Shown: in pieces, positions 1 through 55,739 of the stretch | Numbering within the stretch: the first letter of the stretch is position 1 | How the letters are laid out: the number at the start of each line of letters is the position of its first letter | NCBI GenBank assembly: GCA_963776085.1 | Contig: CAVZMS010000055.1 | Location: 1-55,739, forward strand | Direction: 5' to 3' | Source of the DNA: an uncultured delta proteobacterium | GTDB lineage: Bacteria; Desulfobacterota; DSM-4660; Desulfatiglandales; HGW-15 | Length of the DNA stretch: 55,739 nucleotides | The notes under the pieces: model-generated | What the model saw: the letters and a program-made list of their open reading frames with translations, nothing else | What the model was told of the DNA's origin: nothing | The model's database searches: none | Program-made: the position numbers and the translations under genes

Positions 1-1003
1 TAAATAATATCCTTCAACACCATTACAGTCCTGAAAAAACCCTCAGCCAGAGTCGCTTCCGAATTTGAAGGCGAGGAAGTCATGGAATTCCTCGCCTGAA
101 GAAGGGCTTGAAGAGGAAAAGAACCAACCGCGGAAGAATTCAAGGATTCACCCTTTGTAAAGATGGTGGACCTTATAATCAAGAACGCTATCAAGCGCGG
201 GGCATGATGTGCACATCAGGCCCAGGAAAACCAGGTTAGGGTGAGGAACCGCATAGACGGAGTGCTCCAGGATTCCATTAAACTCCCAAAATGGACCCAG
301 CCGATCATTATCTCACGCATCAAGGTCCTTGGAGAGCATGGATATTGCCGAAAAGACTACCGCAGGACGGTAGGATAAAGGTCAAGACAAGGAATATGTC
401 CGTAGACCTCCGTGTCTCAACCCTGCCCACCTACTATGGAGAAAAGGCGGTTATAAGGATACTAAATAAGGAGGAATCGTTCCTTACCCTTGATGAACTT
501 GGCTTCGCTCCAAAAAATCTCGCCCCGATCAGGAGCTTCAAAAAACAAGCCCCAGGGGATGATACTGTTGACAGGGCCTACGGGCAGCAAAGACCTCGTC
601 CCTTTACGGAGGCACGAGAGAGATAGGTCTGAAGAGGTCAATATAATTACCGTTGAAGACCCTGTTGAATATGAGCTGGCGGGCATAAATCAGGTGCAGA
701 TAAACGAGAAAGTGGGGCTGACATTCCCATTCATCCTCCGTTCTATCCTGTGACAGGCATCTTATGTAATAATGATTGGTGAGATAAGGGATATGGAAAC
801 TGCTGAGATTGCCCTTCAGAACTTTCCTGACAGGGCACCTTGTCCTTTCAACGATGCATACCAACGACGCCCCGGCTCTTCTGAATAGGCTTGTTGATAT
901 AGGGATGCCGCCTTATATGATAGCATATCCTCCATACTGGGTATCGTCGCCCAACGCCTCGTTAGAAAGATATGCCCTGACTGCAAAGAGGAGTATGTCC
1001 CTG
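1..1003 (+). pseudogene. Partial, indel-riddled inverted copy of the PilB/GspE-type ATPase gene (5' end outside the window, 3' truncated)
   Basis: 1-1003 aligns by eye to the reverse complement of 1141-2145. ORF fragments 291-626, 490-753 and 809-1051 give [19 protein letters not shown] and [13 protein letters not shown] in different frames. Confidence 0.85.
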
Positions 1004-2593
1004 GCCCATAATCATCACTTCTTCAATGACGGTGCGTCCTTTATAGCCTAAATGGCCGCATTTCGCGCAGCCGGCCCCGCGGTAAAATTTAAAGGGCAGT
1101 TGTTCCTTGTTAAGACTCAGCCTTGCCAGGATGTCCGGGTCAGGGACATACTCCTCTTTGCAGTCAGGGCATATCTTTCTAACGAGGCGTTGGGCGACAA
1201 TGCCCAGTATGGAAGATGCTATCATATAAGGCGGCATTCCTATATCAACAAGCCTATTCACCGCAGCCGGGGCGTCGTTGGTATGCATCGTTGTAAGGAC
1301 AAGGTGCCCTGTCAGGGAGGCCTGAAGGGCAATCTCGGCGGTCTCCATATCCCTTATCTCACCAATCATTATTACATTCGGGTCCTGCCGCAGGATTGAA
1401 CGGAGGATGAACGGGAAGGTCAGCCCTACTTTCTCATTTATCTGCACCTGGTTGATGCCTGCCAGTTCATATTCAACAGGGTCTTCAACGGTAATGATAT
1501 TGACCTCTTCGGACCTGATCTCTCTCATACAGCCATAAAGGGACGAGGTCTTTCCGCTGCCCGTAGGTCCCGTAAATAGTATCATCCCCTGGGGTTGTTT
1601 GATGAAGCTCTTGATCGGGGCGAGATTTTTTTCCGCGAAACCAAGTTCATCAAGCGTAAGGAACGCCTCTTCCTTATTCAGTATCCTTATAACCGCCTTT
1701 TCTCCATAGTAGGTGGGCAGGGTGGAGACACGGAGGTCCACGGACATATTCCTTGTCTTGACCTTTATCCTACCATCCTGGGGGAGTCTCTTTTCGGAAA
1801 TATCCATGCTTCCCAGGACCTTTATGCGTGAGATAATAATCGGCTGGGTCCATTTGGGAAGTTTAATGGAATCCTGAAGCACGCCGTCGATACGATTTCT
1901 CACCCTCACCTGGTTTTCCTGGGCCTCGATGTGCACATCGCTTGCCCCCCGCTTGATGGCATTCTTGATTATCAGGTCCACCATCTTTACAAAAGGCGAA
2001 TCCTTAAACTCTTCCGCGCTCGGCTCTTGTTCCTCTTCAAGCCCTTCTTCAGGCAAAAACTCCATGACTTCGTCGCCTTCAAACTCGGTGGCGACCTGAC
2101 TGAGGGTTTTTTCAGGGCTGTAATGGTTTTGAAGGATATTCTTTATCTGGCTGGGAGTGGAGATCGACGGCTGAATGTTATAGCCTGTTATGAATTGCAG
2201 GTCCTTGATCATATTGAGATCAAGGGGGTCAGCCATGGCGACGTTGAGGATATTGTTCTTTAATTCAATCGCCACGCACGTAAACTTGTTTGATATTTCC
2301 CGAGGGATGCTCTCCAGGACTTTATCCTGTATCGGATAATCGATTAAATCGATATACGGTATCCTTAATTGCATGGCCAGGGCAAAGGCCATCTCCTCTT
2401 CCGAGATGAACTTCATCTCTATCAATATCTCGCCCAACCTGTTCCCTGTATCCTGCTGGATCTTGAGGGCTTCCGTCAATTGATCGGCACCCAAAAGACC
2501 GGTCTCTATTAATAATTCTCCGAGCTTGCGTCTTGAGAATGTATTTTTTTTATGTTGCAGTTGGACGACTTTTTTTGCCTGTTCATCCGCCAT
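962..2593 (-). CDS. pilB: Type IV pilus/T2SS extension ATPase (PilB/GspE/MshE family) with N-terminal MshEN domain; authentic sequence appears to end near 1004, C-terminus missing
   Basis: [11 protein letters not shown] and RLGEILIE..Q tandem MshEN-like motifs, ASDVHIE, Walker A GPTGSGKT, Asp box [22 protein letters not shown], His box, Zn motif CPDC..CAKC. The last residues ([13 protein letters not shown]) are read-through into the inverted copy. Confidence 0.85.
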
Positions 2594-2778
2594 TAAGATA
2601 TAATTCCTTACTTGAAGTTTTATAGATAATATTAGAAAAAAAATGTCTTAACAAGGAAATAAAATACTGCGTTATATAAACACAGGATTTTTTTTGACAT
2701 TGAATTTAATTTAATATATTTAAATATCTAATCTAAAAAAAGATTTCAACCTATTTTAATTCCGGATCGATCTTTTAC

Positions 2779-2810
2779 TTGAATCCTTAAACCCTGGACC
2801 CCTTGAACCC
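2779..2810. repeat. Four degenerate tandem 8-mers (TTGAAYCC-like)
   Basis: TTGAATCC TTAAACCC TGGACCCC TTGAACCC; related units at 10916-10980. Confidence 0.6.
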
Positions 2811-2868
2811 TTTTATGAGAGTAAAACATCAAATTAAAGTCTTCACATGTAACTGAAATTAATAAAGA

Positions 2869-5439
2869 ATGATAAAACTAGATATTAATATAAAAGACCT
2901 CCTAAGAGGGATAATCATAGCGGGGATATTTATCCTCTTTTCTTTCATCTCTTTTAGCGCCTTTGAGTCACTTGAAAGGATCTTATACGGCATTGAAATG
3001 CGGCTTGCCCTATCTCCTTCCATGGGCGCCAGTAAAATCGCAATCGTAAATATTGATGAAAAGAGCCTTGATAATCTGGGTTCATGGCCATGGCCGAGGA
3101 GTGTGATCGCGGATATGATCACTATATTAAAAAACAACGGCGCGAGTCTGATCGGTCTGGACCTGGACTTCAGCGAAAAGGAAAAAAATCAAGGGCTGGA
3201 GGAGATAAGAGGGTTATACAACGAGATTACGGGTAAGGCCGAACAGGAAACCGCGGAGGATACCTGGCTTATTAACAGATTAAATGAGATTGAGCAAGGT
3301 CTGGACAGTGACAATGCCCTTATCCATGCGGTAAAAGAAAGCGGCAATATAATACTGCCTGTTACAGGCAATTTTGGAAAATACGACACGGAATTGGTAT
3401 TAACCGATGATTCTGTTTTGAATAAAAACAGGATGAAACTGACCGGGATTCAACTGAGCCAGAAGGATTTTATCTCTGTCAATGAACTTAAGACCCCCTT
3501 TCCTGAATTATCCTTGAACAGCCATGGCCTGGGACATATCAATCTCTCGCCTGACTATCTAATCGGACGGGCGTTATCACCTCCTGTTTTTCGATTTCAG
3601 GGGCCATATCATACCCTCCATGCCCTTCAGGCTGGCCCTGGAGTATATGGGGGAGAAGTATGATGAGTTGTCGGTCCAGAGCAAGGGGATCCAACTATCA
3701 AAATCCTATATCCCTGTCACGGATGGGGAGATCTTAATCAAGTTCAAGGGAGGGAGGCGATCCTTCCCGTATTATTCCTTTGTCGATATAATGAACGTGA
3801 AAAAGGTCCCCGCTGTATTCGAAGACAAGATTGTCCTGGTTGGTTATACGGCAGAAGGCGGGCCCACGATAAACACACCCGTTGATCCGGAAATGCCCAG
3901 GGTTGAGTTTATCGCAAATGTAATAGATAACCTGCTGACAGAAGGGTATCTGAAACGTCCGGCCGTCTATGACCTATATCGAAGCGCTTTTTCTTTTGCT
4001 GATTATTATCTCTTTTTCATTTATCCTGCCCCGTTCGACCCAGATTAATCGCATCAGTATTATAGCTGGGGCTTTTCCTTCTTGTTATTATAATAGGCGT
4101 TATCTCTTTTCTTTACCTCAATATCTGGTTCAAGACGGTCTATATATGCCTTGCCCTGGTGACTCTCTATGTGGAGATGTTCATTAGTGATCTAATCTCC
4201 ACTCAGAGATCAATCAAGATCAGATCCAAGGAGTTTATGGAGTCAAACAGGATGCTTGGATTGAGCTTTCAAAGCCAGGGTTTGCTTGATCTTGCCTTTG
4301 AAAAATTCAGAAAGTGCCCCCTTGATGCCTCGATGAAGGATGTAATCTATAATCTGGGGCTTGATTATGAACGGAAAAGGATGCTCAACAAGGCGATTGC
4401 CGTGTATGAGTATATAGCGCAAAACGATGATAGATTCAGGGATTTAAATGACCGCATAACTAAATTAAAAAAGGTGATAGGCGCTATGCCTTTGAGCGGC
4501 CCCAAAGGCAAAAAGGAAGAAAAGATAGTTGTTGTTGAAGGCCTTGAGATCAAACCGACCGTAGGGCGTTACGAGATAGTAAGAGAGATAGGCCAGGGCG
4601 CGATGGGTGTGGTCTATGAGGCCAGAGATCCTAAGATCAACCGTCTTTTGGCGATTAAGACTATACGGTTCTCGGATGAATTTGAGGAAGGTCGAGTGAA
4701 GGAGATACGCAACAGGTTTTTTAAGGAAGCGGAGATAGCCGGGAAGTTATCGCATCCATCTATAGTCTCCATCTATGATGTGGGAGAAGACTATGACCTG
4801 ACCTATCTGGCCATGGAATTTTTAGAAGGAGAAGACCTTCGTCAACACTGTAAGAAAGGGGCGCTTCTCCCTTTGCGAAAGGTCCTGGATATCGTTAGTG
4901 AGGTGGCCGTAGCCCTGGATTATGCCCACGGTGAAGGGGTAATCCACAGGGATGTTAAGCCGGGCAATATAATGCTTTTAAAGAATGGAAAGATAAAGGT
5001 AACGGATTTTGGAATTGCGAAGGCGGTTTCATCTACCCAGACCAAGAGCGGAATCGTGCTCGGGACTCCCAATTACATGTCTCCTGAACAGATCAACGGT
5101 CAAAAGATAGACGGCCGTTCGGATTTATTTGCTCTGGGGGTGGTCTTGTTCGAATTATTAACCGGTCAGGTGCCGTTTCACGGCAAAAACATGACCAATC
5201 TCCTCTATCAGATTACACAGGTAAAACATCCATCTGCCCGGGAGATAAATCTCAAGGTCCCGAAGGTATGCGATCAGATAATAAACAGGGCCCTGGAAAA
5301 AGAGCCTGAGAAACGTTTCCAGAGCGGGGCCGAGTTCGCAAAGTATCTAAGAGCCACTATCAAAAAAATGGACGATTTGAGAAAAGAGTCCGCGAATCTA
5401 ATTGAACCTAATACGAGCCATTCTGTTCTTCATTTCTAA
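2869..5439 (+). CDS. CHASE2-domain membrane Ser/Thr protein kinase (Hanks type), split by indels
   Basis: CHASE2 signature IAIVNIDEKSLDNLGSWPWPRS..IGLDLDFSE and FEDKIVLVG (2869-4048); hydrophobic segments about 3970-4190; kinase motifs GQGAMG, AIK, HRDVKPGN, DFG, GTPNYMSPE in 4159-5439. Confidence 0.88.
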
Positions 5440-5507
5440 TCAAAGTTAAACCATGATTTGACCGTCAGTCTTGATAAGGCTTTTTTATAGATCGATAATA
5501 TTGAAAT

Positions 5508-5715
5508 AAGTCCGTAAAAAGTCGGAAAGTGGCATTTATTGTCATTCCGGCGGGCAGCCGGAATCCATTCTGTTAAGATAGTTAAAGAGGTCTTCTGACT
5601 CTAGTTGATGGTCCGCTGGAAGCCCTCCGGATCCCGCCGATGCAAGAGTTCGGCGAATACAGGCCTGTAATCCGTCGGGTTCACCGGAGTGACGATTTTT
5701 TTACGAGTCCATCAA
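5508..5715. repeat. MITE/REP-like palindromic intergenic element
   Basis: Imperfect terminal inverted repeats (CGTAAAAAGTC ... GATTTTTTTACG) and internal hairpin GTCATTCCGGCGGGCAGCCGGAATCCA. 5678-5715 is a near reverse complement of 45219-45254. Confidence 0.65.
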
Positions 5716-5764
5716 TTTTGAATATCGAATATCCAATATTGAATTCAGAATGTTGGATGAAAGA

Positions 5765-6673
5765 TCAGGCAATCCCAAGCTTGAATTTCAGGGAATTAAG
5801 CGTGTTCTTCATCAGCATGGTTATGGTCATGGGGCCCACTCCTCCGGGCACCGGCGTGATGGAACCCGCGATCTCCTTGGCTGCCTCAAAGTCCACGTCG
5901 CCGCGGAGGATAGCGACCTTTTCCCCTGTCTTTTCACTTATCTTTTCACCCACGCGATTGACGCCGACATCAATTACGCAGGCGCCCGGTTTAATCCATT
6001 CGGGTTTGACAAGGCCGGGGACTCCTGCCGCTACAATAAGTATGTCCGCGCGTTTACAGTGGGATGCCAGATCCCTGGTCTTTGTATGAGCTATCGTCAC
6101 GGTTGAGTTGGCGCCCGGCCCTTTCTGGAGCATCATATTGGCGATGGGCTTGCCGACAATATTGGAGCGGCCCACAACGACCACCTCGGCGCCGCTGGTC
6201 TCTACCCCTGAACGAACAATCATTTCCTGTATGCCCGCAGGTGTGCATGGCGGGAATTTTACCTCTGATCCGCCGATCATAAGACGGCCGACATTGACAG
6301 GGTGAAATCCATCCACATCCTTATCAGGATCCACGGCATTAAGAACCTTTTTTTCATCGATGTGTTTGGGAAGCGGAAGCTGGACAAGAATGCCGTGGAT
6401 GGAATCGTCCTTGTTATATTTATCGATCAGGGCAAGGAGATCATCCTCAGAGATATCCTCGGGTTGATTGTCCTGTATTTCCTTGAAGCCAAGGCGGGTT
6501 GCCGTCTTGATCTTGAGGGTGACATATGAGACGGACGCCGGGTTCTCTCCTACAAGAATGGTTACAAGGCCGGGGACTACCCCGTGTTGAGCCTTGATTC
6601 TTTTTACTTCCTTTTCGATCTCATTCAGGATATCTTCCCTTATTTCCGTCCCCTTGATCAGTTTTGCAGTCAT
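5765..6673 (-). CDS. folD: Bifunctional methylenetetrahydrofolate dehydrogenase/cyclohydrolase
   Basis: GILVQLPLP, KDVDGFHP, PCTPAG, GRSNIVGKP, ITPVPGGVGPMT. Confidence 0.97.
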   Translation of the reverse strand: MTAKLIKGTEIREDILNEIEKEVKRIKAQHGVVPGLVTILVGENPASVSYVTLKIKTATRLGFKEIQDNQPEDISEDDLLALIDKYNKDDSIHGILVQLPLPKHIDEKKVLNAVDPDKDVDGFHPVNVGRLMIGGSEVKFPPCTPAGIQEMIVRSGVETSGAEVVVVGRSNIVGKPIANMMLQKGPGANSTVTIAHTKTRDLASHCKRADILIVAAGVPGLVKPEWIKPGACVIDVGVNRVGEKISEKTGEKVAILRGDVDFEAAKEIAGSITPVPGGVGPMTITMLMKNTLNSLKFKLGIA

Positions 6674-6711
6674 TATTTTCTCCTTTCATTAATTGCCAAT
6701 CTATATATTAT

Positions 6712-9142
6712 TTAGAGCTTTTCCTCGCCGATCCTCATGTTATAGAATGAGCGATATATGAAGATAACGGCGATAAGGAAGAAGACACCTCCTATAATGT
6801 ACTTAAGCGTCTGTGATTGCATGGTAACTGCGATCTCAGTAGCGAGAAGACCGAAGAGTGTCGTGAACTTAATAACAGGGTTCATGGAGACTGAAGATGT
6901 ATCTTTGAAGGGGTCGCCGACCGTATCGCCCACGACAGTCGCCTCGTGCAGCGGCGTCCCTTTTTCCTTCAGGTCAACCTCAACGATCTTCTTGGCATTG
7001 TCCCATGCACCGCCTGCGTTGGCCATAAATATTGCCTGAAACAGGCCAAAGAAGGCGATGCCGACAAGATACCCGATGAAGAAATAGGGGTTGAAGAAGG
7101 AAAGGGCCAGTGCCATGAAGAAAATGACAATGAAGATGTTCCACATACCCTTCTGTGCGTACTGGGTGCATATCTTCACAACCTCCTTGCTGTCTTCAAT
7201 GGATGCCTCTTCTTTATCAAGTTTGATATGTTTCTTGATAAAGACAACGGCCCTGTATGCGCCCGTGGTGACGGCCTGGGTTGCCGCACCGGTGAACCAG
7301 TAGATAACCGCCCCGCCCATGAGGAGACCGAGAATGATTGTAGGCTGTACAAGGCTCAGATGTGCTACAACGTTCCCGAACATGTTTTCCAAAAGTATAA
7401 TGATGCCGAAGACCATGGTAGTGGCCCCTACAACCGCCGTGCCGATGAGCACAGGTTTTGCGGTGGCCTTGAAGGTGTTGCCCGCACCGTCCGCCTCCTC
7501 TAGAAAATCCTTGGCGGTGTCAAAATTGGGCTCAAAGCCGAAATCCCTTTTAATATCTTCTTTAACATTGGGGACAGACTCGATCCTGGAAAGCTCATAG
7601 ATTGACTGGGCGTTGTCGGAGACAGGCCCGAAGCTGTCCACGGCTATTGTCACAGGACCCATGCCCAGAAAACCGAAGGCCACAAGGCCGAAGGCGAAGA
7701 CAGGGGCTGCAAAGGTAAATTCCTGGCGGCATAACAGCCAGGATGGATGGATGCCTTGAGACAAGATATGCAATGAACATAAGAACAAGGATAGTCAGGC
7801 CTTCCCAGAAGGCGGAGAAGTTGCCTGCTACGAATCCGGACAGGATATCAAGGGATGCACCGCCATGACGGGCAGCTCCCACAACCTCTCGTACGTGACG
7901 CGACTTGGTGCTGGTAAAGACCTTGGTAAATTCAGGGATAAGCGCGCCGGCTATGGTCCCGCAGGAGATTATCGCGGCCAGGGCCCACCAAAGGCCGGGA
8001 TACTGTGTTCCAAGGTCGCTAAGGAGCATATAGCTTGCCCAGAAGGTTACGATAATCGATACGGCCGAGGTGATCCATACAAGGTTGGTAAGGGGTTGCT
8101 CGAAATCGAATTTCGTCTTTGAAGCAAAAACCGAAGAGATTATGCCCCTGTTGATATAGTATGAAACAAGAGATGTAAGGATCATCAGGATACGCATTGC
8201 AAAGATCCAGATGATAAGGGTTGCCGACATTATCGGATTGGCGGCAAGGGCAAGGGCAAGGAAGGCGATAAGGGCAACACCGGTTACGCCATAGGTCTCG
8301 AACCCGTCTGCGGTTGGGCCGACACTGTCGCCCGCGTTGTCGCCGGTACAGTCCGCGATAACGCCGGGGTTCTTTGGATCATCCTCCGGAAGATGGAAAA
8401 CGATCTTCATAAGGTCGGAACCGATGTCGGCTATCTTGGTGAAGATGCCGCCCGCGATCCTGAGGGCGCTGGCACCAAGGGATTCACCGATGGCAAAACC
8501 GATGAAGCATGGCCCTGCCAGTTCCTTGAGAAAGACAAGTATGCAGATCATGAAAAATAGCTCTACGCTTACAAGAAGGAGCCCCACGCTCATCCCCGAG
8601 GTCAGGGGGATATTTACAACTTCAACAGGTCGCCCGCGGAGTGATGCAAAGGCAGACCTGCTGTTTGCCCAGGTGTTGATCCTCATTCCGAACCAGGCAA
8701 CGCTGTAAGAACCGAGGATTCCGAGGATGGAACAGGCAAGGATAATAATCATATCGCCTATCCCCCTGTGGGATAACCCGACAAAATAATAGATCATGCA
8801 GATGGCAATGAGGGTCCAGAGTATAATAAGGAACTTGCCTTGCTGGAAAAGATAAGACTTACATGTTTCCCAGATGATATTTGATACATCGAGCATTGCC
8901 TTGTGGGCCGGCAGGTTTTTCGTATGTCTTGCCTGAATGATGGCGAAGATAAGACCTATGACACAGATGACAAGACCGAAATACATGATAGAGACACCTC
9001 CCAAGGTGCCGCCGAAGACATTGAAGTTGACCGTTGTGAGGTCAGGAAGGATGATGTCCGCTTCGCCGGCAAAGGCCGAAGAAGCAAGTAGCATTAGGGA
9101 AAACAGGGACAATATCGCGCTGAAAAGATTTTTTAAAGTCAT
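6712..9142 (-). CDS. hppA: Membrane-bound ion-translocating pyrophosphatase (one frameshift near 7730)
   Basis: GGIFTKIADIGSDL, EDDPKNPGVIADCTGDNAGD, DSFGPVSDNA, GNTFKA, GGAWDNAKK, GDTVGDPFKDT. ATG at 9142 preceded by an AGGAGG RBS. Confidence 0.95.
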
Positions 9143-9321
9143 AAAAAACCTCCTTGATAGATATTTTTTATGAAATGGTAAATACCTGTATATTCGAGCC
9201 TGAAGTATAGGGAGATTTAGCTTGTGAGTCAAGATTTGATTTAACATGTTCTTTAAAATTTGTATCGCGGCTGTTCATTGCCATGACATTGATCAATAAT
9301 CATGAGTTCCCATGCCGGGCT

Positions 9322-10782
9322 TTAAAGCATTTCAAGCAGCCTGTCATGAAGGTTGTCAAAGGAGCCATTGGACATGATCAGGATGACATCATCCCTATGG
9401 ACCTGCCTCATTATCTCTTTCAGCAGATTATCGTGATCAGGACAGTAAAATGCCTTTAGGCCCCTTCTTTTAAGAGAATTAACCAGTTCCTGAGAGGAGA
9501 ATCTTTCCCCTGCCGGTATCTTTTCCATCATGGGTGGCTCGGGGATGAAGATCAGGTCGGCCCTGTCAAATGATAAACCGTATCTTTCCTGAAAGACATT
9601 GCGCCGGCTGGAGTTTGATCTCGGTTCAAAGACGGCAATCAGGCGACGACCCGTGTATCTCTCTTTTACCGCCTGAATAGTCTTTTCCACTGCGGTAGGG
9701 TGATGGGCAAAATCGTCCAGGATCAGCACTCCCCCTTTTTCACCCTTTATCTCCTGTCTCCGTTTGATCCCCCTGAAACTCACGGCAGCCTCAGATAGGG
9801 CGGGAATATCTATCCCCAGGTATTCTGAGAGCGCGACCGCACCTAAAAGATTGGAGATATTGTGCAGGCCGTAAAGAGGGGTCAGGAGCGAGGCATATTC
9901 AGTCCCGTCCCTAAAGATCTTAAGTTGTGTAAGGCCATCACGAAAGGATATATCAATAGCCTTCCAGTTGCCTTCCTCTTTTAGACCATAGCTAATGACC
10001 GGACATCTTGCCCTTTTGGCTTCAGCCGTGACAATCGGGTCATCGAGGTTGTATATAAGGAGCCCCTCAGGCGGGATGATATCTATTAACCGTCGAAAGT
10101 TTTCTATAACGTGTTCCAAATCTCTATAGATATCCGCGTGATCAAACTCGATACTGGTGATTATCGTAATCCATGGATTATAGTGTAAGAATTTCGGGCC
10201 CTTATCAAAAAATGCAGTATCGTATTCATCACCTTCCACAATAAAGCAAAGACCTTCACCAAGCTTAAAATTCCTCTGGAAATTATTGAGTATGCCGCCT
10301 ATCATAAACCCGGGATCCATGCCGGCCTTCTCAAGTATCCATGCCGCGAGGGCCGATGTGGTGGTCTTGCCGTGAGTTCCGGAGACGACTATAGACCTTT
10401 TGCCCTTCATTGCGAAGTGCCCAAGGGCCTGGGGGAGCGAGAGATAAGGGATATTAAGCTGGGAGAGCCGGATGGCCTCAGGATTATGCCTTGTAATAAC
10501 GTTGCCGATAATGACGAGGTCAGGCATGGAAACCAGGTTCCCGGGACTATATCCTTTAAGCACCGGTATGGAGAGGGCTTCCAGAAAATGGCTCATGGGA
10601 GGATATATATTTTCGTCGGATCCTGTAACAGAGTAACCCTTATGTTTCAGGATACCGGCTAGTGAGGCCATCCCTGTGCCGCATATACCCATAAGGTGAA
10701 TGCGTTTTGGATCAGTAGGGACCATATTAAGATCCGGAGATAATAAAGGAAAATTTTGGGTATTAATATTTTCAGTACGCAT
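9322..10782 (-). CDS. mpl: UDP-N-acetylmuramate:L-Ala-gamma-D-Glu-meso-DAP ligase (murein peptide ligase)
   Basis: IHLMGICGTGM, YPPMS, GTHGKTTT, EGDEYDTAFFDK, EFDHADIY, DDFAHHPTA, FEPRSN, MSNGSF: Mpl-type rather than MurC-type signatures. Confidence 0.9.
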   Translation of the reverse strand: MRTENINTQNFPLLSPDLNMVPTDPKRIHLMGICGTGMASLAGILKHKGYSVTGSDENIYPPMSHFLEALSIPVLKGYSPGNLVSMPDLVIIGNVITRHNPEAIRLSQLNIPYLSLPQALGHFAMKGKRSIVVSGTHGKTTTSALAAWILEKAGMDPGFMIGGILNNFQRNFKLGEGLCFIVEGDEYDTAFFDKGPKFLHYNPWITIITSIEFDHADIYRDLEHVIENFRRLIDIIPPEGLLIYNLDDPIVTAEAKRARCPVISYGLKEEGNWKAIDISFRDGLTQLKIFRDGTEYASLLTPLYGLHNISNLLGAVALSEYLGIDIPALSEAAVSFRGIKRRQEIKGEKGGVLILDDFAHHPTAVEKTIQAVKERYTGRRLIAVFEPRSNSSRRNVFQERYGLSFDRADLIFIPEPPMMEKIPAGERFSSQELVNSLKRRGLKAFYCPDHDNLLKEIMRQVHRDDVILIMSNGSFDNLHDRLLEML

Positions 10783-10915
10783 ATTAAAAAAATATTTGCC
10801 TTTTTCCGGAATAATGTCTATATTCCCAAATCTTTTTATTGTCCCATTCGGGGATGGGGAGAGAAACCTTCCCCTTGAGGCGGAGAATTCAGTCAGAATA
10901 TTATTTATTTAAACA

Positions 10916-10980
10916 GGGTTCAAGGATTTAATGGGTCAATCAATCACACTTAACCCTGAATCCTCGACCCCTTGACCCCT
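10916..10980. repeat. Degenerate 7/8-mer repeats arranged as an imperfect inverted pair
   Basis: GGGTTCAA GGATTTAA TGGGTCAA ... TTAACCC TGAATCC TCGACCCC TTGACCCC. Confidence 0.55.
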
Positions 10981-11033
10981 AAAGCTACCGGCTTTAGCCG
11001 GCAGGTAATTTGTTTATAATCAGGAGAATAGAA

Positions 11034-11222
11034 ATGTCAAAAGTTTGCGATATTTGCGGAAAAGGACCTCAGGTCGGATATAGCCTAAGTCACGCCCATA
11101 ATAAGTCAAAGAAAAAATGGTATCCAAACCTGCAAAAAGTCAGATCTATCCAGAACGGTCAGCCCAAAAGGATTAGGGTCTGTGCCGGTTGTATCAGGTC
11201 AGGTCGTGTTCAAAAATCATAA
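11034..11222 (+). CDS. rpmB: 50S ribosomal protein L28 (Zn-ribbon form)
   Basis: MSKVCDICGKGP..SHAHNKSKKKWYPNLQ..VCAGCIRSG; AGGAG RBS upstream of ATG 11034. Confidence 0.96.
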   Translation: MSKVCDICGKGPQVGYSLSHAHNKSKKKWYPNLQKVRSIQNGQPKRIRVCAGCIRSGRVQKS

Positions 11223-11270
11223 CTCCGCAATCCGCTTGAGAATATATTGATTTTCCTGTAAGAGACGACC

Positions 11271-13410
11271 TCAAATCCTTTCCACGATCAATACTTCTTT
11301 TATCTTTTTGATCGATCCCATAATATCCTCAAGCTGCTTGTAATTCTCTACTTCTATAGTAAAAAATGAGACGCCCTTTTTATCCATTGTAGTCGTCACC
11401 TCTGCATGGATGATGTTGGCATCCTTCTGTGCCATGATCGAAGTTATATCGGCCAGTATTCCTTTCTTATCAACGGATGTAATCTTTAATTTGGCTAAAT
11501 AGACATCCTCCTTAGTCGGTTCCCACAGTATTTCGACCAATCTTTCCTTATCGACATCAAGTATATACCTGCATTTATCCTTATGAATCGTTACTCCACG
11601 CCCTCTTGTTATGAACCCGATGACAGCGCTCACCGGGTAACGGGTGACAGCAATTGGCGAACCGAACCAACATATCATCCAGTCCCTTTACCTTGATGCC
11701 GCGCGTGCTCTTTTTTCGGGTAAGCCGGGAGACCATCTTGCTGACTATACCTGGCGGTTTATCCTCTTCAATCCCAAGGATGGGTTTGAGGCGCCCGATC
11801 ACCTGGTTTGCGGATATCTTTCCATATCCGACATGCGCTAGCAGGTCCTCAGCGGAATGCAGGGAGAAGTCCTTGGCGATTGAAGAGATCTGTTCGTTTT
11901 TAGTAATATTTGTAAGGGTGATATGGGACTGTTCAAAGGCCTTTTCCAGGATATTTCTACCGAGATCAATGCTTTCATCTCTTTCCTGATTCGTTATCCA
12001 TTGCCTGATCTTGGACTTGGCTCGCGGCGTCTTAACGAAATCAAGCCAATCTTTTCGTGGATGTTGTCTGTTGGAAGTTATGATCTCTACCATATCACCG
12101 TTTCTCAATAAATATCTTAGGGGAACCATCCTCCCGTTAACCTTGGCCCCTATACATTTTCCCCCTATCTCGGAATGGATGCTGTAGGCAAAATCAACAG
12201 GTGTGGCGCCCTTCGGGAACTCCCTGACCTCTCCCTTTGGGGTAAAAACATAAACTTCATCGGGAAACAGGTCCATTTGGACCATTTCCATAAATTCCTT
12301 GGGATCTTGTAGGTTTTTCTGCCACTCCAAGAGCTGTTTCAGCCACCTGAACTGCTTTTGATCGGTCTCACCTCTCAGACCTTCCTTATATTTCCAGTGG
12401 GCTGCGATACCATCCTCTGCTACCTTGTCCATATCCCAGGTTCTTATCTGGACCTCCATTCTTTGGGCATAGGGTCCAATGACGGAGGTATGCAGCGACT
12501 GGTACATATTGGCCTTTGGTATCGATATATAATCCTTAAACCTGCCGAGAACAGGTTTCCACATTGAGTGTATAATGCCGAGGACTTCATAACATTCTTT
12601 TAAGGTGTTTACGATTACGCGAAAGGCCACGATGTCATAGACCTGATCCACATTCAGGTTCTGATCCCTCATCTTACAGTAGATGCTATAGAAATGTTTT
12701 TGTCTTCCCTTGATAACAGCCTCGATATTCTGATCTTTCATCTTTTTGGTCAGGAGATCTATTACCTCTTTTGTAAACTTCTCCCTTGCGCCTCGTCTTT
12801 CAGCTATTCCTGTATTGATCTTATTATAGATTTCCGGTTCGAGGTAAAAAAGACAGAGATCTTCAAGACTGGATTTCAGCCAGTATATACCCATCCTTCC
12901 GGCCAGGGGGGCATATATGTCAAGGGTCTCCCTCGCAATAGCCGTTTGCTTTTCAGTATTATGAAAACCTAGGGTCCGCATGTTATGGAGCCTGTCGGCA
13001 AGTTTAACCATGATAACCCGTATATCAGTAGTCATGGCCAGTATCATTTTGCGTATGTTTTCCGCCTGAAGTTCTTCGGTGTTATTAAAATGTATCTTGC
13101 TGATTTTGGTTACACCGTCTACGATATTGGCAGTCTCCTTGCCGAAGAGTTGCTCTATCTCCGATAGTTCGACATTCGTATCTTCGATTGTGTCATGGAG
13201 AAGCCCTGCGACGACACTGATAACATCCATCTTCATTCTTGTGAGGAGGTATGCTACCTCAAGGGGGTGTGAAAGGTAGGGTAGTCCTGAAAGCCTTACC
13301 TGGCCTTGATGAACCTTGGCCGAATAGACATAAGCCTTTTCCACCATGGTTATGTTGGCATTCGGGTGATAGCTGAGTAGCTTGGATGTAATGTCATTTA
13401 GTCGAATCAT
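11271..13410 (-). CDS. rel: Bifunctional (p)ppGpp synthetase/hydrolase, long RSH (frameshift near 11640)
   Basis: HD motif [44 protein letters not shown] domain DFAYSIH, CC region and C-terminal ACT domain ([10 protein letters not shown]). Confidence 0.95.
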
Positions 13411-15121
13411 AAAGTTCGTTTATTTTATTGAGTATTATGGAAGCGGAATCCCGTAATGATATAACTGAACTATCTGATTCGGACCGCAGTTTCATCTCCA
13501 CCTGCTCGTTTTTGAGGTTTCGCGTTCCAATGGCAATTCGCAAAGGAATTCCCAAGAGGTCCGCGTCCTTGAATTTAAAACCGGCCCTCATATCCCTGTC
13601 ATCCAGGAGGACATCAACGCCTTTGGCCAAAAGCTCATGATATATCTTCTCTGCAGCATCAACCACTTCCCGTTCATCGATTTGAAGAGGCAGGACGACC
13701 GCTTCAAACGGCGCAATAGGTATCGGGAATATGATACCGTCCTTGTCATGGTTCTGTTCGATTGCGGCTGCGACGGTCCTGCCCACGCCAATTCCATAGG
13801 ATCCCATGATAATGGGCCTTTCCATGCCGTGATCATCCAGAAAAAGGGCGCTCATCGCCTTACTATATTTGGTTCCTAATTTGAATATATGTCCGACTTC
13901 TATCCCTTTTCCAAACCGTATCTCTGATCCGCATCTGGGACAATGATCTTCACTTGTAATAAAACGCAGGTCTCCGTAGATGTCCACTTGAAAATCCCTG
14001 CCAATATTCACGTTTCGAAGGTGAAGATCTTTCCTGTTTCCTCCGGTGATGAAATCCTTCATCCCTTTAAGGGCATAATCCGATATTATCCTGACCTTAA
14101 GACCCACGGGACCAGCGAATCCCATAGGCGCGCCTGTAGTCTCGGCCACGAGGCGCGAATCGGCCATTTCCAACTGTTCAATCCCAAGTAAATTCTTCAG
14201 CTTAGCCTCATTTATTTCATGATCACCTCTTACCAGCACGGCTACTATATCCTCATTAGTCCTGAATATAAGGGTCTTGACAAGCTGATCCGGCGATATG
14301 GAAAGGAAATCAGTAACCTCTTCAATAGTCCTTTTGCCCGGTGTTTCCACTTCCTCAATGGGATTGATATTATCATAGGCTGCGCCGGCCTTATCATCGG
14401 CATTCAATACTTCTGCCTTATCTAGATTTGCGGCATAGCTGCATTGCGAGCAACTGACAATCTGATCTTCACCTGTATCGGCAAGAACCATAAATTCATG
14501 GGAGAAACTGCCCCCAATGCTGCCGGTATCCGCCTCAACAGCCCTAAAACGGAGGCCGCATCTGCGGAAAATATTACTATATGTATCGTACATTATCTTA
14601 TAACTTTTTTCCGCACCTTCCTCTTCAGCATCAAAACTGTAGGCATCCTTCATAAGAAATTCACGCCCCCGCATAATACCGAACCTGGGCCTGATTTCAT
14701 CTCTGAACTTGGTCTGAATCTGGTAAAAATTTATGGGCATCTGCTTATAAGAATGTATCTCTCTCCTTACGAGATCGGTAATTACCTCTTCATGGGTCGG
14801 CCCCAGACATGAGTCACGATTATGACGGTCCTTAAATCTTAGAAGTTCCCGGCCATAATATTCCCACCTGCCGCTCTCCTGCCAAAGTTCTGCGGGCTGG
14901 ACAGCAGGCATTAGAAGTTCGATGGCCCCGGATCGATTCATCTCCTCACGGATAATATTCTCCACCTTTTTTATGGATTTCAGGCCTGCCGGGAGATAGG
15001 TATAGATCCCGGAGGCCAGTTTTCTTATCAGACCGGCCCTGAGCATTAACTGGTGACTCAGGACATCCGCTTCGGCCGGCGTCTCCTTAAGCGTGGGTAT
15101 AAAAAATCTAGAATATCTCAT
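13394..15121 (-). CDS. proS: Proline--tRNA ligase (bacterial type with editing insertion)
   Basis: [49 protein letters not shown]. Confidence 0.97.
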
Positions 15122-15149
15122 ATCAGTACAAAGCACCTTTCCTTTTTAG

Positions 15150-16220
15150 TTAACCATCCACCAGCTTTTTCACTTCTCTAATCAAAACCTCGGCAAGATC
15201 CTCTTCGGGCAGTTTCTTTATCACCTCTCCCTTTTTAAAGAGGATACCCTGTCCTCTGCCTCCGGCCACCCCGATATCTGCCTCTCTGGCCTCACCCGGT
15301 CCATTCACTACGCATCCCATTATAGCCACCTTGGGAGAGGATTTGATTCCCTGAATCTCTTTTTCCACTGTTTCCACGATACGAATGAGGTCTATTTCAC
15401 ATCTGCCGCAGGTCGGGCAGGAAATGATCTCAGGACCACGGTGCCTAAGATCGAGGGCCCTCAGTATCTCATATGCCGCTTTTACCTCATCAATAGGATC
15501 TCTTGTGAGTGAGACTCGAATCGTATCTCCTATACCTTCAAAAAGCAGGATTCCTATTCCAATAGCATTTTTTATTGTGCCGGATATGAGTGTCCCGGCC
15601 TCTGTCACCCCTAGGTGAAAGGGATAATCCACTTTTTGACTTAATAGTCTATATGCCGCTATGGTGTTCAGGACATTAGAGGACTTTAGTGAAATCTTTA
15701 TATTATAAAAACCCAGGTCTTCAAACAACCTGATATATTCCAAGGCGCTGTCCACCATGGCTTCAGGCGTTGGGTGCCCGTATCTCTCCATGGTCTTTTT
15801 AGGGAGGGAACCCGCGTTTATACCTATCCTTATGGGAATTTCCCTGACCTTGGCCTCACGTATTATCTTTTCAACATTTCCCTTGCTGCCGATATTTCCG
15901 GGGTTTATTCTCAATCCGTCTGCTCCGGCCTTAATGGCTGCGATCGCCAAGCTATAATCGAAATGTATATCGGCAATTAACGGGGGATCGACCTTGGCTT
16001 TTATCTCTTTGAAGGCATCGGCGGATTCCGTATCAGGAACCGCCAAACGAACGATTTCGCAGCCGGCTTCGTGTAATAGGCGGATCTGGTTTATCGTAGA
16101 GGATATATCCCTTGTATCCGTGTTGGTCATGGATTGGACGGCAACAGGGGCGTCTCCTCCAACTGGGATATCTCCCACGAGTATTTGACGGCTTTTCCTT
16201 CTGTACCTGTCTTTTTCCAA
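15150..16220 (-). CDS. ispG: 4-hydroxy-3-methylbut-2-en-1-yl diphosphate synthase
   Basis: VQSMTNT, LIADIHF, RINPGNI, HLGVTEAG, GIGDTIRVSLT, CPTCGR, MGCVVNGPGE. Confidence 0.97.
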   Translation of the reverse strand: MEKDRYRRKSRQILVGDIPVGGDAPVAVQSMTNTDTRDISSTINQIRLLHEAGCEIVRLAVPDTESADAFKEIKAKVDPPLIADIHFDYSLAIAAIKAGADGLRINPGNIGSKGNVEKIIREAKVREIPIRIGINAGSLPKKTMERYGHPTPEAMVDSALEYIRLFEDLGFYNIKISLKSSNVLNTIAAYRLLSQKVDYPFHLGVTEAGTLISGTIKNAIGIGILLFEGIGDTIRVSLTRDPIDEVKAAYEILRALDLRHRGPEIISCPTCGRCEIDLIRIVETVEKEIQGIKSSPKVAIMGCVVNGPGEAREADIGVAGGRGQGILFKKGEVIKKLPEEDLAEVLIREVKKLVDG

Positions 16221-16651
16221 ATTATGCCCCTCGGTCTCTTATTCAGGAAACGGATAAAATCCGGTTTGAGAAGGTTTAAATTATGATAATAAGATAAAAT
16301 TAGGACCTGGTTCATGTCAATTAAAATGGACCGGAAGATTCAAATTTGGAGAAGATATTAATCCAACCTGCATTAATTGGAAAGATAATATTGCAGATTT
16401 TCAGTAACTACATGGCCGGACCGCTCTCTGAATCACACTGCTTAAGATTGTGCATAAAGATTTATGTGCAGATCCCCGTGCGACAACTGAGATTCGGAAT
16501 CACATTCTATTGAATTCTTTACAAAATGAAATAAAACAATTATTGTCCGATTCAGGGAATCAGGGAAAAACATTTCACTCGCGCGAACAATCCGGTTTGA
16601 TTCATACTAAGGTTGCGTGGTACTCTATTTACAAGATCGAAAGGGATATGG

Positions 16652-17833
16652 ATGACTGTAGCTAAAAAGATACAATCTGCCATTAAAAAATCTTCATGGA
16701 TCAGGAAGATGTTTGAGGAGGGTATCAGGAGAAAGGCCATGTTTGGTGCGGATAATGTCTTCGACTTCAGCCTCGGCAATCCCATTATCGAACCTCCATT
16801 CGAATTTAAAGAGATACTCAGACAATTGGCAAATGATCCGGGCAGGGGAAGACACGCCTATATGCCAAATGCAGGTTATACGGAGACAAGGCAGGCAGTG
16901 GCCGATTATCTTACGGGGTATAATCGAAGTAGGTTTTCTCCCGGTGATATTGTAATGACAGTTGGGGCCGGAGGGGCATTAAATGTTATTCTAAAGACGA
17001 TTCTGGACCCGGATGATGAGGTAATTATCCCCAGTCCATATTTTGTAGAATATAATTTTTATCTCGACAATCATCAAGGAATACCCATTATTGTAAGCAC
17101 GCAGCCTGATTTTTCACTGGACATTAACGCTATAGAGGAGGCCTTTACCGAGAAGACAAAGGCCGTGTTGATTAATTCACCCAATAATCCGACAGGAAAG
17201 GTCTATTCTGAGGAAGAGCTTCGTGAACTGGGTGGGTTGCTGAATGAACGAGGTCAAAGGTTTGGCAGGCCCATCTATCTTATCTCAGATGAGCCTTACA
17301 GAAAGATAGTCTATGACGGTATTGAAGTCCCGAGTATTTTTAATATCTATAAAGAGAGCTTTGTGGCCACCTCCTTTTCCAAGGACCTCTCCCTGCCCGG
17401 CGAAAGGATAGGCTATGCTGCCGTCAACCCTGATATCTCGGAAAAGAACTTGGTTGTTGATGGAATGGTCCTTTCCAACAGGATACTCGGTTATGTCAAT
17501 GCCCCGGCCCTTATGCAGAGGGCTATAGTTGCCCTTCTTGACGTTAGCGTGGAGATATCCCTATATCAGAAGAAAAGGGATATGCTGTGTGCCGGCCTCG
17601 CATCCCTTGGATATCAATATGTAAAGCCGCAAGGTGCATTCTATCTCTTCCCTAAGAGCCCGATAGAAGATGACGTAGAGTTTGTGTCTGCACTCCGGGA
17701 GGAAAATATCCTCACTGTTCCCGGAAGCGGCTTCGGATGTCCCGGACACTTCAGGATCGCATATTGTGTCGATGATAGTGTTATTGAGAGATCAATGAGC
17801 GGATTTGGGAAGGCTATTAAAAGATACATTTAA
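16652..17833 (+). CDS. Class I/II PLP-dependent aminotransferase (aspartate aminotransferase-like)
   Basis: FDFSLGNP, NSPNNPTG, SDEPY, SFSKDLSLPGERIG (PLP lysine). Confidence 0.92.
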   Translation: MTVAKKIQSAIKKSSWIRKMFEEGIRRKAMFGADNVFDFSLGNPIIEPPFEFKEILRQLANDPGRGRHAYMPNAGYTETRQAVADYLTGYNRSRFSPGDIVMTVGAGGALNVILKTILDPDDEVIIPSPYFVEYNFYLDNHQGIPIIVSTQPDFSLDINAIEEAFTEKTKAVLINSPNNPTGKVYSEEELRELGGLLNERGQRFGRPIYLISDEPYRKIVYDGIEVPSIFNIYKESFVATSFSKDLSLPGERIGYAAVNPDISEKNLVVDGMVLSNRILGYVNAPALMQRAIVALLDVSVEISLYQKKRDMLCAGLASLGYQYVKPQGAFYLFPKSPIEDDVEFVSALREENILTVPGSGFGCPGHFRIAYCVDDSVIERSMSGFGKAIKRYI

Positions 17834-17856
17834 TTAATCTTTATAAGGAGAACGCG

Positions 17857-18282
17857 ATGTATTCAAAGACAATCTCACTCAGGTTTCCAAAAAAGATTGT
17901 AACCGAGCCCATAGTCGTAAACCTGGTTAGAAAGTTTGATCTTACTTTTAATATACTTAAGGCGACTGTCTATCCCCGAAAAGAAGGCTTCATGGTCATG
18001 GAATTGAGCGGCCATAAAAAGAATTATCAGGAAGGGATAAGTTATCTGAAAGGTTTGGGGATCAAGGTCGAGAGCATCGGGCATGATATTCGTCGGGATG
18101 ATGAAACCTGTTTTCAATGCGGGGCCTGTACCGCCGTTTGTCCGACCGGCGCTCTTTACATCAAGAGACCCGAGATGGAGGTAATTTTTGACAGGGATAG
18201 ATGCAGCGCCTGCGAGCTTTGTGTGGCAGCATGCCCGGCCCGGGCCATGGAAGTAAAATTTGACAGGAGCCTGCTTGGTTGA
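17857..18282 (+). CDS. NIL-domain plus 2x[4Fe-4S] ferredoxin protein
   Basis: N-terminal EPIVVNLVRKFDLTFNILKA; CFQCGACTAVCP and CSACELCVAACP. Confidence 0.88.
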   Translation: MYSKTISLRFPKKIVTEPIVVNLVRKFDLTFNILKATVYPRKEGFMVMELSGHKKNYQEGISYLKGLGIKVESIGHDIRRDDETCFQCGACTAVCPTGALYIKRPEMEVIFDRDRCSACELCVAACPARAMEVKFDRSLLG

Positions 18283-18332
18283 AGCGAATTCTGCTCAGAA
18301 TTTTGTTATAAAAAGTTGGTGAATATATATGG

Positions 18333-18545
18333 CCCATGGGGATCTCTTTTCAGAGTCGAACTAATTCATTTGCATGGATTTTGCATGGACATCGTAGGTG
18401 AGGCGGGCGGAGTCCGGCTAGACAGCTAATTCACCTGTCCGAGGATTAATTATTTACCTGGATAACTTTGCCGCCCGCCTGACGACATCCTTATGCTGAT
18501 TCCTTGCTTATAGTATTTTCGCCTCTGAAAAGAGATCCCCATGGG
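18333..18545. repeat. Nested long inverted repeat (candidate MITE or structured RNA)
   Basis: 18333-18355 CCCATGGGGATCTCTTTTCAGAG is the exact reverse complement of 18523-18545. Inner pair AGGCGGGCGG (18401-18410) and CCGCCCGCCT (18471-18480). Confidence 0.85.
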
Positions 18546-18604
18546 ACATTAAGTCAATATCAACTTAAATTATATACTCACAATATTGAGAATAACCCGA
18601 TCTT

Positions 18605-19927
18605 ATGACTCAAAGGACATTCAAGATAATAACCCTTGGTTGCAAGGTTAATCAGTATGAATCCGCTTATCTGGAGGAGAGGCTAACAGAGGCAGGGTGG
18701 CGTCAGGTCTCAAAGGGTGATGAGGCGGACGTAACAATTGTTAACACCTGCATCGTCACCCAGAGGGCTTCCTACCAATCAAGACAGGCCATTAGAAAGA
18801 TAACAAGAGAAAATCCCTCCGGTATGACTGTGGCTATCGGCTGCTATGCCCAGGTATTCCCTGAAGAGCTTTCAAAAATAAAGGGGATCGGCATGATAGC
18901 CGGAAATACTACGAAAGGGCGATTACCCGATCTTCTGCTGAAGGGAGAGTTCTTGGGCAGTTCATGCATGGTAACGGAGGATTTTGAGAAGAGGGCGCCC
19001 TTTGAGTATCTTCCCATAAAAGGTTTTTCGGATCGCACCAGGGCCTTTTTAAAGATCCAGGATGGGTGCGAATCATTTTGCAGTTACTGTATAGTGCCCT
19101 TTGCCAGAGGCCCCCTGAGAAGCCTTGAGCCGTCTCAAGTGATCAAGACGCTGAAATCTTTATGTGAGAATGATTATAAGGAGGTTGTTTTAACCGGTAT
19201 TCATCTGGGAAGATACGGGGCTGACCTCGTAAAAGGGATTGACCTCAAAGGCCTGCTTCGTGAGATAGGGAAAATCAGGTTGCCCCTGAGGATAAGACTC
19301 AGTTCCCTCGAACCAAAAGAGATAGACCAGGATCTGATAGAGATGATGGCTTCAGAGGAATGGCTCTGCAGGCATTTTCATATCCCTCTTCAGAGCGGCG
19401 ATGACAGTATTCTAAAAAAGATGAACAGGCATTATACCCCGAAGGAGTTTGAGGGGCTTATCGGTCGTATTCATATGAAAATACCTCTTGCGGCCATAGG
19501 CGTGGATGTTATGGTCGGGTTCCCGGGTGAAGGGGACAATGCCTATCTGAACACTTATTCCCTAATTAATGATCTGCCCGTATCCTATCTCCATGTCTTT
19601 CCATTCTCACCTAGGGAGGGGACACCTGCCGCAGGGTTGCCGGGCCAGGTCGATCAGAGGGTGATCAAGGAAAGGGCGAGGGATCTGAGGGACCTCGGTC
19701 ATAGAAAGCGGAAGGGTTTTTACCGATCCTGTCTGGGGAAGGAGTTTTCAGTGCTTGCGGAGGGGTGGCACCCTGAAGAGGAGGGGGTAATAAAGGGTTT
19801 GAGTGATAACTATCTTTCCGTCGTCTTTCCGTCGTCAGGACTGATCAGGAACAGGATTTTGAAGATCCGCATGGAAGATCTGGATAAAGGGGTTATAATC
19901 GGCAGGTCTCTATCCCCGATTTTTTAA
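18605..19927 (+). CDS. mtaB: tRNA t6A37 methylthiotransferase
   Basis: TLGCKVNQYES, radical SAM motif KIQDGCESFCSYC, LTGIHLG, RIRLSSLEP, HIPLQSG, HVFPFSPREGT. Confidence 0.93.
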   Translation: MTQRTFKIITLGCKVNQYESAYLEERLTEAGWRQVSKGDEADVTIVNTCIVTQRASYQSRQAIRKITRENPSGMTVAIGCYAQVFPEELSKIKGIGMIAGNTTKGRLPDLLLKGEFLGSSCMVTEDFEKRAPFEYLPIKGFSDRTRAFLKIQDGCESFCSYCIVPFARGPLRSLEPSQVIKTLKSLCENDYKEVVLTGIHLGRYGADLVKGIDLKGLLREIGKIRLPLRIRLSSLEPKEIDQDLIEMMASEEWLCRHFHIPLQSGDDSILKKMNRHYTPKEFEGLIGRIHMKIPLAAIGVDVMVGFPGEGDNAYLNTYSLINDLPVSYLHVFPFSPREGTPAAGLPGQVDQRVIKERARDLRDLGHRKRKGFYRSCLGKEFSVLAEGWHPEEEGVIKGLSDNYLSVVFPSSGLIRNRILKIRMEDLDKGVIIGRSLSPIF

Positions 19928-20677
19928 AAAGGCTTACCCAGACCCTTTCTTCGAATCCTTCTTACCTCCTCCTTCCACCCCTTTTTCTTCCTGCCAGCCT
20001 GCCTGCGAGACTGATCCATATCCCGCTTCATATCCATGGCAAAGGTGCCTGCCTGAAAGTCTGGAAGAGTTTCCCGTGCCTTAATTGGCTTCTCTTCCCT
20101 GGCCTTTTATTATATCTTTTGGAACAGGCGGCCCTGCTATGTGCCCGACAGATATCTCAGGGGTCAGAAAGAGGTCTCCGAAAGGGTAAAATAGACCTCC
20201 CTCTTTTTGAGCGACGCCAGCCATGATTTCAAGCAGGACAGGCCGTTGATCATGGCGCATGCCTATCCTTTGGGCCATTTCACGTTCAGGTGAGAGTGCA
20301 TAATATAGTCCCTCGATTTTCCTGAGCCCTTTTTCCATTACAACAGGGTGGGCCTTTCTCCTTATTCCGAAAAATAAGATCTTGGGAAGCGATAGGGCAG
20401 GGCGGCCCAGATCAAGGCCCCAGCGTCGGTCAGCTGTCTTTATACGTTTTCCGTCGGACAGGAAAAGGGCCCGTTCTTTGCCGGATAACACCTCGTTTAT
20501 ATTCCCCTGCCTGACATAGCCCCATCCGGGCTCCTCATTGATGGCCTTGAGCAGTTCCTTGCAGGGGACGAAGCCTTCCGTGTCGGGCACCAGCCCAAAC
20601 TCGTAGGGTCTGTGTCCAAGCATATAGATCATAAGCCGGCAGAGATTTTCAGCCTTTATCAGATTCTTTTTAGGCAC
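19924..20677 (-). CDS. KptA/Tpt1-like (RNA 2'-phosphotransferase fold) protein with degenerate motifs; frameshift near 20095
   Basis: N-terminus YMLGHRPYEFGLVPDTEGFV resembles KptA LRHxPxxxGLxLDxxGW. After the shift the frame continues ..FAMDMKRDMDQSRRQAGRKKKGWKEEVRRIRRKGLGKPF* with its stop at 19924-19926. Confidence 0.6.
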
Positions 20678-20768
20678 CTTTCATCAACCTTCTTCGAGAC
20701 TTTATATGGGAGGGCCATAGTAATGGAAAGGATTGAGATTGATAATATATTGCATCAGGGACAGGCCT

Positions 20769-21680
20769 TCAATCAGGCTTCTTTTTAAAGCCCTTATAGA
20801 ATAGGGCATCATCTATGGCAACAGCGGTAAGATTGCCTAGTTCGGTCAGGAGTGAAAGATCCTCTTTTCGAAATCCGTATGGTTTTTCAAAAGAGTCTGC
20901 GTAAAGCACTCCTCTCATATTAGCCCCGCTTATCAGCGGTGAGCACATTACGGACCCTATCTTTAATAATTTCAGGGTGTCTGAAAGCTCAATTTCTTTT
21001 GTCTCACGGACGTCCAATATTAAAATCGGCTTTCTATTTTTTATGACTTTATCCACAACAAGTCGGCTGTATCTATTGAATGGATCATTACCAGGCTTTC
21101 TTGATCTGGATATTACTGATTCCGAGATCTCCCCGGATCCGTCATCTATCAACAATATAATGACAACCCTGTCCACCCTTTTAAAATGATCTAAAACAAG
21201 ATCCAGTATCTTTTCCGAGAGCTCATTGATATCCGGGGATTCGTTAATAATGCTGTTTAACTTTCGGATCAATTCCATATTCTTGCGGCCGGTCATCTTC
21301 CTCTGTTGAACCGGTGAAACGATCCCCCCACCCACAGACTTGGTAAGATCGAGATAATCCTTAAGGAGCGAGACCGAATCAAGACATTCTTTACCAAGAC
21401 AAATAACACTCATTCCGATTACAATGGGGACGCCCTTTTTTAATTCGATATCAAGACCCGGGTTGATATAGTTACCGTCAACATAAGTGCCGTTTTTGCT
21501 GCTAAGGTCCATAACAAAATATTTATCTTGTTTCTTTGTGAGCTTGAGATGCTTTCGGGAGACAGTTATATCCATGACCTGAATATCATTATCAGGAGCG
21601 CGACCGATATATATATCATCAGTCTTAATATTAAAAGAACGTTCCTTTTCTGATCCGTCAAAGACAAAAATCTCTGCCAT
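20769..21680 (-). CDS. FHA domain plus GAF domain protein
   Basis: FHA motifs IGRAPDNDI, VSRKH, DLSSKNGTYVDG; GAF-type SVMCSPLI..GVLYADS..FRKEDLSLL. Confidence 0.88.
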   Translation of the reverse strand: MAEIFVFDGSEKERSFNIKTDDIYIGRAPDNDIQVMDITVSRKHLKLTKKQDKYFVMDLSSKNGTYVDGNYINPGLDIELKKGVPIVIGMSVICLGKECLDSVSLLKDYLDLTKSVGGGIVSPVQQRKMTGRKNMELIRKLNSIINESPDINELSEKILDLVLDHFKRVDRVVIILLIDDGSGEISESVISRSRKPGNDPFNRYSRLVVDKVIKNRKPILILDVRETKEIELSDTLKLLKIGSVMCSPLISGANMRGVLYADSFEKPYGFRKEDLSLLTELGNLTAVAIDDALFYKGFKKKPD

Positions 21681-22092
21681 GGTGTTTCACCATAATCATA
21701 AGGAAGATAAACTTACCCCTTAGGACTTATAGATAAAGGGTAATCGAAATCCAATCCGGTTTGAACTTGCTTCCTGTTTTCATTATGATTTATTATATAA
21801 GATATTTATCTGTCAATCAAATTAATCTTGGCAAATTTAAGGCTTGATGTTTTCACTATTGCGGGAACTGACGGGTCTTAAAGGAGATAAATGAATATAT
21901 TTACCCATAAGGTGATAGACACTTTATCCTTGATGGTCATGTCTTAAAAAAATATAATTTAACGATATGATATATGTGATCCTTTCATGGGGGCCTTTTA
22001 AAAAATGATTATTGATTTGCAATATTAAGAAAAATTGTGTATATTTTCATCAGACTGTTAATGTTACCCTTTTGTATTTGAGAGATGATAAT

Positions 22093-22440
22093 ATGATTGA
22101 TCAAGAGAAAAGGAAAACACCTAGAATTGATACGCATAATCTTATCTCCTATGTCTGCCTTAATGAAAAAAATGATCCGATCGGGCAGGGGATGGGAAGG
22201 ACGTTAAATATAAGTGAAGGTGGTATCCTGCTGGAAACGCACACTTCTATTGATCCTAATTATATCGTTTCTTTTACAATAAGCCTGGAGGATGTAATTA
22301 TGGATATCAAAGGAAAAGTCACATTTAATAGGAAACGTGATGATGGAAAGTTCGAATCGGGGATTCAGTTCATAGATAATGATGAATCAAAGACACGTAT
22401 TTTGAAACAATTTGCAGTAATATTTAAAGGTGAGTATTAA
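22093..22440 (+). CDS. Stand-alone PilZ domain protein
   Basis: RxxxR (EKRKTPR), NxSxxG (NISEGG) and C-terminal GIQF. Confidence 0.85.
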   Translation: MIDQEKRKTPRIDTHNLISYVCLNEKNDPIGQGMGRTLNISEGGILLETHTSIDPNYIVSFTISLEDVIMDIKGKVTFNRKRDDGKFESGIQFIDNDESKTRILKQFAVIFKGEY

Positions 22441-22473
22441 TTTCTGCCGTAAAGTTTTAAATAAGAGGACCAG

Positions 22474-23382
22474 ATGTCTATAAAGGAACGTATAAAGGCG
22501 TTGGTGAAAGAGGCGGAGCTTTATCGATCCCAGAGCCTGCTGAATCAATCCAAGGAGAAATATCTGGAACTTCTCAAATTGGCGGAAAACGATGAATCGA
22601 CTTCTAAAAATACAAAATTAATTAATGATATTAAAGGCAGAATCCAGGCAGTGGAAGATGAGATAGCGGAGATTGACAAGGCGGATAAGGAAGTTCCCGA
22701 GCTTTCCGAAGATGTCCAAAATCTTATCAGCAGCCTGTTTTCATTTTCAAAAAACCAGGCCACGGCGGCAATCGAGGGTGCTGTGGCCCTGGCTAAATTC
22801 GGACAATATGACAAGGCGGTTAAGGAACTTGAAAGACTTATGAAGGAGGGCCCCATCCCGCTGCAGGCGGCAATAAATCTTCTCAGGTGCCACCTGTCTC
22901 TCGCTTCACCTGATGTAGCCATCAATCAATATAAGCGATGGGTATCCCGGGAGGAATTAGGGAAAGGAGATCTGAAATACCTTTACAAGTTTCTTGAAGA
23001 TCATTTCAAGAAAAAAGGTATTAACGTCCAGCTGCCACGGATAGAGGAGGAATCCTCTGGAAAAAAGGATGTTGAGGAAAAGTCCGACGACCTTATAGAC
23101 CTGTCTTCGATCGGGATCCAATTCGCGGACGGCCCGTTTAAAGGTAAGGTGATGGAATTTGATGTGTCGCTGCAATCGGGAAATACTATCAGTATCATTA
23201 TACCATCTAATAAGAAGGATTTGGCCGAGGCCTTTAAAAAAGGCCTCAGATTACCGAATATACAATGTACTTCGCCTATTGCCATCTTCAATGGCAGCGG
23301 TGTAGTTTCCGGGAAGTCAAATATCACGACGGGCCCAAAGCGCGGGAGTTACAGTGTTGATATCACAATAGACGGCCAGTAG
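22474..23382 (+). CDS. Hypothetical protein with helical/TPR-like N-terminus and beta-rich C-terminus
   Basis: 302-aa ORF with GAGG RBS; EAELYRSQSLLNQSKEKY and AVALAKFGQYDKAVKELE resemble TPR helices. Confidence 0.7.
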   Translation: MSIKERIKALVKEAELYRSQSLLNQSKEKYLELLKLAENDESTSKNTKLINDIKGRIQAVEDEIAEIDKADKEVPELSEDVQNLISSLFSFSKNQATAAIEGAVALAKFGQYDKAVKELERLMKEGPIPLQAAINLLRCHLSLASPDVAINQYKRWVSREELGKGDLKYLYKFLEDHFKKKGINVQLPRIEEESSGKKDVEEKSDDLIDLSSIGIQFADGPFKGKVMEFDVSLQSGNTISIIIPSNKKDLAEAFKKGLRLPNIQCTSPIAIFNGSGVVSGKSNITTGPKRGSYSVDITIDGQ

Positions 23383-23492
23383 TCGTTGTGTAAAAAGTTC
23401 ATTCGCTCTGACACCTGGATTATTCCAATATGTTAAGCAGGCGGATATTTGAAGGCAATACATGGTGTCAAAGCTATGGGAAGGTAGAGTTT

Positions 23493-24107
23493 ATGGCTGT
23501 TTTCAATGCAAAAGATAGAGTCATCGAATGCAAGATTGTCTATTACGGCCCGGGCCGTTGCGGAAAGACTACTAATCTGGAGCATATTTTTAAGGCGGGG
23601 AAAAAATATACCAAAAGTGACATGGTTTCGATAAACACCAAGGGTGATCGAACGCTGTTCTTTGATTTTCTTCCCATAGGCCTGGGAAAGATAAGAGGTT
23701 GTGAGGTCAAGCTACAGCTTTACACCGTACCGGGACAGCAAAAATACAGTTCCACAAGAAAACTTGTCCTTAAAAATGTGGACGGTCTGGTCTTTGTTGC
23801 CGATTCCCTTGAAGTTCGCAGGGAGGCAAATATCCTGTCCTTGAAGGATCTTCAGCAAAACCTGGCGGAACAGAATATGGATATATTCCAGATCCCGCTT
23901 ATCATGCAATATAACAAGCGGGACCTGGGCGATGATGGTATCCCGATTTTATCTATTGAGTCTATGGAAAAGGATCTTAACAGCAAGCTCAAGGCCCCTT
24001 ATTTTGAGGCGAGCGCATTTAAGGGTAAAGGCGTTGGGGAAACCCTTAAAAAATCCATCCAAGTCACGTTAACTTATCTTAATAAAAAGTTAAAATGGTC
24101 TCAGTAG
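23493..24107 (+). CDS. mglA: MglA-family small Ras-like GTPase
   Basis: CKIVYYGPGRCGKTTNL, DRTLFFDFLP, LYTVPGQ, VDGLVFVADS, QYNKRDL. Confidence 0.92.
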   Translation: MAVFNAKDRVIECKIVYYGPGRCGKTTNLEHIFKAGKKYTKSDMVSINTKGDRTLFFDFLPIGLGKIRGCEVKLQLYTVPGQQKYSSTRKLVLKNVDGLVFVADSLEVRREANILSLKDLQQNLAEQNMDIFQIPLIMQYNKRDLGDDGIPILSIESMEKDLNSKLKAPYFEASAFKGKGVGETLKKSIQVTLTYLNKKLKWSQ

Positions 24108-24116
24108 GGGTGTGTT

Positions 24117-25292
24117 ATGGCCGATAATACAGCACTTTCAGGAAAATTAAGTTTCATAAGCCTGGCCGATCTCTTTCAGATACTCGGTGGAAACAGCAGT
24201 ACCGGCGTGTTAAAAATTACAAGTAAATATACACCGAATCCCGGCCAAATATATTTTGTTAATGGGAATCCCATAAATGCGGTCTGCGATCGCCTGAAAG
24301 GGATAGATGCGATCTATCCCCTTTTTGGATGGGTGGATGGGATATTCGAGTTTTATGAACAGGAGGTCCAGAAAAGCCAGGTTATCAATGAGGGCAGGAT
24401 GGAGATTGTCCTGGACGCCCTCAGGATGCTCGATGATGGAGTTATTAAAAAGCTGGGCCCGCCATCTGAAATGTTAGGCGGTGAAACCGGTAAAAAGGAC
24501 GCCTTGCCGATTATTAAGGGTCCTATCGCGGATTACTCTTATATCATCGGGGAAGAGGAATTTGAAGAAGGTAAATTAATCGTCAAAGAGGGCAAGTTTG
24601 GCAAGTGGCTTTGGGTCATACTGGAAGGTACTGCAGATGTAAAGAGGGAAATGGCCGATGATTCTATAACCATTTTACGACTGGGTGAGGGGAGTTTTGT
24701 AGGTACATTCACGGCGTTGTTATTTGGAAAATACGCCAGAAAGGCCACTGTTGTCGCCAGTGGCAAGGTTACCCTAGGTCTATTAGATACCGAGCGAATA
24801 TCCAGAGAGTTCAATACCCTGTCTCCCGATTTCAGGACTCTTCTTCTTAGCTTAGATAGCAGGTTAAGAAAGATTACGGACAGGATTGTAGCCCTGCACA
24901 CGAAAAAGACAGATGATATTCCTATTCCAAAAGGGGCAAATGTAATTATGGAAAAAGATTCTTCCAAACAGGAAGGGTCGATCATAACTGAAGGCAAGGC
25001 GTATATAATCGGCAAAGACCAGAAGGGCGATTTTCCTTTATTCATTCTGGATAAAGAAGAAGTGTTTGGAAATTTTCCATTTTTGGATATTGGCCATGAA
25101 CCTCGATCTGCTGCGGTTATGGCATCAAAAGATATAAAGGTAAAAAAGCTTGATATAGGGAACCTCCAGAAAGAATATGATAATATGTCAGGCCTGTTCA
25201 GGAGTTTTATTTATAATATATGCGGCTGTGTCTCCCTTACAACAAGGGTAGCATACCATTTGCACTCTAGGGAAGGTGACATAAAAAAATAG
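24117..25292 (+). CDS. DUF4388 (PATAN-like) domain plus two cyclic-nucleotide-binding-like domains
   Basis: LSGKLSFISLADLFQIL..STGVLKI..GQIYFVNG..LFGWVDGIFEF..LDALRMLDD; then IVKEG..LWVILEG..GEGSFVG..RKATVVA and VFGN..PRSAAVMA. Confidence 0.85.
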   Translation: MADNTALSGKLSFISLADLFQILGGNSSTGVLKITSKYTPNPGQIYFVNGNPINAVCDRLKGIDAIYPLFGWVDGIFEFYEQEVQKSQVINEGRMEIVLDALRMLDDGVIKKLGPPSEMLGGETGKKDALPIIKGPIADYSYIIGEEEFEEGKLIVKEGKFGKWLWVILEGTADVKREMADDSITILRLGEGSFVGTFTALLFGKYARKATVVASGKVTLGLLDTERISREFNTLSPDFRTLLLSLDSRLRKITDRIVALHTKKTDDIPIPKGANVIMEKDSSKQEGSIITEGKAYIIGKDQKGDFPLFILDKEEVFGNFPFLDIGHEPRSAAVMASKDIKVKKLDIGNLQKEYDNMSGLFRSFIYNICGCVSLTTRVAYHLHSREGDIKK

Positions 25293-25350
25293 CGAAGATA
25301 TTGAAAAGATAGTTTTATTGTTCATCTAGAATCGACTAATAAGAGGTTTG

Positions 25351-25388
25351 AAAGGCATCCTGACTTTGAAAGATAGGATGCCTTTTTT
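25351..25388 (+). terminator. Intrinsic terminator of the mglA cluster
   Basis: Stem AAAGGCATCCT / AGGATGCCTTT followed by a T run. Confidence 0.7.
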
Positions 25389-25632
25389 ATCAACAAATCA
25401 GCACTTCAATAAACAGTGGTTGATATTTTATCAAAATCTGGCGGATAGCAAAGAAAATGTGTATACTGTCGTAACAAGGTGTAAGCGCAAGGCGTAAGGC
25501 GTAGGGGATAGGGGGATTGAATTTTGAATACCCGCCTGCCAAAGCTCCATTTTGCTGATGCTGCCTATTTGTAATTGCAGTATAATGTGCAACGTATAGA
25601 GCCTTTATCGCCAAGAGGCATGAGCGGGCAGG

Positions 25633-25704
25633 TCCAATGTTGAATGTTGAATTTTGAAGGGGAGAATAGACTTCAATATCCAGCATTCTGGCTCCTGACT
25701 TCTG
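25633..25704. repeat. Heptamer-built repeat element, left of the addB-like gene
   Basis: Core 25648-25676 matches the reverse complement of 29615-29643 at 28/29 positions. Confidence 0.8.
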
Positions 25705-25744
25705 GCGGAGGGCGGAAGGATCTGCTGAAGAAAGGTTGAAATAG

Positions 25745-28700
25745 ATGACCTGCATTAACTATATTGTGGGACGGGCCGTTGATTCGAGACAGCGTTTGCT
25801 GGCAGACAAAATATCTTCTTGGGAATCTGGTTCCATCCTTCATCTTGTACCCACCAAAGGCCGGGTCATGGAGATTGAGGCTGATTCACAGTTCTGGCTT
25901 AAGAAGAGGGTTGACACCTTAGCGGGGATTATCCAACGGATATTCGAAAAGGATATAAAACATAAACAATTCAAAGGCTACAGACGTATCGACGACAATC
26001 TCAGATCTCTGCTTATAAAAAGTGCGTTGGAAAAGAGGATAACCCAATCCGACGGTCTTATCTATTTCAACCGTCTTTTCGATCATAATAAAGGGATCGA
26101 TTTCCACGGCATATACGGCGCAATAGCCGGATTTTTCTCCCAACTCGTGGAAAATAATTACCAGGATATCTTTGCCCATGATCTAGCCGGCAGGATGATA
26201 ACACTGGAAGAGAGAAGTCCGGGAGCGGGTGAAGAGAGATATGCATTGGAGGGAGATCTCGTATGGCTGTTCGGGGATTATGAGGAGATAAAGAGGGAGA
26301 TCAACGGGTATGATGGGGATGATATTATAACCAGTGTGAAGGCCTTTTTAGAAGATGGCGGCTATCCATCTGTTTTGGCAGGAAGTGATGTAATCCTGTT
26401 TGACGGATTTGTACACATATCAAGGATTGAGGAAGATATCCTTTTTCATCTGTTCAGGCTGATGAGAGGGGTGTGGTGGCTTATCGATTATGACACCCGG
26501 CTGGAAGATCCCATCACCGAGTTTAAGAGATCGAGCGGGAGAGAGGAAGCAGGACCATGGAAGGATAAGTGGCCCGGAAGGGATCCCGGCATAGACGGCA
26601 AAGAGGCCTGCAGAATCTTTACCCCTTTTGTGTCCCTCATGAACAGGCTGGAGGGCGCGGGGACAGAATGCCGGGTAGAAAAGGCCAATGATAAGGCCTT
26701 TCTCAATCCTATAGCAGGCGGTCTCTACTGGAACGGGCAAATGGAGGAGACGGGATTTGACACTCTTAAGATAAGGTCTTTTGGTGGGGAGGTGGATGAG
26801 ATTCGGGCCATTGCCGCTGAGATTAAACGGATTATTCATGAGGATAATCTGGAGGTGTCCCGTGATCTTGGACAGATAAGGGTAATCTTCCCGGACCTGA
26901 ATGACTATTCCTCTCTCATCTTTGAGATATTCAACGAGTATGGCCTCCCATTCAGCCTTACAAAGGGGCTTCCCCTCTCTTCGCACCCAATATCCGATAT
27001 ATTTATCCATATCTTCAAGATATCCATGAACCATTTTGAGAGGGAAGATATCTTTAATCTATTCTCATCGGATCTGATTCAGACAGGTTTAAATCAGGGC
27101 TTAATGGTTCATGACGAATCTCTTCAGGGGTTGGAGGAATATCTCCTCCCAGGGGACGGCTTTTCAGAGGTGGAAAGACTGCTTGGTAATGATCACAGGG
27201 AGGCCTTTTCAGCGGGATTTGATATATTTCTCTTTGATAGGATAGCAAGGAGATGCGGGGTCAATAATCTGGGATATGATCTTTCAGGTCTTAGGGAAAA
27301 GGGCCTTCTACTTGTGATGGATTTTTTTTACCATGAACTCCTGGGGCTTAATAATGCCGAGGAAAAGGATCATTTACGCCTGGAATATTATGCTTTTATT
27401 GTCCAGGCCCATCTGCTTTATAAGAAGCTGAAACCATTTCAGGACCTTGCAGATCAAGATAGCCCCCAGGGGATAATAAAACGATTTTCAGGCATTCTTA
27501 ATGAATTAGGGCTTCCGGAAAATATTGTTGACGTGCCGCACCGCGGGATTGGCTTCGGACCACGCGTAGTAAGGGCTATTATAAAGAGAGATCTTAAGGC
27601 GTATTTGATATTAAATGAATTGATCTCCTCCAGCGCAAAAGAACTGGTGATCGCTGACGAACTCTTTCGGATCAGAGCGGGACATGATCTCCTTTCCAGT
27701 TTCTACTCTGTTTTCAGGTATAGACTTGACAGGGCCTATCTCCTTGATGAACGCAACCCAAACGTCATACGTATTTCCCAGTGGCTGGAGACCAGGGGCA
27801 GGTCATTTGATTATATCTTTGCCGGAGGTCTGACAGCGGACAGGTTCCCGCTTAGAGAAGAGATTAATTTTATCCTTCCGGAGTCTCCCAAAATCTTCCG
27901 GATCCAGGATAGTGTTGACCTGTCCAGGCATCTGTTTAGCCATGTTCTAAGGAACTATCGAAAACGTCTTTATCTATCATATCCTCGATACAGAGAAGAG
28001 AAAGCGGTTCAGCCTTCCCAGGTCTTCATGGACATGGAATCAATGGTAAATGCCGGGAGATCTTCAGCGACTGAATCTGGAATGCTTGAAACGCTTTTTA
28101 AATGGGCGGACAATCCCTACTTTACGTCCAGGTATGAGATGTTAAATGCCAATGTTAAAAAAGAGGCCTTTGCTGGCAGGGCGGAGCCGAGTCTTTTCCC
28201 ATTAAAAGACATTATATTAATGGATGAGGCATCTCTTGAAGGTCTTATAAGGGGGGTCAAGGCGCTTGGTTCCAGATGTGCCTTGGACGGTCTTTTTGAA
28301 TATGACGGGCTCGTGGGCGGGGCGGCCCTATTTAACGAATTTCTTAAGGAGAAGAGGGATACATTCTCCGCTTCCCAACTGGAGACCCTGGCAAACTGTC
28401 CTATGCGGTATCTATTTGAGTATATCTATGGTCTGGGGAGTTTGAGAGAGGTTGGCCCAGAGGCCTCTCCCATGGATATGGGACAGTATATCCATAAGAT
28501 ATTGAGTCTTTTTTTTAAGGGGTTATGCGAGCAGGGGAAGAATGTCTCTGACATGGGCCTTGGCCGGTCATTCACTAAAGCAATGGAAACCGCTAGTGAT
28601 TATGCCATGCACAACCATTTTCTGAAAAGGTTCGAATTCTTTGAGGCACAGGAGAAGGAGTTCTTGGCCGGACTGGAACAGGGCATAGATGATTTAAAAG

Positions 28701-29557
28701 GGGGGGCAAAGGTGAGGGAGGGTGTTCTCGCGAGACTTCTCCGTTTTGAGGAAACCGCCTTTCGAGACAAGGTTCCTGAAGGCATTGAATACGAATTCGG
28801 CTATAAAAGGGATCTTGTGCCTCTGGGAAAGACCAGGTTAAGGGGATATATAGACCGTTTTGACATGGATAAGAGAGACATGGAGAGGGTCTATATATAT
28901 GATTACAAGAGCGGAGTCGTTCCCTCATCTAACATGATCAAAAAGGGTCTGTCCTTTCAGTTGCCGGTCTATGTAAGGGCCTTAAGGTCAGTGCTTGGAG
29001 TCAAAAAGATATCAGCCGCTTTTTATTCATTGAGAAGGGAGGTTTTTTTAAAGGGGGAGCCAATCAAACAGTCTATTAACGACCATGTTGATGAAGGAAA
29101 GGGTCTCGATATAAGTGGAGTCAAGCTGATTGACGACTATGCTGACCGATTGATGGATAATCTGGAGAAGGGGTTTTTTCACCACTCCGCGGACGGGCTT
29201 GAATGCGATTATTGTGAATTCATGTATGCGTGCCATAAGGACGCCAGGAGGATGGATCAGCTCCTGGAATCAGGAATAGACCGTCAGATATATTCAGGAT
29301 CCAAGAATCTTGAAAAATGGGAGAGGGTGGATCAGTTCGTAAAAGAATGGAAGGATGTTAAAGAGGGCATGCAAAAGGCCTTTACATTAAAGACAGAGAG
29401 AGGCAGGAAAGGCCGTTTTGAATCGGTTATGAGATTTGGCAAAGAGATGGTGAGAAATCGCAATTCGCTGCCATTTCATAATGAATATATAGATGAATTA
29501 CTCGGTGAGATAAAGGAGTTTGAAAAGAGGTATCTATCGGTCATTACTGACAATTAA
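25745..29557 (+). CDS. AddB/RexB-like protein: probable inactive helicase scaffold plus C-terminal PD-(D/E)xK nuclease with four-Cys Fe-S motif
   Basis: FSASQLETLANCPMRY, GQYIHKIL, GYIDRFD..IYDYKSG, FQLPVY, CDYCEFMYAC; ILFDGF, EIRAIAAEI and LYLSYP match AddB scaffold patterns. Confidence 0.82.
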   Translation: MTCINYIVGRAVDSRQRLLADKISSWESGSILHLVPTKGRVMEIEADSQFWLKKRVDTLAGIIQRIFEKDIKHKQFKGYRRIDDNLRSLLIKSALEKRITQSDGLIYFNRLFDHNKGIDFHGIYGAIAGFFSQLVENNYQDIFAHDLAGRMITLEERSPGAGEERYALEGDLVWLFGDYEEIKREINGYDGDDIITSVKAFLEDGGYPSVLAGSDVILFDGFVHISRIEEDILFHLFRLMRGVWWLIDYDTRLEDPITEFKRSSGREEAGPWKDKWPGRDPGIDGKEACRIFTPFVSLMNRLEGAGTECRVEKANDKAFLNPIAGGLYWNGQMEETGFDTLKIRSFGGEVDEIRAIAAEIKRIIHEDNLEVSRDLGQIRVIFPDLNDYSSLIFEIFNEYGLPFSLTKGLPLSSHPISDIFIHIFKISMNHFEREDIFNLFSSDLIQTGLNQGLMVHDESLQGLEEYLLPGDGFSEVERLLGNDHREAFSAGFDIFLFDRIARRCGVNNLGYDLSGLREKGLLLVMDFFYHELLGLNNAEEKDHLRLEYYAFIVQAHLLYKKLKPFQDLADQDSPQGIIKRFSGILNELGLPENIVDVPHRGIGFGPRVVRAIIKRDLKAYLILNELISSSAKELVIADELFRIRAGHDLLSSFYSVFRYRLDRAYLLDERNPNVIRISQWLETRGRSFDYIFAGGLTADRFPLREEINFILPESPKIFRIQDSVDLSRHLFSHVLRNYRKRLYLSYPRYREEKAVQPSQVFMDMESMVNAGRSSATESGMLETLFKWADNPYFTSRYEMLNANVKKEAFAGRAEPSLFPLKDIILMDEASLEGLIRGVKALGSRCALDGLFEYDGLVGGAALFNEFLKEKRDTFSASQLETLANCPMRYLFEYIYGLGSLREVGPEASPMDMGQYIHKILSLFFKGLCEQGKNVSDMGLGRSFTKAMETASDYAMHNHFLKRFEFFEAQEKEFLAGLEQGIDDLKGGAKVREGVLARLLRFEETAFRDKVPEGIEYEFGYKRDLVPLGKTRLRGYIDRFDMDKRDMERVYIYDYKSGVVPSSNMIKKGLSFQLPVYVRALRSVLGVKKISAAFYSLRREVFLKGEPIKQSINDHVDEGKGLDISGVKLIDDYADRLMDNLEKGFFHHSADGLECDYCEFMYACHKDARRMDQLLESGIDRQIYSGSKNLEKWERVDQFVKEWKDVKEGMQKAFTLKTERGRKGRFESVMRFGKEMVRNRNSLPFHNEYIDELLGEIKEFEKRYLSVITDN

Positions 29558-29593
29558 ACAGGCATTAGTCAGACAGGATTAGGATTCAGGAGA

Positions 29594-29673
29594 CAGAAGT
29601 CAGAATTCAGAATGTTGAAGTCTATTCTTCCCTTCAAAATTCATAATTCAATATTGGATATTCAATATTCAAA
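29594..29673. repeat. Heptamer-built repeat element, right of the addB-like gene
   Basis: Inverted partner of 25633-25704; 29645-29673 also matches the reverse complement of 5717-5745 at 28/29. Confidence 0.8.
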
Positions 29674-29720
29674 TCCTCTTCGCTTACCTTCTAATCCCCA
29701 AGCTTTGTCCCGCCTCTGCA

Positions 29721-30816
29721 TCACTCAAGATACAAAATCTGCCCAGGCCTTATTATTGATCCCTCTATATTATTTATCTCTTTAAGCTATTTACAGAGAT
29801 CCCCGTCATTCTGGAAATTGTACTAAGGGTATCGCCTTCCTGAACAACATAGCTCTTGGATGATGAACTATATCGGTAAAGATGAGGACTTGGCGGATAA
29901 GGCTTTTAAGACCTCCTGAACCTTTGCGCCGGTACCAAGCGGCGTATTAAGGTTATAGCTGCCGTTCGGCAAATAGTCATCGATAATTTTAGGATTAAGA
30001 TCCCTGATCACCTTAAAGGATGTCCCGAGACCCTTTGCGAAATCCGTTAAATGGATAGGTTTTTTTATATTAACACTGGTCGTATCACATTGGACAGGTT
30101 TATATATCTTTTCTTCAGGCACGCTGTATCCGTAAGGTCTCGGGGTTTTCCATGATTATCTTAATTGCCGCTATGCGGTAGATGTAACGCTCGGTTTCCT
30201 CAGGGAGTTTAAGGCTGTAATAATCACTCTGCTGTTGTTCCCTGATCTCTTTTTCAATGCGGTTTTCCCCGCAGTTATAGGCGGCCATAGCGAGTGTCCA
30301 TGTGCCGAACATCTCTTTAAGTTTCTTCAGATAATTCAGGGCCGCTTCGGTGGACTGCTCGAAATCGCGTCGTTCATCTATCCTTTTATCCGACCTGAGG
30401 CCATTTCGCTTGGCTGTATCGATCAAGAATTGCCAAAATCCTACTGCGCCCTTGTTTGATTTGATATTGGATATGAGAGAGCTTTCAGCGATAGACAGAT
30501 ATTTAATGTCCTGAGGCATTTTTTCCTGGGCCAGTTTCTGTTCAAGATAAGGGAAATAACGGCCTGCCCTTTTTAACCACATCAATACCTGTGCCTCGTC
30601 ACAGACCGCGATAGTGAATTCGCGGTCGAGCATTTCCCATACCCATTGATTGCTGAGAGGCATTGGTTCGTCGCATATGCTTAATGTCTTTGGCAGAAGA
30701 AAGTCTGTCGCAACATGCCGGGATTGGGTCTTTTCCTGGGAAAGCGAGATGGAAGGGCATGGCAAAACTGCAATAATCAGGGTGAGAAAAAGGGGTATTT
30801 TTATGTATCTCGGCAT
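29721..30816 (-). CDS. MltD-like lytic transglycosylase (SLT domain plus LysM), split by indels
   Basis: Signal-peptide-like N-terminus; IAESSL (catalytic Glu), GAVGFWQF, AAYNCGE, PEETERY. Downstream frames read YVVQEGDTLSTIS..IRPGQILYLE* (LysM), ending at 29721. Confidence 0.85.
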
Positions 30817-31082
30817 GATTGTTTTCCTTGAAAGGTTGATATTCATATACTGTCTAAAGATCAGGGAATTCCGCCCATTGAAAAATTGATAGTATAACGC
30901 CAATAGATTTTCATTATCATATAGAAGAAAAAACAGGCGATCAAGAACAATTCAAATCCATGACATCGATATGCATGAACTTTATTGTCAAAATACTAAC
31001 CGGCCGACGCTGGAAAATGTTGAAAGTAAAATTATGTCGTAATATTATCGCTGATAATATCGAAAAAGAGATAGAGATTCCG

Positions 31083-31868
31083 ATGATATTTTATAACAGG
31101 CCCCATAAATTTTACGGGTTGCTGGGCCCGTTATTGATCATATCTCTTCTTTTCACCTATGGGTGCAGCGGGACCATTCCCGTGAAAGTAAAACCCGTAT
31201 TATCAGAAGGGAAGGATATGCTTCCGCAGATGGGTTACACCATCCAGGCAGGGGCATTTTCCAATGTCGACAATGCGGCGCGGCTTACAAAGAGGCTTCA
31301 GGAAAAAGGGCTGGACGCATACTATTTTATCCATGATTCAGGATTTTTCAAAGTCAGATTCGGAAACTATGATTCATTTGATGAGGCCAACAAGGCGGCC
31401 GAACAGATTCGCTCAAGCGGGACCATAGAGGAATATTACATAGTAAAGCCTGAAGATTACCCGGGATTAAAGGATAAAAAGGCCGATAAAGATACATTAA
31501 GAAAAGGCATTGTCCTTTCAGCGAAAAAATTTATTGGTGTCCCATATCTATGGGGAGGCGAATCTGAAAAAACAGGATTTGACTGCAGCGGACTGACAAT
31601 GGCGGTTTATCAGTTGAATGGATTTGAGCTCCCCAGGACATCCGGAAAACAATGGGTCAAAGGCAATCCGGTCAGGCTGAATCAACTATCTGAGGGCGAT
31701 CTCGTCTTCTTCTCCACCAAAAAAAAAGGTGTGATATCACATGTAGGGATTTACGTAGGGATGGGTCAATTCATCCACGCGCCTGGAGAGGGGAAGGAGA
31801 TACGGATGGAATCCCTTTCAACAAACTATTATAAAAGCCGGTTCATAGGGGCGAGGACATACCTGTAA
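31083..31868 (+). CDS. SPOR plus NlpC/P60 peptidoglycan endopeptidase, probable lipoprotein
   Basis: Lipobox-like LLFTYGC; SPOR YTIQAGAFS..NA..FKVRFG; NlpC/P60 PYLWGG..FDCSG..LPRTS..GDLVFF..HVGIY..FIHA. Confidence 0.92.
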   Translation: MIFYNRPHKFYGLLGPLLIISLLFTYGCSGTIPVKVKPVLSEGKDMLPQMGYTIQAGAFSNVDNAARLTKRLQEKGLDAYYFIHDSGFFKVRFGNYDSFDEANKAAEQIRSSGTIEEYYIVKPEDYPGLKDKKADKDTLRKGIVLSAKKFIGVPYLWGGESEKTGFDCSGLTMAVYQLNGFELPRTSGKQWVKGNPVRLNQLSEGDLVFFSTKKKGVISHVGIYVGMGQFIHAPGEGKEIRMESLSTNYYKSRFIGARTYL

Positions 31869-31879
31869 GGGACTTCTAA

Positions 31880-31950
31880 AAATAAAAAAACCCCACTCAA
31901 TATGCAGGGTAACTACATAGGCGGGGTTGACCATCTTATGGTAAATGGCT
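31880..31950 (-). ncRNA. Candidate small RNA 2 (about 70 nt)
   Basis: Minus-strand TTGCAT-N16-TAAAAT upstream; ends in an AACCCCGC..GTGGGGTT hairpin with a T run. No ORF. Prediction only. Confidence 0.3.
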
Positions 31951-31984
31951 TCAGGCATTTTAAGAATAATTTTTCAAAATGCAA

Positions 31985-32081
31985 GAAAAAAAATGCTCCC
32001 TAGTAGAGATTTTTAATTAATACACAGGCGAGACTAGGGAGCACATTAAAAGGGTTAATATTGATAAACCACCTGACTTCT
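31985..32081 (-). ncRNA. Candidate small RNA 1 (about 100 nt)
   Basis: Preceded by TTGACA-N17-TATAAG; ends in a TGCTCCCTAGT/ACTAGGGAGCA 11-bp stem plus T8. Prediction only. Confidence 0.4.
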
Positions 32082-32087
32082 TATTAA

Positions 32088-32116
32088 CTTATAGCATAAT
32101 AATATATATATGTCAA
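32088..32116 (-). promoter_or_regulatory. Sigma70-type promoter
   Basis: Minus strand TTGACA (32116-32111), 17-nt spacer, TATAAG (32093-32088). Confidence 0.55.
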
Positions 32117-32240
32117 TCATTTATTATAATATTTTATAATTTATTTATACTATATTGATTTTTTTCCAAACTGTATCACTTTACCTTCCATACGTTACTC
32201 AACAACTTCAGGACTTTTGAGCATAACATGTATTGATCCA

Positions 32241-32484
32241 TTTCATAAATTCTGTGACGTTTTTTAATTAAACAAAGTTCGGTTGATATTAACTTCTGGA
32301 TTCCCCGGTCAACCCTTCGATATCACTCAGGGCCGTGAGTGGGTCGAACGGATAGGGGAATGACGATTATTTGGATCTCTCTATCATACTGACGAACCGA
32401 CGTCGCATCGAAGCGGCGCTATGTAGCGTCGCGAAGGCGGAGGCCGGAATCCAGTTCATAAAATGCGTTATGATATTTATGGAA
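32241..32484. repeat. Composite palindromic REP/MITE-like element
   Basis: Ends TTTCATAAAT / ATTTATGGAA; contains CTGGATTCC..GGAATGAC, CCCTTCGA..CTCAGGGCCGTGAG..TCGAACGG and GCCGGAATCCAG, motifs partly shared with the elements at 5508 and 45219. Confidence 0.55.
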
Positions 32485-32533
32485 CGATGTGATATATACA
32501 GCCGAATATAAGGAGATCAGGGAAAAACAGGGA

Positions 32534-32563
32534 TTGACATCCAAGTATGTTTTTACCTATCAT
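32534..32563 (+). promoter_or_regulatory. Sigma70-type promoter for tRNA-Thr
   Basis: TTGACA-N18-TATCAT about 45 nt upstream of the tRNA. Confidence 0.5.
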
Positions 32564-32607
32564 GCAAGAACGATTCAGCAGATTCATAGACCTGCTTATT
32601 TAAAAAA

Positions 32608-32683
32608 GCCACCGTAGCTCAGTTGGTAGAGCACCTCACTCGTAATGAGGATGTCTGCGGTTCGATTCCGCACGGTGGCTCCA
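32608..32683 (+). tRNA. tRNA-Thr (anticodon CGT)
   Basis: 76 nt; acceptor stem GCCACCG/CGGTGGC, D arm GCTC..GAGC, anticodon arm CCTCA-CTCGTAA-TGAGG, GGTTCGATTCC T arm, encoded CCA. Confidence 0.97.
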
Positions 32684-32838
32684 GTTTATGCAGAAAAAAA
32701 GATTAGAAAAAACAGGATTTGTTACGTATAGCAGCCATTAAGCTTCATATAGAAACTATCCTGCTGTGTATTGTAGATGCCGCCAACCTTCACGCCTGCA
32801 CCTTCAGAAAACTCGTTGATCTTAGCACTTTCTGCTGA

Positions 32839-33225
32839 TTATTTCGGGCATCCTGAAAGGAATTCATCTATCCTGTAACGCTTGACATACTTAAATATCG
32901 TGGATTCCAATTTGTAAGTCTTATCTTTGCATGGTGTCTCAATGGTAGTCTCATATATCACTGACCCATCCTCCCCTTTTGGAATAGTAGCTTTCAGTTC
33001 CTTGCAGGCTATGGGCTTCTTATCTTCCATGATCTTGAAGATGATAGTTGTATTGTTGCGGTCGAAGTCTTTATAATTGATGACGTTGTATTTAATAAGA
33101 ATCTTATTATCCTCCTGGCATTCACTGCCTTTGACAACTAATTCGAGATCCTTTGCGTAGGAAAGAGTGAATAAAAAACAACAAGAAAAAATAACCGTAT
33201 TTATAATAAGGATAATTTTTTTCAT
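32839..33225 (-). CDS. Small exported hypothetical protein
   Basis: GGAGG RBS; signal peptide MKKIILIINTVIFSCCFLFTLSYA; beta-rich mature part with four Cys. Confidence 0.75.
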   Translation of the reverse strand: MKKIILIINTVIFSCCFLFTLSYAKDLELVVKGSECQEDNKILIKYNVINYKDFDRNNTTIIFKIMEDKKPIACKELKATIPKGEDGSVIYETTIETPCKDKTYKLESTIFKYVKRYRIDEFLSGCPK

Positions 33226-33384
33226 GATTACCTCCTGCCGGTGATATAGCCCCAGCTATTTCATATATGAATCCATCATTTAAGCCTGATCATATTGAAG
33301 ATGATTTTATCAAAGCAAAAATGCTTATGTCAATTCAATTTCCCGCAACCCTGAACGACTGCGAGGACTAACTGCCGGATATAT

Positions 33385-33999
33385 TTATACAATGAGATCT
33401 GTACAGGGGAGGGCCGGAAGGAAGGATTTATCAGGGTTCATCCAGTAAAGATGTTCAAGTGCCCCTTTAAGCGCCTGATTGATGGGGAGTATACGAAATC
33501 CCATACTGGGATTGATCGAGGCTATTCGCATGAAGGCCTCTTGATACACAGGGACTTTCATCCCTTCGGAAACAGATATTTCAGCCCTTTTCACTCTATC
33601 CGGATCAATATTTTTTATGATTCTACAGGGAGAAAATTCGGGTTTATTAAACTTGTTTTTCCGTGAAGCATAGCCGAAGAGCCGGCATAAAAGAGGCCTG
33701 AACTCATAGTAACCACATGGCCCTTTTCCCTCTTGCGGCGGTTCGGATAATAGGACTGCGCACCTGGAGTCCTGATGTTCTTCCTTTTCCTGGATGGATG
33801 TCAACACTTCCTCTTCCTGTCGCCTTGAATAGATTTCCAGCGCGAGCGGAAGTACTTCAAGAATGCTGGCTTCAACCCACCATTCCATGCAACAGATTCC
33901 GCACCCATCCGGGCAGTATATGCCGGTTGCGGCCTGAAAGCGGGCGATCGTCTCGTCCAATCTCTTGTAACCGTCAATAACCTTGCTAATAGTATCCAT
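33385..33999 (-). CDS. YkgJ-family (CxxCxxCC) Zn/Fe-chelating protein
   Basis: CPDGCGICC..CAVL..CGYYEFRPLLCRLFG. Confidence 0.85.
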   Translation of the reverse strand: MDTISKVIDGYKRLDETIARFQAATGIYCPDGCGICCMEWWVEASILEVLPLALEIYSRRQEEEVLTSIQEKEEHQDSRCAVLLSEPPQEGKGPCGYYEFRPLLCRLFGYASRKNKFNKPEFSPCRIIKNIDPDRVKRAEISVSEGMKVPVYQEAFMRIASINPSMGFRILPINQALKGALEHLYWMNPDKSFLPALPCTDLIV

Positions 34000-34086
34000 A
34001 ATGAGTCACCCCTGAGACCCTGCGATGGAGGTTAGAAGAAAAATGCAGGGAGGCATGTCGTGACTCCTGATAGCTTAGCGTAATAT

Positions 34087-35905
34087 CTACTTAAAGGAAT
34101 CGATATCAAATTGAGATATATGTTGTTTTATCTTTTTCCTTTTGGATGATTCACCAATTATTACCCACAGCCCTTCTCTATTATCGATCTTATCTTTAAT
34201 TTTATCGAGCCCCTGTTTTGTTATCCCTTTGCCGTCCTCGCTGTTTTTCATCTGATCTAATTCCATCAGAAAAAATATTTCAGCCCTGCATTCCACGGGC
34301 AACGCCAATACACCCGTTATCTGATTTTTTCCGCCCTGTCCGATTTTTTTAATCTGTGTTCTGAATATTTTCGAGAAGGTATTCCAGGATGATGTGTAGT
34401 TTTTATCGTCAAAATCCTTCAATGCCAATAGACTCATGGCGTCACGATCATATTTTTCTTCAGGCTGTTCAGTCTCGCCTGCTATTTCAACCGCAGATTC
34501 TTTTGAGGGTTCTTCAAGTGCTTTTGTTTCCCCTTCCTGCGCAGCCAGTTCCTTCAGCCTTGCCTCTTCCTTGGCCGCTGCCTCCTGCGCAGCAGTTCCT
34601 TCAGCCTTGCCTCTTCTTTAGCTGCCTCTTCCTTCAGCCGAGCCTCTTCCTTAATCTTGCCTCTTCTTTCAGCCTTGCCTCTTCCTTTAGCCGAGCCTCT
34701 TCTTTCAGTCTTGCCTCTTCTTTAGCTGAGCCTCTTCCTTCATCCTTGCCTCTGCCAATAAGGCCTTTTTCTTTTGATATATATCAATCTTCTGAGTGAC
34801 CAGAGACAAGACATTAATCTTATCAGGCAGGGACTTTGCCTTTTGCTCGGCATTCTTATAAAGTGTTAATGCATTATTAAAAACTTCTTCTGTCTCCGGT
34901 GTCTGAGCGCCTAACCTGTCGCCTTCCTCGATATCATTGAAAAAGGCCGTAAGCGTTTTCACATTCCCCAACCGATTCTGGTCCAGGTTTTCCTCAAGCA
35001 ATTGCCTGTTATCATACAGGAGTTTTTTTGCGCCTTCATATCCTTCAGGGTTTAGGGCGGCGATAATCCGGTCATATGTCTCACCGGCAAGGCGTTCCTG
35101 CTGTAGACTCTTTTAAGGTTATTTCATCTCGGATAACATCAGATGCCTCTGACTCAATCAGGACATTACCCCGCTTATAGACGGCCTTAACAAAATAGCT
35201 GTCCACTTTTCCTTTTTCTCTGGGCACATCTGCGACGGTTCCTTCCACCGTATCAAAAGGTTCTCCGTTCCGGAAAACTTTGTATCTATAAGGCCTTTCT
35301 TCAGTTGAAGCCTCGCTCCATCCCACGATGTTTTTATCATCTTTACGCTTTACATAGAGGTTAGTTGGAGAGGCGAGCAGAAAGTCGATCTTGATCTTAT
35401 AGACCCTTTCATCCAAGGTGTATATGACGGAGGTATATTTACCTATATCTGATTCGGTGATCTTGTATTTGCTGCTTTTTTCAGTGGGAATTCGATCAAT
35501 GCCGAGATAGTAATCCATGAATTTATCGGTCTCCGGCAGCCAGACCCTGAGCCTGTCTTTACTTATTTCTTTTATAATCCCAAAAGTCTCTTTGTATTCC
35601 GGAACAGCGGCAACGTCCTTTTTCCGGGCATTCGGATCAAAGACCTGTTTTAATATGATAACATTTCTTATCTCTTTTTTTTCAGAGGCATCGGATTCGG
35701 CAAGTTTCTTGAACAGAAGTTTGAGGGGATAATCCTTGTAAATACTCTGATCTGCCGCGAAATCCTCTTTTGTTACAAAATCGATCGAATATGCAGGAGT
35801 GTTAACTATGCATATAAGAAATGAAACCGTCAAGATAAAGGCATATTGAAGAATTGAACGGCTTCTCCCAATAATCTCTTTTGTGAACTTTTTTTTCGTT
35901 ACCAA
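34087..35905 (-). CDS. Exported or membrane-anchored protein: N-terminal hydrophobic segment, Fn3-like domain, helical region, KEEARL repeat stalk, C-terminal helical domain (several indels)
   Basis: ORFs 35081-35905, 34705-35001 and 34087-34437 are joined by coding-like sequence (..EQPEEKYDRDA-MSLLA is continuous). Fn3-like PTNLYV..VGWS..YKVFRNG..YFVKAV..ESEASD. Confidence 0.65.
34530..34755 (-). repeat. Coding 18-bp tandem repeat (about 9-10 units) encoding KEEARL
   Basis: Consensus AAG GAA GAG GCA AGG CTG with synonymous variants, ending in two longer EEARLKELAAQE units. Confidence 0.85.
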
Positions 35906-35938
35906 GGTAGTGCCTCTCTTTTTTAGAATTTATAAGAT

Positions 35939-36754
35939 TTAAACATGCAAACCATGGGGCGATGGCCCCTTTTTCTTCAGAGAAATCTCCTTTTCGATGT
36001 TAAGCGTCTGTCTGATGAAAAAGTTATGGGGTGAGCTGTTTTTAAATATCTCAATCTCTTGGGATTCAATATAAGGAGATTTTCCTTTCCAGGAACGTTT
36101 CATGGTTACACTTAAGGTCCCGTGATATTGGAAATCTTCGTCCTTGCTTATTACATTGTCAAGCCAATGATCGATGAAGAAGATAATACGGAGCCCTTTT
36201 CTATGGGCCTTATCCAATGTCATCCAAAAGTAATGACGCCTTTCCGCGTCCATATTAGTAAGAGGTTCATCAAGAAACCATACCGGCTTTTTATCATCCA
36301 ATACTATATCCATTAATATCTTTTGCTGCTGACCCCCTGATAAAAGATCAGGGGACTCCACTGATGAAAAGGATTCCTCTTTGTCTTTTTCACTACCGTT
36401 TAAGATAATATAGTTATCGCGCGTTGAAATGGGAAGAAAAAAGGCCTTCTGAGGGAAGATACAAAAACTCTTTTCCCTTATTTCGGAGGCCCTCACATAA
36501 TTGAAATTATCCCCGTTATATGCCTCTCCGTTAAAACAGATGGAACCCTTATTTGTTGCCTTTTTCCCAATATTGCCGGCGATTAAGGCAAGTATATTGA
36601 GGAAGGTTGTTTTGCCTGACCCATTATCTCCGCACAGGTAGTAGATCCCTTCTTCAAATTCAAGACTATCGCTTTTAGCAGACGCAAATTCAATACTGAA
36701 TAAGTCGTCATTATCCAGGATCAGGGGAAATGTTATCTTAAAATGGCTTTCCAT
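35939..36754 (-). CDS. Atypical ABC ATPase
   Basis: Walker A GDNGSGKT, Q-loop IFPQ, signature LSGGQQQK, Walker B WFLDEP, H-switch FIDH; GGAG RBS before ATG 36754. Confidence 0.85.
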   Translation of the reverse strand: MESHFKITFPLILDNDDLFSIEFASAKSDSLEFEEGIYYLCGDNGSGKTTFLNILALIAGNIGKKATNKGSICFNGEAYNGDNFNYVRASEIREKSFCIFPQKAFFLPISTRDNYIILNGSEKDKEESFSSVESPDLLSGGQQQKILMDIVLDDKKPVWFLDEPLTNMDAERRHYFWMTLDKAHRKGLRIIFFIDHWLDNVISKDEDFQYHGTLSVTMKRSWKGKSPYIESQEIEIFKNSSPHNFFIRQTLNIEKEISLKKKGPSPHGLHV

Positions 36755-36758
36755 CCGT

Positions 36759-38290
36759 TTATCTCCCTTTATGAAGGGCATAAAGGTTAAGCTTATCACC
36801 GGTAAACTGGCTGAAACACCAACGATTAACGGGGTAGAACAGTATGGAAGCAATGATAAACGTTATTGAAAGTGGGAAGACAAGATAAGTGGATGTATCG
36901 TAACCTAGGGACAGAAGGTAAATTAAATAGCCGGTCAATATTCCGCCTTTCACTATAAGCATCAGAAAAACAGGCAGCAACCAGAAGATGAATAATAACT
37001 CCCTTATCCTGTTTTTGAACATTAACAGAAAGGAGATCTCTGTCTTTAAATGGATAAAAGCGAAAAGGGATATCATAAAAGGAAAAGCGATACCTATGGA
37101 CATGTCGGTTAAATAAAAAAAGATATGATTGGAATATATATCGTCATTTATTTTTTTAACCTTGTCTTCTATGATATGCGACTTTTCATAGGAGAACATA
37201 TAATTTCCTTTAAAATGCAGCTTTTTTATATAGTCCATAAAATCGGTTCGCAGATCGATATCCTCATATAACAGCCAATTCCATTTAGGCTTTAATAAGT
37301 TCGGGGCATATATTGGGATATATCTTGGGTATATATCCATGTCATTGTATAGGAGTTTATCCTTGTATTGAGCCGGGATATCCGTATATGATGCGATGGT
37401 TTCAATACTATTGTCCCCTCATACCTTACGGATTCCCCCAAGTCCATGATATCGGTGGTGTTATCGTCCCTTATATGCGTGAGTATGTATAGAAAATTCA
37501 TGGGAATAACGCTTTCCACGCGGCTCAGGTATGTATTAGGCTCATAGTTTTCTTCCAAAGAAATCCTTTTAATATTATCAATAATAGTCTTTTTTACGGA
37601 ATTATATACCTCCAGTCTTTTGCCGCTCAAGCCCTCCCTTATCATATCGGCAATATCTATAAGGTCTTGCCTCAGGGTCTTATGTCTGGACCCTTACAAT
37701 ATCATCGCTTAACCATGCACCGTTATGATCAAAATAATTATCCCTGAGTTTAATCTCATAGTCCATATCGCGTGTCTTAAAAAACAGTGTCCCACCAACC
37801 TTTTTGATATTGAATAGGTCATACAAAAGATCAAGCGCCCTGTTATCATCATCGAGCCGGCCAGCGGAAAATGGGTAAAAATGAATATACAGATTGTTTT
37901 GATATATAAATGCGCCCTTAACGATTTCGGAACCGTAATCCGATAATCTTTTCTCATGCTGGAAAAGAAAACGGGCGCAGTCGGCAGTTGTCCGCGTTCG
38001 AAGAAAAAATACCTTAAATGCCTTCTCGTTTAGGATATCTCTTTTTTGGATCTCCGTTTTATGAAACCTCATGACATAGCTATAGGTGTTGAAACCCATC
38101 ATCAACATGAAGGCTACGACAAGAAAAATAAATCTCTTCCTTGTGGTCTTCCTGAATAACATCTTCAGGCAGACGATCAGTAATTTCCGGAAATCCTTGA
38201 AGAACAGCACTGAAATCCCTGAGCACATCTGGAATAATGATATTGCCAGAGGGCTGAAAACAACAAATAGAGTTTATTGGATCTGATCAT
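36759..38290 (-). CDS. Membrane protein with FtsX/MacB-like topology (1 TM, large extracytoplasmic region, 3 TM); probable ABC permease split by indels
   Basis: ORFs 37680-38228 (FIFLVVAFMLMMGF TM), 37292-37645 and 36759-37340 (three hydrophobic segments) abut or overlap; stop lies 4 nt before the ABC ATPase start. Start position uncertain. Confidence 0.6.
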
Positions 38291-39156
38291 AGGACCAGAA
38301 GGTTACCTCCATATCCTTGCCTAACCCGATCTCGTATGCGTATTTCATTAATTCTTTTGAAAATTTATTGCCGAACCTGGATATAATGATTACACGGTCG
38401 GCAAATTTTATTCCAAAGCGGGATTTTATATTGTCAAGGATCTTTTGATAATACTCCAATGAGCCGTCTTCCAGCGAAAGTCCCATCTTATCGGTATCCA
38501 ATTCGGCTACGTCTTTATATGTTTTAAAATAGTAGCTGTTATAGCCACCTGATTCGTAGTAGTAAAAATAGTGATTAGCATCGGATTTCTTCAACAGACC
38601 CTTGATGTTTCCATAGTGTTTTCTCAGATCGACATCAAGACTGTTGAAATCGAAAAACAAGAAATTTTTTTGACCGCTGCCTGTACCGGCCTCTTTGAGC
38701 ATTTGGACTAGCGACGCCAAGCCGTCGATAATCAATGTAGGATAATAAGCAGCTGTTGTCGAGTTTGACCTCTATCGAACCTTCCTTTATTCGATAGTCA
38801 ATATTCTGGCTTTGTTTATTATACGTAAATTCTATTTGAAAATTTCCTTTGTAATTATTTTTTATAATGAGTTGAAGATCATAATTGCGCAGAAATGAAG
38901 GAGGGTCGGCCACCAATTCCCAGTAACCTAAATCCCCTAGAGATATAGACTCCTCTTTGGCGTCCTCTATCAGGGCAAGATAATTGTAGCCTGCGGTTGT
39001 CCCCGTAATGCCGATTCTAAAGGCGCTGTTTTTATCGTTATTCAGGTATATCTGTCTTCCTGTAAACAGCGTTTCGGCCTTAATATCGGCAGCAGATGTT
39101 AAGAACACAAGAAACAAAAAGAATGACCAGCTTTTATATTTGTTAGATAATTTCAT
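38274..39156 (-). CDS. Exported hypothetical protein (one frameshift near 38730)
   Basis: Signal peptide MKLSNKYKSWSFFLFLVFLTSAADIKA; overlapping ORFs 38635-39156 and 38274-38735. Confidence 0.65.
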
Positions 39157-39210
39157 GTCCAGTCTTCCCTTTTAGATTTTTAATATTTTTAATACTTAAA
39201 CCCTCCCATT

Positions 39211-41533
39211 TTACTTCTTTGATCTATACAGCTCATTGACCTTCATATACATGAACTTACGTTGAACGGCCTGGTTGAACGAATTGAGATGGAATTCCCG
39301 TTCTGCGAGATATTCACCCAGCGGGCCGCTCTCTTCTCCCAGGGCCTCATTCCAGGTTGTGTCCTCCTTGGGCTCTCTCCTTGTCAGGGCCTTGTAAAAT
39401 ACATCGTCGGCGGATTCGGAGGTCTTCTTTTCTATCAGGGGTTTTATATGGTCGTACAGCATCCTGCATCTTTCAATATCATCCACGCTTACCAGTGAGT
39501 TTATTATGACCAGCTTCTTGAGATCCGATAACGAGACATCGTCCTGATTCCTTATGGCCCTTAAAAAGGATTCAACCGGCTTCGAAGGGATGGCTATCCT
39601 CTCTTCCCAGAACAAGGGATTATCAATGGATTTTATGTGCTTGATGACATGGTTTAATACCTGAATCCTCCGGTCGCTCCAGTTGCGCATCTCGGTCAAT
39701 AACCTCTCGTCTGAAAAGTATAATATAACATCCCTCGGAAGCTCCCCAGCACCTGAGTCGGTAAAGATATGATCCATGTATCTCTGAATAGCGTCTAAAA
39801 GAACCTTGTGCTGGGCGGAAAAATCCTTCTGACGCCCCTCCTCGGATAACAGCCCTTTGGTATTGAACTCAAATTCCCTGAAAATCGTATCACCACCTTC
39901 GGGATTAGCCGCCTCATAACTCGATATAAGATTTGTCAGATCCTTATACGCCCCCTCAGGACTGTCATCCATGTTGACGCCCCCCACCCTCACACCGGAA
40001 TCTGCTCGGATGGATAAGATAGACCTTAAGATTAAGATCCTTCGCCCTCTTAACCGTCATGGAAAAGGCATCATCCGTCAGGTCGTTGGCCCCCGCATCC
40101 GTAATGATGAATAACAGCTTCTCCTGCAGGGGCAGAATAACCTTCTCCTCCTGTAATTTCTCAATCTCATCAAGCGCCTTACTAAAGGCCCTCATCAGCG
40201 GCTCATCATAATTCCTGTCCTTGGACCTCTCCCCAAAACTGAGATCCTCAACCCTCTTCACCCTCGTAAAATCAGGCTCAGCCTTAATATCCACGTCACT
40301 CCCGGAAGAGTCCCGGTAGGCGTATATACGGTTCGTCCTCAGGGCTACACCGGACTCCTCCATCTCACTCACAGCCCTGTTAAAGGATTTAACATAGTCC
40401 GCAAACGGCTTCATGCTCTCGGAAACATCCAGCAAGAAAAAGGTGTTCAGGTTCCCTTTCATGGATTGGTTCAGAAGCCTCATAAGACGCGGCGTAAAGG
40501 CGCCGGGGATAAAAACCTTCACTGAGTCGCCTCCGTCAGTATATTCAGGGTCCCCTAGCTGCGGAAAACCAAAATGGGTATAAAACCTGTGCAGGTTCTC
40601 CTGGTCAAGCTTCTCCACTATGTCACTGAACAGCCTCTCCTTTAAATAGGCATGCCCTACATAAAACCTGTTGATCTCATCCGTCTCCGCGGATACGGCA
40701 CCACCCCCTTTATCATTAAAAAATTGAGCCTCCTTCATGGGATGATAATAGAGCCTCGATCTCCATAACGTGATATAGTCCCTGTCCACCCATCCGATTA
40801 TCCCAAAATCCTCTATGTTGTCCCTGTAATCAAATTCGTAAAAATCCTTGGCCAGAAGATAATAGCCGTCTTTATAATCAAGCACCTTGTAAAAATCATA
40901 GTCCACAAGACTCTCAGGAGGCGTGGCCGTGTCCTTCTTGTGCGCCTCCCACCCGTCCCAGATCGTCGGAAATTCCTTGGCTTCCCCGGGCAGACTCAGA
41001 AAACCATACACGGGTATATATGCCCTCTCTTTGTCCAAAAGGGCGTTGTACCATATGAACCCCTTCTCAAAATCAGGGACATTGATCGTAAATCCCCTCT
41101 TGTCCCTCTGCCTCATGATCTTGACCTCCTGCTTGTCCCAGTCTATCCCGGTTATGAAAAATACCTCCTGGAATCTGATCTCATCACGGGGAGACAGGCT
41201 CGCAAGATTACCCGCAGGAAAAGATGCCTTGGCATGGGTAATAAAAAATATCCCCTCGTTCGGGTCGTCACTGAAGCTGTATCCGTTTCCACCCCCGCTT
41301 CCGGTTGCCCGTTCCGAGGACTTAAGGTTTTCATCAAGCTCGTTATACAGACGCCTCAGCGTGTTCATAAAACCGTCGGTCTCAAATTGACCGTCTTCAT
41401 GAATCCCGGCAGGACACCTGATATTAACCCTCCGGTCTGCGTTAAAATCCGGCGATACACCATATGAGACGCTACAGGTAAATAAAAGAGCGCTGATCAA
41501 CAAAAAAAACAGGACCTTTTTATGATGGACCAC
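39211..41533 (-). CDS. Large exported von Willebrand factor A (vWA) domain protein (frameshift near 40000)
   Basis: GGAGG RBS and GTG start, signal peptide, MIDAS motif FFLLDVSESM, AYRD, LFIITDAGA; overlapping ORFs 39965-41533 and 39211-39993. Confidence 0.78.
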
Positions 41534-41945
41534 TATATCACCTCCTCGATTTTACGATCTTTATATCATGCTATTCTCCATCAGCGTTGAGATCCGCGTT
41601 GACATCTATGCTGATTCCATGACAAATTTGCCTCTGATAAGAATCCCAGGGACATATCGAAAATTTATGCAAAATATAAAACGGAATTGCTTATTTTCCA
41701 CGGAATTATAGAATCATAGAAAATATTGTCAAATAATGAATTAATAAGATATGTCAATCAATATCACGTCTTTTAATGCAGCGATGTCTAGTTGACAAAA
41801 TGAGTGCATTAGCAATTGACATATGATTTTGATTTACCTATACTTCCAAATTCTATATATAGATCACTTGGCTTATTGAAGCATCTGGAAGATGCGTCAA
41901 AATTGACAAACAGTCGGTTATAAAAAAATAAAAAAGGAGGAATCA

Positions 41946-43341
41946 ATGCGAACCCAAACAGTTTTTTTAAGTCCTGACGAAATGCCCCGCCAATGGTATA
42001 ATATCCTGGCAGATATTAAGATGAACCCGCCCCTTGGGCCTGACGGAAAGCCCATCGGTCCGGATGCCCTGTCCCCCGTGTTCCCGATGAATCTGATCGA
42101 ACAGGAGGTCAGCCATGAAAGATGGATCGACATCCCGGAAGAGATACTGGATGTCTATGCCATCTGGCGTCCCACTCCTCTTATACGAGCCCTGAGCTTG
42201 GAAAAGGCCTTGGAGACCCCGGCCCGTATCTATTTTAAAAATGAAAGTGTCAGTCCGCCTGGAAGTCACAAACCGAATACAGCGGTAGCACAGGCATATT
42301 ATAACAAGGTCTTCGGTATTAAAAGACTCACAACGGAAACCGGCGCCGGCCAATGGGGCAGCGCCCTTGCCTTTGCCTGTAGCCAGTTCGGTCTCGAGTG
42401 CAAGATCTTTATGGTGCGCGTCAGTTTTGACCAAAAACCGTATCGCAAAACCATGATGCAGACCTGGGGTGGAGTATGTATCCCCAGCCCAAGCCCGGAA
42501 ACCAACGCAGGAAGGGAAATTCTTAAAAAGGACCCCGGATACCCCGGGCAGCCTCGGCATCGCCATCAGCGAGGCCATCGAAGCGGCAGTCACCGACCAG
42601 AGCGGGAAGACCCGCTATTCCCTGGGCAGCGTCCTCAATCACGTCATGCTCCACCAGACCATTATCGGTCTGGAGGCCAAACTCCAGATGGAAAAGATCG
42701 GCGAATATCCCGATATAGTCATCGGCTGCGCTGGCGGCGGCAGTAATTTTGCTGGTCTGGCCTTTCCCTTTGTATATGACAAGATCAACGGCAAGCAGAT
42801 CGAGATATATCCGGTAGAACCGTCCGCATGTCCCACCATGACCAGGGCGCCATTTGTCTATGACCACGGCGATACGGCCCGTTACACACCTTTGCTGCCT
42901 ATGTACAGCCTGGGACACGCCTTTGTGCCGCCTCCGGTCCATGCCGGTGGGCTGCGCTACCACGGGATGTCCCCTACGGTCAGCCAGCTTATAGTGGAGG
43001 GCATTATTGAACCTAAAGCCGTCACCCAGTTGGATGCCTATGCTGCGGGCACGACCTTTGCCAGAACCGTAGGTCTCATCCCGGCCCCTGAAACCAACCA
43101 TGCGCTTGCCCAGGTCTTGGAAGAGGCGCGTAAGGCCAAAGAGGAAGGGAAAGAGAAGGTGATCCTCTTTAATTATAGCGGCCACGGCCTGCTGGATCTG
43201 GGATCATATGAAAAATATTTTGCCGATGAGCTTGAAAATTTCGATCTATCCGATAAGGAACTTGAGGCATCAGAGAAGGTCTTTGAGAAGTTCCCAAAAC
43301 CGGCAATACTGAAAAGTATTGATTTTAAAATAAATTTATAG
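41946..43341 (+). CDS. trpB2: Stand-alone tryptophan synthase beta chain, TrpB2 type (frameshift near 42535)
   Basis: WYNILAD, WRPTPL, GSHKPN (PLP lysine), [48 protein letters not shown]; no trpA adjacent. Confidence 0.93.
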
Positions 43342-43394
43342 AATAATGTCTTGAGAGACCTAACCTGAAATTGAGATACAAAGGAGGTTAAAAG

Positions 43395-44355
43395 ATGAAA
43401 ACAATTAGATTCAAGGGATTGTTGGGGGGAATTATTCTGATCTTTGCCGGGGCCATGACATCCGGCGCTTACGATCTGCCGTCAGTCAATCTGGGCTTTA
43501 CAAGTTTTGTGGACGGAGGACCGCCGGCCGGGCCCGGTCTTTATGATACCCAGTATCTGCAATATTGGGCCTCAGACAAATTTACCGACAGTCAAGGGAA
43601 TGAGCTATTGCCCTCAACTGCCGGCGAGGATCTGGGCGCATGGATCAGCCTCACACAGTTAATCTACCAGTCTGATTCAGAGATCCTGATGGGAGGCAAA
43701 TGGGGCATGGACGTGATCATTCCCTATGTAATCCTTGATCTGAATTACAGATACTCCCGGTCCCTTTCCCGAGGATAATGGATCAGGCTTCGGGGATATC
43801 TGGATTGGGCCTTACCTGCAGTGGGACCCTGTAATGGGCGCGGATGGGCCGAGATTCATGCAGCGGGTAGAGTTTCAATCTATTTTCCCTACCGGCAAAT
43901 ATGACCGAAATCATGAACTTAACCCGGGCAGCAATTTTTTCTCATTTGATCCATACTGGTCAGGGACCCTTTTTATCACTCAGCGATTGACCGCAAGCGC
44001 CCGGATTCATTATCTGTGGAATGGCAAAAACGACAAACCCAACCGTGGTTTTGGGGGTGCCTCCGAGACACAGGCAGGGCAGGCCGTTCACGCCAACTTC
44101 GCCATGGACTATGCTATTGTTCCCAACCGCTTCCGGATAGGGATAAACGGCTATTATCTAAAACAGATCACCGATACTAAGGTAAACGGCAATGCGGTCG
44201 CAGGAAGGAGGGAACAGGTTTTCGGCATCGGACCGGGATTCGTCTATCATTTCTCCCAGGATGCGCATCTCTTCTTTAACTTCTACATTGAGACCGCAGC
44301 GGAGAATCGTCCAGAGGGTTCACGTATGAACTTAAGGTTTGTCTACCATTTTTAG
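43395..44355 (+). CDS. COG4313/SphA-type (MetA-pathway of phenol degradation family) outer-membrane channel (frameshift near 43750)
   Basis: Signal peptide, VNLGFTSFVDGGPP, GFGDI..GP..QW, FPTGKYD..NPGSN, GINGYYLKQITD, GIGPG, ENRPEG, terminal Phe. Confidence 0.85.
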
Positions 44356-44377
44356 GCAATATATATACCTTCAAGAC

Positions 44378-44406
44378 GGACGGATCGGCCGAGTGTCGAT
44401 CCGTCC
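44378..44406. terminator. GC-rich hairpin after the channel gene (terminator or stabiliser)
   Basis: GGACGGATCG / CGATCCGTCC 10-bp stem; no T tract, so function is uncertain. Confidence 0.35.
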
Positions 44407-44468
44407 ATGTGCCTCATAACGCCCATACTTTCATCATATCTTTTCTATCTATTGAACCTAAAAAATCC

Positions 44469-44510
44469 TTGACATGAATCAAAATCGTGCTAAAATAGAC
44501 GCAGTGTCTA
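44469..44510 (+). promoter_or_regulatory. Promoter of the TetR gene with overlapping palindrome (candidate operator)
   Basis: TTGACA-N16-TAAAAT with extended -10 TG; TAGACGCAGTGTCTA at 44496-44510. Confidence 0.55.
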
Positions 44511-44531
44511 AAAAGTGAAGGGTACGTCTAA

Positions 44532-45174
44532 ATGGGTATTGCCGAGAGAAGGGAAAGGGAAAAGAGAGGAAGGCAGGATCTGGCCATTAAGGCTGCGATG
44601 GAGCTCTATAATGAGGAAGGCTATCATGCCATTACTATGGAGAAGATAGCCGAGCGTTCCGAACTCAGCAGGGCCGCCCTTTACCTCTATTTCAATACCA
44701 AGGACGAGATATTCGTCAGCGCCATAGTGGCCTGCACGAATTATTTTGGAGATATCCTGCAGGAGATCTATGATCGCAGGGAATCCATCAAGGAGAGACT
44801 GACTCGAGGAACTGTGGGACTCTTTCCGTATATTCTATGAAAAAGACCCTGTTACCTTTAACGCATCCCTGTATTTTCACCAGAGCGAGATAACCCGTAA
44901 TCTCTCTGAAGAGTTGCGCGAAAGGCTCTATGAATCCGGTTCCAGGGTCGTCAGGCTGCAGCACAAGATCATCAAATACGGCGTGGACGAAGGGATCTTT
45001 ATCCAATGTAATCCCATGACCCTTACGGAGGTTATATGGGCCTGCTTTTTCGGGATCACCCAGCTTGAGAGGAGCAAGCAGGTAGTCTCTCGAAAAAACC
45101 ATCTGGACATAACGCGGGATCTTGCCATAAAGGTCCTGGCAAGAAGCATAATCCATAATGGGCCTTCTATTTGA
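44532..45174 (+). CDS. TetR/AcrR-family regulator (frameshift near 44790)
   Basis: GYHAITMEKIAERSELSRAALYLYFNTKDEIF HTH; C-terminal GVDEGIF in 44914-45174. Confidence 0.9.
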
Positions 45175-45218
45175 ACATATCATTTTTTCAAAGGCGTGAA
45201 TTGTTATGGAACTGATTT

Positions 45219-45383
45219 TTGATAAACTCGTAAAAGCCGTCACTCCGGTGAACCCCGGATCGTAGTCCGGGGCAGGAACCGGAATCAAGTATTATCAACT
45301 ATTCCCTAGATTCCCCCGTATCCGGTACGGGGCAGGCTAAGTCAAGCCCGGAATGACGAATAAAGGAGTTATGCAAAGGTCTC
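45219..45383. repeat. MITE/REP-like palindromic element
   Basis: Left end matches the reverse complement of 5678-5715; hairpins CCCCGGA..TCCGGGG and CCCCGTA..TACGGGG; GGAATGAC motif; ends TTATGCAAAGGTCTC. Confidence 0.65.
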
Positions 45384-45433
45384 AAGACGCCGTTAAATAT
45401 GTTCAGAAAATTTCTAATGAATGGAGGTTAATC

Positions 45434-46892
45434 ATGGACATTAAAGCGAAATTGTCCAAAATCGTCGGAGAAAAGAACTTCTCCGATGATCCTAAGGAGT
45501 TGCAGGCCTATGCGACCGATTTCAGTTACACCCCTGCCGGAATGCCCAACTATGTTGTGAAACCGGCAAGTTCCGAGGAGGTCTCGGCGGTTATAAAGGT
45601 CTGCAATGAAAACAGCATCCCTGTCGTGCCGTGCAGTTCCAAGGTCCATTTCTACGGCGCCACCATCCCGAAAGAGGGCGGCGTGGTCCTTGACCTGTCC
45701 AGGATGGACAAGATCCTGGAGATCGATTCGGATAACAGGCGGGTAAGGTTTGAGGCGGGTGTTACCTGGAAAAAGCTGACAGAGACGCTCAAAAAGAAGG
45801 GTCACAGGGTAATTATGCCCCTGACGCCTCCTGCCGAGCGCTCCGTGCTTACCGATTTTCTGGAACGTGAAGAGCCGACCAACCAGGTGTATGATTACGG
45901 CGAGCCCCTTGAGGCCATGGAGGTGGTATGGCCCACCGGCGAGATATTCAGGATGGGTTCCGCGAGCGTGAACGGCTATCCTGATTCCATGTCAAAGGGC
46001 GGCAATCCTTCAGGGCCCGGTCTTGATTTTTACAGGTTTTTCCAGTGCGCCCAGGGGACAATGGGCGTGGTTACATGGACCAACCTGAAGATAGAATCCA
46101 TCCCAAGGATGGATAAGATACTCTTTGCGCCGCTTACGGATCTCGATTACGGCATCGATTTCCTGTATCGAATACTGCCCAGGAGGATCGGCCAGGAGGT
46201 CCTGCTTTTGAACAATGTGGATCTCGCGGCAATCCTGGCGGAGGAATGGCCTGATGATTTTGAAAGACTGGCGGCCGAGCTGCCGCCCTGGACCCTGATC
46301 CTGGTTATCAGCGGCCTCTTGAGACGTCCTGAAGAAAAGATCGCCTACGAAGAGAAGTTCCTGGCCCAGGTAATTAAGAATGAATTTCCTGACCTGCAGC
46401 TGGGCGAGAACCTCCCGGGCTTCCCGGGCCTGAGAAAAAGGCTTCTGCCCATCCTGCGCAACCCCTGGCCGTCGGATGTGCCCTATTGGAAAAACAGCGT
46501 CAGGGGCGCGTGCCAGAGCCTCTTCTTCCATACCAGACCCAATCTTGTTTCATCATTCATGGCAATAGTGGAAGAGATAGCCGCGCAGTACGGCTACCCG
46601 ATCAGTGAAATCGGGATGTATCTCCAGCCGATTGAACACAACAGGGCCATGAGGCCGGAGTTCAATTTCTTCTATGATCCTGAGGACCCGGAAGAGACGG
46701 CCATGGTGGCCGCACTTTACAATGACGCGGCAAAGGCGCTCCTCGCTGAGGGCGCGGTGTTTACAAGGCCCTACGGGGATCTGGCCTCTATCGTTTATGA
46801 AAAGGCAGCGGGCTACGCCAGGCGCGCTCAAGAGGCTGAAGAAGGTTTTTGATCCGAATAACATTATGAATCCCGGCAACTTGTGCTTCTAA
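45434..46892 (+). CDS. FAD-binding oxidoreductase, VAO/PCMH (GlcD-like) family (frameshift near 46820)
   Basis: VVKPASSEEVS, GGVVLDLSRMDKILEID, MEVVWPTGE, AQGTMGVVT, C-terminal FDPNNIMNPG; GGAGG RBS. Confidence 0.88.
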
Positions 46893-46905
46893 GGAGGGAG
46901 AGAGA

Positions 46906-48232
46906 ATGGCTAAGAAACTAAAAGTAAGATACTACAAACCAAAGGCGGATATAGCTCTGGATATAAACGATATCCAGAATTTTGTATATGACATGAGCCG
47001 TTGCATCAAGTGCAAGGGTTGCACATGGGTGGATCATACCTATATGCCGGGCGCGAGGTTCATGACAAGATGCCCGAGCGCGACCATGTACGAGTTTGAC
47101 GCATACGGGGCATATGGAAAGATGCGGATCGGCCATGCCATGGCAGAGGGCGTGCTTGGCTGGAATGAAAAGGCCCTTGAGATCATCTATGCCTGCACCC
47201 TGTGCGGGGCATGCGACGCGGGATGCAAGCGGAACCTTGATCTGGAGGTCGAGCTGACCCTTGAATCGCTCAGGGTGAAGGCCGTGAAAGACGGCGTAGG
47301 CCCTATGCCCGCCCACAAGAAGGTCGCTGACAACATAATCAAGAAACATAACTGTTTCGGGGCGCCTCACAAGGATCGGACGGCGATGGATTCCAAAGGG
47401 AATCACCCCCTCCAAAAAGGCCGATATGGTCTATTTTGCCGGCTGCTACGCCTCCTATGTGAACAAGGAGATCGCTCAATCACCGTCAAGATATTCAAGG
47501 CCGCCGGAACGGAATTCATGCTGCTGCCGGATGAGTGGTGCTGCGGCAATATCCTTTTCTCCGTGGGCATGGTCGATGAGGCCACGTGCACTGGCCCAGA
47601 GAAACGTGGAAGAGATGAGGAAGACCGGCGCCAAGACCCTTATCACCAGTTGCGCCGAGGGCTACAGGATGTGGAAGGTGGATTATCCCAAACTCCTCAA
47701 TATCCCCACGGAAGAACTCGGGTTCAAGGTCCTTCATCTGGTTGAGTATGTCGATGAGATGATCAAGGCCGGCAAGCTCAAGATGAAAAAGCCGTTTGAA
47801 TCGCGTGTGACCTACCATGACGCCTGCAGCCTCAGCCGTTTAAGCGAACCATGGACGCCGTGGAAGGGAAAGCGCGGCTGGATGGGCTGCGTGGAGCCAA
47901 GGCTCAAGAGGCGCCGGGCAACCAACGGGATTTATTCCCAGCCGAGGGATATCCTTAAGGCAATACCCGGCGTGAACCTGGTGGAGATGAAGAGGATCAG
48001 GGAAAACGCCTACTGCTGCGGCGCGGGCCGTGGGACAAAGGAGGCCTTTCCTGAATTTGCAGAGTTTTCGGCGAACCATCGGCTGGAAGAGATCAAGGAG
48101 GTCGGGGCGGAGACGCTGGTGACGGCATGTCCCATGTGTAAAAACAATTTCACCCAGGTCGTCAAAGAAAACGGCGATGATGTGCAGGTCCTGGATATCT
48201 CGGAAGTCATTTGCGCATCCATTAAAGGTTAG
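46906..48232 (+). CDS. Fe-S oxidoreductase, GlcF/HdrD-like (2x[4Fe-4S] plus two CCG domains), several indels
   Basis: CIKCKGC..CP, CTLCGACDAGC, YFAGC, WCCG, TSCAEG, TYHDAC, YCCG, TACPMC. Confidence 0.88.
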
Positions 48233-48249
48233 GATTAAGGAGGAATACT

Positions 48250-49853
48250 ATGGCGATATCCAAAGAAATTTATAATGTACTGGAATCCATTGTAGGGCCC
48301 GGATATATCTCCGATGATCCCGTTATCTGCGAGTCTTACAGGAGCGGTCCGGGAGGTTATGAAAGCGGTCTGGGCTATGAACGCGTGATGACCACTATCC
48401 CGGGCTGCGTCATTATGCCCCGCACCACGGAAGAGGTCCAGAAGATAGTCAAGGTCTGTTACCGCAATGACATCCCTTATGTGCCTTACAGCACCGGATT
48501 TTACGGGCCGAGATCCCATCCCCATGTCGAGGACGCCCTTCTGATCGATCTGAAGCGCATGAATGATTTCTTCATCGATGAGAAGCACTTCTTTATTGAT
48601 GTGGGTCCCGGCATGATCTATTCGCCGATCCAGCAGGAATGTATGGATCACGGGGCATACGTGGTAATCGGTGGCGGCGGCGCCCAGGCCTCGGCCATCG
48701 CCAACCTGATCGGAGACGGGTGGTCTCCGCTCAGCCACCGCATAGGCCTTCCTCACCGCCGCATCCTGGGCACGGAGGTGGTCCTGCCTGACGGTGAGTT
48801 GCTCAAGACCGGATCTCTTGCCACGGGCGACGATCCCTTCTGGGGGGAGTGCCCGGGACCGGACCTAAGAGGTCTTCTCAGGGGGTATACCGGCGTGCGC
48901 GGCTGTCTGGGGATAGTCACCCGGATGGCCATCAAGACCCTTCCGTTCCAGCCCGAACGCCTGGAACCTACAGGCATTACGCCCAATACCGCCCTCGCCT
49001 TGCCTGAGAAACGGGTAAAGTGGATCAATTATCGTCGTGCCTTCCAAGGAGGCCCAGGTAAAGGCCATGTTTGAGATAGGCAAGGCAGAGATAGCCGGGG
49101 CCGTGACCAAGGTGCCCCTGTTCTGGCGGTCTATTGCCAAGGCGGAGGACAAGGAGCATTTCTGGGAGCTGTGGGGCAAGGAGAACGAGAAGACGCGTTG
49201 CCAACTTCTTTATCGTCCGGGTCCTTCTGATCGGCTACACCTCAGAGGAACAGATGGAATATGACGAGCGGGTCCTTGAGGACATCATGAAGGAAGTCGG
49301 CGGAGAGGCCCATCGCACCAAGCCTTCCGATGAATCCTGGATCAAGAACGCCGACTCGGCCGGCATGTGGCTCATGTGCGGAGGGTATGTCTCAGTGGAT
49401 TATGTTATCGAGACACTGTCCCAGGCAACGGAGCACGGGCCTGTCTACGCGGACCTGAAGAAGAAATACACGCCGCCCCTGATGCCTGATTACGGCGATC
49501 CCGGCTGGTTCCAGAGCTTCGAGCTGGGTCACCAGGGCTACTCGGAATTTCTGATTTACTGGGATCAGGATGATGACACGGACAAGGTGGACCAGTTCTA
49601 TCTGGACACATCCAAGATGAACATCGATCATCGTTTCTATACCTCTTTACTGGGCCCCCATCAGCCGATGTATCTGACCGGTCCGAAATACGGTCCCAAT
49701 TACCATAAATATATGCTGAAGGTGAAGAACGAGTTTGATCCCAAATGGATGTCGCATCCGCCGGTTCCTCTTGCCCACGATGTCTTCGTGGAACGGGCGC
49801 CCTGGATGCATGATATGAAGGACTGGGAATCACCGGACGATCTGCCCAAGTAG
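48250..49853 (+). CDS. Second FAD-binding oxidoreductase, VAO/PCMH family (two indels)
   Basis: VIMPRTTEEVQKIV, LIDLKRMN, ILGTEVVLPDGE, GPDLRGL, GCLGIVT, KVKNEFDP. Confidence 0.85.
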
Positions 49854-49859
49854 ATTATA

Positions 49860-49893
49860 AAAAGAGCCACGGACTTTGGTCCGGGGCTCTTTT
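49860..49893. terminator. Intrinsic, possibly bidirectional terminator
   Basis: AAAAGAGCC-A-CGGAC tttg GTCCG-G-GGCTCTTTT immediately after the stop codon. Confidence 0.75.
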
Positions 49894-50038
49894 AATCCCA
49901 GGTGTTTCATACCGCTGGTATAGTCCCGATGGCAGCCTCACGCCGTCGCAGATAGCAGACAGATTCATCTGAATTTCCTTGAGAGTGGATATGTGAAGAA
50001 GTCGAATGTCGCAGCCGGGTATCTAGGTTTGAAAAGTC

Positions 50039-50094
50039 TTGACAAAATCGGGTGATTATTTTTTAATTTGTAACGTTACTTACCAGTCAGTAAC
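50039..50094 (+). promoter_or_regulatory. Promoter plus palindromic candidate operator upstream of the molybdoenzyme operon
   Basis: TTGACA-N17-TTTAAT; GTTACT-TACCAGTC-AGTAAC at 50075-50094. Confidence 0.5.
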
Positions 50095-50239
50095 ATCGTA
50101 TGTAGAGCGTGCAGATTGGCTGAGCCAATGAAGGATTGGGAAGGGCCTGAAGCAACCAAAAAACCCAAGTCCTGTTGACATATAGTCGTAATGGGATTAT
50201 TTCATTGCTGTAATCGAATAGAAGTGGAGGAAACGGTCA

Positions 50240-50464
50240 GTGGCTAAAACAAAGATGTTATGTGTCTTCTCCGGCAACCTGTGCAGGGAATGCGCCTTAT
50301 ACAGAGGTAGACACTACTATATATGCTTCCGCGATAGTTACCGGGGTTACCTGTGTAAACCGGGAGAGGTTTCTGATACCATTGCTCCTCCCACCCCGGG
50401 GCCAAGCCGCAATCATAAATTTGAGACACCCCATATTAAACCAAGAAATGCTATAGACTTGTAA
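50240..50464 (+). CDS. Small Cys-rich hypothetical protein
   Basis: GGAGG RBS and GTG start; CVFSGNLCRECALYRGRHYYIC. Confidence 0.6.
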   Translation: MAKTKMLCVFSGNLCRECALYRGRHYYICFRDSYRGYLCKPGEVSDTIAPPTPGPSRNHKFETPHIKPRNAIDL

Positions 50465-50502
50465 GCCATAATCACTAAAGAAAGAGAGGAGGAGTTATAA
50501 AA

Positions 50503-50961
50503 ATGCTTATTGAAGGAAAATTCACCTTAAAAGCGCCTATTCAGAAGGTATGGGACTTCCTGCTCGAGCCGGGAACACTGGTTTCGTGTATTCCCGGCGC
50601 AGAAAAGATGGTGGCCATTGATGACAAGACCTGGGAGGGCATCATCAAGCAGAAGGTAGGGCCCATCAGCGTCAAGCTCCAGTTTACCCAAACCTTCGCC
50701 GAGGTTGAGCCGCCCAAACACCTTAAAGCGATAGGACGGGGCTCTGCTCTCGGCGGTTTGGGCACCTTTACCCAGGAAAGTATAGTAAACCTGACAGAGG
50801 TGGCCAAAGATGAGGTAGAGGTATCCTACAAAGCCAATGTAAGCCTGGTGGGGCGATTGTCTACCTTCGGTGAAAGAATAATGCGAGCCAAAGTCGATAG
50901 TACAAGCGCAGAGTTCACCAATAACTTACAGAAAAAACTGGCCGAAGTACAGAGTATATAG
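50503..50961 (+). CDS. coxG: CoxG/SRPBCC-family protein
   Basis: APIQKVWDFLLEP..CIPG..KVGPIS..GRLSTFGERIM. Confidence 0.85.
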   Translation: MLIEGKFTLKAPIQKVWDFLLEPGTLVSCIPGAEKMVAIDDKTWEGIIKQKVGPISVKLQFTQTFAEVEPPKHLKAIGRGSALGGLGTFTQESIVNLTEVAKDEVEVSYKANVSLVGRLSTFGERIMRAKVDSTSAEFTNNLQKKLAEVQSI

Positions 50962-51037
50962 GATAGGCATATAAGCTTAAGTAGAAACGAAGGCTTAAAG
51001 TGATGAAAACTATTACATCAGGGAGGTTCAACCTGTA

Positions 51038-51925
51038 ATGAAGAATATCATCTTTGATTTCGAGTACTTTGCCCCTAAAACACTTGAGGAAGCTCTGACG
51101 TTGCTTTCTCAATATGATGAGGAGGAACGTAAAGTAATTGCCGGGGGACAATCTTTACTCATCATGATGAGGCAAAGGTTAATTACGCCTAAATATCTAA
51201 TTGATATTAAAGGCATATCGGATCTGGATTACATTAAATTCGATAAAAAAGAAGGTCTAAAAATTGGGGCCTTAACCACTCATCGATCTGTCGAGAAATC
51301 ACCGGTTATCCAAAAAGAGTTCAGCGTATTATCTGAGATGGAACAAAATTTATCCAATGTGGAAACCCGGAACTGGGGTACCATAGGCGGCGATATTGCC
51401 CATGCTGACCCGTGTGGAGACCCGGCTCCAGTACTGATTGCCCTGAATGCAAAGATAAAGATGACCGGCTTAAGTGGAGAGAGAACCGTGGATGCTGAAG
51501 ATTTTACTTTGGACTTTTATGAGACAGTACTCCAACACGATGAACTGCTTACTGAGATTCAGGTGCGGACTCTGCCGCCTAATACCGGCGTTAAATTCAC
51601 TAAATTTAACCAGATAATAGGGGATCTCGCCCTCGCATCAGTTGCGATGTCAATTACCCTTGATGAAAATAAGAAGACATGTAGTGATGTCAGAATAGCC
51701 CTTGGCGGCGTGGCCCCTGCCCCTATGAGGGCAAAAAAGGCCGAGGATATTCTAAAGGGTAAAAAGATCAGCGACGCCCTGCTTGCTGAGGCAGGTCAGG
51801 CAGCTTCGGAGGAGGCTAGTCCCACCGCAGATATTCAAGCATCGGAGGAATACAGAAGAGAATTGGTAAAGGTCCTGGTAAAGCGGGTGGGGAGCGAAGC
51901 CTTAGCCAGAGCTAAGAAGGCTTAA
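51038..51925 (+). CDS. Xanthine-dehydrogenase-family FAD (medium, CoxM/CutM-like) subunit
   Basis: FEYFAPKTLEEA, IAGGQSL, IGALTT, RNWGTIGG, ASEEYRR. Confidence 0.92.
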   Translation: MKNIIFDFEYFAPKTLEEALTLLSQYDEEERKVIAGGQSLLIMMRQRLITPKYLIDIKGISDLDYIKFDKKEGLKIGALTTHRSVEKSPVIQKEFSVLSEMEQNLSNVETRNWGTIGGDIAHADPCGDPAPVLIALNAKIKMTGLSGERTVDAEDFTLDFYETVLQHDELLTEIQVRTLPPNTGVKFTKFNQIIGDLALASVAMSITLDENKKTCSDVRIALGGVAPAPMRAKKAEDILKGKKISDALLAEAGQAASEEASPTADIQASEEYRRELVKVLVKRVGSEALARAKKA

Positions 51926-51955
51926 TTTCATTTCATTAAGACAAGGAGGTTAGCT

Positions 51956-52450
51956 GTGAAGAAACAGTTGAAGTTTATAGTGAATGGGAATCCTTACGAT
52001 ATCTGGATAGAGCCTAAGCTTCTTTTAGTTCAGGTCTTGAGAGATGAGTTAGGGTTAAAGGGAACCCATAGGCTTGTGATGAAGGCTGTTGTTGTGTTTG
52101 TACTGTTAATATTGACGGAAAGGCGGTCAAATCCTGCTCCGTACTTGCTATGCAGGCAAACGGGAAAGAGGTCTTGACCATTGAAGGCATGGCAAATGGT
52201 GCCGGAATTACATCCGATTCAGCAGGCTTTTATTGATAACTGGGCCTTCCAATGCGGATTTTGCACCTCAGGACAGATTATGGCATCTAATGCGCTATTG
52301 AAGGAGAATCCCAACCCAACAAGGGAGGAGATCCAGATGGCAATGGATGGCCATCTATGCCGCTGTACAGGGTACAATATGATAAATGAAGCCATACGAG
52401 ATGCAGCAGGAAGATTGCAGGCGCAAAAGTCACAGGAGAAGGCAAAATGA
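51956..52450 (+). CDS. Xanthine-dehydrogenase-family 2x[2Fe-2S] (small, CoxS-like) subunit (two indels)
   Basis: Reconstructed CDEGCCCVCTV..KSC..TIEG; QCGFCTSG and LCRCTGY. Confidence 0.9.
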
Positions 52451-54745
52451 GCGAATATTCAATAATAGGCAAACCGACAAAAAATGTGGATGGGCCGGCA
52501 AAGGTTTCCGGGGAGGCAGTATACACCTTTGACATGACTTTACCCAACATGCTTTATGGCAAACTTTTAAGAAGTCCATATCCACATGCCAGGATTATCA
52601 GCATTGACACCAGTGAGGCAGAGAAGCTGCCGGGGGTAAAAGCGGTTATCACGGGAAAGGATACCCCTGGAGGCAAATATGGTCTGTGGCGGCGCTTCCC
52701 TGAGCTTTGTGATCAGGAAGCTCTGGCTACGACCAAGGTTCGTTTTATAGGGGACCCGGTAGCGGCGGTGGCTGCCGTCAGCGAAGAGATTGCTGAGAAG
52801 GCCCTGGATTTAATCAATGTAGAGTATGAACTGCTACCGGCTGTATTCGAACCTATGGAAGCCATAAAAGACGATGCGCCCTTAGTTCACGATGATTGTG
52901 ATAACAATATAAATAACACACGCCATATTGAATGGGGCGATGTAGACGAGGGCTTTAAAAATTCTGATTATGTACGAGAGGACAGGTTTATCTATGGAAA
53001 CCAAGCCCCGGCTCCTACGGAGGTGCATAATTCTCTGGCGAGCTATGATAAGGGTACTGGCAGGTTAACAGTATGGTCTTCTACCCAATCTCCATATTAT
53101 CTTCAGCTGGGCTTAGCTGACGCCCTGAAGATGAGAGAAGGCGACATAAGGGTAATAAAGCCGCATGTTGGAGGCGGCTTCGGCGGGAAAAATTCGACCA
53201 TGCCCGACTCGGTCAATGCCGCCCTTCTTTCTATGAAAACAGGAAGGCCGGTAAAGATAGTTTTTACCAGGGAAGAGGAATTCACCTGCCACGGAGCGTC
53301 GCACAGCCATGCATATGGCGGTAAAGATTGGGCTTAAAAAAGACGGCACAATAATGGCTAGAGAAGTCAAGCTCATTACCGATGGAGGCGCTTATACCGC
53401 GTTGGGCGCTACCACTCTATATCTTACGGGCACCTACGCAAGCTTCCCTTATAAGATACCCAATTATAGATACGACGGGTTTAGGACTTATACCAACAAG
53501 ATGTGGGCTACATCAGTGCGGTCATTCGGAGCCACTGAGGCAGGATTTGCCTTCGAAACCCAATTGGATAGGGCGGCTCATGACCTGGGGATTGACCCAA
53601 TAGAAATCCGGCGCAAGAATGCCATGACATCCGGTTACGAGGCTCCCGGTCAATACAAGGTGGGAAGCTGCGGCCTTTTAGAATGCATTGATAAGGTGGA
53701 GAAAAGAATCAAGGAAAAGTGGACTGACCTTTCTAAAGATGAAGGGGTGGGAGTTGCTACCTTTACCTATCAGTGCGGCGGTATTTTCAACTGGATTGAC
53801 ACTCCTTATGCCTTCTCAGGGGCTATGGTAAAGGTAAATATTGACGGCACGGTTGACCTTTTTACCCAGGCATCAGACATCGGCCAAGGCACCAATACCG
53901 TATCCGTTATGATTTGCGCCGAGGAACTGGGCATAGGCATTGAGGACATCAGGTTACATCCTGCCGATACGCGCAACCACTCCTGTCGATCTCGGCGCCT
54001 GGGCCAGCCGAGAAACGATGATGAACGGCAATGCAATTAAAGCAGCAGCAGCTGAAGTAAAGAAGATACTCATAAGGGTTGCCCAGATGAAGTTAGGCGA
54101 GAATATCGTCTATGACTTAGAGGCTAAGAATAAACGGATATACCTTGCAATACGCCCGGAGAGAGGGTTCTCATATTATGAAATCGTGAAAGATGCTATA
54201 AAAGAAAACGATGGTCAACCACTCATAGGCATAGGCCACTATACCCCTCATAGGAAGGGCATGGTGACGCCTGCCTGGGCCTTCGGAAGTATGGCGATCT
54301 AGGGTAAAGGTTGACAGAGAAACAGGTCAGGTTGAAGTTAAGGATATCATTGTAGCACATGATTGCGGCCAGCCCATAAATCCCTTAGGGGTTCGGGGTC
54401 AGGTAGAGGGGTCTATTCATATTGGGGATGGGATGGGGCCTGTGTGAAGAGCAGCCCACTGATAATGGTTTGATACTTAACCCATCCTTTGCAGATTATA
54501 AGGTTATTAGGACCCGGGACATGCCACAGATTGAGCTGCATGAAGTTCTTACTTATGATCCTGAAGGGCCGTTTGGGGCTAAGGAGTCTGCTGAAGGCGC
54601 CGTCGCTCCTACCCCCCCTGCAATAGCAAACGCTATCTATCATGTGACGGGAGCGGAATTTAATAGTAATGTTTTAAAGCCGGAGAAGGTTTTGAAAGCT
54701 ATTCGCGAGAAAGAGGAAAAAGAAAAGAAACTCACAAAGAGATGA
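52447..54745 (+). CDS. Xanthine-dehydrogenase-family molybdopterin-binding (large) subunit, HcrA-like, several indels
   Basis: RSPYPHARI, VGGGFGGK, DGGAY, SVRSFG, IGQG, GAWASR, GQVEG, GPFGAKESAEG. Confidence 0.9.
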
Positions 54746-54768
54746 GATGAATAAAGAGGAGACCATAA

Positions 54769-54996
54769 ATGGCTATTAGTTACCGTTGTCCATGTTGTCG
54801 CAAAATTAGTCCTGAACCTCATGATTTGGCCCGGCATTATTTGGGCCAAACTGATAAAAAACATAAGGATTGGCTAAAAACAAAAGGGCATTCCTATGCA
54901 CAGCTTGTCACCTGGCAAGTAACTGAATTCGGGAATAAGGGCTATGATGCTTTAGCTGAAGTGCTTGAGAAAGAGGCGCCCAAAGTTGAAGCCTAG
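54769..54996 (+). CDS. Small C2H2-like Zn-finger hypothetical protein
   Basis: GAGGAG RBS; YRCPCC..LARH..DKKH. Confidence 0.65.
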   Translation: MAISYRCPCCRKISPEPHDLARHYLGQTDKKHKDWLKTKGHSYAQLVTWQVTEFGNKGYDALAEVLEKEAPKVEA

Positions 54997-55051
54997 ACAT
55001 ATATACATGAGTCAATCTTAAGTGAGATTGTCCTAACTAGAAGTAGAAAGG

Positions 55052-55739
55052 TTAATATTCCCTTTCAATAAGTAAATCTGCCGTTCCCAGCAAGATGTCT
55101 TTAATGTCTTCTCGTATGGGCGTATCGAGCAAAGCTTTCTTCCCCTCTTCACTCAAAGAGATTTCTTTCATTCTGGAATACTCAAGGGCACCGGTCTCCT
55201 CAATAATACTCTTAACTTCCTCTATATCTGCTTTGGTAATATCAGGGTTACCGATAAAGTATTCTAACCTTTCCTTTTGAGAAGGCGATGCATTTTCAAA
55301 GGCTTTAACCGTTAATAATGTCTGCTTGCCTTCCTTTGTATCTGAAGCAATAGATTTACCCACCTGTTCCTCCGTTCCAAAAATCCCCAATATATCATCG
55401 TGGATTTGGAAAGCCATGCCCACGGGAATAGCATATCTTGATAATGAATCCAAAACACTCAGGGTTGTTCCCTTTAAAATTGCTCCTACACAAAGCGGAC
55501 CTTCCACAGAATATTTAGCGGTTTTCAAATAGTGTATTCGTAATACATCTTCCTCCGTCGCCTTTCTGCTGGTTGCTTTAACAATATCCAGCAACTGTCC
55601 AACAGCGGTAAACTTTATTATATCATACATCATTTCCAGAACCTGTAAGATTTTATCCGCTTGAAATCCACTCTCAACTAAGGCTTCATAGGCTAATGCG
55701 CAACAAATATTACCGGTTATGATTGCCATAGCGGAGGGA
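55052..55739 (-). CDS. Polyprenyl diphosphate synthase (trans-IPPS), 5' part outside the window
   Basis: GQLLD, KTAKYS, AFQIHDDILG, SDTKEGKQT. Confidence 0.9.
   Translation of the reverse strand, partial: PSAMAIITGNICCALAYEALVESGFQADKILQVLEMMYDIIKFTAVGQLLDIVKATSRKATEEDVLRIHYLKTAKYSVEGPLCVGAILKGTTLSVLDSLSRYAIPVGMAFQIHDDILGIFGTEEQVGKSIASDTKEGKQTLLTVKAFENASPSQKERLEYFIGNPDITKADIEEVKSIIEETGALEYSRMKEISLSEEGKKALLDTPIREDIKDILLGTADLLIEREY

Follow-up and report, generated by a model that had tools for sequence, protein, structure and literature searches.

Several described systems resemble the operon analyzed here. TssR is a partner-binding component of the envelope complex (TssNQOPR) of the Bacteroidota T6SS-iii, and the available part of the paper on this membrane complex notes that its origin is hard to trace, since these genes are encoded together in no locus independent of T6SS (PMC10781749). 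PpkA contains a periplasmic vWA domain, according to the excerpt available from its source (PMC3224232), and, within the accessible portion of another source, T6SS-less tagQRST/ppkA/srf neighborhoods are already in print for Deltaproteobacteria (PMC3608642). A 2026 study, in its excerpted text, does not define what the TagST ATPase does and indicates that no sensor partner was recovered in pull-downs with TagST of Pseudomonas (PMC13713981), so that such motors may act on small molecules. More generally, a type VII ABC system usually has a periplasmic partner and works by transmitting force, and extraction is a theme common to these systems, at least as presented in the available part of the source (PMC12646458).

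Reading-frame analysis of the window, i.e., the whole 55,739-nt stretch of DNA that was analyzed, reveals five tightly spaced, co-oriented genes on the minus strand between positions 41533 and 34087, as the first-pass annotation had reported. Starts and stops place 54, 45, 4 and 33 nt between genes 1 and 2, 2 and 3, 3 and 4, and 4 and 5, respectively; the gaps given previously agree except for genes 2 and 3, where the purported overlap is a 45-nt gap. Gene 4 is intact, and genes 1, 2, 3 and 5 are broken by frameshifts in the window; in relatives with unbroken genes, the respective products comprise 775, 293, 483-489 and 532-2108 aa. The breaks map to six sites (40003, 38750, 37691, 37418, 35104 and 34592), each of which is free of the break in every related contig set that covers it (four sediment runs); additional frame changes within a low-complexity stretch at approximately 34600-34710 are accounted for by no listed indel. 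Other genes in the window are split as well (e.g., the PALP gene at 41946-43341), which favors assembly error as the source of the frameshifts. Nevertheless, given that the four runs represent only relatives of the window strain, mostly 90-99% alike, recent decay of the operon in this single strain may be responsible instead.

Co-conservation of the five genes, on which the earlier proposal had been made to depend, is borne out by the comparison of loci: all five genes follow in the same order in 34 of the 35 loci of sufficient length (26 distinct vWA proteins), and the contig of the 35th ends early. The vWA and permease genes co-occur in the same five of 61 family genomes. The operon is rare and was seen in uncultured Desulfobacterota, with several Olavius symbionts or Desulfobacterales among the carriers and no cultured strain among those found; a single-protein scan of genome contigs gave no match, and no RNA data set was listed as a carrier. 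The recurring neighbors include no genes for TolC, MacA, LolA or a substrate-binding protein, which agrees with the absences noted at first pass, and no hydrolase, LolA-like, biosynthetic, outer-membrane channel, porin or secretion gene. No description of the five-gene operon was found in the openly accessible literature, supplements aside.

Gene 1 (39211..41533, minus strand, frameshift near 40003) encodes a likely exported, TssR-like vWA protein of about 775 aa that consists of an N-terminal beta region, a vWA domain (approximately residues 356-590) and a helical C-terminal part. The vWA fold is matched with Z of 15.1 (rmsd 2.7, 169 residues aligned), and integrin beta chains are among the best Foldseek rows. 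The metal ion-binding site (MIDAS) is represented by the DxSxS motif (DVSES, 40415..40429, minus strand), the DxxYxE motif (40202..40219, minus strand) and the TDAG motif with the last MIDAS aspartate (40091..40102, minus strand). The DxSxS motif and the downstream acidic ligands are kept in all 54 gene 1 relatives of at least 700 aa, and the DxxYxE and TDAG motifs are likewise conserved among relatives. The glutamate of DxxYxE likely takes the fourth MIDAS position; we take it to be placed as in integrin beta I domains. The motifs originally read by eye (DVSES, AYRD, ITDAGA and the GWV..ITLW segment) are all present in gene 1 as described.

A comparison of the gene 1 profile with six TssR-like proteins that score over the Pfam TssR cut-off detects similarity with the probability of 97.6% for the N-terminal part and 98.0% for the vWA part, and these six proteins match annotated TssR with the probability of 99.9%, although the link passes through intermediates that were picked by our own profile. 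An unrelated vWA control, YfbK, gives a probability of 8%, and srf/PpkA-type vWA profiles are matched by the vWA part with the probability of 94%, so that the resemblance to both TssR and srf/PpkA, noted at first pass, is recovered by profile searches. Direct comparison of gene 1 with two annotated T6SS TssR proteins is negative (E-value of 0.14), members of the vWA family themselves show no Pfam TssR match, and the C-terminal third reaches only E = 0.07 against TssR with shallow profiles. Among the Atlas feature matches for the query P0102, a Cloacimonadota vWA homolog, TssR clusters rank next after the family's own cluster. The family forms its own branch in a quick FastTree tree, from which no order of events follows because of the long branches and the midpoint root. 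On the strength of these profile matches, gene 1 appears to encode a distant relative of TssR.

Signal or anchor peptides had been ascribed to three of the proteins. Hydrophobic N-terminal segments above the threshold are present in genes 1 and 5, but gene 2, as represented in L027, falls below it, and no membrane anchor is seen in any of the three (cleavage sites were judged by eye). Lipobox-like text, sought with a crude pattern, appears in only 3 of 67, 3 of 58 and 1 of 41 ORFs of the three exported proteins, and the signal region of the gene 1 family contains no conserved cysteine. In one relative, L035, in which the vWA gene is not followed by genes 2-5, the vWA protein is fused to a SPOR domain (E-value of 1e-12), a single hint that the protein might occupy a periplasmic, cell wall-linked site.

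Gene 2 (38274..39156, minus strand, frameshift near 38750) encodes a likely exported protein of about 293 aa, with distant-clade versions of 350-370 aa, that has no family match in Pfam, NCBIfam, PDB sequences or Atlas, and comparison with TssP using two-sequence profiles gives no match either. A by-eye reading of the C-terminal half as a degenerate vWA domain finds no support in profile comparison (E-values of 0.11-0.77).

Gene 5 (34087..35905, minus strand, frameshifts near 35104 and 34592 and within the low-complexity stretch) encodes a likely exported modular protein in which a conserved N-terminal domain is followed by an Fn3-like domain, one or more 119-aa helical repeats, a linker and a helical C-terminal domain. 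The repeat is present in a single copy in this genome (34750..35091, minus strand, 127 bits) and in 1-14 copies in relatives, including 7-8 in L025 and its relatives, and represents the conserved stalk element. The charged, low-complexity KEEARL linker (approximately 34545..34749, minus strand), initially taken for the defining spacer, is instead lineage-specific, such repeats being abundant in only two of 41 gene 5 relatives, both from one clade. Two-sequence profiles of TssO/TssQ-type proteins do not match gene 5.

Gene 3 (36759..38228, minus strand, starting at 38228 or 38210, frameshifts near 37691 and 37418) encodes a predicted type VII (MacB/LolE/FtsX-fold) permease without a Pfam or NCBIfam match; its alignment includes 106 proteins, none of which is named outside Desulfobacterota. 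The proposed 1+3 topology is upheld by the TM segments (34-52, 376-394, 408-426 and 449-467, with a periplasmic region of about 320 aa between the first two) and by the helices of the predicted model (pLDDT 84.7). This model also agrees with the proposed MacB/FtsX-type fold: among 48,161 chains, ranks 1-11 are all type VII permeases (Z of 12.2-9.1), the best matches being MacB (Z of 12.2, rmsd 5.0, 341 residues aligned), LolE (11.6), FtsX (11.4) and YbbP (9.2), where a VIA Z near 12 is moderate for a helix-rich protein. The Foldseek result for the permease is weaker (E-value of 0.076, TM of 0.35-0.39). The intact gene 4 (35939..36754, minus strand) encodes an ABC ATPase with Walker A (36608..36631, minus strand), Q-loop, LSGGQ, Walker B DE and H-loop. 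Despite its divergence, the ATPase is not "atypical" in the catalytic motifs, all of which are kept in 38 of 38 gene 4 ORFs of at least 240 aa.

The explanation that we favor, at about even confidence, is that the operon encodes an ATP-driven mechanotransmission device that changes the state of a periplasmic vWA scaffold and involves no kinase. Genes 3 and 4 would supply a type VII ABC motor, predicted to be a homodimer, whose periplasmic heads alternate between open and closed. Their movement would switch a scaffold made up of the three likely periplasmic proteins: the metal site of the TssR-like vWA protein would bind and let go of an acidic ligand, and the repeat protein would be a tether whose length varies. 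In the main clade, the output would be structural, namely holding or releasing an envelope attachment point, given that no kinase or T6SS gene travels with the main-clade operon. The analysis itself provides the gene content and order, the predicted folds, the intact catalytic and metal motifs, the homology to TssR-like proteins and the variation in repeat number; the dimer state, the location, all protein-protein contacts, the ligand and the biological role are inferred. By our own estimate, a stack of 14 repeats is probably wider than the periplasm, which counts against this explanation. The weak Foldseek result and moderate Z values of the permease, the lack of a sensor partner in the TagST pull-down, the negative direct comparison with TssR, the unmatched C-terminal third and the L035 locus without genes 2-5 behind the vWA gene also count against it. 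A bolder and rather tentative idea is that the operon is a free-standing form, without a kinase or injection system, of an old MIDAS plus type VII motor machine that was the source of both TssR and TagST-PpkA by co-option, with the 119-residue repeat (1-14 copies) serving as a ruler for reach across or beyond the periplasm.

Alternatively, the operon could encode an envelope-damage or contact sensor of the TagQRST-PpkA kind, with a Ser/Thr kinase, or a T6SS encoded elsewhere, as the target of signaling in trans. In the distant clade, a Ser/Thr kinase is encoded directly upstream in two of the five loci (L071 and L074), and FGE-sulfatase (TagR-like) domains are found in four of the five, twice as the C-terminus of gene 5; the match of the vWA part to srf/PpkA profiles, along with the periplasmic location of the PpkA vWA domain (available excerpt of PMC3224232), and the presence of TssC in 6 of 18 operon genomes point the same way. 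However, a single data set contributed four of these five loci, FGE domains are widespread in any case (17 of 18 operon genomes, which makes their presence per genome uninformative), and neither a kinase nor an FGE gene is among the recurring main-clade neighbors or adjoins the operon in the window. Family-wide, TssC is present in 9 of 61 genomes but in none of the five with the operon (72-95% complete, one of them 95%), and Hcp is found in none of these five. The permease shows no sequence match to TagS (E-values of 0.17-0.31 against profiles of six TagS-like proteins), both being FtsX-like by fold or annotation. Such a sensor is considered unlikely. We also rejected the possibility that the operon stands in for a missing T6SS membrane complex: in three of the six TssC-positive genomes, a scan of 42 of 96 listed ORFs detects TssM in all three and TssL in two. 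In line with the first-pass remark that T6SS and srf genes are missing here, no T6SS gene is among the recurring neighbors, and srfB, which is detected in both positive controls, is found in none of the 18 operon genomes, each of them an incomplete assembly; the operon is neither a T6SS nor an srf locus.

Little credence is given to a LolCDE- or YbbAP-like extractor that would remove a lipid or a lipidated molecule from the inner membrane and pass it on, with the product of gene 2 or gene 1 serving as the carrier. The best fold matches of the permease include LolE and YbbP, extraction is common to type VII systems (available part of PMC12646458), and gene 2, of no known family, could provide the carrier, but this reading does not explain why a MIDAS protein and a repeat protein of variable size would be strictly required, and the operon is not accompanied by a hydrolase, LolA-like or biosynthetic gene. 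A surface adhesin, in which an integrin-like vWA protein would be displayed outside the cell on the repeat stalk and would be assembled or released by the ABC motor, seems comparably improbable. The repeat number varies, here from 1 to 14, as it does in adhesin stalks, Foldseek ranks the vWA domains of integrin beta chains and pilus adhesins at the top, and the carriers include several Olavius symbionts or Desulfobacterales (L025 and its relatives have 7-8 repeats). Yet vWA domains match integrins generically, the operon is not linked to an outer-membrane channel, porin or secretion gene, no anchor is seen, and a periplasmic location is suggested by the SPOR fusion in L035.

The operon bears on two of the described systems. 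As to the origin of the T6SS-iii complex, a T6SS-independent TssR relative with an intact MIDAS provides a candidate for one of its five parts. As to TagST, the compact five-gene form, which has no kinase or T6SS and is small enough for expression in E. coli, offers a simple way to find out on what a type VII motor linked to a vWA protein acts.

Gene 1 resembles TssR in length (about 780-800 aa in TssR) and in its N-terminal and vWA parts, which match TssR-like proteins, but it lacks a lipobox (3 of 67 ORFs by the crude pattern), contains the canonical DxSxS MIDAS motif that is absent in both of the annotated T6SS TssR proteins compared, and is paired with an ABC motor in an operon without TssN, TssO, TssP or TssQ matches (two-sequence profiles) and outside any T6SS locus, with no T6SS gene among the recurring neighbors. 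With FtsEX-EnvC, MacAB-TolC, LolCDE-LolA and YbbAP-TesA, the operon shares the predicted permease fold and topology, the adjacent ATPase and co-encoded exported partners; in contrast to these systems, the partners are not EnvC, MacA, TolC, LolA or a hydrolase but a vWA protein, the gene 2 protein of no known family and a repeat protein. In composition, the operon also resembles TagS/TagT-TagR-PpkA of the Pseudomonas H1-T6SS and the T6SS-less srfBC-vWA-tagTSR loci, where a vWA protein of the same superfamily is encoded beside an ABC ATPase and an FtsX-like permease, a module that is also known without T6SS (available portion of PMC3608642); vWA, ATPase and permease genes are found together in five of the six plasmid TagS-like loci that were read. 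Unlike TagS, the permease is about 485 aa long and has no detectable sequence match to it; the gene order differs from these loci, the main clade lacks TagR, the kinase and srfB, and two extra proteins lie outside known families. The first-pass description of an undescribed system holds for the form but not for the module: the operon is a new variant of the recurring vWA-plus-type-VII-ABC module that underlies the TagST-PpkA and srf loci.

The five minus-strand genes at 41533 to 34087 (contig C55, from a source genome that is 72% complete) form a real and conserved operon, with inter-gene gaps of 54, 45, 4 and 33 nt; the first-pass annotation gave three of these spacings correctly, but the overlap that it reported for genes 2 and 3 is the 45-nt gap. 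Aligning the gene 1 family led to 17 genome loci and 50 metagenome loci, with some DNA represented in both sets; named records among the genome loci include Desulfobacteraceae, Desulfobacterales, Ca. Desulfatibia, Desulfonema, an Olavius Delta 4 symbiont and Thermodesulfobacteriota. The co-conservation suggested earlier is borne out: of the 67 loci, 35 extend 4.5 kb or more past gene 1, and 34 of these have the full order (31 by ORF clustering, and 3 more after recovery of a missing gene), and in the remaining one, L075, the contig stops before gene 5. These 35 loci represent 26 distinct vWA proteins at <95% identity, the lowest being 30%. Where 1.2 kb or more of downstream sequence is available, gene 2 is present in 51 of 52 loci; the exception, L035 (375-3251), is a single case of a vWA protein with a fused C-terminal SPOR domain (E 1e-12), followed by unrelated genes, with genes 2-5 absent from the 4.2 kb behind it, just under the 4.5-kb cut-off. 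The operon is rare (5/209 genomes in the class, 2/401 in the phylum sample), and gene 1 and gene 3 each occur in 5 of 61 family genomes, the same five for both. Two short contigs carry further vWA fragments: on the 1.4-kb contig L076 one (1-719) directly precedes a gene 5 C-terminal domain, by internal deletion or misassembly, and P0071, a 345-aa protein on a 1.3-kb contig, has an SLT domain attached to a portion of the vWA protein and is possibly an artefact.

Genes flanking the operon differ from locus to locus. In the window, divergent SLT lytic transglycosylase and SPOR-NlpC/P60 genes (30115-31868) lie about 2 kb from the operon end and are not among the recurring neighbors in other loci; two co-oriented genes that follow the operon (32839-33999), one for a CxxCxxCC protein and one for a protein of 128 aa whose N-terminus is hydrophobic, are not conserved with it. 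In two lineages (L031/L032, e.g., L031:12000-16077, and L045), the operon is adjoined by genes for an ECF sigma factor and for a vWA protein of the YfbK type, the latter of a different family from gene 1.

Searches with tblastn using intact relatives as queries indicate that genes 1, 2, 3 and 5 shift frame in the window. At six sites the window departs from the contigs of four related sediment runs, in every run covering the site, and many ordinary genes at 41946-48232 and elsewhere are frameshift-split, as is typical of error-prone assembly; hence assembly error is the most likely cause of the breaks. Within gene 5, the low-complexity stretch contains further frame changes that those six sites do not account for. 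Because the sediment runs represent relatives of the source strain, true decay in that strain could also, though less probably, explain the breaks.

In the model of the vWA protein (pLDDT 80.2), the vWA domain spans residues of about 356-590 (Z 15.1), and integrin beta I domains head the Foldseek list. The MIDAS, described earlier as intact, is so throughout the family, with DxSxS, DxxYxE and TDAG all retained in 54/54 full-length ORFs. Searched against 1.84 billion proteins, the family profile retrieved 56, and the weak end of this list (E 3e-8 to 9e-4) contains proteins above the Pfam TssR cut-offs. Profile comparison with such TssR-like proteins, which were chosen by the family's own profile, gives P 99.8% over 410 columns, and the N-terminal (P 97.6%) and vWA (P 98.0%) parts match on their own; an unrelated vWA family used as a control gave P 8%. 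When the Atlas was queried with P0102, the Cloacimonadota homolog, the cluster of the family itself came first and TssR clusters next; a PpkA-family cluster was among the weak matches by structure. The resemblance to TssR noted in the first-pass annotation is supported for these two parts, whereas the C-terminal part gave no match with the shallow profiles used. Two points weigh against it: the intermediates were selected by the family's own profile, and direct comparison with two annotated T6SS TssR proteins (L106:11821-14169 and L107:11911-14322) gave no match, though these two match the TssR-like intermediates at P 99.9%. Both lack the DxS/TxS MIDAS pattern, which is kept in 18/18 TssR-like and 5/5 srf-type relatives, and in a quick tree the family branches separately from TssR, TssR-like and srf/PpkA proteins. 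The vWA protein is therefore related to TssR without being one itself.

The permease has no match in Pfam, NCBIfam or PDB sequences. Its predicted model (pLDDT 84.7) agrees with the proposed 1+3 topology, a single TM helix preceding a large periplasmic region and the other three TM helices following it. Foldseek places MacB first, but weakly (E 0.076); in exhaustive structural alignment type VII permeases fill ranks 1-11 of 48,161, with MacB at the top (Z 12.2, rmsd 5.0, 341 residues), then LolE and FtsX, which supports the suggested MacB/FtsX-type fold. Given a single permease gene, the family would imply a homodimer. The ATPase is divergent, as "atypical" conveyed, yet all five motifs are complete in 38/38 ORFs.

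Gene 2 has no assignable family in Pfam, Atlas, PDB sequences or profile comparisons. The gene 5 product combines a conserved N-terminal domain with an Fn3-like domain (a single weak Pfam match, in L071), a 119-residue helical repeat (one copy in the window, 1-14 in relatives) and a helical C-terminal domain. KEEARL runs are abundant in only 2/41 relatives, which does not support a KEEARL stalk as the defining spacer. The three partner proteins appear, by eye, to have cleavable signal peptides, with no conserved lipobox.

A distant clade (L068, L069, L071, L074, L075; ~30-35% identity) retains genes 1-3 on every contig long enough to show them. All four loci reaching past the ATPase (L068, L069, L071, L075) have, in this clade only, an extra gene of 260-360 aa and no known family between the ATPase and gene 5. 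Ser/Thr kinases lie directly upstream in two loci, and FGE-sulfatase domains occur in four, twice on gene 5; this association is only a hint, because four of the five loci belong to a single data set and FGE domains are widespread among operon genomes generally.

In type VII systems, force is passed to a periplasmic partner (PMC12646458, as far as the portion available goes). The exported proteins, being strictly linked to the motor genes, are likely the motor's partners. At about even confidence, the motor (genes 3 and 4) would switch a periplasmic scaffold of exported proteins, in which the vWA MIDAS would grip an acidic ligand and the gene 5 repeat protein would set the reach. Against scaffold switching stands TagST, which, according to the accessible part of PMC13713981, had no stable sensor partner. 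Signaling in trans appears unlikely, and lipid extraction and surface adhesion are each somewhat less probable still.

The earlier reading of the operon as independent of T6SS and srf loci is supported by the genomes surveyed, all of them incomplete assemblies. TssC occurs in 9/61 family genomes and 0/5 operon carriers (one 95% complete), Hcp was not found in these five, and SrfB was not found in 18/18 operon genomes, with positive controls working. TssC is present in 6/18 operon genomes, not adjoining the operon in the loci read; three T6SS loci scanned have TssM (3/3) and TssL (2/3), and in the T6SS loci of two operon-bearing genomes (L091, L093) MORN-repeat and SPOR-domain genes lie behind vgrG. 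T6SS-less tag/ppkA/srf neighborhoods are already published (PMC3608642, in the part seen), and the literature consulted also took in PMC10781749, PMC3224232, PMC13584744, PMC12607579 and PMC10553843. Literature searches found no publication on the operon itself, though supplements could list such loci. Five of six plasmid TagS-like loci read contain a vWA-ATPase-permease module; four adjoin srf genes and one, accompanied by a kinase, sits in a T6SS locus. On a Sagittula plasmid (L099:10420-26062) the arrangement is similar: a single series of genes encodes SUMF1, a TssR/PpkA-like protein, an ABC ATPase, an FtsX-like permease and MotA/TolQ/ExbB, and the 31 kb inspected there has no annotated T6SS gene. 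The operon is a variant form of the module that pairs a vWA protein with a type VII ABC motor, and two of its components, by the searches made, belong to no known family; its permease has no sequence match to the TagS-like permeases of the plasmid loci, whereas the grouping of vWA protein, ATPase and permease is common to both.
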